Shown: piece after piece, positions 1 through 36,480 of the stretch
How positions within the stretch are numbered: position 1 is the stretch's first letter
How the letters are laid out: each line of letters opens with the position of its first letter
Made by a program: the position numbers and the translations under genes
Source: a virus
Direction: 5' to 3' (one strand)
Length of the DNA: 36,480 bases
Virus record (IMG/VR): IMGVR_UViG_3300045591_000151
Coordinates: 1 to 36,480 of that record
The notes under the pieces: model-generated
The model's database searches: none
Seen by the model: the letters and a program-made list of their open reading frames with translations, nothing else
Told to the model about the DNA's origin: nothing

Positions 1-127
1 TTCGCAGAACCGCCCCACAACGCAAGCTGGCCAGTAGCATTCGCATAAAAATAATCACACCAATATGACGATGTGCTACCTCCACTTGTTTTTGCCAGGA
101 TGTCAAAGTATTCTCCAAGAACCCAGG
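1..127. repeat. Terminal direct repeat, copy 1. It is identical to 36354..36480, which indicates the overlap of a circular assembly (unique genome 36,353 bp).
   Basis: Base-by-base comparison shows 1..127 equals 36354..36480. Joining the ends restores one uninterrupted reading frame across the junction. Confidence 0.9.
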
Positions 128-1172
128 CTTTTGGATAGAAAGGTGAAACAGGTCTTACTATCTGCCTGTAATTTCCTTCTGGGTGAGTAGCAAGTTCAGT
201 GGAAGAAGGCAACCGGTTCCCTTCATAAATAAACACTTCACTTCCATCCTGACCATCATTATTTGAAGAGCCGAAATAGAGGCCTTGAAGCATGCACCAA
301 TACCAGCACCAGGCATCCTCAATGCCAAATAGATTTACCCTGCTGGCATTTTGGGTAGTAAGAGTCTTATTGTCGCTGGTAGTCTTTGTCAGAGTAATGT
401 CTATCTTACCACATGCATCTCCTAAAGATTTAGTAGCACCAGTTTGCAATTTGGCGGCTTCTGAAAATATATCCAAGCCAGTACCGCTTCCACCTGTACC
501 ATAGCCAATATTAACCTGGCAGTTAGGATTCCCGAATTTCATTAGATTGAGCATAATCATCAACCTCTGATGATCATAATTTATCAAACCGAAATTCACG
601 CCATTAACCTGTGCAGCATTCCAGTATGCAGTAATTGTCTTTGAAGCTGTAACATTCACACCGCTTCTGGATGTCAGTGCTGAACCATTCATGTAACCCA
701 TATATGCACCGAAACAGCTCTCTGGGATGAAGTGGCCAGCAATCGGAATCTGGCTCATCCAGAGATATGTAAGACCGCTTTCTGCATCAGTCTGAACAAG
801 ATAATAGAGCTTTGGAGCATAGAACATCACATGTCCCTGAGTTTCATCGAGAGCCGTACCATCAGCGAAAATGGAGCTATCAGAGGCAGAAAGCTTTGCA
901 GCCTTGCCATCATTGGTCAGGAAGATCCGGCCAACATGGGAAAGATACTCATCCCTAAGCACGGTGTTTCCAACCACACCCCATGCTGGAGATGATGATT
1001 TTTCAAGAGGCACACCCCATGCCACCTGTTGCAATAACTGATTCTGGCCCCTATTGATTGAGGCCTGGAGATCTTCAAGCTTGATTCGCCTGACAGATCC
1101 ACCTACTTCAACAAATACGCAGTTGGATTGCAGTATGGATGCAACCAGATCTGCTTCACCTAAATTTTTCAT
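1..1172 (-). CDS. DGR target (variable) protein, N-terminal part, likely a receptor-binding tail fibre protein. The ORF is open to the window edge and continues at 36353..36215, 436 codons in total.
   Basis: ATG at 1172..1170, 12 nt after the stop of the upstream fibre-like gene. I translated the - strand by hand from 1172 to 1 and found no stop. It reads ...SYWCDYFYANATGQLALWGGSA at the edge and joins in frame to the VR-containing end. It is absent from the ORF track because it has no stop inside this end of the window. Confidence 0.9.
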   Translation of the reverse strand, partial: MKNLGEADLVASILQSNCVFVEVGGSVRRIKLEDLQASINRGQNQLLQQVAWGVPLEKSSSPAWGVVGNTVLRDEYLSHVGRIFLTNDGKAAKLSASDSSIFADGTALDETQGHVMFYAPKLYYLVQTDAESGLTYLWMSQIPIAGHFIPESCFGAYMGYMNGSALTSRSGVNVTASKTITAYWNAAQVNGVNFGLINYDHQRLMIMLNLMKFGNPNCQVNIGYGTGGSGTGLDIFSEAAKLQTGATKSLGDACGKIDITLTKTTSDNKTLTTQNASRVNLFGIEDAWCWYWCMLQGLYFGSSNNDGQDGSEVFIYEGNRLPSSTELATHPEGNYRQIVRPVSPFYPKAWVLGEYFDILAKTSGGSTSSYWCDYFYANATGQLALWGGSA

Positions 1173-1184
1173 GATATTATATTA

Positions 1185-2219
1185 TTATGTTAGAGATTCA
1201 AATGTTACCTGGATTAGAACTTCCAGATCATGGTATGAACCATCATCCTGATCTGTGTATTCCGTACCCACAGATATGCTACTTTCAGTACCGGATGCCA
1301 GGAGCTTCCAGGTATCGCCATCCATAACCTGCCAACTGTATGATGGATTGGATGGAGTAAGAGCTGCACCTGTAGAGGCTTTGACAATCCTGCAAGCTAC
1401 TGTTACCGGCTTTCCGGTATCAATCTCTTTGTTGCTTGATGATATATACGGAACAACAATAATCTCATCCAGGGAGTCAATTATTGAAATGCCAGCCCTA
1501 AAAACATAGTTGGTATCTGTAGATTTAAGGTAGAACTCAGCAATGAACAGCTGGCTGCCATCTATGTCAGATCTGTCTACATCTATGCTTGACTGACCTG
1601 CATTGGCAGTCATTTCCGTTGTGCCTTTATACCATTTGACATAATAATTAGACACCTGAGATGCAGCCAACCACAATTCTGTAGCAAGAGTAACAGAATC
1701 AACATTCGAGTTAAGCTGCATAGTAGATGCATTGATAAAGCCATAGTATGATGATGCACCTGCCTGCTGAATCTGTATGTCAATAGATTTGGTCAGATTG
1801 TATTCATACCCAGCAACAGTAGCTACACAGCTAAAAGATAGAGTATCATTTGCAGTATTAGTCGCACTGGCCAGATCACTGATGATCTTCAAAGCACCAG
1901 TAGATGCATCCATCGCAAATTTGCCTGTGCTGTCAGCCGTAAAGCCTGCTGAATCTGTTGATCCTGTAAAGTGAAGAGCATTGCCATTGTATGACCAGGC
2001 AAAGCCACTTAATGATACTGCATTATTTCGAGTGCTGCCAACATTAGGCGTAATCACTGGCTGATTGGAGGCAGACTTCCAAGATGGCCTTACCTCTCCA
2101 GTCTTAGAATCGACAGCCTGGGAAAGCGGCTTGCCGTTCAATTCAAGGGTGAGATAAAGAGTGTCACCGTTTCGCAGCCTTTTAATAGAAATGCTGCCTT
2201 GTGCGCTATAATTGCTCAT
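1185..2219 (-). CDS. Tail fibre or virion surface protein, possibly with Ig-like repeats.
   Basis: 344-aa ORF, Ser/Thr/Asn-rich and beta-type in composition, in the distal tail module directly upstream of the DGR target gene. Confidence 0.45.
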   Translation of the reverse strand: MSNYSAQGSISIKRLRNGDTLYLTLELNGKPLSQAVDSKTGEVRPSWKSASNQPVITPNVGSTRNNAVSLSGFAWSYNGNALHFTGSTDSAGFTADSTGKFAMDASTGALKIISDLASATNTANDTLSFSCVATVAGYEYNLTKSIDIQIQQAGASSYYGFINASTMQLNSNVDSVTLATELWLAASQVSNYYVKWYKGTTEMTANAGQSSIDVDRSDIDGSQLFIAEFYLKSTDTNYVFRAGISIIDSLDEIIVVPYISSSNKEIDTGKPVTVACRIVKASTGAALTPSNPSYSWQVMDGDTWKLLASGTESSISVGTEYTDQDDGSYHDLEVLIQVTFESLT

Positions 2220-2436
2220 AACTATTCAATATTTTGAAAATTTCAGCCTGGGAATATACTTTACCTAGCAGCTTGCTCGCTTTCTGATAAAGATTGATAG
2301 CCTTATCTTTATATAGAGCATGACATGCTCTCACTTCCTTTTCATTCAGGATAACCTTATCACCAACGAATCTATGCCCAAGCAGTTTAATGCCATACAT
2401 GGCTGCCTGCTTCTTATCTGCTAAAATGTATCTCAT
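2206..2436 (-). CDS. Hypothetical small protein in the tail module.
   Basis: 76-aa ORF packed tightly between two tail-module genes. No motif recognised. Confidence 0.4.
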   Translation of the reverse strand: MRYILADKKQAAMYGIKLLGHRFVGDKVILNEKEVRACHALYKDKAINLYQKASKLLGKVYSQAEIFKILNSYEQL

Positions 2437-2437
2437 T

Positions 2438-3643
2438 CTAATTGAAAATTAAAGTTTCGCCATTCTCATCAACCAAAGTATCACCATTTTCATCACATGC
2501 TATCTGATGAGGCTCTTTCTGTAATGCTGTTGTATATACATCAAGCCAATCATCTGTATAGGTATCGCCAACACCTGTAGATGAAAGCTCAAAAAGAGTC
2601 TCGGCACCCTCATTATGCTGCTTTTCTTTTATAGTTGAAGAATCTGTGTACCAGACAATCTTTATTATTGACTCTGGGACATCCACTATCACACCATTGG
2701 AGTTCACCTGAGCTACATCATATCTCATAGTCTGAGATGGCAAAATGCCCGTGCCATTTGTTGGGGTACATGTGAATGGCTGGTAATCTCTTTCAACAGA
2801 GAATTGAATCCTTGCTACTTCTGAATCTTCAATAAATGCCTTGATCATGTAGTTAGCCTTTGCAATTAGCCTCAGATCCAGAGTTGTAGTATAGTAAGAG
2901 CCATTGTCCACGAAATCCATGGAGATCTCATTGAAGGTGGTAGCATTAGCAACCTCGAAGCACTTCACAGTATAATCTGATGTGCTTAGAAGTGAGCCTC
3001 CTTTATAGACTCTGATACTTACTGGTTTCAGATAGCTGTGAATGTCAGCTGCTGCTGCTGATCTGGCTGATGCAGAGGCTGTAATGAGGCCATGTGCGAC
3101 CTTATACTCATAACGGAACAGGGGATCCAGGAATGGATTATAATAAATTGTCTTCTCGCTGTCTAGAGACATGCTGCAAGAATCACCTGATTTGTCAACA
3201 GTTGAAAGCACGATGGGATCTGTGGCCACAGGAATGGTAACTCCAAGCCTGTTATCAACAAGCTCAGCCTTGAACTGCATTGAGATCCTTTCTGTTGGAA
3301 GCAGATTCCTGGTTATTTCCAAGCAGCCACGTTCAGCACCATCCGTATAGATTGTATACTTCCCTGTCCAATCGCTGAGAGTCGAGATGTCCACACCATT
3401 GGCATACCAGTGCATATTTGCCAATAGCGAATTGCAGTGAGGATCTGGCCAGCTGCCATCATTAGCATTAGCTGTAACCACCGGCTTCAATACAGTAGGG
3501 CTGAGAGTCCTATCAGGCTCAAAAGAAGATTCAGCAGCATTGTACACCTGTGTTACTGGGCTGAAATTAGTTGCACAGGCAAGCGAGGCTGATACTGTCA
3601 GTGGAGCGAAATCCTTTCTTATTCTCAATCTTCCTGTTTCCAT
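2438..3643 (-). CDS. Tail-module structural protein, hypothetical.
   Basis: 401-aa ORF with end-to-end packing with its neighbours (1-2 nt gaps). Confidence 0.45.
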   Translation of the reverse strand: METGRLRIRKDFAPLTVSASLACATNFSPVTQVYNAAESSFEPDRTLSPTVLKPVVTANANDGSWPDPHCNSLLANMHWYANGVDISTLSDWTGKYTIYTDGAERGCLEITRNLLPTERISMQFKAELVDNRLGVTIPVATDPIVLSTVDKSGDSCSMSLDSEKTIYYNPFLDPLFRYEYKVAHGLITASASARSAAAADIHSYLKPVSIRVYKGGSLLSTSDYTVKCFEVANATTFNEISMDFVDNGSYYTTTLDLRLIAKANYMIKAFIEDSEVARIQFSVERDYQPFTCTPTNGTGILPSQTMRYDVAQVNSNGVIVDVPESIIKIVWYTDSSTIKEKQHNEGAETLFELSSTGVGDTYTDDWLDVYTTALQKEPHQIACDENGDTLVDENGETLIFN

Positions 3644-3644
3644 A

Positions 3645-3932
3645 TCACCAGCAGATTAAATACAGCAAAATCATCAACTGGGCAATCACAGCACCCATTG
3701 TTCCGTAAATCGTTGCATAAGTTGATTCTGCTGGTTTGTCTTGCCTGGCAAGATGAAGTGAAATAAGCCATGCCGCAATCATCCCGAAAATGAATGCGAA
3801 AAAAGCAAGATTCTTAAATATTGCTGCGATCTCAGTAATGATGGCTGTTACTATTGCATAGCCCAGCTTTCCTGTAAATGTTCTGCCCAGCCAATCGGCT
3901 GCTTTAACAATTATTTCTTTTATTTTTTTCAT
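3645..3932 (-). CDS. Small integral membrane protein.
   Basis: 95 aa with about three hydrophobic helices (AIVTAIITEIAAIF, FFAFIFGMIAAWLISL, GAVIAQLMILLYLICW). It is embedded in the tail module. Confidence 0.5.
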   Translation of the reverse strand: MKKIKEIIVKAADWLGRTFTGKLGYAIVTAIITEIAAIFKNLAFFAFIFGMIAAWLISLHLARQDKPAESTYATIYGTMGAVIAQLMILLYLICW

Positions 3933-3936
3933 ATCA

Positions 3937-6360
3937 TTAAATAACTATTGTCGTTTCAGCTTCAGATTCTTTGGTACTGGCCACTATTGTGAACAGCGTA
4001 CTGACATTGGTTGCCAATGTCCCCAGGTCATTTTCTTCAGCAGTAAAGGAGATGTCTATTTCTCCGGAAAAATTCTTCACCTTATCCTTGAGCAACCAAG
4101 CTGCATCATCGGTGGCATCACCGGAATCTCTCTTGATGCTCCAAGTCACCACCTGATCAGTAATGTCCTCATAATAGCCTTTCCAGAGCCTGCATTTGAG
4201 ATGAAGTGTTTCGCCAAAGGCCAGGAAATTGTCACCTTCATGATCGATCTCAAGCCTCAGCTCCGCTTCTTCAAACTGCTGGATGGTGCCAGACATGTAG
4301 ATGTTATGTAGATAGCCACCATAACCTGTCATGGCAAGTCCATAGTCAGAAAGATTAGACAGATTGCCGAATTGAGCGGCTATCATTTCCTTGGTAAATT
4401 CCCAGTCATTAACGCCTTTCAGGAATCTAAGATAAGTTCTAGTAGCATAATAGCTAACCTGTCTTTCCTCATTAGTAAAGTTGCCATAGCATACGAAAGT
4501 CATCGCCTCACATGGGTGAAAACTGTGCTGCCAACTGTCTGACTGTGGCCTGAGTTCATATCTGAATTTTGAACATTTGGAATCAAGAATCTCTGTAATC
4601 CTGAAGTAAGTAGTGAAGAATCCGGAAAATTTGAAATTTCCCTTGCTATCATCGAAATCTTCAGCAGAATTATTGTCCAAGGTCATTCCATCATGGAAAA
4701 TGCCCTCACAGATGTCATCCTCTGCCACTGTGCCAAATTCACCATCTTCCAGGTGCAAAGTTATGATGCCTGTCATCAGCTGATCTCCAGCAGCATCAGT
4801 ATCAATAGATACGCTTTCAATAACACCACCACCAGAAGCATTCCATCTATTCCCTATAAGTACCGAAACACGATTATATCTCAATTCTGGCACTTCAAGA
4901 AAATGCCTGATACTCAATTGATCCAATTCAGCAGCACCATTACCATCGATATAACCGCCTTTCCCCAGTAGGCCTTTGACAAATTCGCCAAATTTTGCGC
5001 CTTTCTCAAAAGTTATGGTGCCATGTGCCGTATCATCAACATCTTTCCTGAGATAACTATTATCAGCATCTTCCTTAGTCTGTAGAGCCTTGCCATCATA
5101 AGTCAGAGAGCCTTCAGATTCGCCAAGCTTATCAAGGGTTGACTTATTTTCGTGCGAATGAGCATCCAGCCAAGTAACACTCTTTTTAAGCCAACTTGTT
5201 ATCGATGCCAGGGATGCCTTACTCCAGGTATGAGTATATGGAGATTGAACCAGGAAGAGGATGTCATCTGACAGCTCAGCATCTGCAAAATCATTAAGCC
5301 TGGCCGTCAAAAAAAAAATCTCACCACTTGGTGAAGGCACTTCAAGAGTAATAGCCGGTGATGCGCCTCTTTGTATTCTAAGCAAGCCGCCATCTTTAGC
5401 GAGCTGGAATTTGAATGTGCAGGCTGTGAGATTCTGCCTGTCTGAGAGATTGACAGATGAACTATCAATGATGATCCTCTCAGCATAGCCATCCATAATT
5501 ACCCAGGCTCTCTCAGCGGCCAATAGCTCCCAAAGCCATCTGGAGCAAGTAAGGCCCTGATAGCCTGTATTCTGCTGCCAGGAATTGACAGGATCAACAG
5601 TAATATTAAGTTTCTCGCCATCCTTTTCAGCAGCCTTATATGAAACATTCGGTGCCTGTGACATATCTCCATGGAAGCAGAATGTATCTATGCCACCTAG
5701 GGAATTAGCAGCCAAATAATAATGCTCATCACCCATTGTCGGCACACAGATTAACCGCTGTGTATAGGAGCTTCCAGCTGACAGATCTACAATTCCATAT
5801 ATATTGGATGCTGACAATCCAGAAAGGCTCAGCAGCCTGCTGAATGAGACATTAAAGGTGGTCAAGCCACTTCCACTGCCTACAGTAACGCTCTTTGTCG
5901 TACCATCCTTAAGATAGAATTTGGCTGTTACGCTGCCTGAGCTAGAGAAATAATATGTAAGATATTCTGGAGAATCGAAAGTCACCTGCTTGGTCTGTGG
6001 CTGCCAAGTAAGCCAGTTTGATGACAGAAATGATGAAGCAGAAGATAATTTACGCACTCCACCCTTTATTACCTTGAATGTAGAGACAATTGAATCATCC
6101 ACATAAGCAGTAAACTCTCCAACAGCATTGCTCTGCTGAAAGGAGTTTCCAGAAGGAAGATTAAGATAGAGTTCCTGAGCAACCACATCCCTGACATCAA
6201 CTTCGATCTTGCCATCTGCATCTGGTGAATAGGATTCCTCTATCAGCACATTGCCTCCCTTCATGAGTTTGAATACTATATCTTCAGAGCTGTCAATAAT
6301 GAAGCTCTGCATATTCCTCAAGAAATTTATTGAGGCAGGTTTTTGTGAAACTGAAGCCAT
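3937..6360 (-). CDS. Large distal tail or baseplate-hub-like structural protein.
   Basis: 807-aa ORF, second gene after the tape measure. It contains a T10 run on the coding strand (5309..5318). Confidence 0.5.
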   Translation of the reverse strand: MASVSQKPASINFLRNMQSFIIDSSEDIVFKLMKGGNVLIEESYSPDADGKIEVDVRDVVAQELYLNLPSGNSFQQSNAVGEFTAYVDDSIVSTFKVIKGGVRKLSSASSFLSSNWLTWQPQTKQVTFDSPEYLTYYFSSSGSVTAKFYLKDGTTKSVTVGSGSGLTTFNVSFSRLLSLSGLSASNIYGIVDLSAGSSYTQRLICVPTMGDEHYYLAANSLGGIDTFCFHGDMSQAPNVSYKAAEKDGEKLNITVDPVNSWQQNTGYQGLTCSRWLWELLAAERAWVIMDGYAERIIIDSSSVNLSDRQNLTACTFKFQLAKDGGLLRIQRGASPAITLEVPSPSGEIFFLTARLNDFADAELSDDILFLVQSPYTHTWSKASLASITSWLKKSVTWLDAHSHENKSTLDKLGESEGSLTYDGKALQTKEDADNSYLRKDVDDTAHGTITFEKGAKFGEFVKGLLGKGGYIDGNGAAELDQLSIRHFLEVPELRYNRVSVLIGNRWNASGGGVIESVSIDTDAAGDQLMTGIITLHLEDGEFGTVAEDDICEGIFHDGMTLDNNSAEDFDDSKGNFKFSGFFTTYFRITEILDSKCSKFRYELRPQSDSWQHSFHPCEAMTFVCYGNFTNEERQVSYYATRTYLRFLKGVNDWEFTKEMIAAQFGNLSNLSDYGLAMTGYGGYLHNIYMSGTIQQFEEAELRLEIDHEGDNFLAFGETLHLKCRLWKGYYEDITDQVVTWSIKRDSGDATDDAAWLLKDKVKNFSGEIDISFTAEENDLGTLATNVSTLFTIVASTKESEAETTIVI

Positions 6361-6402
6361 AATTATTTCTCGTACAAAAATATTATCCTTGACATATAAT
6401 AT

Positions 6403-8577
6403 TTAGGACACGGCAACCGATTCAAGCCAGATGTAAAGAGTATCTGTCTCGACCACCTTGAAATTTGCAGTCTGATTATGGTTAGTAAGATATGAATAGC
6501 CGAAATCAACAGTTCTTTCAATCATTGCAGACTTCTGGCCAAGAGCAGTAGGAGCTGCCATGAAGAAATTCTTCTTGCCTGCTGAATAGTCATCATTATA
6601 TTGCGCAATTATAGTTCTTTCCGAATAGGATTCCTGGATCTCTGCCTTTTTTGCTTTGATCTGACTATCATTAACCTGCCATTTATATGGAGATTCTGTA
6701 TAGGTAATTGCAGGGCTGTCATCAATACCATCCTGGAAATCTTTCACCAGGTATAACTTAGCTTCCTCACATGCCGTATGCTTGCCAACCTGGTATCTCA
6801 TTGAAACAGGCAGCAATTTTTGGCCATTGTAGATCTTAAGAGAGTACATATTCCAGTTCAGCAGATCTTTCACATTCAGATCCCATTTCCCAGACAGCTG
6901 GGTGAGATTATTAAGCAGCATCTTATTATATCTCTTGAAGAACATCTCCATCAGGGCCTCATTCGTGAGTCCAAGCTTATCTGTCCGCTCATTACCCAGA
7001 TTGTCATATTTCTGAGTGGTACCATAGAAGTAATGTCCATCAATTGTGTTGGTGCCTGAAGCAACACGTCTAAGGCCACCACGTGATCTGCCACTGGTTA
7101 CTATGCTGGACCCTGATGTCTCAGATGATCCAGATTCAGCAGCTGATGATTGACCTGCATACTCAATGATAATTATATCCTGATCCTCATCTTTAGTGCT
7201 GTCATTGTAGGTAGTATTCCGGTGTTTGCGCTCCCCGATATATGGCATCAGAATGCCATGCACAAAGACCATTGGAGGCATCAGATCAGCTGGTGAAATC
7301 TCTTCAGTTTCATCAGAATTATTCTGATCATAATCAAAGTAGTTTGAGCCAAGATATTTCCATAGACTTACCGTTTCCGTTTCTGATGAACTTGAAGATC
7401 CAGATGTCCTTCTGGCAGCAGAGGATCTTGCCTGATCAGTAAATCTTGTCTGAATCTCATAGAACCGACCAGTTGCAGAATAGAATGCCAGCCCCATGTT
7501 ATCAAGAGTTGGCGAGGCCGATACCTTGAAATCCTTGCAATAATGATATTTGTTTATAAGATCCTTCAACGTAGAAGCTGCTGGTGCTGCCCCATCGAGT
7601 TTCGTATTAGCTTTCAGAACAACTCTCTTGGACTTTGAATAAGATAAAGTAAGCTTATCGCACAATTTATGGCTGAGATTCATATCGAAATCGCCTGATA
7701 ATATATCTTCCAGTAGAACCAGGTCAACAGTCTTAGCAGCAGGATGTATAATAGCCTCCGCATGGAATTTCTTTTCAGCCCACTCCAGGATCTCACTCAC
7801 TTTTTTTGAAGGCACAAGATCCGAATAATCAATCTTGCCATTGCAGATGACATCACTGCAATTATGCAAGAGTATGATGTCTTTGAGATATTTGCTTTCC
7901 TTGAAACAATTATACGAAACAGTATAGCCACATAGTTGAAACATTGTTTCAAAGAAAATATACAGCTTGATGAAAGGTGCTATGCCATACCCATCAGGGA
8001 CATGTACCGTATCATCACCTTCTGGTACAAGCCTGGCTTCATGAAGCAATGGCAGTATATCGTCGCCTGATGTAGTGTCAGGCTCATTATTTACCTGATA
8101 AGACTCATCATCTTCATTATAGTTGACAGCTACAGGTATAATTCTGAAATCGCTTTCTTCCTCACCCTTATAAACCTTGAAAAGCCAATCATACCAGTCT
8201 GCTGGAGATGTATAAGTAGTAAGAACTTTCTGAGCAAAGAGATCCTTCAGGTTCAGATCTTTATAATTAGCATAGAAATCAGACTCTTCCAAAGCGATTG
8301 CGCATGATATGCCATTCTGAGAGACAGAATTAACAACAAGAGTCCCTTTTTTCCTGAATACTCCACCAGATAATATTGCAGGAAAGAGGTTCACGAATCT
8401 GGCATTTCTACCAGGTCTGCCTGGCTGTGATAGCTTTGCCAGATCTTCCGGTGTGGCTGGAATGGTAGCTGCAACACTGGATGTACCATTATCACTGAAG
8501 AATGAATTGTTAGTTTCTATCTCAAAAGAGAAATCTTCAGGCAATGAGAGTTCGCCTTTATCAACAATCAATTTCAT
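6403..8577 (-). CDS. Distal tail structural protein.
   Basis: 724-aa ORF that overlaps the tape measure stop by 4 nt, the usual position for a distal tail protein. It has Ser/Gly-rich linkers. Confidence 0.5.
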   Translation of the reverse strand: MKLIVDKGELSLPEDFSFEIETNNSFFSDNGTSSVAATIPATPEDLAKLSQPGRPGRNARFVNLFPAILSGGVFRKKGTLVVNSVSQNGISCAIALEESDFYANYKDLNLKDLFAQKVLTTYTSPADWYDWLFKVYKGEEESDFRIIPVAVNYNEDDESYQVNNEPDTTSGDDILPLLHEARLVPEGDDTVHVPDGYGIAPFIKLYIFFETMFQLCGYTVSYNCFKESKYLKDIILLHNCSDVICNGKIDYSDLVPSKKVSEILEWAEKKFHAEAIIHPAAKTVDLVLLEDILSGDFDMNLSHKLCDKLTLSYSKSKRVVLKANTKLDGAAPAASTLKDLINKYHYCKDFKVSASPTLDNMGLAFYSATGRFYEIQTRFTDQARSSAARRTSGSSSSSETETVSLWKYLGSNYFDYDQNNSDETEEISPADLMPPMVFVHGILMPYIGERKHRNTTYNDSTKDEDQDIIIIEYAGQSSAAESGSSETSGSSIVTSGRSRGGLRRVASGTNTIDGHYFYGTTQKYDNLGNERTDKLGLTNEALMEMFFKRYNKMLLNNLTQLSGKWDLNVKDLLNWNMYSLKIYNGQKLLPVSMRYQVGKHTACEEAKLYLVKDFQDGIDDSPAITYTESPYKWQVNDSQIKAKKAEIQESYSERTIIAQYNDDYSAGKKNFFMAAPTALGQKSAMIERTVDFGYSYLTNHNQTANFKVVETDTLYIWLESVAVS

Positions 8578-11279
8578 TTTTTGCCCACAATAGATTTAAT
8601 CTTATTATCCAGCTCTGTAGCTGCATTTATATCTGAATATACGACATAAGCCTTGAGAGGCATTTGCGCCAAAATTTGCCTCATCAAATCATTAAATTGT
8701 CCAATTACATTCATATCTCCAGATGAGATTGAAACATCGGCCACCTTGCCATCAGCAGTAACAGCACCGCCATCAGCATAACCGGCAACACCCGAATGAT
8801 AAGATCCGGATTTGCGTATTGATTCAAGTCTGGCAAATGTGACAGGATTGGCTCTGACCATTGCTGCTGGAGCAACCCACTCATTAGCATGCACAACGCC
8901 TACTTCCTGGAAATCATTTGTTGATGAAGTGGTATAGCCACCAGAGGCATAGCCAGTGCCAGTAGCAACCCTCTGCCCAACTGATTCAGATGAGCCAGAA
9001 TCAGATGTTCCTGTAGATGCTGACTGAGACATAATGGCATTGCGCTGAGCAATAATTGTGGCCACCTGAGCAGCAGTAGTGGCAGCCATGATAGCAGCAC
9101 CAGCTATGCCAGCTGGCCAGCCCAACTCAGCAAACGTCTTAACAATGGCCTGTGCGCCATTGGCAATTGTTTTCGCAATGTCAATAGCCATTTCAGCATT
9201 TGCATATTTCTTCCGAATCTTGAGTTTCTTGGCTTCATACTTAGCCTCAATCTTCTCTTTTTCTTCCGTATTATCGCCAACCGCAGCCAACTCTTTCTGC
9301 TCCTGAGCCTCCACCCTGGCAGTAGCAGCATCTTGCAGACTGGCCACCATTGTATCAAGTGCTTTGATATATCCCTGACTTTTTTCGATTCCATCAGCTA
9401 AAGTCTGGACATTGGTTTCACGGATTTTCTGGGCATATTCCTGCACTATCTCTGCTTTTCGAGCTTGATAGTCTTCTTCTGAGATAAGGCCCTTTTCATG
9501 CAGCTCATCCAAAGCATCAAGCTCATTCTGCTGCTGTTCCTCAAGTGCCTCAGCAGGATGGAGAGAGGCAACAATTTCGTGAGATTTATCTATCAAATCC
9601 GCGATATGCTCAGCATCTGCTTCAATTTCTTTATCTATCTCAGCAAAGCTCTTTTCAAGCTCATCATTCATAGATTTGACAGCCTCTGCAAGAACTGATG
9701 CAGCATCTTTCTCCAGATCATCTCTTGTTTTCCGAATCTTTTCCTGCTGCTTGATTGTAAGGTCAAGCAGCTGATTCTGATAGTCAATGGTGCTTTGTTT
9801 ATACTGATCCGAAATCTGAATCTTCCTCTGAAGGCTGGACTCCTGAAGCTTTTCAATTGTAGAGTTGTATTCCTCTTGGCTGATTTCGCCATTTGCGTAA
9901 GCCGTTTTAGCCTTGACCTGAAGCTGCTTGAAATAGTCATCTGCATTAGCAAGTGCCTCCTTATATGATGTAGCAGATGCCTGCTGATGCTCTTTCAGCA
10001 TATCCTGTTGAAGAGATGCAAGAGTAGTATTGGCTCTTGTAGTCTCTGAATAGAACTGAGCATCAGCATTCAGCATCTTCACCCTGGAATCGACATAGGC
10101 TTTTACCATATCATCATTGCTGAGATTGTACTTTGCAATAGTCTCAGACCATTTTTTTACATCATCGGTTGTATTTGCCTGAAGATCTTCAAGCTCTTTT
10201 TTCGCTGCATCAATCTGGCTGCTATACATGTTGCCTCCTGGCTTTGCCTGTTCAGCAGTCATTGTCTTTATATATCCGGTAAGCTGCTTGACTTTATCGG
10301 AATAGTCTGTAGCCTGCTGGATAAGCTTACGATTATTGTTGTAATCGGCAACGAAAGAGTCTAATTCCTGATCAGATAGGTGTGTCTGGCTCTGAAGCAG
10401 CTTCTTATTAGCATCCATTTCCTGAGTTGCAATCTTCTTTCTTTCATCAGCAAGCTCTTTCTCCTTTGCGATGACATTATTAGCAGCCTCAATTCGTTCC
10501 TCATCCGATTTGCTGGTGTCACGCATGATCTGCTTGTTTTTCTCGATCTCGACACCATATTCTGCTTCCTTGATGGACAATGAATTATTCATCTCGAATA
10601 TTTCATCAAGTATCGTTGCCACTTCTTTGCCGCTTTTATAAGCCTCATTCATATTATTGATGAGTTCTTTCCAGCCTTTTCCGGATGAAATTCCGGCAAT
10701 AAAGGATCCATAGGCATTCTTCCAGCCAGCAGTTTCGATACTCCATTTATCACCTATCAACTGAGTCTGTTTGATCATTGCCTCACCAAATTTCTTGATG
10801 CCTGCAATAGCCCCTGTGATAAGGCCAGCCCAACCTATTTTTGTGAAGAAGCCGCCAAGGGTCTTTTGGGCTGTCGATGCTTGAGAGTTCAGCTCATCCA
10901 TTCTCTTCCTGACCTTTTTAAGCTGGTCAGCAGCAGCAACGAACTCTTTAGTATTAGGAGAGAGCTTCCTGAGTTCAGCATTGAGCTTCCTAGCAGCAGA
11001 CTGCAACTGATTGATGCTAGCACCATTCAAGTTATTCATTGTGGCTTGGAACTTCTTCATGCTGGCATTGACTTCTTTCTGACTGTCAACCACTTTAACT
11101 AGCTGATTTTGCAGCTGCTTGAATTGCTTGCTCTGAAGATCCACCTTGCCACTTTTGTACATTTCCAGAAGTTCATTCCGGATCTCTTTTTCTTTATTCT
11201 TCAGCTCATCAAGATGCTGCATAGCATCCTGATTATTAAGGGTGATAACAGATTCAGTATATACAGTATTTTTTGCCAT
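8574..11279 (-). CDS. Tail tape measure protein.
   Basis: 901 aa with long K/E/Q-rich coiled-coil sequence. It also has Gly/Ala-rich hydrophobic segments (GWAGLITGAIAGIKKF, GWPAGIAGAAIMAATTAAQVATIIAQ). It is the largest alpha-helical ORF and sits upstream of the distal tail genes. Confidence 0.8.
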   Translation of the reverse strand: MAKNTVYTESVITLNNQDAMQHLDELKNKEKEIRNELLEMYKSGKVDLQSKQFKQLQNQLVKVVDSQKEVNASMKKFQATMNNLNGASINQLQSAARKLNAELRKLSPNTKEFVAAADQLKKVRKRMDELNSQASTAQKTLGGFFTKIGWAGLITGAIAGIKKFGEAMIKQTQLIGDKWSIETAGWKNAYGSFIAGISSGKGWKELINNMNEAYKSGKEVATILDEIFEMNNSLSIKEAEYGVEIEKNKQIMRDTSKSDEERIEAANNVIAKEKELADERKKIATQEMDANKKLLQSQTHLSDQELDSFVADYNNNRKLIQQATDYSDKVKQLTGYIKTMTAEQAKPGGNMYSSQIDAAKKELEDLQANTTDDVKKWSETIAKYNLSNDDMVKAYVDSRVKMLNADAQFYSETTRANTTLASLQQDMLKEHQQASATSYKEALANADDYFKQLQVKAKTAYANGEISQEEYNSTIEKLQESSLQRKIQISDQYKQSTIDYQNQLLDLTIKQQEKIRKTRDDLEKDAASVLAEAVKSMNDELEKSFAEIDKEIEADAEHIADLIDKSHEIVASLHPAEALEEQQQNELDALDELHEKGLISEEDYQARKAEIVQEYAQKIRETNVQTLADGIEKSQGYIKALDTMVASLQDAATARVEAQEQKELAAVGDNTEEKEKIEAKYEAKKLKIRKKYANAEMAIDIAKTIANGAQAIVKTFAELGWPAGIAGAAIMAATTAAQVATIIAQRNAIMSQSASTGTSDSGSSESVGQRVATGTGYASGGYTTSSTNDFQEVGVVHANEWVAPAAMVRANPVTFARLESIRKSGSYHSGVAGYADGGAVTADGKVADVSISSGDMNVIGQFNDLMRQILAQMPLKAYVVYSDINAATELDNKIKSIVGKK

Positions 11280-11280
11280 G

Positions 11281-11631
11281 TCAGATAGTTATATAATCGT
11301 TGAAAGCAGTAATTTCAGCTGCATTGTAACCATATTTAGTAGCCATAAGCACTCCAAGACGGTTGACTTCCCTTAGAAAAACGCCACTATACCACGGCTT
11401 CCTTTCCCTGAATCCACCAGCCCCCATATCGGCAAATCTACCATAATAGAGAAAAGCGAATGTAACCTTGCCTGGCTCTCCATTAGCATCAGCAATAACA
11501 GAAGCTTTGAATGAATTTAACAAGGCACCTGTGTCGATAACATCAAGAGCCTTGATCTTAGCCTGCCATCTCTCGATTACAATATCAGCCCATCGTACAG
11601 CTGTCTGGTATGATTTCCCAAGATTAGCCAT
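11281..11631 (-). CDS. Head-tail joining protein, HK97 gp10-like.
   Basis: 116 aa. The segment IDTGALLNSF resembles the DTG.L..S signature of the HK97 gp10 family. Position lies between the packaging/head-completion genes and the tape measure. Confidence 0.4.
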   Translation of the reverse strand: MANLGKSYQTAVRWADIVIERWQAKIKALDVIDTGALLNSFKASVIADANGEPGKVTFAFLYYGRFADMGAGGFRERKPWYSGVFLREVNRLGVLMATKYGYNAAEITAFNDYITI

Positions 11632-12076
11632 TTACAAGAGAGATATTTTCCTCAAAAGTGAGAACCACTTCATAGCCCCTTGCATCCTGGCCACCATACC
11701 TCTTCATATAGGTAATAGACCGCCAATTCCACCCAGCCAGCTGAGGATCGCCATTCTTTGCCGCTGCCAGGATCTTTACCAGTACCCTATGCATCAGCTT
11801 GAACATATCATCATAGAGGGCTGTTTCATCCTCATCACGGCCCAATCTGCCCATAACCCAGATGCTCTGCGAGAATCGGTCAACCGGCCCTTCTACCAGA
11901 TTAATTGTGCCTGTTCCTCTGCCTTCCAGGATGATTGCAGGAAAACTGACAGTCCTTAGATTAGTGAGCAAGGAAACAATAGAATCATAGCCGTAACCAT
12001 CAAGGAAATGGGAATCATCCTTTAGTTCAGCTATTGTCCCTTTCAAGAGTTCAATTATGTGATCTTTGCTTAGCAT
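11624..12076 (-). CDS. Hypothetical head-completion or neck protein. The start is trimmed to the internal ATG at 12076.
   Basis: The track ORF 11624..12235 overlaps the upstream gene by 185 nt. Met54 (MLSKDHIIELL...) reduces the overlap to 26 nt. Confidence 0.45.
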   Translation of the reverse strand: MLSKDHIIELLKGTIAELKDDSHFLDGYGYDSIVSLLTNLRTVSFPAIILEGRGTGTINLVEGPVDRFSQSIWVMGRLGRDEDETALYDDMFKLMHRVLVKILAAAKNGDPQLAGWNWRSITYMKRYGGQDARGYEVVLTFEENISLVNG

Positions 12077-12791
12077 CTCTATATCTATTTTCAAGTGCAA
12101 GAAGCACGGAATAAGTTTCAGAGGATAGGATCTGCTCATTCTCCTGTGGCTTGCCAGAATTAACCGATGCAAGCAATTCCTGAAGCAATTCAGCCTGACT
12201 GAGAGATGATCCGGAATCATCTTCCACCAAAACATTTGGAAAACGCTTCATCAAGTAATTGATAAGGCCATTCCACCAGATTACAATAGCTTTTCGCTGC
12301 CAGTCTTTCAGTTTCTTCACACGGCCATCGGTTAGCACACTTGCCGCATGATTGAGATCTGCATTAGATCGAGATGTCACCCATTTCTTGATATAGCTAT
12401 CTGCCTCGAAGAATTGGCCAAAAGAAACGCCATATAAACGTCTATTCACGCCAGCCAATGGGCATGGAGGCAACCCTATCTCATCGAGTATATATGCCAA
12501 TTGGTCACAAGCAGACTTGACAACTGCTGTTGACAGGAATATTTCTTTCCCATCGTGTATCGCAGGTAGAAGATTTCTTATCCCCTCAGCATCATATAGC
12601 TTCCCTGGCCACTTAAGTCTGGACAGTACGAAAAGACACATCAGCAGAGTAGTCTCTCTGTCACAATTAAGGCAGAGGATCTTGCACACATGCGCAAATT
12701 CATCTGGTGTCATGCCTTCCCAGCTGGTAGGAAATGTCAGATTCACATGCGGATGTCCTATTTTTTCTTCTTTATTCTTTCGGAAAATCAT
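12051..12791 (-). CDS. Hypothetical protein in the morphogenesis module.
   Basis: 246-aa ORF, tightly packed. No motif recognised. Confidence 0.45.
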   Translation of the reverse strand: MIFRKNKEEKIGHPHVNLTFPTSWEGMTPDEFAHVCKILCLNCDRETTLLMCLFVLSRLKWPGKLYDAEGIRNLLPAIHDGKEIFLSTAVVKSACDQLAYILDEIGLPPCPLAGVNRRLYGVSFGQFFEADSYIKKWVTSRSNADLNHAASVLTDGRVKKLKDWQRKAIVIWWNGLINYLMKRFPNVLVEDDSGSSLSQAELLQELLASVNSGKPQENEQILSSETYSVLLALENRYRDAKQRSHN

Positions 12792-12793
12792 AA

Positions 12794-13645
12794 TTACATC
12801 ATGAAATAGATTGGCCCTTGCTTATGGCCCAGGGTTAAATCAGTCTTATAGACATCGGAATTGGCATAGATGGTGAAATCTTTAATGTTCGCCTTCATGT
12901 AATTCTCGGCTTTTATCGCATTGTTGATCCCTGTTGCCTCATCCCCCAATGCAATAGCAGCGATGGCTATTTTAACCAGCTTCAAGAGATGCAGTTCTGA
13001 TGGAAGGAATGTCTCTTTATCTCTGACTTTCTCGATGATGGCCTCAGCATATTCCTTTGAGATATATTTCGCCACAATAGTCATCAATGCCACATTGAGA
13101 GCAGAATTAAGCTGAAGAAATTCGTTCCAGGTTTTAGGATAATTAGGTCTGGTGATATTATTCAAAACTGCTATATCCTTGAAGTCAGCGTATGTCATAA
13201 TAAGGCCATCTGAGAGCCTTCCAAATTGCTCTGTACCACGCCAATCATCATATAGTCCACTATCCATCAGATAGGTAATGAGTTTATCTTTGGAATCATC
13301 CAATTTCAGCTGCATTGAATTAGTCAGGCTCTGAACTCTTTCTTTTGATGCCATTGTCAGAGATTCATTATTGATGACAGCAAAGCCAGAATCTGTAAGA
13401 ATAAGATCGAGTTCAGGAATGGAAGTCAAGAATGCCTGTATAGCGATAGCCCTCTGAGATAACTTCAGAAGCCTGGAATCAGCCTCAGCACGGCCTTCCA
13501 GCTGCTCTTCCAGATCAGAGCCTAATATGGCTGCTGTTAGATCATCTTGAGCCACATCCAGCGCATCATTAAAGAGATCCGGTGATCCTTTCATCACCAT
13601 TGTCGGGATGAAAGGCTTCATTTCATCATAATTCTTAACAAGCAT
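12794..13645 (-). CDS. Hypothetical protein immediately downstream of the portal.
   Basis: 283-aa ORF, mostly helical in composition. Its start lies 2 nt after the portal stop. Confidence 0.45.
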   Translation of the reverse strand: MLVKNYDEMKPFIPTMVMKGSPDLFNDALDVAQDDLTAAILGSDLEEQLEGRAEADSRLLKLSQRAIAIQAFLTSIPELDLILTDSGFAVINNESLTMASKERVQSLTNSMQLKLDDSKDKLITYLMDSGLYDDWRGTEQFGRLSDGLIMTYADFKDIAVLNNITRPNYPKTWNEFLQLNSALNVALMTIVAKYISKEYAEAIIEKVRDKETFLPSELHLLKLVKIAIAAIALGDEATGINNAIKAENYMKANIKDFTIYANSDVYKTDLTLGHKQGPIYFMM

Positions 13646-13647
13646 AG

Positions 13648-14994
13648 CTATACATTTGTATTCGTTGATTCCTGTTTCCCTGACTTGTTCTGATCCAAGG
13701 TGGTAAAAATGTACTCAGGGATAGTTATCAATATGTCCTTATCCCATTTGTTATAGTCCTTTACCACTTTAAGGACTCTCATGCATCTGTCAACCACAGG
13801 CTTCATCAGAGCCTGTTTCATTAAGAAAAGCTCCCTGGCATTAGATCCCCCAATTGTATTGCTATTCTTACCAGGAGTCGCACCTATCAGAGCGGAATGA
13901 ACGCCCATAGCATAACAGATGATGTTAGCAGTTGACTCGGTGTCATCGATATATTCGTTGCCTGTCAAGTCACTCTTTACAGGTGTTATTTCTATCCACT
14001 TCTGCTCAGTGGTACCAGATGAAGTAGGCACCATCTTTTTAATTGCTAGCAATGCCTTATTAGCGTTAGCTGCTCCAGACAAAAATTCTGTGAATGCCTC
14101 TTTTTCCTTATCCACCCTCTCTTTATAGGCTTTTCTGTCATTAATATCAATCCCCTCCTTCTTGCAGATGTCTTCAAAATATTCGGGAGCGATATAAATT
14201 ATATACTTGACTCCAAGCTGATTCTGAAGTATTGCCCTCTTGAGTTTTGGTACCATACAGGCATGATCGTACCACCCAGAATGAAAGATAGAGTACCATT
14301 CTGGCCTGCTGTAATATGGCTTCCCAGGAGATGGCATATAAGCTGACCAAATTAGCCTATCCCTCTTGGCACTATGTATCTTAAGATCTGCCTGTGGATT
14401 GAACTCATCAATAACATAAGTCCTAATTACATCTGACTCTGTAGGATTATCATCCCAATCACCGCAATAGAAATGATGGTTAATGCTGCCTCGTTTATTC
14501 ATTTCTTCCCATCTGGAGAAAACAGCCTCTCGATGGGAGATTGTATCAATCGTATTGCCATCCTTGGAGTAATGCAGTTCAGCCCATGTGTTATAGAAAT
14601 AATTCATATCTGTCAGCTGCTGCATAATGAACATTGGAATGTCATTCTTTTCAAACCAATCATATTCAGGGCCATCTGTCAATTCCTCATAATCGGAGAT
14701 CTTGCCATTTTTGCGTGAAAGAACTCGAATTAACTTTGGGCCAAGGCCATAACAAGTCGAAATATTGAAATGAAGGTTTGCCCCTACAACATCATTATCA
14801 TAGACTTTGCGCATTAGGTGATTTGGCAGCAGATTATCTTCACCCCAAGGTACTATCTTGTTCTTGCCAATAAGGATAGCTTGAATGTCGTAATCTTCCC
14901 TAAATGGAGTCTGGCTATCATCAGCAAATAGCACAGAACTGATGTTAGGAAAATAGATCATGTTATCTTGGATTCCTACTGATTGATTACTCAT
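13648..14994 (-). CDS. Portal protein (putative).
   Basis: 448 aa, the first large gene after the terminase large subunit. The call rests on size and synteny, without a confirmed motif. Confidence 0.55.
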   Translation of the reverse strand: MSNQSVGIQDNMIYFPNISSVLFADDSQTPFREDYDIQAILIGKNKIVPWGEDNLLPNHLMRKVYDNDVVGANLHFNISTCYGLGPKLIRVLSRKNGKISDYEELTDGPEYDWFEKNDIPMFIMQQLTDMNYFYNTWAELHYSKDGNTIDTISHREAVFSRWEEMNKRGSINHHFYCGDWDDNPTESDVIRTYVIDEFNPQADLKIHSAKRDRLIWSAYMPSPGKPYYSRPEWYSIFHSGWYDHACMVPKLKRAILQNQLGVKYIIYIAPEYFEDICKKEGIDINDRKAYKERVDKEKEAFTEFLSGAANANKALLAIKKMVPTSSGTTEQKWIEITPVKSDLTGNEYIDDTESTANIICYAMGVHSALIGATPGKNSNTIGGSNARELFLMKQALMKPVVDRCMRVLKVVKDYNKWDKDILITIPEYIFTTLDQNKSGKQESTNTNV

Positions 14995-15215
14995 AATATC
15001 ACTTCCTCATCATTAATTTCTATTACGGTGTATCTATTGACCTTCCGGATCTCGCCAGAAGGCAGGATCTTTATGTTGAATGTCTCACCATTTCCATGGA
15101 AAGAGGTGCATACAGCCTTTTCAACATTGATAATCTCACCTGAAGCGGCTATCCACTTTAATGAGATAACCTTTCGCAGCCTGGCTATTTCGTTAATCTT
15201 ATTAACACTAATCAT
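14991..15215 (-). CDS. Hypothetical small protein.
   Basis: 74-aa ORF that overlaps the portal start by 4 nt. Confidence 0.4.
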   Translation of the reverse strand: MISVNKINEIARLRKVISLKWIAASGEIINVEKAVCTSFHGNGETFNIKILPSGEIRKVNRYTVIEINDEEVIL

Positions 15216-15449
15216 GATTGTCAGTTATTTGAGGCAAAAATAAAGCATGAGTATGCCTCCATTTAGGACAAAAGGGCATAACTATATTCAAATTGAATGG
15301 GAGTGCAATTTATTGTGGCTCAATTTGAGGTATGAGGCAAAATCATGGGAAAAGGAAGCAATTTTCATTCGTGGTCCCGAGCCTTGCCCTCTCCATCGGC
15401 TTGCAATTGCTTTTCGGATTTTGCGTAATATGCTTTGACCTAATGACCA

Positions 15450-17081
15450 TCAGAGAGCAGATCCTATCCCCTCTCCAGCTGCATAGTAAGGATATAGAGA
15501 GCAGCCTATGTACAAAGTATCAAACGCATCTGTTCCATCCGTTCGATATTCAAGAGGATCATCCTCTGTTTCAGCCAGCTTTTCTCCACCCTTATTCTTA
15601 TGAAAACCTAGAGGATCAATCTTCACCTCTGCCAGCGAAATAGCTACCAATAGTGCTTCATTATTTTCTCGATTGAACATAGGCATAAGATGCTTGGCTC
15701 CTTTGAAGCCATCATTAATCAAGCTGTATTTCTGATTGTGCTTCATTGGCTTTCCGATAAAGACCTGATGAACAATCCAACCATGAGACTTGAACTGTTC
15801 TGAAATAATAGACCGAAAGTCATCATTGCTGACAGCATAGTTGGAACCTAATGCTGTGCTATCATAATAGAATACAACTTCCTTGCAGAGCTGAGATCTA
15901 TAATAATTGCAGAAGTCATCCACTAATTCCCTGAGCTTACGTTGATATTTAACATAGAAGCTTTTGAGGATCTTGAGAGATCCACCATCGACCTGGCCAG
16001 CAACTAACCAGTTAATGTTAGCATTGAAATCAAATGCTATGCAGATAGGAGATTTGAGTGACAAATCGGCATCAAGCATGCAGCCATAATCTTTCTTAGG
16101 ATCTATTGAATATCCTTCAGATTCCAGGATTGAATTGTTATTTGCAATATAGGTATGCAGCTTATCCTTGAAATTAGGGTAAAATCCATCAGACAGTCTC
16201 TCTACCCTTCTGCAAAGGATAGAAGTCTGAAATACAAGAGGTGGCAGATCTCTTTTCATCTGCCTGATATAGTTGATTCCTACAACAGCAATATTCTCAA
16301 ATGTACTCCATTCATGGTAGGCTACAGCAACTTTGCGCAATTCAGAAATAAGATGATCGACATTCGCAATAGCTTTCTTCTGTGCCTCGCATGGTGGCAT
16401 CTTATTAAGCTGCCATCGCTTATAGAGCAGGCCCTGGATTGCTTCTATTACATCCGGTGTGGCTTTCTCTCTGTAATTAAGCAGCCACCGGCCAGATTTA
16501 AGCACAGGCATATCGCTAACGAAGAGCATTGAATGATGCCAAGGGCAATCATTAAAGTACCTCATAGTACCGCCATTGGCCGGAAAAGTCTCATCCTTCA
16601 GCTTATCATAGTTGAGTCCCTTTGCTTCATCGCCAACTATCCAATCGAATGTCACAGAATTGGAACTCATCTTGACATCCTGGCTAACAATTAACATTAT
16701 TGCGCCATTATAGAAGCTTACTACATTATCATAATCGCTGACTGGTACAAGTGGCTTTCTGAAGCCCAGCTTTTCCGGTGGCTTCTTCCCAATGATGTAG
16801 TGAATGCCTTCGATGAATCCAGCTTCTTTAAGGCCAGAGAGAGCAGCTGGCAAAGTCCTGGTATGTGCCTGTTTGAAAGAGGAACAGATAAAGCCACCAG
16901 TTCCACCAGGCATGAACTGGACATTACGCTTGATTCGCCTGGAAACAATTCCAAAAGATTTACCAAAACGCCTTCCACATATATCTATCTCTGTATTTGC
17001 ACCAATAGCCAAAGCCTCCTGTTGCGCCTTATTAAGATAAGATACCTTAGTATTCTCATTGCTCTCCATTATCTTGCTCAT
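15450..17081 (-). CDS. terL: Terminase large subunit.
   Basis: 543 aa with a Walker A-like CGRRFGKSFG and a Walker B-like DWIVGDEAKG. A C-terminal region of about 200 aa is consistent with the nuclease domain. Confidence 0.8.
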   Translation of the reverse strand: MSKIMESNENTKVSYLNKAQQEALAIGANTEIDICGRRFGKSFGIVSRRIKRNVQFMPGGTGGFICSSFKQAHTRTLPAALSGLKEAGFIEGIHYIIGKKPPEKLGFRKPLVPVSDYDNVVSFYNGAIMLIVSQDVKMSSNSVTFDWIVGDEAKGLNYDKLKDETFPANGGTMRYFNDCPWHHSMLFVSDMPVLKSGRWLLNYREKATPDVIEAIQGLLYKRWQLNKMPPCEAQKKAIANVDHLISELRKVAVAYHEWSTFENIAVVGINYIRQMKRDLPPLVFQTSILCRRVERLSDGFYPNFKDKLHTYIANNNSILESEGYSIDPKKDYGCMLDADLSLKSPICIAFDFNANINWLVAGQVDGGSLKILKSFYVKYQRKLRELVDDFCNYYRSQLCKEVVFYYDSTALGSNYAVSNDDFRSIISEQFKSHGWIVHQVFIGKPMKHNQKYSLINDGFKGAKHLMPMFNRENNEALLVAISLAEVKIDPLGFHKNKGGEKLAETEDDPLEYRTDGTDAFDTLYIGCSLYPYYAAGEGIGSAL

Positions 17082-17625
17082 CTATTCCATCTATATCATT
17101 ATTATATTTTCGTAAGAGTTTTCTGGCTTTTTCCTCGATATTCGGCACCTTCTTGATGCCAATCACAGTAGGATCTATTGTGAATGATTCGTCTTTAGGC
17201 ACAATGTCATCCCATGGCATCTGCTCTCCATCATCCTGGTCTAGATTATTAACCTTGACTAAAGAATCTGCAAGGCCTTTTAATGCTTTGGATTTGCGAT
17301 AATCACCTGCCATGGCTGCTGCCACGCCAAGTTCAATAAGATGATTAGCAGTAAACCTACGATAATTTTTTTCAGCCTGGGTAAGATTGCCGAATGTAGA
17401 ATTAAGCAGGGCAATATCGCTATAAGCCTGTTGAATTGATATGCCATACATGCTCATCAGATAATTTCGCAGCATCAGCACTGTAATCTGAGGATGAGCG
17501 AGCCTATAGGCATGAGCTGACTTCAAGCGATCAAGCCTGGCCTGATCTGCTACAGATAGGCTGTCTGTTTTCTTTTCTAGATAATCTTGAAGCCTGTCCA
17601 TTATGTCATTTGGATTCTTACTCAT
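17056..17625 (-). CDS. Putative terminase small subunit.
   Basis: 189-aa helical ORF immediately upstream of terL and overlapping it. Confidence 0.4.
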   Translation of the reverse strand: MSKNPNDIMDRLQDYLEKKTDSLSVADQARLDRLKSAHAYRLAHPQITVLMLRNYLMSMYGISIQQAYSDIALLNSTFGNLTQAEKNYRRFTANHLIELGVAAAMAGDYRKSKALKGLADSLVKVNNLDQDDGEQMPWDDIVPKDESFTIDPTVIGIKKVPNIEEKARKLLRKYNNDIDGIDEQDNGEQ

Positions 17626-17920
17626 GGCATCCTAATTCTTCCTCTCTTTGTTTGATATTCCACTTTTCGATGATAAAAGAAGCCCATTCCTCTCCATTTT
17701 CAGCGGCTTTCAAAACCGCTTCCCTATATGCTTGCTGGCTTTCAAGCTTGCCTCCCATATAGGCTGTATAAAATGGATCCGAATGATTCTGCATTCTCAG
17801 CATAACTTCATCCAGAGGCACATTGACCATTATGGCAATCTCAGTGAGAGTGTATCTTAATTTTGCGTACTCTCTCACCTTATTAATATCATCATCTGTC
17901 AATAACGTTATGTTACTCAT
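17618..17920 (-). CDS. Small HTH DNA-binding protein at the head of the packaging operon.
   Basis: 100 aa with an HTH-like segment YTLTEIAIMVNVPLDEVM. It is the first gene after a terminator hairpin. Confidence 0.45.
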   Translation of the reverse strand: MSNITLLTDDDINKVREYAKLRYTLTEIAIMVNVPLDEVMLRMQNHSDPFYTAYMGGKLESQQAYREAVLKAAENGEEWASFIIEKWNIKQREEELGCHE

Positions 17921-17930
17921 AATGACAAAA

Positions 17931-17952
17931 ATAGCCAGCTTTCGCTGGCTAT
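17931..17952 (-). terminator. Rho-independent terminator between the capsid module and the packaging module.
   Basis: Perfect 9-bp stem ATAGCCAGC/GCTGGCTAT with a 4-nt loop (GAAA on the - strand). On the - strand it is followed by TTTTTGTCATT. Confidence 0.65.
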
Positions 17953-17979
17953 CTCGGACAATATGGTAAAGCAGCCCAA

Positions 17980-18660
17980 TCAGAGCAACTTTTTAGCTTT
18001 AAGGTCAGCCATTGTCTTATCACTGATCACACAGCCATGCTGCTGTAAAAGCTTTACTCTTGCCTTCACTCCAGCCTTGGTTGCATCACTGACTTTGGCA
18101 GCCCTGAGAGCCCTGGATATATAGGATCTGCAAGTGGATTCCTTGAAATCAGACTTAGGATTCGCTTCAAGCCAGGCATCTATTCTTGCCCAGCCATCCT
18201 CAATCCTCTGCTGAGATTCAAGCAATTTAGCCCTAAATTTTGCTCTATCCTCATCTGTGCTGGCCATCTTCATTTTCTCATGGTAGCCACGCCTGATCGG
18301 GTACTCGGAAACAACAGCATCATAAATTCTCTGCATCTCAACTGATAGGTCAGACCTATTAGTGCGTCTTTCCCTGTCATCGTATGTTTTGAAGTTATGC
18401 TTGGCAGCCTTTATAGGTGCCTTATTCACTTCATGAGTGGTGGATTTTTCAACAGCCTTCTTGATGGTTGGAGCTGCTACAGAAACTGGTTCTGGCAACT
18501 GGCTGATCTTTCCCAAGTGATATAGCAGCAGGTTCATATCTCGCCTGATGCCTATATACCTAATGAGATTACGGTTCTTAGAATATTTGCGAAAAAGCTC
18601 ATAGCCGGAATCGAAATCCGGCTTTGAGCTTTTCAAGAAAGATATTATTTCAGAAATCAT
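17980..18660 (-). CDS. Hypothetical basic, helical protein.
   Basis: 226-aa ORF, K/R-rich, last gene before the terminator. Confidence 0.4.
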   Translation of the reverse strand: MISEIISFLKSSKPDFDSGYELFRKYSKNRNLIRYIGIRRDMNLLLYHLGKISQLPEPVSVAAPTIKKAVEKSTTHEVNKAPIKAAKHNFKTYDDRERRTNRSDLSVEMQRIYDAVVSEYPIRRGYHEKMKMASTDEDRAKFRAKLLESQQRIEDGWARIDAWLEANPKSDFKESTCRSYISRALRAAKVSDATKAGVKARVKLLQQHGCVISDKTMADLKAKKLL

Positions 18661-18671
18661 GCTATCATCTA

Positions 18672-19253
18672 TTATACCTTGGCTGTGAATGTGCCTGTAG
18701 AGAGATCCATCGTTCCATCGGCAAGAACAATCTTACCAGCATAGAGAGGCAATGGAGTAACATCAGGGCAATCAACTGTGAAAGTAAGGCCTTTAGCAGA
18801 TCCAGCAGATGTACCAGAATCACCAGCTGGCTGAGTAACGGATCTGTAGTCTTTGGATCCAATCACATGGTATCTGCCAGCAGCTTTAACTACATACACA
18901 TAGTCATCATTTGCAGCTGTCTTGGAGAAAGCAAGAGCTTCAGGAGTCAAGTCAGGGAATGAGATGGTCAGATGATTCGTAAACATCTTGCAATCTATTT
19001 CACCAGTTGATTCTGAAGTCAGCTGGCCTTTTCCCTGAGTCGAATATATCTTATCCCAAGCGGCACCATCAGCAAGCACGAAATCGCCATCATACTTAGA
19101 GAGTACACTAGCATCTGTGTCGATATTATCTGGATCATCGACAATCGTTGGCCAGCTAACAATGTCACGCTTTGCGATTCTGTAAATGGTTTCGCCAATC
19201 CCAGATGGATTGACGGAACCAATGTTAAAATCAAGATTTCCAAGTTTACTCAT
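18672..19253 (-). CDS. Virion structural protein, candidate tail tube or capsid accessory protein.
   Basis: 193-aa beta-rich ORF directly after the major capsid gene. No tube gene is evident next to the tape measure. Confidence 0.35.
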   Translation of the reverse strand: MSKLGNLDFNIGSVNPSGIGETIYRIAKRDIVSWPTIVDDPDNIDTDASVLSKYDGDFVLADGAAWDKIYSTQGKGQLTSESTGEIDCKMFTNHLTISFPDLTPEALAFSKTAANDDYVYVVKAAGRYHVIGSKDYRSVTQPAGDSGTSAGSAKGLTFTVDCPDVTPLPLYAGKIVLADGTMDLSTGTFTAKV

Positions 19254-19264
19254 AGCACCAATGA

Positions 19265-20227
19265 TTAAGCAGTTGTAGTCTTAACCTTGCCTACCATCAG
19301 ATATTCAGGTTCTATCATCTGGAACTCAACGCCCCAATAAAGGCTCATGTAGAACTGAACTACCTTTGGATTGTCAGGAACACGCACGGAAACCTGCTCC
19401 TTTTCACCGAGCTGGTTGCAGCCAACAAGCATATTGCTCTTGCTGGTGAGGTAGATATAATCTGATCCCTTCAAATAGGATGTGCCGACAATCTGAACAG
19501 GATTCTCATCAGTACCATGCAGTATGCTCTTGTTATAAGAAGTGTTATAGACAGCAGCGCCGAAATTAGCCAGGCACCATTTCTCATAGAGATTCTTCAC
19601 TGTCTTAGGAACAAAGAGCTTCAGATTCTCTCCATCCTGGAGTTCATCAGCAGCTGACTCATAGAGAGAGAACAGAATATCACCGCAATTCGCTTCAGTG
19701 ATAGCATCTATCTCCTTGTAGTTGCCTTTGTCAGCAGAGATATTGCCTGCTGTTATTTCAGCAGCTGCAATAGTATCCCAGCCATTAAACAGTTCCATGG
19801 TCTTGGTGCCAGTAGCATTACGCTTGGCTTTGAAGAGAGCCTTGCCAAGCTTGCTGGAAACAGTAGATGCTATCTGGAGATCCATATCCTTCACAATCTG
19901 AGCATCAGTCCTTTCTCTGGTCTGATTATCGAAACTCTCATTATAGACAGTTTCAAACAGCTGATAAGGATCAACCTCTTCAACCAGATCACCCAGATAG
20001 GTGGTAAGAGTGCGAGCAACGATAGTAGTAGTATCAGTTGCGCCTTTATCAGTCTTATATGGCCTGAGTTCCGCTTCAGACTTGATTCCGCCAACTGTTT
20101 CGGTACCCATAATGCCAGGCCTTACAGTTACATGCTGAAGGAAAGGCTCAAGTTTCACCAGAGGCATGTGCAGCATTTCTTTTCTGTACTTAGCCCCAGA
20201 TTTCACTAGTAAATCAGAAAGTTTCAT
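19265..20227 (-). CDS. Major capsid protein (putative).
   Basis: 320-aa ORF directly after the protease/scaffold gene. The call rests on synteny and size. Confidence 0.6.
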   Translation of the reverse strand: MKLSDLLVKSGAKYRKEMLHMPLVKLEPFLQHVTVRPGIMGTETVGGIKSEAELRPYKTDKGATDTTTIVARTLTTYLGDLVEEVDPYQLFETVYNESFDNQTRERTDAQIVKDMDLQIASTVSSKLGKALFKAKRNATGTKTMELFNGWDTIAAAEITAGNISADKGNYKEIDAITEANCGDILFSLYESAADELQDGENLKLFVPKTVKNLYEKWCLANFGAAVYNTSYNKSILHGTDENPVQIVGTSYLKGSDYIYLTSKSNMLVGCNQLGEKEQVSVRVPDNPKVVQFYMSLYWGVEFQMIEPEYLMVGKVKTTTA

Positions 20228-20241
20228 AGAGCAGAGTTATT

Positions 20242-21531
20242 TTATTGATTGTTTTTCATCGCAAGGAAATCACGGCAAGCTTTATCAGCTTCCTCATAGG
20301 TTTTAGCAGCATCATCCTTGTCAACTGCTGAAGTAGCAGCATCTTTCTTGACTACAACACCTGGTGCGGAATTGTCATCAAGCTTTGCAATAGCAGCATC
20401 AAGGGATTCCTGGAGCTTTGAGATAGTAGATTCAGCCTTCTTGAGTTTTTCTGATAGCTCAGTATTCTCAGCATTAAACCTGGAATTATCCTGGCTCAAA
20501 GCATCAATTGTATGCTGCATATTATCAGCAGCCTGCAAGCGAGCTTCAATCTCATCAAGCTGAACAGGCTGAAGCACTGTGGAGCCGTCAGCATCATAGA
20601 CCTGATCCTTCATGGACTCAAGGCCATTCAAGTGTTCATACTTTTCCATATTCGTTCTATTAGATTGATTTTCTGTTACAGATTCATCAGTTTTAGAGTT
20701 TGCGAGCATCAAAACTGCATTAATGGCATCTTCAAATGGGCCTATGCTGTCAATAAGAGATCCTATGGAATCTTTTGCCCAAAAAGTCTTGCCATGAAGC
20801 TGGTTATCCTGTACGCCAGGCCGATTAGCCTGCATATCTTTCATGAATTTTTCAGCATAAGGATTAAGCACCTCTTCTTTGATGATCTTACTATTCCCCT
20901 TCAAAGCCTCTTCATATTCAAGATTCTTTTCATAGCTCTGATCGGCATAAATTCTGGCAGTTATATAGCCATCCTCATCTTTATGATACTGTGAGTAGCC
21001 AGACAGCTCAATCAAAGTACCGATGCATCCAACACTGTCATAATCATCAGATGCGATAATCCTGGAACAGTAGGATGCTACATAGATCGCAGCAGATGCA
21101 GCCATGCCATCAACATAAGCCACTACTGGCTTTTTGCAGCTATTGATTGCATTTGCCAGTACAGGTACTGCATCACAGCTGCCACCACCAGAATCTATCC
21201 TTATGATGTGACCTATTACCTCCGGATCTGCATCAGCATCTGTCAGCTGTTTTGCCAGCGATTTCGCACCAGGAGTGCCACAACTATCATATTTGAGCAT
21301 CGTACCCACGATGTTCATCACAAAGATCTTATCAGCACCAGAAGGTTGCTTGGATTTGGCACTTGCTGCCCCCTGAGAATAGGCACAGATTTTTCCCGAT
21401 TTCGGTGCAGGTGTGATCTCGGTTATATATCCATGCAGCACACCCTCCAGTATCGGCAACATTGCAGAAGCGAGCTGTGGATGTATCATCCACGGCCCTC
21501 TCAGGTTTTGAGAAAAATTTGAAATGACCAT
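20242..21531 (-). CDS. Prohead protease of the S49/SppA (ClpP-fold) family fused to a C-terminal coiled-coil scaffold domain.
   Basis: IRIDSGGGS and VDGMAASAAIYVASYC resemble the S49 serine-protease motifs, as in lambda gpC. The C-terminal ~120 aa are E/K/D/A-rich coiled coil. Confidence 0.75.
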   Translation of the reverse strand: MVISNFSQNLRGPWMIHPQLASAMLPILEGVLHGYITEITPAPKSGKICAYSQGAASAKSKQPSGADKIFVMNIVGTMLKYDSCGTPGAKSLAKQLTDADADPEVIGHIIRIDSGGGSCDAVPVLANAINSCKKPVVAYVDGMAASAAIYVASYCSRIIASDDYDSVGCIGTLIELSGYSQYHKDEDGYITARIYADQSYEKNLEYEEALKGNSKIIKEEVLNPYAEKFMKDMQANRPGVQDNQLHGKTFWAKDSIGSLIDSIGPFEDAINAVLMLANSKTDESVTENQSNRTNMEKYEHLNGLESMKDQVYDADGSTVLQPVQLDEIEARLQAADNMQHTIDALSQDNSRFNAENTELSEKLKKAESTISKLQESLDAAIAKLDDNSAPGVVVKKDAATSAVDKDDAAKTYEEADKACRDFLAMKNNQ

Positions 21532-21583
21532 ATCTATTTTGCTAGGGCAAAGATATGTTTAGGAGTTTTGAAGCTTTGCGACA

Positions 21584-22018
21584 TTATACAACACCCAGAA
21601 GCGCACCATGCAGACTTCTATTCTCAACTTTCACATTGAACTCTGATGAACTCTGACCAGATATTCGATCTACATAAGTGAATGTCGGTACAAACTCAAT
21701 GGATCCGAGTACATACACAATCCCTGCAATGGTTTCAATGATGAAAACTGCCTTTTTGCCCTGGAGCTTCTGCAAAACAGTGCGATAATTCTCTTTGTCA
21801 GCCCTTACGGATGCGGAGAAACTGCAATTTGAATAGCTTCCATTTTCATCATAGCTCCAAGTCTCATTGAACTCACAAGTTTCATTAGTCAATGGAATTG
21901 CCACAGGATCCTGAGAAAATACCTGGGAAAGCTTGATTGTTGTACCTGGAGGCACCATCGAATAATCATTCACACTGGAGAGTGGCACATACTTGAAAGA
22001 TCTAATACCTAGTTTCAT
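21584..22018 (-). CDS. Hypothetical protein, beta-rich.
   Basis: 144-aa ORF upstream of the protease gene. Confidence 0.35.
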   Translation of the reverse strand: MKLGIRSFKYVPLSSVNDYSMVPPGTTIKLSQVFSQDPVAIPLTNETCEFNETWSYDENGSYSNCSFSASVRADKENYRTVLQKLQGKKAVFIIETIAGIVYVLGSIEFVPTFTYVDRISGQSSSEFNVKVENRSLHGALLGVV

Positions 22019-22059
22019 AAATCATTTATTTTGAGCAAAAAAGCAAGACATCAACGAAA

Positions 22060-22587
22060 CTAAAAAAATATTGGTAAAGGTAATTTTTCAGGGAATTTCA
22101 CTCTGAACCTATACCAGTACTTGGAAAGAGTGCTTAGTCTCTTAGCAGTAACATCGAGGCCATTATCTTCCAGGAAATCAGAGATTGCAGCTTGGATCTT
22201 CATTTTCTTGTCAGGATCGGCAGATTGCCTGCCTATCATGTATTGCGTAAATGCATTCCGAAATTGATTCTCAAGATACCTCTTGATTGCATTCTGCCCA
22301 GCTGGTGAGATATAGCAGCGATAAAGGCTGTTGATGTGGATAGATCTCTCAGCTGGATGATTATAATATGGAGTTGATCTTGCATCCAGAAGGATGATTG
22401 AGATATATTCGCTTCTATCACTGATAGTCTTATAGTCATTTGGCAGAAGATCCAAAGACTGTTTGACTATTGCCCACAAATTGGTGCTTTTATCCAATCT
22501 CACATGATCAGAGCCATAGGTATTGATTACCCATGCCCTAATCATTGCTCCAACCTTGATGTCAACTGTATTCTCAAATTCACTCAT
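22060..22587 (-). CDS. Hypothetical protein.
   Basis: 175-aa ORF near the start of the late region. Confidence 0.35.
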   Translation of the reverse strand: MSEFENTVDIKVGAMIRAWVINTYGSDHVRLDKSTNLWAIVKQSLDLLPNDYKTISDRSEYISIILLDARSTPYYNHPAERSIHINSLYRCYISPAGQNAIKRYLENQFRNAFTQYMIGRQSADPDKKMKIQAAISDFLEDNGLDVTAKRLSTLSKYWYRFRVKFPEKLPLPIFF

Positions 22588-22614
22588 TTCACAAAAATAA
22601 ATATGTGGTTATGA

Positions 22615-22875
22615 TTAATCTCTGACATATACCGGCCAACCTGTATCGACATCATACTTGAAGATGTCAATTGAATTGGTAGTCACAATGTTTGTATAGT
22701 ATTTGCCAGCATCCGGCCCGATTCGCACCTTGTAGAGAACTATCCTTCCAAGGCAGAGGTCTGACCTTGTGGCCAGCCTCATCCCAGATGGAATCGATGG
22801 ATAGCACCAGATGTCATAGTGTCTGCCAAAAGCGAACTGGCCGAAAGAAAGCTTGAAAGGTTCTGAATTTTTCAT
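22615..22875 (-). CDS. Hypothetical small protein.
   Basis: 86-aa ORF, first gene downstream of the iteron region. Confidence 0.35.
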   Translation of the reverse strand: MKNSEPFKLSFGQFAFGRHYDIWCYPSIPSGMRLATRSDLCLGRIVLYKVRIGPDAGKYYTNIVTTNSIDIFKYDVDTGWPVYVRD

Positions 22876-22910
22876 TTCATTTTTCTAAAGGATAAAATAA
22901 TAGGAAATGT

Positions 22911-23265
22911 TTGACCCACTGACCCGACACGACTTGACCGCATTGAATAACAATGAGTTACGGCCGGTCAAAACTCAAAAAAACAAGGTTGACCCGAAAA
23001 ATCCTAAAAATCATTATTTTATTGATATTCAAACACATAGCATTTTTTTACAAAGTTGACCGGAATTTTCAAGCACGATTTTGACCTATTTTTTACAAAG
23101 TTGACCTAAATTTGACCTGAATAAAGAATTAATAATCAATAGTTTATAATATTTGGGTCAACAGGTCAAGGTTTTCCTAGAATATTTCTGCTGAAAATTT
23201 TTCCTGATTCTGGCCAGAAAAAACCGCAGCCCTAAAGTGGTGCCACGGTAGTCAAAAATCTTGAC
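22911..23265. repeat. Iteron array, putative replication origin, with TTGACC/GGTCAA repeats and an AT-rich spacer.
   Basis: TTGACC occurs at 22911, 22934, 22989, 23056, 23081, 23101, 23112 and 23260. A CTGACC variant is at 22919. Inverted GGTCAA occurs at 22966, 23156 and 23164. An 18-bp perfect direct repeat TTTTTTACAAAGTTGACC lies at 23044..23061 and 23089..23106. An AT-rich tract lies at 23118..23155. The array directly follows the primase-helicase gene. Confidence 0.6.
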
Positions 23266-23274
23266 CTGATGACT

Positions 23275-26202
23275 CTAGAATGGTGGTTGATCCTGGTTTT
23301 GTGAAAGCTGCTGAGGATCTATCATGCCAAGGATGGCCTCGACAGGAAGATCAGCTGACTTTGTGGTGTCGATGTAGAAGTAGTATCTATCTTCACCATT
23401 AACCTTCAGCCTGATGTCGCAGCGTTTCCTTTCGGTAGGAGTCCTTAGCAGCTGTTCTGGATTGAACACATAGCCTTTGTATTGACAGTATGCCTGAAGC
23501 TTGGATTTGAAGGTCTGAGCCTTGATGAGATCTCCAGCTGTCTTGGAAAGCGTGATCTTGTAGGCATCCAGAGCCTTCTGCTTATCAACTAGACAGTTGA
23601 GATTGCCTTCATCAAAGTAATCTTCTGCCCACCAGAGGAAGTCATCACCCATCATCTTCTGAAGGGTTCTCTGCATTATCTTCTGCATAGGTGGCTGGAT
23701 TCTGATACCGATCTTCTTCCATTGCTGTATGCAGTTCATCATGAAATTGTAGAAATGATTCATTTCTTCAGGTGTGTAATCCTGGATCAGATTCTTCTTA
23801 AATTTCGTATATGGAGAGCGCTCTTTCAGCTTCCTCATAACGGAATTGCTGTGATAATAGTCACTGAAGGCAGCGAACCATATTCTCCTGTTCAGCGAAT
23901 CATCAAAATCTCGTATCGCATGATTAGATGTGAAGGCAATTTTTGGCGAATCGCAGTAATCCAGGGTAAATGCAGGTGCATGCTTGACATTGACCACCAT
24001 TTTTCCGGTAATTAAATTCATGAAACGGTGCAAATTGATTCTATTGTTGAGATCATCCATGAATACAGTATCGGTAACGCCTCTCTCAACTCCCTGGAGC
24101 ATGAACTGCATTTTATCATCCTCCATCATCTGGGCATCGATATAAACCTGCTTCCTCATCTGTTCAATGGAATTGAAGAAAAGTGACTTTCCGGTGCCTC
24201 CAAGATGTTCACCTTCATCTGACTGTTCCATTTCCATGGCATAAACGGCATAAGGCTGACCGGCATTCTTATATTTGGACAGCATATAGCCCAAAGCCAG
24301 GGACTTTGAGATGAAGTTCAGATCTGTTTCTGCCTTTTCCTCTTCAGTCAGAGAGTAGCCAGCCTCTTCCTTTCTCCAATAATTGCGACCAGTGTCATAC
24401 ACGAATTGCATAAAACTGCAATCATTTCGCTTGATTTTGAGTTTCCATCGAGATTCCTCACCCATTAGGTCAACTTGCTTCTTTATAGCATAATAATTAG
24501 GGGTATCAGGGGGTGTGCTGGCAAGCTGGGCAATCTTCGAGGCATAGGCATCTGACTGGCAGATGTCGAAATATGGATCCTCTGGCCGAAAATCATGCTG
24601 TATGATCTTGCTGCTGTAGACCATGTATGGGCATTCACTGGTTTTAACTTTGGTTATTCCTTCAGCAGACACACGAAAGATCCCATTAGTAAAGAAGAAG
24701 TAGTCTGAGCCTTTGTCAAATGCCTTGAAATTAGGCTCTATCATCTTAAGTTTGTCCAGGCTTGCCTTGCTGATCTGCTTGCTCCTATGTATGGCATTTG
24801 CAAGGGCCTGAGAATAATACTGTGGATGCGTATGCAGATAGTCCAGGAGATAATCAGATACAGCAGCAGAAATGGCATCCTCATCAATCAGAGTAACCAC
24901 ATTGTCTACGATCCTGCAAAAAGTATAACCTTGCTTATTGGTAGATGTCGCAATCTTGTAAAATCCGGATGCCTGAAGAAAAGCATAGAGCTGTTCATTG
25001 TTGATGTCATATCCGGAAACCTTGCCATCCTTGGTATATTTCACGCTCCAGAACTTAAGAGATCCAGAGAGCTTGACCAATTCATCGAAAAGTTTAACAG
25101 GATCCTGAGTCTCAGGCTTCCTGTAGTAGACAAAGAAATCCTTTGCATCTTTGCATGGAGTGCCTTTTCTGGTTTTCAGTTGCTTCAGCTCTGCTGGAAG
25201 TATGATAAGCTTAACATCCAGGTAAGAGAGGCCTATCTTCTTCATGCTGGCCATGCCTGTGTCATCAATATCATATAGCAAATAAATATCCTTTGCTATT
25301 TCCTTCAGCTGCCTGAAATCGTATTCCTTCAATTCAGCCGTTTCAGAATTTGGCCAGCAGACATGATACCCTGCATTATGCACGTTCAGAGCATCAGATG
25401 GCCCAGAGCAGATAATAAGCTTATCCCAGCTAATATCTTCCTGTTCCTCTTGCTCATGGCCATCATCATCAACAGACTTGACTATCTTGGTAGCCGACCA
25501 GGTGTGTGCTTTGACAGCATCCATCCTGGCCATAAACTCTTTCTCTCCAGACAGCAGATTAGTGGGCTTCTGGCCAACCCATAGGAATCTAACTTCACCA
25601 AGAGGCTGATATATCTTTCCATAGCTTCCATAGTCATAGTAATAGATTGGATATGACTCATTGCTGGCAATCTTATAGCTCTGGCCTTTCGCATTTTTCT
25701 TTGTGATATAATAATCCAAAGGAATAAGGCAAAGATCAGCACAGAGTTCAGGCGTAATCTTATAGCCCAATTGAGCAAGCTCTTTGTCTGTAAACTTCAG
25801 GCCTGGCCGTTTCCCAACCTCATAATCATCATGCGGAGCTGCTTTCTCGATAGTGGGCATTGGCTTGGTTGATGGCACCCATCCGGCCCTATCTTTTTCA
25901 AGCAGTTCAGGCGCAAATTTGGCTGCTATCCAGTCGATAGCCTGGGGAAAAGTCAGATGCTCATTCTCCATAACCAGCTGAAAGCAAGTGCGAGCCTTAT
26001 TGTCTGCACCGCCTTTATCCTGGATCATCCAAATGCCTTTAGTGTCCTTGAAAACCGCACAGGATGGATGTTTATCATCCTCTCTGATTTTGAAATTCTT
26101 ATGTGCGCCTTCTACGAAACAGCTGCTGCTCTGTGGATAATAGTATGCAATCACAGCTTTCCCCTGTTCCGTAGCCAGCAATATATCATCTTTGCTTATC
26201 AT
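23275..26202 (-). CDS. Bifunctional DNA primase / P-loop helicase (Toprim plus SF3/D5-like NTPase).
   Basis: 975 aa. Toprim-like SGPSDALNV ... LLYDIDDTG lies mid-protein and a Walker A GGTGKS lies in the C-terminal half. Confidence 0.8.
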   Translation of the reverse strand: MISKDDILLATEQGKAVIAYYYPQSSSCFVEGAHKNFKIREDDKHPSCAVFKDTKGIWMIQDKGGADNKARTCFQLVMENEHLTFPQAIDWIAAKFAPELLEKDRAGWVPSTKPMPTIEKAAPHDDYEVGKRPGLKFTDKELAQLGYKITPELCADLCLIPLDYYITKKNAKGQSYKIASNESYPIYYYDYGSYGKIYQPLGEVRFLWVGQKPTNLLSGEKEFMARMDAVKAHTWSATKIVKSVDDDGHEQEEQEDISWDKLIICSGPSDALNVHNAGYHVCWPNSETAELKEYDFRQLKEIAKDIYLLYDIDDTGMASMKKIGLSYLDVKLIILPAELKQLKTRKGTPCKDAKDFFVYYRKPETQDPVKLFDELVKLSGSLKFWSVKYTKDGKVSGYDINNEQLYAFLQASGFYKIATSTNKQGYTFCRIVDNVVTLIDEDAISAAVSDYLLDYLHTHPQYYSQALANAIHRSKQISKASLDKLKMIEPNFKAFDKGSDYFFFTNGIFRVSAEGITKVKTSECPYMVYSSKIIQHDFRPEDPYFDICQSDAYASKIAQLASTPPDTPNYYAIKKQVDLMGEESRWKLKIKRNDCSFMQFVYDTGRNYWRKEEAGYSLTEEEKAETDLNFISKSLALGYMLSKYKNAGQPYAVYAMEMEQSDEGEHLGGTGKSLFFNSIEQMRKQVYIDAQMMEDDKMQFMLQGVERGVTDTVFMDDLNNRINLHRFMNLITGKMVVNVKHAPAFTLDYCDSPKIAFTSNHAIRDFDDSLNRRIWFAAFSDYYHSNSVMRKLKERSPYTKFKKNLIQDYTPEEMNHFYNFMMNCIQQWKKIGIRIQPPMQKIMQRTLQKMMGDDFLWWAEDYFDEGNLNCLVDKQKALDAYKITLSKTAGDLIKAQTFKSKLQAYCQYKGYVFNPEQLLRTPTERKRCDIRLKVNGEDRYYFYIDTTKSADLPVEAILGMIDPQQLSQNQDQPPF

Positions 26203-26509
26203 CGAAAAACTCCTTAATTTCCTTTATCATCCGTTCAGCGAAATTGATCCTCTGTTCGCAAAAGAGCCTTGCCTGAATGAATGATGTTTCTCTTTCTTTA
26301 CCAGGTTCTATCTTTGCTTCATCTAGCAAATCAGTGAGATCTCTTTCCCATCCTGGAAGGGCAAGACAAATGGCATCAATCAGGGCAAACGCCTCAGTGC
26401 GAGACAGCTTCAATGGATCAACCACAAAGTCTCTCACAGTAAGATCATCCTCTACACGCCTCATTAAATGCATCATTTCGCTTCTTTCGATTGATCTCTG
26501 GTATTCCAA
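26186..26509 (-). CDS. Hypothetical early protein. The likely true start is the ATG at 26476, which forms an ATGA overlap with the upstream stop.
   Basis: 107-aa track ORF. Met12 at 26476..26474 overlaps the TGA at 26475..26473. Confidence 0.4.
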   Translation of the reverse strand: MEYQRSIERSEMMHLMRRVEDDLTVRDFVVDPLKLSRTEAFALIDAICLALPGWERDLTDLLDEAKIEPGKERETSFIQARLFCEQRINFAERMIKEIKEFFDDKQR

Positions 26510-26934
26510 ATCAGGAAATCATTATATGATTCAAAACACAGCCATCCACCTTTGACTTTTACAATTTTCTCAGCCCAGGGAAATGCTTTCTTTGCCAGCC
26601 TGTGTGTCCTGGCATTTGACAATTCAACTCTCATAGCATGATAGATTTTTAATATCTTCCTAATCACGAATGACATTGCTCCTTTGAGCAATGAAAAGGG
26701 CCTGACCAGTGAGGCCCTGATTTTCGTGAGATATGATCTGAATATTACATCAGACTGGCCATTAGAAAATTCCTTCGATAGATTCCAGCATATAGCCAGA
26801 GTAAATAAGTGCCACCAGGCGAATTGCGCCTTGCTCATTAGTGCGCTGACAGCATTGATAAGCAATGCTATAGCGATAAATGCAGTCAGCATCATCCAGA
26901 TGCATCCTGTCAATCTGTCAATGTTTTTTTTCAT
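26473..26934 (-). CDS. Membrane-anchored hypothetical early protein.
   Basis: 153 aa with two N-terminal hydrophobic helices (CIWMMLTAFIAIALLINAVSAL, WWHLFTLAICW). Confidence 0.4.
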   Translation of the reverse strand: MKKNIDRLTGCIWMMLTAFIAIALLINAVSALMSKAQFAWWHLFTLAICWNLSKEFSNGQSDVIFRSYLTKIRASLVRPFSLLKGAMSFVIRKILKIYHAMRVELSNARTHRLAKKAFPWAEKIVKVKGGWLCFESYNDFLIWNTRDQSKEAK

Positions 26935-27077
26935 ATCTCACGTTTTTTTTGGAAATCTGTAATACCCCATAGTTTATTGCTCTTGGGAACAGCGACATAG
27001 CCGTTGCAGTAGCCGCTCTCAGTGTACCTCACAGGAGGGTGTGGAGCAATGAATGGAACAACTGTCATCTTTTTCAT
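26931..27077 (-). CDS. Unlisted 48-aa ORF, translationally coupled on both sides.
   Basis: Hand translation gives MKKMTVVPFIAPHPPVRYTESGYCNGYVAVPKSNKLWGITDFQKKREI. Its ATG (27077..27075) forms ATGA with the methyltransferase stop. Its TGA (26933..26931) overlaps the next ATG (26934..26932). Confidence 0.4.
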   Translation of the reverse strand: MKKMTVVPFIAPHPPVRYTESGYCNGYVAVPKSNKLWGITDFQKKREI

Positions 27078-28042
27078 ACTATCCTATTGTTTTGATAATC
27101 TTCAATAAATTTTTGGCAGTGCCTGATTATTTCATTAGCGAGATCTACTGGATCATGGCCAAAGCCAGAAGCATGACATAAAGCCACAAGCTGAAGCTGA
27201 TCATCTATGCTCTTGATCATCGCCTCATTGCCTCGCTTATCGATTTCCAGCATATCCTCTGTTGTAGGCTGAGGTGGCATATCAGGCTCCATGTAGGAGC
27301 TTGGAGAAAGGTTGGCATCGACATCGGCAAGGATCTGATCGCATGGGATCTCTACTGACTTTCCTGATGTCAAATCTGAAAACTTGATTTTATAGAGATC
27401 AATCCCTTTTCGAAATACAATGAGGGCCGTAGAAATATTTGTATCAACAAAATGCCCCTTTTCGATAAGTGTAACGCTTTGAATAATGTGTTGTGAGACT
27501 ATCCACCGCCTAATCTTACCCTCTCTATTTCCTCTATATAAGATCCCAGGGAAACACAAAACAGCGGCACATCCGTCATCAGCCAAGTAGTTCAATATAT
27601 GCAAGATAAAGGCATAGTCAGCCTTGGATTGTGGTGGCAGGCAAAGAGCAGCCTGGAATCTTTCATCATCTGCTTCAACCAGTTCCGGATGCCATTTGAT
27701 CGAGAAAGGATAATTAGCGACAATAGCCCGAAATTTATGCCCCACAGCAGGATTAGCAAGAGTATCACCGGTGGCAATTTCGCAATTTGTGAGTCTGTGC
27801 CTGGCAACTTCAGCCTGGCCATAATCTAGCTCTTGACCAAATTTTTTTACTGTGTCAGGAAACACAGATAAGAGACTTCCAGATCCGCATGTAGGATCAT
27901 ATACTTCATCGCATTTTTCAATGCAATTTGTAATGATGTCTTTAAGCATGTTAGCCAAAGCCAAATCTGTGTAAAACACACCTTGGGCTGCGAACTCCTT
28001 CCTTAAGCTTTTAAGGTTATGCTGCTCAACAAATTCCGGCAT
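27074..28042 (-). CDS. Orphan N6-adenine DNA methyltransferase (N6_Mtase / HsdM-like catalytic domain).
   Basis: SAM-binding motif I is VYDPTCGSGSLL and catalytic motif IV is VANYPFS (NPPY-type). No adjacent restriction or specificity gene is present. Confidence 0.8.
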   Translation of the reverse strand: MPEFVEQHNLKSLRKEFAAQGVFYTDLALANMLKDIITNCIEKCDEVYDPTCGSGSLLSVFPDTVKKFGQELDYGQAEVARHRLTNCEIATGDTLANPAVGHKFRAIVANYPFSIKWHPELVEADDERFQAALCLPPQSKADYAFILHILNYLADDGCAAVLCFPGILYRGNREGKIRRWIVSQHIIQSVTLIEKGHFVDTNISTALIVFRKGIDLYKIKFSDLTSGKSVEIPCDQILADVDANLSPSSYMEPDMPPQPTTEDMLEIDKRGNEAMIKSIDDQLQLVALCHASGFGHDPVDLANEIIRHCQKFIEDYQNNRIV

Positions 28043-28052
28043 GATAATTAAT

Positions 28053-28310
28053 TTACTTGTTAACTTTTTTCAAAGGCTCAAAAACACCATTGTTAGTGGG
28101 TGCCTGTGTTGATTTGTCAACAGGAATCATCACTATCCACTTTCCACCACGCTCTTCAGCATATTTACGTATTTCCTTAGCCCTGGCTGAATTGCTTCGA
28201 TTGGAGAGTATCTTCCACAGTGCCTGCCTGGTAATGTGGAAGCGATTAGTGATTTCAACTCGCAGATCTGGAGTTATCTTCAGGTACTCTTTAACTATTG
28301 CCATTCCCAT
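28053..28310 (-). CDS. Cro-like small HTH regulator, first gene of the early operon.
   Basis: 85 aa with the HTH-like segment ITRQALWKILSNRSNS. It is divergent from the XRE repressor gene. Confidence 0.5.
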   Translation of the reverse strand: MGMAIVKEYLKITPDLRVEITNRFHITRQALWKILSNRSNSARAKEIRKYAEERGGKWIVMIPVDKSTQAPTNNGVFEPLKKVNK

Positions 28311-28350
28311 TCTCTTTACTAACTTTGGTTTGTTTACATGTCAACTTTTG

Positions 28351-28381
28351 CAAAGTTAATAATACCTGAGTAAATAACAAA
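28351..28381 (-). promoter_or_regulatory. Bacteroides-type early promoter with a -33 TTTG and a -7 TAACTTTG.
   Basis: On the - strand, TTTG (28381..28378), then a 19-nt spacer, then TAACTTTG (28358..28351), 41 nt upstream of the Cro-like ATG. It is overlapped by the near-palindrome AACTTTTGCAAAGTT (28343..28357). Confidence 0.5.
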
Positions 28382-28436
28382 TGTTTTATTAAGAATTTTA
28401 TCAATGTTTTCTTAAGTCATTAATGATTACAACATT

Positions 28437-28799
28437 ATGAACGACCTTAAAGCCTTTAGAAAAGTCAATCAAATTCGGCAAAAAGATTTAGCAGAATTTC
28501 TTGGCATTAGTGAAAATTTCGTTTCGCAGATAGAGAGTGGCAGCAGCCCTTTGCCTCATAAGCACCTAGTTAAGATTCTTGCCAACAAAGAATGGAATAC
28601 TAGCATGTTGCAACCTGACATTGCACCAAGTCCGAAAGAGTTAATGGACAATAATAAAAACCTGATGGAAATCATTAAATCGCAACAGCGAACAATAGAA
28701 ATGCAGGCTCACACTATTGAATTATTAGAAAAAAGAGGCTATTCAGAGGATGCCCAGCAGGAAGATCATGCAGGATGTGCCGCTGCAAATGGGGAATAG
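28437..28799 (+). CDS. XRE/CI-type HTH repressor.
   Basis: N-terminal IRQKDLAEFLGISENFVSQIESG is a canonical HTH_XRE. The C-terminal part is coiled coil. It is divergent from the early operon. Confidence 0.75.
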   Translation: MNDLKAFRKVNQIRQKDLAEFLGISENFVSQIESGSSPLPHKHLVKILANKEWNTSMLQPDIAPSPKELMDNNKNLMEIIKSQQRTIEMQAHTIELLEKRGYSEDAQQEDHAGCAAANGE

Positions 28800-28855
28800 T
28801 GAACGGATCTATTTGTAAGATAAAGAAATATTAAAAACACTAACGAAATACAACC

Positions 28856-29326
28856 ATGAAGAAGTTACTTTATGTTTTAGGAGTTATAATTATCATCTCA
28901 GGATGTTCTGTGATGAAGCCACGAGAAAGATCTGTCAACACATTCTTTCTTGATTATAGACCATACGCTGAGGAAGGATTCTTCCTGAGTCCAGATCCTT
29001 ATCCTGGTCAATTCACTTCACTTGGTGATATTCGTATTGAAGTTCAGCCAGCAATGATCCCAGCAGAAAAATCTTATCAGAAGGGGAAAAGTCAAAAATA
29101 TACTGATGGCATGTATGCCAGTTCATCAACCAACCTGGTACCGGAAGAAATTTCCGGATCTACGTTGCTTGATATAGCAGTGCAGAAAGCAAAGGAACTG
29201 GGTGCTGATGGAATTGCTAACCTTAAGATTAGATATGTGCAGATGAACCTGGTTCAGATCAGTAAGACAGAATATAATGATCCATCATATTGGGAAATTA
29301 CCGGCCTCTGCATCTCAAGAAAATAA
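28856..29326 (+). CDS. Lipoprotein (lysogeny-island moron).
   Basis: Signal peptide with lipobox MKKLLYVLGVIIIISGC. It lies between the repressor and the integrase. Confidence 0.6.
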   Translation: MKKLLYVLGVIIIISGCSVMKPRERSVNTFFLDYRPYAEEGFFLSPDPYPGQFTSLGDIRIEVQPAMIPAEKSYQKGKSQKYTDGMYASSSTNLVPEEISGSTLLDIAVQKAKELGADGIANLKIRYVQMNLVQISKTEYNDPSYWEITGLCISRK

Positions 29327-29375
29327 TGGGAAACGGCTGGAAAAGATTAAGCCACTATGAGTTACAGCTGGTGGT

Positions 29376-29395
29376 ATCGGGACAGAATCGGGACA
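29376..29395 (+). repeat. Tandem ATCGGGACA pair, putative integrase arm-type sites, set 1.
   Basis: ATCGGGACAGAATCGGGACA, two 9-mers phased 11 bp apart. Confidence 0.45.
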
Positions 29396-29547
29396 AAATC
29401 AGTCATTTTGGGCCATTCTGCCAAAATCAATATCACTGATAATTAAGGAGTTAAGTTTTTATTTGAACAGGTATGAGAATCTCGGTCTCTCCGCAAAATC
29501 TTGATAACTCGAATAATACCAATGAGTTATCAGCCAATCCCGAAAAA

Positions 29548-29567
29548 ATCGGGACAGAATCGGGCCA
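29548..29567 (+). repeat. Tandem ATCGGGACA-like pair, putative integrase arm-type sites, set 2.
   Basis: ATCGGGACAGAATCGGGCCA, 172 bp downstream of set 1. An inverted partial copy ATCCCGA lies at 29537..29543. Confidence 0.45.
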
Positions 29568-29616
29568 GCAATTTTCTTTGTACAGCACCCTCCTGGAGCT
29601 GTCCAAAGAAAAAAAA

Positions 29617-30774
29617 ATGTATTTTCTCAAACCACAAGCCTACGTGCATTATGTTCCTCCCAGGCTAACAAAAGGCAAAACCTGGTACATCTCTTATTAT
29701 GTCAAAAATCCGGAAACGGGGAAAATGAAAAGATTCCGGATAAAGCTTAATCGCTTCCACAATCTAAAAGAAAGAATGGCAGCAGCAAGAGGCATCATGG
29801 CATCCGTTGGAGAAAAGCTTTCCCTAGGCTGGAATCCAATGATAGATGATAAGGCTCCCAAAGCATATACAAGCCTATTCCATGCAATGGATGACTTTCT
29901 GGCAACAAAGGGAAAGGAGTTAGAGCCTAATTCAATGCGAAGCTATACATCATTAGTCAAGATCCTCAAAGATTGGCTGAAAAGAATTGGATTCAATGAA
30001 GAGACCTATGCCAGTCAATTTGCAAAAGAGCATGCTGTTAGATTCATGGCCGATGTTGACAGTGATTCCAGGCTCTCTCCTAGGACATATAACAATTATC
30101 TCACATTCTCTCATTGCTTGTTTGAATGGATGCTGTCTCATGGCTATGTTTCTGCCAATCCGTTCAATGGCCTTCATAAGAAGCCAAAACGCCTGACAAA
30201 GAAGAATAGAAGGCTGATAAAAGACTCTGAGCTTGATGCTATTTTTGGCTTCCTGAAAGAGAACAATCCAGAATACTTAGCCATTTGCCTGCTCTGTTAT
30301 GGCTGCTTTATACGGCCAAAGGAAATAGCCCTACTCAAGTGTGAGGATATAGACCTGAAAAGGCAGGTTGTTCATATTAAAGCTTCAATAGCCAAAAATG
30401 ACAATGATTCATTCAGAACGATTCCGGATGAATTGATGCCATCATTGCAAAGACTTGACTATAGCAACCCCACATGGTATCTTTTTGGTGATCATTCGAT
30501 GTTCGATTTTACACCTGGGCCGAAACTTGTATGTTCAAGAAAATTTGCAAAGTATTGGGATTATATAAGGAAAGAATGCGACCTTCCAATGGAAGTACAA
30601 TTCTACAGCCTGAAAGACACAGGTATAACCAACATGTTAAATAGTGGAGTCCCTATCAATCAGGTACAAAAGCAAGCAGATCATTCCAGTGTAGCAGTTA
30701 CGGCAATCTATGTCGGCAAAACTCCAGAAGCAAATAGCCAACTGAAAGCAGTTGATATACTCAATAAAAAATGA
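29617..30774 (+). CDS. int: Tyrosine recombinase / phage integrase. The start is trimmed to the ATG at 29617.
   Basis: N-terminal arm-binding-like KGKTWYISYYV. The C-terminal catalytic region has IRPKEIALL, LKDTGITNM and HSSVAVTAIYV (R...K...H...Y pattern). The 48 upstream codons of the track ORF cover the repeat-rich att-like region. Confidence 0.85.
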   Translation: MYFLKPQAYVHYVPPRLTKGKTWYISYYVKNPETGKMKRFRIKLNRFHNLKERMAAARGIMASVGEKLSLGWNPMIDDKAPKAYTSLFHAMDDFLATKGKELEPNSMRSYTSLVKILKDWLKRIGFNEETYASQFAKEHAVRFMADVDSDSRLSPRTYNNYLTFSHCLFEWMLSHGYVSANPFNGLHKKPKRLTKKNRRLIKDSELDAIFGFLKENNPEYLAICLLCYGCFIRPKEIALLKCEDIDLKRQVVHIKASIAKNDNDSFRTIPDELMPSLQRLDYSNPTWYLFGDHSMFDFTPGPKLVCSRKFAKYWDYIRKECDLPMEVQFYSLKDTGITNMLNSGVPINQVQKQADHSSVAVTAIYVGKTPEANSQLKAVDILNKK

Positions 30775-30795
30775 TCTGCATACTGATTAATAGAT

Positions 30796-30823
30796 AACGG
30801 ATATATCTCTCGACATATCCGTT
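30796..30823. terminator. Hairpin between convergent genes (integrase and spanin), putative bidirectional terminator.
   Basis: 9-bp stem AACGGATAT/ATATCCGTT with a 10-nt loop. The flanking T-tract is weak. Confidence 0.4.
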
Positions 30824-30921
30824 GAACAATTACTTTAACTATTATTTAACTTTCGCAAAAACATCATAGACTCACGTCTATCTACTGTTTTTAAATCAAA
30901 AATCTGTATGAAAAAGTTCTT

Positions 30922-31428
30922 CTATTTCTTTAGCCATGTCTTAATTGCTATCCTGCCAAATTTGATTAACAGATACAAGCAGATGCATACCAGGCTTATA
31001 GTGCCAAGTGAGATCCTGAAAGACTGCCAGACAGAGAGCTGCTTTTCGACATATACTCTTTGAATCATTCTCTCGACATTGACATGATTCTTTGCTTCAG
31101 TATGAATCTCTTTAGGCACCTTGATTGGTGCTGGCAGCATGACATCCTTATTAATTAATGTATGATGCAGCTGGCCACTCTCAATCCAAGCATCAGATTC
31201 AGCAACCTGTGTTTCGAGGTGGCTTGTGCTATCTTTTGGCACAAGTCCAGTAGAAATTCCGTCAGGAATCTTAACATAGATAATGCTATCACGATAGATG
31301 ACAGTATCTTTTACTATGACGGAAAAGGAGTCAGATGCAGTCTTTTCGGGATAAATCTTTGGGGAGCATCCTGTGGTTAGAGGAAGCCAGGCACAAATGG
31401 CAAGAGCAATAAGATAATTCCTGGTCAT
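30922..31428 (-). CDS. Candidate unimolecular spanin, with an N-terminal lipoprotein signal and a C-terminal TM helix.
   Basis: MTRNYLIALAICAWLPLTTGC is a lipobox-like signal. The C-terminus ISLGTISLVCICLYLLIKF is hydrophobic. It is the last gene of the holin-endolysin cluster. An alternative start lies at 31440. Confidence 0.5.
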   Translation of the reverse strand: MTRNYLIALAICAWLPLTTGCSPKIYPEKTASDSFSVIVKDTVIYRDSIIYVKIPDGISTGLVPKDSTSHLETQVAESDAWIESGQLHHTLINKDVMLPAPIKVPKEIHTEAKNHVNVERMIQRVYVEKQLSVWQSFRISLGTISLVCICLYLLIKFGRIAIKTWLKK

Positions 31429-31429
31429 A

Positions 31430-31990
31430 TTAAAAAACAACCTTTTTCTGTGGTATGGAATTATAAATCAGATAGCCATAACCTATAGCATCCAGCCTTC
31501 GTAGCCAGCCTTTAAGGAATCTGTTATTAGCAGGCCTCCTATCACAGATGTCACGGAAAAATTGTTCTCTTTTGAACTTTACCCGATTGAAGAATGCTTC
31601 TGGATCCTGCTTGTTGAGAGCTGCAAGAGTAAGAGATCCTACTATACCGTCAACCTTAACTCCAAGCATTCGCTGAGGTATTGTAATCCCATATCTGCCA
31701 GATCCCCATACCCAGTCAACCAGGATATTTGCTAAAGACTGATCCAGGATCTGATCTGCCTTCCATCGATTCCAATAGTTTGCTTTCATGATTCTGGTGG
31801 CATCGGCATCAGTAATGAGTTTAAGATCCTCGACATCGATCTTGCCATCTCCATTCTTGTCATAGCCCTGCTTCTTCCATGTGGCCAGAGTGACACCCTT
31901 ATTGGTTGCACCACCAGCATCATATTTATCAGTCACAAATCCACCTTCAAAGCTCAAAATCCATGGAGCCAATATGTCAATTTTCGCCAT
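31430..31990 (-). CDS. Endolysin, GH108 muramidase with a PG_binding_3-like C-terminal domain.
   Basis: [21 protein letters not shown] matches the GH108 EGG...D.GG.T.G motif. The start is trimmed to MAKIDIL at 31990. Confidence 0.8.
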
Positions 31991-32528
31991 TATGAGATTC
32001 TTTTTTAGATTCGTTATCGTTAACTGTGATAGCCTCATCCAGACCTATTATGCCAGTTTTAGCTTCTATGGTTTTAGCTGCAAGCTTGGCAGCATTTATC
32101 TTGACTTTCTTACCGTACTTGGCAAAATACCAGTTCTGGACTATAGATATAATCTCTATTCCAATCACTACCAGTATTATCACTGTTTCGAGTGCAGGTA
32201 ATTTAAGAGCAACACCAATGCTGGAAGCCAGCAGGCACCAGCAGAAATATTCGACCATCTTGCCCAGGGTGCGCCTGATAGCTCTTGAGATGCGTATTGG
32301 ATCTCCACGTTTCTTAGAGGCTTTAATACCGAATATCAGATCTAAAACAATGATAGTTGCAGCAATAATCAGAAGAGGCAGCATTTCTGCGAGTGTGTTT
32401 TGACAAAATAGCAATAGAGCAGTTGCAGTGCCTGTGGACACAGCCTCTCCAGCCGTTGTAGCACTATCTGCAAGTATATCTCCAGTATAATCTACATTTT
32501 GTGTCATAATGATATAGATTAAGTCCAC
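31977..32528 (-). CDS. Holin-like multi-pass membrane protein.
   Basis: 183 aa with 3-4 hydrophobic helices and a charged C-terminal tail. It lies directly upstream of the endolysin and overlaps it. An alternative start lies at 32507. Confidence 0.55.
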
Positions 32529-33982
32529 ACAAAATTATTATCATTGCTACCTACAGTCATCCAACCTTTACCAAGATAAGATGATGATGTTGCAGGCACC
32601 AGCATCGAATTGCCAACATATACAAGCAGCATTGCCTTACCTCCATTCACCTCTATCCTAACACCACCTACATATAAATGAGTAGATGCATTATCATTAG
32701 CATTAGCCACAATAACAGTCTTGCCAATTCCGGCCTCGCTAAGTACATAGTTCGATGAACTGCAATCTCCGCTGAAAATCACCACATCGACCGGGAAACC
32801 AGCAGCATCACCATTTGCTGTACCTCCATACAGCGGAATTTCCTTTGCCGAATTGGATTTACTATCAGTTGTAGTCGATAATCTCATTACAACTCCAGCA
32901 AATGTTCCGCTCTGGCCCTGAGTGTGAAAATACGCTGTTCTTGCATGGACTTCAAGGACATTCCGCCCATGATGTCCGAAATAGCCCCTGCACCATATAT
33001 CGCTGGAATAATATCTCTGAGATCTCGAAGTTACAGAGCCATCTTCATTAATGAAATTATTAACGCCTTGCGAATACAGATCACCATATATCCAGAATTT
33101 GCCAGATGAATCCAAATATACCTTGTAGGTATTGGTTACTCCATTAGATGATACGGTTTTCTTTATCACCAGGCCTTCCAATTCAGCACCGCTGCCTTTG
33201 AGTTTTCCAGCAGCCGATACACTGAAGTTATCCCCTATTGCAATAGAGCCATCTGCATTGACTTTGAAAGTGCCTCCTGCAATCTTGATTTGTCCAGTCT
33301 CTCCATCCAAATCAATGGCAGGTACGAAAGAAGAATTTGTGTAATCATCGCTTTCGGCACCATTCAGAGTCCCATGGGTAGAAATCAAATGTGGATTGCC
33401 TGATGAATCCTTCCTGATATAGAACCCTCCAATAAGGCCAGATTCTGCTGTTACCTTGCCTGTGAACTCGCCATCAACTGCATGTATTTTACCATCTATA
33501 TCCCAATAGCTTTTAGCATCAGTTGGATTTGCAGCACCTATCCACAGTGGATATTGGCCGCCACCCAGTCCAAGATTGACAGTTGTACCATCAGCCTTCA
33601 TGACTAAGATCTGATTGCTCTGCAACAATCTTAATAGGGCATTCTGTGCTATTATTAAAGGTACGTAAATCGGCTGGAGGTTATTCAGCTCTTTCCACTT
33701 GGATGAATTGGACAGATCTGAAGTCTTTGCCGTATATGTTGTGGAGTCATTGGTTTTCACCAGGCATTGATATACCCTCCACGGTCTGGAAGTATCACTG
33801 CCATTATAAACATAGACTATATCAAGATACCTTGGTGCAGTCACGCTCTCATCATCATTATGATATTGCGTACCATCCTGGAACTCAGTACAGCGAAGCA
33901 GCTGGCCAGCTAATCCGGTGTCGCCTTTTTGCCCATCTTTAGCACGCCTTCTGATAGTGATATGTCCACTTGCCTCAATCAT
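32519..33982 (-). CDS. Tail fibre protein, second fibre gene.
   Basis: 487 aa with N-terminal collagen-like triplets (GQKGDTGLAG). The rest is Gly/Ser/Thr/Asn-rich and beta-type in composition. Confidence 0.55.
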   Translation of the reverse strand: MIEASGHITIRRRAKDGQKGDTGLAGQLLRCTEFQDGTQYHNDDESVTAPRYLDIVYVYNGSDTSRPWRVYQCLVKTNDSTTYTAKTSDLSNSSKWKELNNLQPIYVPLIIAQNALLRLLQSNQILVMKADGTTVNLGLGGGQYPLWIGAANPTDAKSYWDIDGKIHAVDGEFTGKVTAESGLIGGFYIRKDSSGNPHLISTHGTLNGAESDDYTNSSFVPAIDLDGETGQIKIAGGTFKVNADGSIAIGDNFSVSAAGKLKGSGAELEGLVIKKTVSSNGVTNTYKVYLDSSGKFWIYGDLYSQGVNNFINEDGSVTSRSQRYYSSDIWCRGYFGHHGRNVLEVHARTAYFHTQGQSGTFAGVVMRLSTTTDSKSNSAKEIPLYGGTANGDAAGFPVDVVIFSGDCSSSNYVLSEAGIGKTVIVANANDNASTHLYVGGVRIEVNGGKAMLLVYVGNSMLVPATSSSYLGKGWMTVGSNDNNFVWT

Positions 33983-33984
33983 AA

Positions 33985-34362
33985 TTACGCTATTCCAGCT
34001 ATGACATTTTTAGCAACTACCTTGGCTTTCGCTCTCCAAGCCTGGAAAGCTTCATATTCTTCAAGATATTCAGATCTTTTTTCTTCAGTGAGATCGCTTT
34101 CCGAGTCTTTTGCAAGAACATAATTAGCCATGATAGCCTGAGCATCATTAAAAGAATACCTGTCATTGATGATTCCAGCCACAATTTCATCATAGCCACG
34201 GCCAGCAACATCTACATTCTCACATTCATGATAGGTGCTTGGATCATCTTCCATAGTGATTGGATCCTCGTTGAAATCGAAGAATAATCTAATGATTGAA
34301 CCTTCCTGAATAACAAGCACTCCGCTGGAAGGTACTTCAGATAATGGATAAATACATTTCAT
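33985..34362 (-). CDS. Hypothetical acidic protein downstream of the RT.
   Basis: 125-aa ORF with a beta-like N-terminal half and an acidic helical C-terminal half. Confidence 0.4.
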   Translation of the reverse strand: MKCIYPLSEVPSSGVLVIQEGSIIRLFFDFNEDPITMEDDPSTYHECENVDVAGRGYDEIVAGIINDRYSFNDAQAIMANYVLAKDSESDLTEEKRSEYLEEYEAFQAWRAKAKVVAKNVIAGIA

Positions 34363-34376
34363 ATTTTTCTATAAGT

Positions 34377-35000
34377 TTATTCATCAAAATAATAAGCACT
34401 TTTGCCATCACCCAGGCTTCTTCTCCTAATAACTACTCCATCAACAGGAAAGATCTTCTGTCCGGATTTCTCAGCCTTTCTTGCCTGATCAAGCACATTC
34501 TTTAAGTTGAAGGCATTCGTTATGAACTTGCCTTTCTGGTGCGATGCATCTTCATAAAGAACGCAATATCTTCCAGAGCCTTCTTTTGTATTTATGTCAG
34601 ACTCAAAGTCAAGCACTGTTATAGGAACATTCAGAATATCTGATATTCTGGTGTTCTTTACATCGAAAAATTTCTTTCCATCCTTGGTCTTGAAGTCCTG
34701 ATGGATTCCTTTCTTTGCGAAACTCATATCTCTATTCGTTATAACATTCCATAAATTGCGACAGTTGCCCCATTTGCACCAGCCCCAATAGCTGGCCAGA
34801 ACCTGCCTTTTTCTGACTGGATCTTTAATCCTTGCCACTGATCTGGCAAACTTCTGCTTGATACTCTTTCTAAGTCTCACACCATTGGTGGCAAACTCAT
34901 AACCGAGATAATCAATGCATCTTCCTTTTATGGCTACGCTGCCTTTTCCTATGTCTTTTCTTCCCATCAGCAAAAGTGGCGATTGGTGCCACAATAACAT
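34377..35000 (-). CDS. DGR reverse transcriptase, segment 3 of 3 (frame c): motif 7, thumb and a C-terminal extension.
   Basis: Contains IDYLGYEF (RT motif 7) and ASYWGWCKWGNCRNLW (thumb-like). About 115-120 further residues of unknown function follow. Confidence 0.8.
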   Translation of the reverse strand: MLLWHQSPLLLMGRKDIGKGSVAIKGRCIDYLGYEFATNGVRLRKSIKQKFARSVARIKDPVRKRQVLASYWGWCKWGNCRNLWNVITNRDMSFAKKGIHQDFKTKDGKKFFDVKNTRISDILNVPITVLDFESDINTKEGSGRYCVLYEDASHQKGKFITNAFNLKNVLDQARKAEKSGQKIFPVDGVVIRRRSLGDGKSAYYFDE

Positions 35001-35229
35001 TCGCTTTAACTACCAATCCAGACAGATCATTCAGCCTCACATACTCATTCAGCATCTTCCAAGCTTCATGTTTTGTCCTGGCCAGTCCTACTACATCATC
35101 ACAATATCTCAAGTAGCATTTGCAATGCAGCTTTTCCTTAATATAATGATCGATGTCACTTACTGTGTAATTGGCTAAAGGCTGGCTGGTGTATGCCCCA
35201 ATTGGCAATCCTCTTTTCCCTTTCATCAC
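34912..35229 (-). CDS. DGR reverse transcriptase, segment 2 of 3 (frame b): motifs 4-6 including the catalytic YxDD.
   Basis: GLPIGAYTSQPLANY carries the DGR-type I/LGxxxSQ signature. YLRYCDDVV is the YxDD box. Confidence 0.85.
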   Translation of the reverse strand: MMKGKRGLPIGAYTSQPLANYTVSDIDHYIKEKLHCKCYLRYCDDVVGLARTKHEAWKMLNEYVRLNDLSGLVVKANVIVAPIATFADGKKRHRKRQRSHKRKMH

Positions 35230-35800
35230 TAAGGATCTTCTGCATTTCCACTCCAGAATCGTAATTCAGGATGGCAATTTCTATCAGCTTCAAGAACTTT
35301 CTATCCTTAAATTTTCTTTCAAGAGCCTTCATTACTTCCTCATGTGGAATGCTCTGATAAAACTTCTTGCAATCAGCTTTCCAGAACCATTTATTCTCAG
35401 GGTACCGCCTTAGCATCATCTTCATCCTTTTTACCCCAAAATGCAATCCCTTGCCAGGTACGCAGGCAAAAGAATCATCAATAAGCCGATGATATAAATC
35501 TTTACCTATCACATTCATTATAGCATGATGAAGGATTCTCCAAGGATAATACTTCTGGCTTTTAATCTCTCTAACTTTGCCATTATCATTAGCTATTATG
35601 AGAGTCTTATATTCCGGATCTGGGAAATCTAAATTCAGAATCATATCATGCAAGGCAATAAGATCCTCTTCAGCGTGAAGATTATGCCTTCTGATATGTC
35701 TATTCTTTCTGACCTTCCCAGCCTGGGCCTCTTTATCAGCAAGCCTCAGATTATCCATGTCTGCTACTTTTTCGAGTAAATAACCTCTTCGTTTTACCAT
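35156..35800 (-). CDS. DGR reverse transcriptase, segment 1 of 3 (frame a): N-terminus and fingers motifs 1-3.
   Basis: MVKRRGYLLEKVADMDNLRLADKEAQAGK is a typical DGR RT N-terminus. Also present are KVREI...WRILHHAIMNV, FACVPGKGLHFGVKRM and WKADCKKFYQSIPHEEV. Confidence 0.85.
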   Translation of the reverse strand: MVKRRGYLLEKVADMDNLRLADKEAQAGKVRKNRHIRRHNLHAEEDLIALHDMILNLDFPDPEYKTLIIANDNGKVREIKSQKYYPWRILHHAIMNVIGKDLYHRLIDDSFACVPGKGLHFGVKRMKMMLRRYPENKWFWKADCKKFYQSIPHEEVMKALERKFKDRKFLKLIEIAILNYDSGVEMQKILSDEREKRIANWGIHQPAFSQLHSK

Positions 35801-36007
35801 ACATACTGTCTTTTCAGACTATTTTATGCCCAATCATCTTGCAAGATCGGGATGCCCAGAGCTTTCGAGACTAAACCTACTAGCACTGCTTGCTCAATAA
35901 GAGCCTTTCCGCAATATTTTTTCTGACATCACGGCCATTACTGTCCGTTACGCTGCATTCACGATGCAGGGTCAAGGCGCAGGGAATCCGTTTCTCATTT
36001 CTTGTAT

Positions 36008-36113
36008 GGCGAGAGCCGATGTTCGCATTCGCATTCGACCAAGCGTTATTCGTATTCGCATAACCGAGACCGGCCAGCGAGCCGTTATTCGCAGAACCGC
36101 CCCACAACGCAAG
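36008..36113 (-). repeat. DGR template repeat (TR).
   Basis: 106 bp, 97/106 identical to 36274..36379. It carries 19 adenines on the - strand including 8 AAY codons. It lies between the target gene stop and the RT start and is not part of a long ORF. Confidence 0.92.
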
Positions 36114-36139
36114 AACCAGCTCTCATTCCCATCTGCCTA

Positions 36140-36163
36140 CCTGCTGCCATTTCTGGCAGCAGG
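36140..36163 (-). other. Perfect 10-bp GC-rich hairpin with a 4-nt loop (GAAA on the coding strand), between the target gene stop and the TR.
   Basis: CCTGCTGCCA-TTTC-TGGCAGCAGG on the + strand. All ten pairs were checked by hand. No U-tract follows on the - strand. Confidence 0.7.

Positions 36164-36480: not shown

What the first reader, a model, noticed from the sequence alone, without database searches (positions are those of the whole stretch)
34912..35268. DGR reverse transcriptase motifs are spread over three reading frames (two +1 frame changes in purine-rich runs)
RT motifs 1-3 are in the frame of ORF 35156..35800. The GLPIGAYTSQ and YCDD motifs are in the frame of 34912..35229. IDYLGY and the thumb are in the frame of 34377..35000. 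The start coordinates are 1, 0 and 2 modulo 3, so each transition shifts +1 in the direction of translation.

The first switch must lie between 35268 (the upstream stop in frame b) and about 35212. That interval contains GATGAAAGGGAAAAGAGG on the coding strand. The second must lie within about 34917..35000, which contains GGGAAGAAAAGACATAGGAAAAGGCAG. Both candidate sites are similar G/A runs.

I see three explanations:
- Indel errors in assembly or sequencing.
- A recently inactivated RT, leaving a frozen VR.
- Recoding (+1 frameshifting) that throttles RT dosage.

Two same-direction shifts in similar sequence contexts, inside an otherwise intact phage whose VR has clearly been diversified, deserve a closer look.
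Basis: seen in the sequence. Interest (0 to 1): 0.7.

Follow-up and report, generated by a model that had tools for sequence, protein, structure and literature searches.

The report
DGR reverse transcriptase in three frames
The mutagenic reverse transcriptase of this gut phage is encoded in three overlapping reading frames; the layout is real, is conserved across dozens of related Bacteroidales phages (already reported for Quimbyvirus/LoVEphage), and may be a three-piece enzyme rather than a doubly frameshifted one, because each downstream piece keeps its own ATG.

Summary
The DGR reverse transcriptase (minus strand, 35800..34377) lies in three frames, each change +1.

It is neither an assembly error nor a recent pseudogene:
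- 165 of 187 related loci that could be typed have the same two +1 changes at the same positions. They form 43 of 48 clusters (93% nt) and include cultured isolates and induced phages.
- All three pieces have dN/dS of about 0.03-0.2.
- The window's VR differs from TR only at adenines in the repeat core.

The layout is published. Benler et al. 2021 described it for Quimbyvirus (matches the same B. dorei prophage as LoVEphage) and proposed two programmed frameshifts.

My comparison does not favour frameshifting. I found no conserved slippery codon, no conserved downstream RNA structure and no rare "hungry" codon. Instead:
- Every lineage keeps an ATG in the new frame at junction 1 (42/42), and 41/42 do at junction 2.
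- The overlapped old-frame codon is always NAT although its amino acid varies.
- These are the only places in the gene with such a conserved +1-frame ATG.
- Both ATGs sit in weakly structured RNA.

Best reading (about 0.55): three separately initiated polypeptides that assemble into one RT. Double +1 frameshifting remains possible (about 0.27). The finding is a new member of a known oddity whose mechanism is unresolved.

The parts
36253..36379 (-). Variable repeat (VR) at the 3' end of the DGR target gene. The gene's stop is at 36215 and it runs off the window end.
   Evidence: Direct repeat with 35987-36113, 85% identical. All 9 mismatches in the first ~106 nt are at TR adenines; overall 16 of 19.
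35987..36113 (-). Template repeat (TR), between the target gene and the RT.
   Evidence: It is adenine-rich (AAC/AAT codons).
35156..35800 (-). RT piece a (214 aa): fingers and RT motifs 1-3, followed by a helical insertion ending ...ILSDEREKR. The last ~17 residues (IANWGIHQPAFSQLHSK) are an out-of-frame reading of piece b.
   Evidence: ORF list. Pfam RVT_1 profile positions 19-97. 61-79% identical to frame-1 pieces of related loci. dN/dS 0.05-0.15 in most lineage pairs.
35224..35226 (-). Conserved ATG opening frame b. It overlaps the frame-a codons GAT GAA (D-E).
   Evidence: An ATG lies 4-8 codons before the R of RGxPIG in 42/42 lineages. The overlapped frame-a codon is always NAT (N/D/Y), against a 57% NAT baseline. 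A frame-b stop sits directly before the ATG in five lineages.
34912..35226 (-). RT piece b (104 aa): MKGK-RGLPIGAYTSQ (motif 4 with the DGR-type SQ), YCDD (motif 5), GLVVKANV (motif 6), then the basic tail KKRHRKRQRSHKRKMH.
   Evidence: Pfam RVT_1 profile positions 116-185. dN/dS mostly 0.05-0.2. Stand-alone b-only ORFs of 100-115 aa represent at least ten clusters at 50% identity.
34933..34950 (-). Basic motif RKRQRS in the tail of piece b. It is read in frame b and overlaps the leader of piece c.
   Evidence: An RKR(Q/K)R(G/S)-type motif, with minor variants such as RRRQRG, is conserved in frame b in nearly all of 42 lineages. The same nucleotides read in frame c are poorly conserved. The tail is absent from unsplit and b+c-fused relatives.
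34965..34967 (-). Conserved ATG opening frame c. It overlaps the frame-b codons GAT GGG (D-G).
   Evidence: An ATG lies 12-22 codons before I of IDFLGY in 41/42 lineages; the exception, L191, has only a GTG. The overlapped frame-b codon is always NAT although the residue varies N/H/Y/D. About 30 nt of nearly T-free purine-rich sequence follow it.
34377..34967 (-). RT piece c (196 aa from the conserved ATG; an in-frame ATG also exists at 35000). It comprises a 17-residue leader, GRC-IDYLGY (motif 7), the thumb, and a C-terminal beta/alpha domain at about 34380-34700.
   Evidence: 46-83% identical to frame-3 pieces of related loci. dN/dS 0.03-0.16. The AF2 model of the unsplit relative shows thumb helices, a disordered linker, then a separate domain.
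33985..34362 (-). Conserved acidic 125-aa ORF directly downstream of the RT. It is part of the syntenic module; its function is unknown.
   Evidence: 41% identical to LoVEphage/PV4-TP1 gp27. A 119-131-aa ORF follows the RT in PV4-TP1/LoVEphage (L001-L003), L199, L207 and L209. No Pfam or PHROG hit.

Best explanation
The RT of this diversity-generating retroelement is a naturally split gene. Three overlapping ORFs in successive +1 frames are each translated from their own ATG:
- Piece a (about 25 kDa): fingers and motifs 1-3.
- Piece b (about 12 kDa): motifs 4-6, including the catalytic YCDD, plus an Arg/Lys-rich tail.
- Piece c (about 23 kDa): motif 7, the thumb and a C-terminal domain.

The three polypeptides would assemble non-covalently into one active, adenine-mutagenic RT. 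The purine-rich, nearly T-free sequence after each internal ATG would serve two ends. It encodes basic residues in the outgoing frame. It also keeps the mRNA locally unstructured, which is what Shine-Dalgarno-poor Bacteroidota ribosomes are thought to need to start translation.

What is shown:
- The frames and their conservation.
- Purifying selection on all three pieces.
- Selection on both ATGs.
- The absence of conserved frameshift signals.
- An A-specific TR/VR pattern.

What is inferred: that translation actually starts at the two internal ATGs, and that the three pieces assemble.
For: **1. Conserved internal ATGs.**
- A new-frame ATG is present in 42/42 lineages at junction 1 and in 41/42 at junction 2.
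- It is also present in four more distant lineages that are split only at junction 1.
- No equivalent ATG occurs in unsplit or fused relatives; P0001 has only a Met directly before IDFLGY.

**2. Selection acts on the ATG, not on the old-frame protein.**
- The overlapped old-frame codon is NAT in 83/83 cases, against 57% NAT elsewhere in the same genes.
- Its amino acid varies: N/D/Y at junction 1 and N/H/Y/D at junction 2, with 18 different codon pairs at junction 2.
- At the invariant catalytic D-D of YCDD, the fortuitous +1-frame ATG is kept in only 83% of lineages.

**3. Specificity.** Scanning every window of the three alignments, the only windows where at least 97% of lineages have a +1-frame ATG are the two junctions.

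**4. The Met cannot be an internal residue of a frameshift product.** A new-frame stop sits immediately before the ATG in L014, L004, L072, L165 and L093 at junction 1, and in L004 and L105 at junction 2.

**5. Frameshift signals are missing.**
- No shared slippery codon: possible P-site codons include GAA, CAG, AAG and AAA at junction 1, and AAG, GGT, AGC, CGA and AAC at junction 2.
- The frame-b stop position varies from -7 to +179 nt relative to the start of the IDFLGY motif.
- RNAalifold finds no consensus structure downstream of either junction.
- AGG is as common as AGA in this phage's genes.

**6. Local RNA structure.** The mean 40-nt folding energy over 42 lineages is weakest at the two ATGs (-2.4 and -1.8 kcal/mol). 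The gene-wide mean is -6.0. Gene starts in the window average about -2.7 against a window-wide -5.4.

**7. Frame b is protein-constrained through its basic motif, close to its stop.**
- The RKRxR(G/S) motif is conserved in frame b.
- b-only ORFs with an M..G.PIG start and this tail represent many divergent clusters.

**8. The RT is functional.**
- dN/dS is mostly 0.03-0.2 for a, b and c.
- TR/VR mismatches are A-specific here.
- A-specific VR variation among near-identical Quimbyvirus genomes is reported in PMC8008677.

**9. The split points are loops.** In the AF2 model of unsplit P0001, junction 1 falls in the loop after helix 183-198, before RGIPIG. Junction 2 falls in the hairpin loop 292-299.
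Against: - I know of no RT shown to work as three separate chains, and a full-text search for 'split reverse transcriptase' found nothing relevant. A 104-residue palm fragment may not be stable alone.
- Piece a would carry a variable out-of-frame tail. The a/b overlap runs from 38 to 278 nt, and I see no sign of selection for an early stop.
- I found no lineage in which the pieces are non-overlapping or rearranged. That would have proved independent translation.
- A relative with a and b fused in frame exists (P0003/L208, one nucleotide fewer in the A/G run). It equals the product expected from a +1 slip at AAA-G, so a covalent a-b junction with a very short linker may be viable.
- In the window itself the folding energies at the b and c ATGs (-4.7 and -3.6) are unremarkable.
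- There are no expression data of any kind.
Confidence: 0.55

Rival explanations
1. Two programmed +1 ribosomal frameshifts join a, b and c into one RT of about 470 aa. This is the reading proposed for Quimbyvirus by Benler et al. 2021. Low efficiency at two sites would throttle the dose of a mutagenic enzyme.
For: - A single-chain RT is the norm, and unsplit relatives of 475-492 aa exist in the same syntenic module.
- Both changes are +1 and lie in Lys/Arg-rich purine runs.
- Some lineages have plausible slip sites: AAA-G at junction 1 in L005, L006 and L014, and AAA-AGG at junction 2 in the window and L004.
- The a+b in-frame relative P0003 matches the product predicted for a slip at AAA-G.
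- The arrangement persists although a one-base deletion would fuse the frames, which suggests the frame change itself is selected.
- Prior literature reads it this way (PMC8008677).
Against: - No slippery codon is shared across lineages at either junction. Many lineages have P-site codons that cannot re-pair in +1, for example AAG-A, GGT-A and AGC-C.
- There is no conserved downstream structure.
- AGG is not rare in phage genes.
- The frame-b stop is not fixed, so a stop-codon-stimulated shift is not general.
- Frameshifting gives no reason for the near-universal new-frame ATGs or for the NAT synonymous constraint.
Confidence: 0.27
2. A mixed or coupled mechanism. For example, b and c start at their ATGs only through ribosomes delivered by translation of the upstream piece (reinitiation or coupling). 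Alternatively, both separate pieces and a minor frameshifted full-length form are made and have different roles.
For: - The overlaps are retained in all lineages: median 107 nt at junction 1 and 59 nt at junction 2.
- The ATGs are conserved.
- Fused and unfused forms coexist in the family.
Against: The upstream ORF stops 38-278 nt downstream of the next ATG. That is a long way for backward reinitiation. No data single out this mechanism.
Confidence: 0.12
3. A recently inactivated RT (pseudogene) that leaves a frozen VR.
For: - Dead RTs do occur in this family. An 11-nt deletion of the CDD codons is shared by five loci.
- An older survey listed a frameshifted Bacteroides DGR RT as inactivated (PMC3521204).
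Against: - The same two frame changes are present in 43 of 48 clusters spanning 46-83% protein identity.
- dN/dS is mostly 0.03-0.2 in every piece, each in its own frame.
- All catalytic motifs are intact.
- TR/VR differences are A-specific with no non-A mismatches in the core.
Confidence: 0.03
4. Indel errors of sequencing or assembly at homopolymer-like purine runs.
For: Sporadic odd-frame loci in the LoVEphage cluster are single-base indels in A runs, several of them on contigs with low assembly coverage.
Against: - The identical layout appears in independent isolate genomes and induced phages: B. acidifaciens DSM 15896, B. oleiciplenus YIT 12058, B. intestinalis AF14-32, PV4-TP1 and BI-TP1. 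It also appears in about 160 metagenome contigs.
- The window's junction sequences contain no A or G run longer than four bases.
- The other long ORFs of the window (up to 975 aa) are intact.
Confidence: 0.01

Closest known systems
Quimbyvirus / LoVEphage DGR reverse transcriptase (Benler et al. 2021, Microbiome 9:78, PMC8008677; GenBank MW660583, OY731433, PQ571302, PQ571265)
   Same: [quoted passage not shown]
- Both +1 changes fall at the same positions.
- Both have the basic tail on piece b and the same C-terminal domain.
- Synteny is the same: target, TR, RT, ORF of about 125 aa, tail-fibre-like ORF.
- RT protein identity is 63%.
   Different: - The window is a different phage. It has no megablast match to any deposited phage. 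Its closest relative in the RT is a 36-kb IMG/VR contig, against 71-75 kb for Quimbyvirus.
- The published note gives no sites, no direction and no comparative test, and it assumes frameshifting.
- The conserved internal ATGs reported here were not described.
Bordetella phage BPP-1 DGR RT (bRT; PDB 8ub7)
   Same: - It is the best sequence and fold match in the PDB. Foldseek gives E 1e-18, target-normalised TM 0.86 and 25% identity for the unsplit relative P0001.
- It shares the motif-4 IGxxxSQ signature and A-specific TR-to-VR mutagenesis.
   Different: - bRT is a single 328-aa chain and works with the separate basic protein Avd.
- Here the RT is in three frames and has an added helical insertion after motif 3.
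- Here piece b has a basic tail and piece c has a C-terminal domain of about 105 aa.
- No Avd-like gene was found in the window.
Hankyphage (Bacteroides phage p00) DGR RT
   Same: It comes from a Bacteroides temperate phage. tblastn covers residues 1-472 of the reconstructed RT, including the C-terminal domain.
   Different: It is a single uninterrupted ORF and is only 31% identical.
Known +1 programmed frameshifts: bacterial prfB (CUU UGA C), yeast Ty1 (CUU AGG C), Listeria phage PSA capsid and tail genes (from general knowledge)
   Same: The +1 direction, and the presence of AGG or stop codons near some of the junctions.
   Different: Those systems have a strictly conserved shift heptamer, usually with a slow A-site codon or a stimulator. 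Here none is conserved. Those systems also do not require a start codon in the new frame.
Naturally split polymerase genes, for example the two-gene family-B DNA polymerase of Methanothermobacter (from general knowledge)
   Same: A polymerase made from separately translated pieces that assemble.
   Different: Those pieces are encoded by separate, non-overlapping genes. Here the ORFs overlap in shifted frames. As far as I know, no three-piece RT has been described.

Membership tests
Diversity-generating retroelement (DGR) | RT of the DGR clade, with motif 4 (I/V)GxxxSQ and catalytic YxDD | tested here: met
   The window has LPIGAYTSQ and YCDD and matches Pfam RVT_1. The best PDB sequence and fold match of the family's unsplit member is the Bordetella DGR RT 8ub7.
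Diversity-generating retroelement (DGR) | TR/VR repeat pair whose differences are at TR adenines | tested here: met
   TR is 35987-36113 and VR is 36253-36379. Nine of 9 core mismatches and 16 of 19 overall are at TR adenines.
Diversity-generating retroelement (DGR) | VR at the 3' end of a target gene, typically with a C-type lectin fold | tested here: inconclusive
   VR ends about 40 nt before the stop of an ORF that runs off the window end. The 87 residues available have no Pfam hit. The LoVEphage counterpart is annotated as a tail collar fibre / Mtd_N protein.
Diversity-generating retroelement (DGR) | Accessory protein (Avd or HRDC type) next to the RT | tested here: not met
   No Avd-like Pfam hit in the neighbouring ORF or in any small ORF of the window. 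A conserved acidic 125-aa ORF follows the RT instead. The target gene's upstream flank lies outside the window.
Quimbyvirus-type three-frame DGR RT | RT in three overlapping ORFs in frames 0, +1 and +2, broken between motifs 3/4 and motifs 6/7 | tested here: met
   The junction positions are identical to those of LoVEphage/PV4-TP1.
Quimbyvirus-type three-frame DGR RT | Evidence that the RT is active despite the frame changes | tested here: met
   Purifying selection on all pieces and an A-specific VR. A-specific VR variation among near-identical genomes is reported in PMC8008677. All of this is indirect; there is no enzymology.
Programmed +1 ribosomal frameshifting | Conserved slippery (shift-prone) sequence at the junction | tested here: not met
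   The codons at the last possible shift position differ among lineages at both junctions, and most cannot re-pair in +1.
Programmed +1 ribosomal frameshifting | Stimulator: a slow or rare A-site codon, a fixed stop codon, or a conserved RNA structure | tested here: not met
   AGG occurs 12.2 times per 1000 codons, the same as AGA. The frame-b stop position varies. RNAalifold finds no consensus structure.
Programmed +1 ribosomal frameshifting | A trans-frame protein product | not testable with these tools
   This needs proteomics, Western blot or ribosome profiling.
Split (multi-subunit) enzyme encoded by separate ORFs | Each piece has its own conserved start codon | tested here: met
   ATG in 42/42 lineages at junction 1 and 41/42 at junction 2. 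The overlapped codon is always NAT. These are the only such places in the gene.
Split (multi-subunit) enzyme encoded by separate ORFs | The pieces are made separately and assemble into an active enzyme | not testable with these tools
   This needs N-terminal proteomics, co-purification and activity assays.

The most novel reading that the evidence does not exclude
The RT of this widespread family of Bacteroidales phage DGRs (LoVEphage/Quimbyvirus and relatives, including this phage) is a natural heterotrimer. Fingers, catalytic palm and thumb-plus-C-terminal domain would be translated from three overlapping ORFs, each with its own ATG, and assembled after translation. The Arg/Lys-rich tail of the palm piece would be a new RNA-binding or assembly element. 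It might stand in for the missing Avd, but that is speculation. As far as I know this would be the first multi-chain split reverse transcriptase. It would also be a new way of controlling a mutagenic enzyme.
Probability: 0.5. Interest if true: 0.8.

Novelty: new member of a known kind. Interest (0 to 1): 0.55.

Why it matters
**Prevalence.** LoVEphage was the most common of the cultured temperate phage species surveyed, detected in about 8% of 1,241 human gut viromes (PMC12629997). Its DGR drives diversification of tail proteins. How its mutagenic RT is made is unknown.

**What each outcome would mean.**
- If the enzyme is a three-chain assembly, it would be an unprecedented RT architecture. 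It would be relevant to how RTs fold and tolerate splitting, to dosage control of a dangerous enzyme, and to engineering split or inducible DGR mutators.
- If it is a double +1 frameshift, it would be a rare recoding case in Bacteroidota, where Shine-Dalgarno-stimulated shifting is not expected.

**Practical consequences.**
- Gene callers and DGR finders annotate these RTs as one short RT plus hypothetical proteins.
- At least one survey listed a frameshifted Bacteroides DGR RT as inactivated (PMC3521204).
- So this large group of active DGRs is likely to be under-counted or mislabelled.

Tried and rejected
- **Megablast against deposited phages.** Neither the RT region nor 25 kb of the window gave a match. 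Relatives had to be found at protein level.
- **Shared slippery heptamer.** I looked at both junctions, including the AAG-AGG / AAA-AGG idea suggested by the window. It is not conserved across lineages.
- **Stop-codon-stimulated +1 shift.** In 27 of 42 lineages the frame-b stop overlaps the first two codons of the IDFLGY motif, which suggested this mechanism. It fails because the stop lies elsewhere in the other 15.
- **Hungry-codon (Ty1-like) model.** AGG is one of the two commonest Arg codons in this phage. The window encodes no tRNA genes.
- **Downstream stimulatory RNA structure.** Single sequences fold, but RNAalifold finds no consensus.
- **Transcriptional slippage.** I did not pursue it. 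The junctions have no homopolymer longer than four bases in the window, and LoVEphage has none at junction 1.
- **Lineages with non-overlapping or rearranged pieces.** These would have proved independent translation. None turned up among 199 loci or among the a|bc lineages.
- **Frame-restored variants inside the LoVEphage cluster.** I hoped they would serve as natural experiments. Most are stray homopolymer indels, several on low-coverage contigs, or deletions elsewhere in the gene, so they are not informative.
- **Folding energy at the window's own b and c ATGs.** The values are not distinctive. Only the 42-lineage average shows the dip.
- **Linker-length test.** I wanted to measure, in the AF2 model, whether the very short a-b linker of a frameshift product is geometrically possible.
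Full report

Yes. All features are on the minus strand.
- ORF a (35800..35156, 214 aa) carries RT motifs 1-3.
- ORF b (35226..34912 from its ATG, 104 aa) carries KRGLPIGAYTSQ, YCDD and GLVVKANV.
- ORF c (34967..34377 from its conserved ATG, 196 aa; an in-frame ATG also lies at 35000) carries IDYLGY, the thumb and a C-terminal domain.

The frames succeed each other by +1 twice. Pfam RVT_1 is split between piece a (profile positions 19-97) and piece b (116-185).

The frame-b stop is at 35268, 18 codons before the R of RGLPIG.

The cassette is a DGR. TR (35987-36113) and VR (36253-36379) are 85% identical. All nine mismatches in the repeat core are at TR adenines, and 16 of 19 overall.

The window is a temperate phage or prophage. 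It encodes an integrase, an HTH regulator, a GH108 endolysin, a head protease and a tape-measure protein. Its other long ORFs are intact.

**2. Error or pseudogene?**

Neither.

The best protein-level matches in GenBank phages are LoVEphage, Phocaeicola phage PV4-TP1 and Bacteroides phage BI-TP1, at 63% identity. Each matches in three pieces and is annotated as "reverse transcriptase" plus two hypothetical proteins. Three-frame translation shows the same two +1 changes at the same positions.

I collected 199 loci in all: related loci from IMG/VR, from one genome per species and from metagenomes, the annotated phage regions above, and the window itself.
- Of the 187 in which all three pieces could be typed, 165 have the +1/+1 layout.
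- Clustered at 93% nucleotide identity, 43 of 48 clusters have it. They span 46-83% protein identity to the window.
- They include genomes of cultured strains: B. acidifaciens DSM 15896, B. oleiciplenus YIT 12058, B. intestinalis AF14-32, Paramuribaculum intestinale and Muribaculaceae.

Pairwise dN/dS is mostly 0.03-0.2 (highest value 0.39) for each piece in its own frame, in 16 lineage pairs.

The few odd-frame loci fall into two groups. Some are stray homopolymer indels, several of them on contigs with low assembly coverage. The rest are real defects located elsewhere in the gene, such as an 11-nt deletion of the CDD codons.

**3. Prior art.**

Benler et al. [quoted passage not shown] They also showed A-specific VR variation among near-identical genomes. 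Quimbyvirus and LoVEphage both match the same B. dorei prophage, CP011531.
- The two LoVEphage papers I checked for the word do not mention the frame changes.
- An older survey listed a frameshifted Bacteroides DGR RT as inactivated.
- Full-text searches found no other paper on the point.

So the phenomenon is known. The window is a new, fairly distant member in a different phage. The mechanism has never been tested.

**4. What the comparison says about mechanism.**

*Junction 1.* Every one of 42 lineages has an ATG in frame b, 4-8 codons before the R of RGxPIG. So do four more distant lineages that are split only at this junction.

*Junction 2.* 41 of 42 lineages have an ATG in frame c, 12-22 codons before IDFLGY. 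The exception has only a GTG.

*The ATG is under selection in its own right.*
- The old-frame codon that overlaps it is NAT in all 83 cases. NAT is only 57% of NAY codons elsewhere in these genes.
- The encoded residue changes (N/D/Y at junction 1; N/H/Y/D at junction 2), as does the next residue (E/D/A or G/E/D).
- At the invariant D-D of YCDD, the fortuitous +1-frame ATG is kept in only 83% of lineages.
- In a scan of all windows of the three alignments, the two junctions are the only places where at least 97% of lineages have a +1-frame ATG.
- In several lineages a new-frame stop lies directly before the ATG, so the Met cannot be an internal residue of a frameshift product.
- Unsplit relatives and relatives fused at one junction have no equivalent ATG there; P0001 has only a Met directly before IDFLGY.

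*Nothing expected of a programmed +1 shift is conserved.*
- The codons at the last possible shift position differ between lineages, and most cannot re-pair in +1.
- The frame-b stop overlaps the first two codons of the IDFLGY motif in 27 of 42 lineages. In the others it lies from 7 nt upstream to 179 nt downstream of the motif's start.
- RNAalifold finds no consensus structure downstream of either junction.
- AGG is as frequent as AGA in this phage's genes.

*Further observations.*
- The sequence after each ATG is purine-rich and nearly free of T.
- The mean folding energy over the 42 lineages is weakest exactly at the two ATGs: -2.4 and -1.8 kcal/mol, against a gene mean of -6.0. Gene starts in the window average -2.7 against a background of -5.4.
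- Frame b is constrained at protein level through its RKRxR(G/S) tail, while the same nucleotides read in frame c are poorly conserved.
- The basic tail exists only in lineages split at junction 2.
- Stand-alone b ORFs of 100-115 aa, with an M..G.PIG start and this tail, represent at least ten divergent clusters in a library of 1.84 billion proteins.

**5. Most likely mechanism.**

I favour three separately initiated polypeptides that assemble into one RT (about 0.55).
- *Shown:* the layout, its conservation, selection on all pieces and on both ATGs, and the lack of conserved frameshift signals.
- *Inferred:* that ribosomes start at the internal ATGs and that the pieces associate.

The split points are structurally reasonable. 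In the AF2 model of the unsplit relative P0001 (pLDDT 88; best fold match the Bordetella DGR RT 8ub7, target-normalised TM 0.86), junction 1 falls in the loop after a family-specific helix, before motif 4. Junction 2 falls in a hairpin loop between motifs 6 and 7.

Arguments against the split model:
- I know of no three-chain RT.
- Piece a would carry a variable out-of-frame tail (overlap 38-278 nt).
- I found no lineage with non-overlapping pieces.
- An a+b in-frame relative (P0003/L208) differs by one base in the A/G run and equals the product of a slip at AAA-G.

Double +1 frameshifting therefore stays a live rival (about 0.27). A coupled or mixed mechanism is also possible (about 0.12).

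**6. Evolutionary picture (inference).**

Unsplit RTs of 475-492 aa occur in the same syntenic module of target, TR, RT, an ORF of about 125 aa and a tail-fibre-like ORF.
- Lineages split only at junction 1 are the more distant ones (about 43-63% identity in piece a).
- Lineages split at both junctions form a large inner group.
- This suggests junction 1 is older. Junction 2 arose with an insertion of roughly 30-55 nt of purine-rich sequence.
- A one-base deletion would fuse the frames, yet the split persists in 43 of 48 clusters. This argues that the arrangement is maintained by selection.

**7. Verdict.**

Error and decay are excluded. The layout is a published oddity of Quimbyvirus/LoVEphage, and this phage is a new member. 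The published and first-reader reading (recoding) is possible but unsupported by any conserved signal. Conserved start codons point instead to a split, multi-chain RT. Silent ATG knock-outs, silent old-frame stops and proteomics could test this directly.

Noticed in passing
L013, L016, L092, L094, L185 (RT piece b, about nt 705 of the RT): A LoVEphage-like sublineage carries an 11-nt deletion (GCGATGATAAC) that removes the CDD of YCDD. This is a genuinely dead RT sitting alongside the intact three-frame ones.
   Followed up: partly
L035 (Lepagella muris NM04_E33), about 3188-3210: A third +1 frame change lies inside piece c, at a poly-A run just before the invariant Met of N-D-M-S-F. It would cut the C-terminal domain off as a fourth ORF. 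It could be an error, decay or a further split.
   Followed up: no
window 34380-34700 (-): The RT family has a C-terminal beta/alpha domain of about 105 aa after the thumb, joined by a disordered linker in the AF2 model. It has no Pfam match. Hankyphage RT appears to share it. Its function is unknown.
   Followed up: partly
window 33985-34362 (-) and 32519-33982 (-): An acidic 125-aa ORF (41% identical to LoVEphage gp27) and a tail-fibre-like 487-aa ORF (30% identical to gp28) follow the RT in conserved order. No Avd-like accessory gene was found anywhere in the window.
   Followed up: partly
window 36215-36480 (-): The DGR target gene runs off the end of the window. Only its last 87 codons, including VR, are present, so its fold could not be checked.
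   Followed up: no
L208 / L207 (protein P0003): This relative has pieces a and b fused in frame through loss of one base in the CGGAAA(G)AGAGG run. The former frame-b ATG is still present and piece c is still in +1. It was seen in two assemblies, possibly of one sample.
   Followed up: partly
proteins P0002, P0005 (LoVEphage-type): These RT variants have large in-frame deletions that join piece a directly to the C-terminal domain. They suggest defective copies circulate in LoVEphage populations.
   Followed up: no
window 11281-12235 (-): Two short ORFs in different frames overlap by 8 nt just upstream of the tape-measure gene (8574-11279). This is the usual place for the tail-chaperone -1 frameshift. 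I did not examine it.
   Followed up: no
literature: PMC3521204, Fig. 4C: A 2012 DGR survey lists the RT of Bacteroides sp. 9_1_42FAA as inactivated by a frameshift mutation. This may be the same conserved three-frame RT read as a defect.
   Followed up: no
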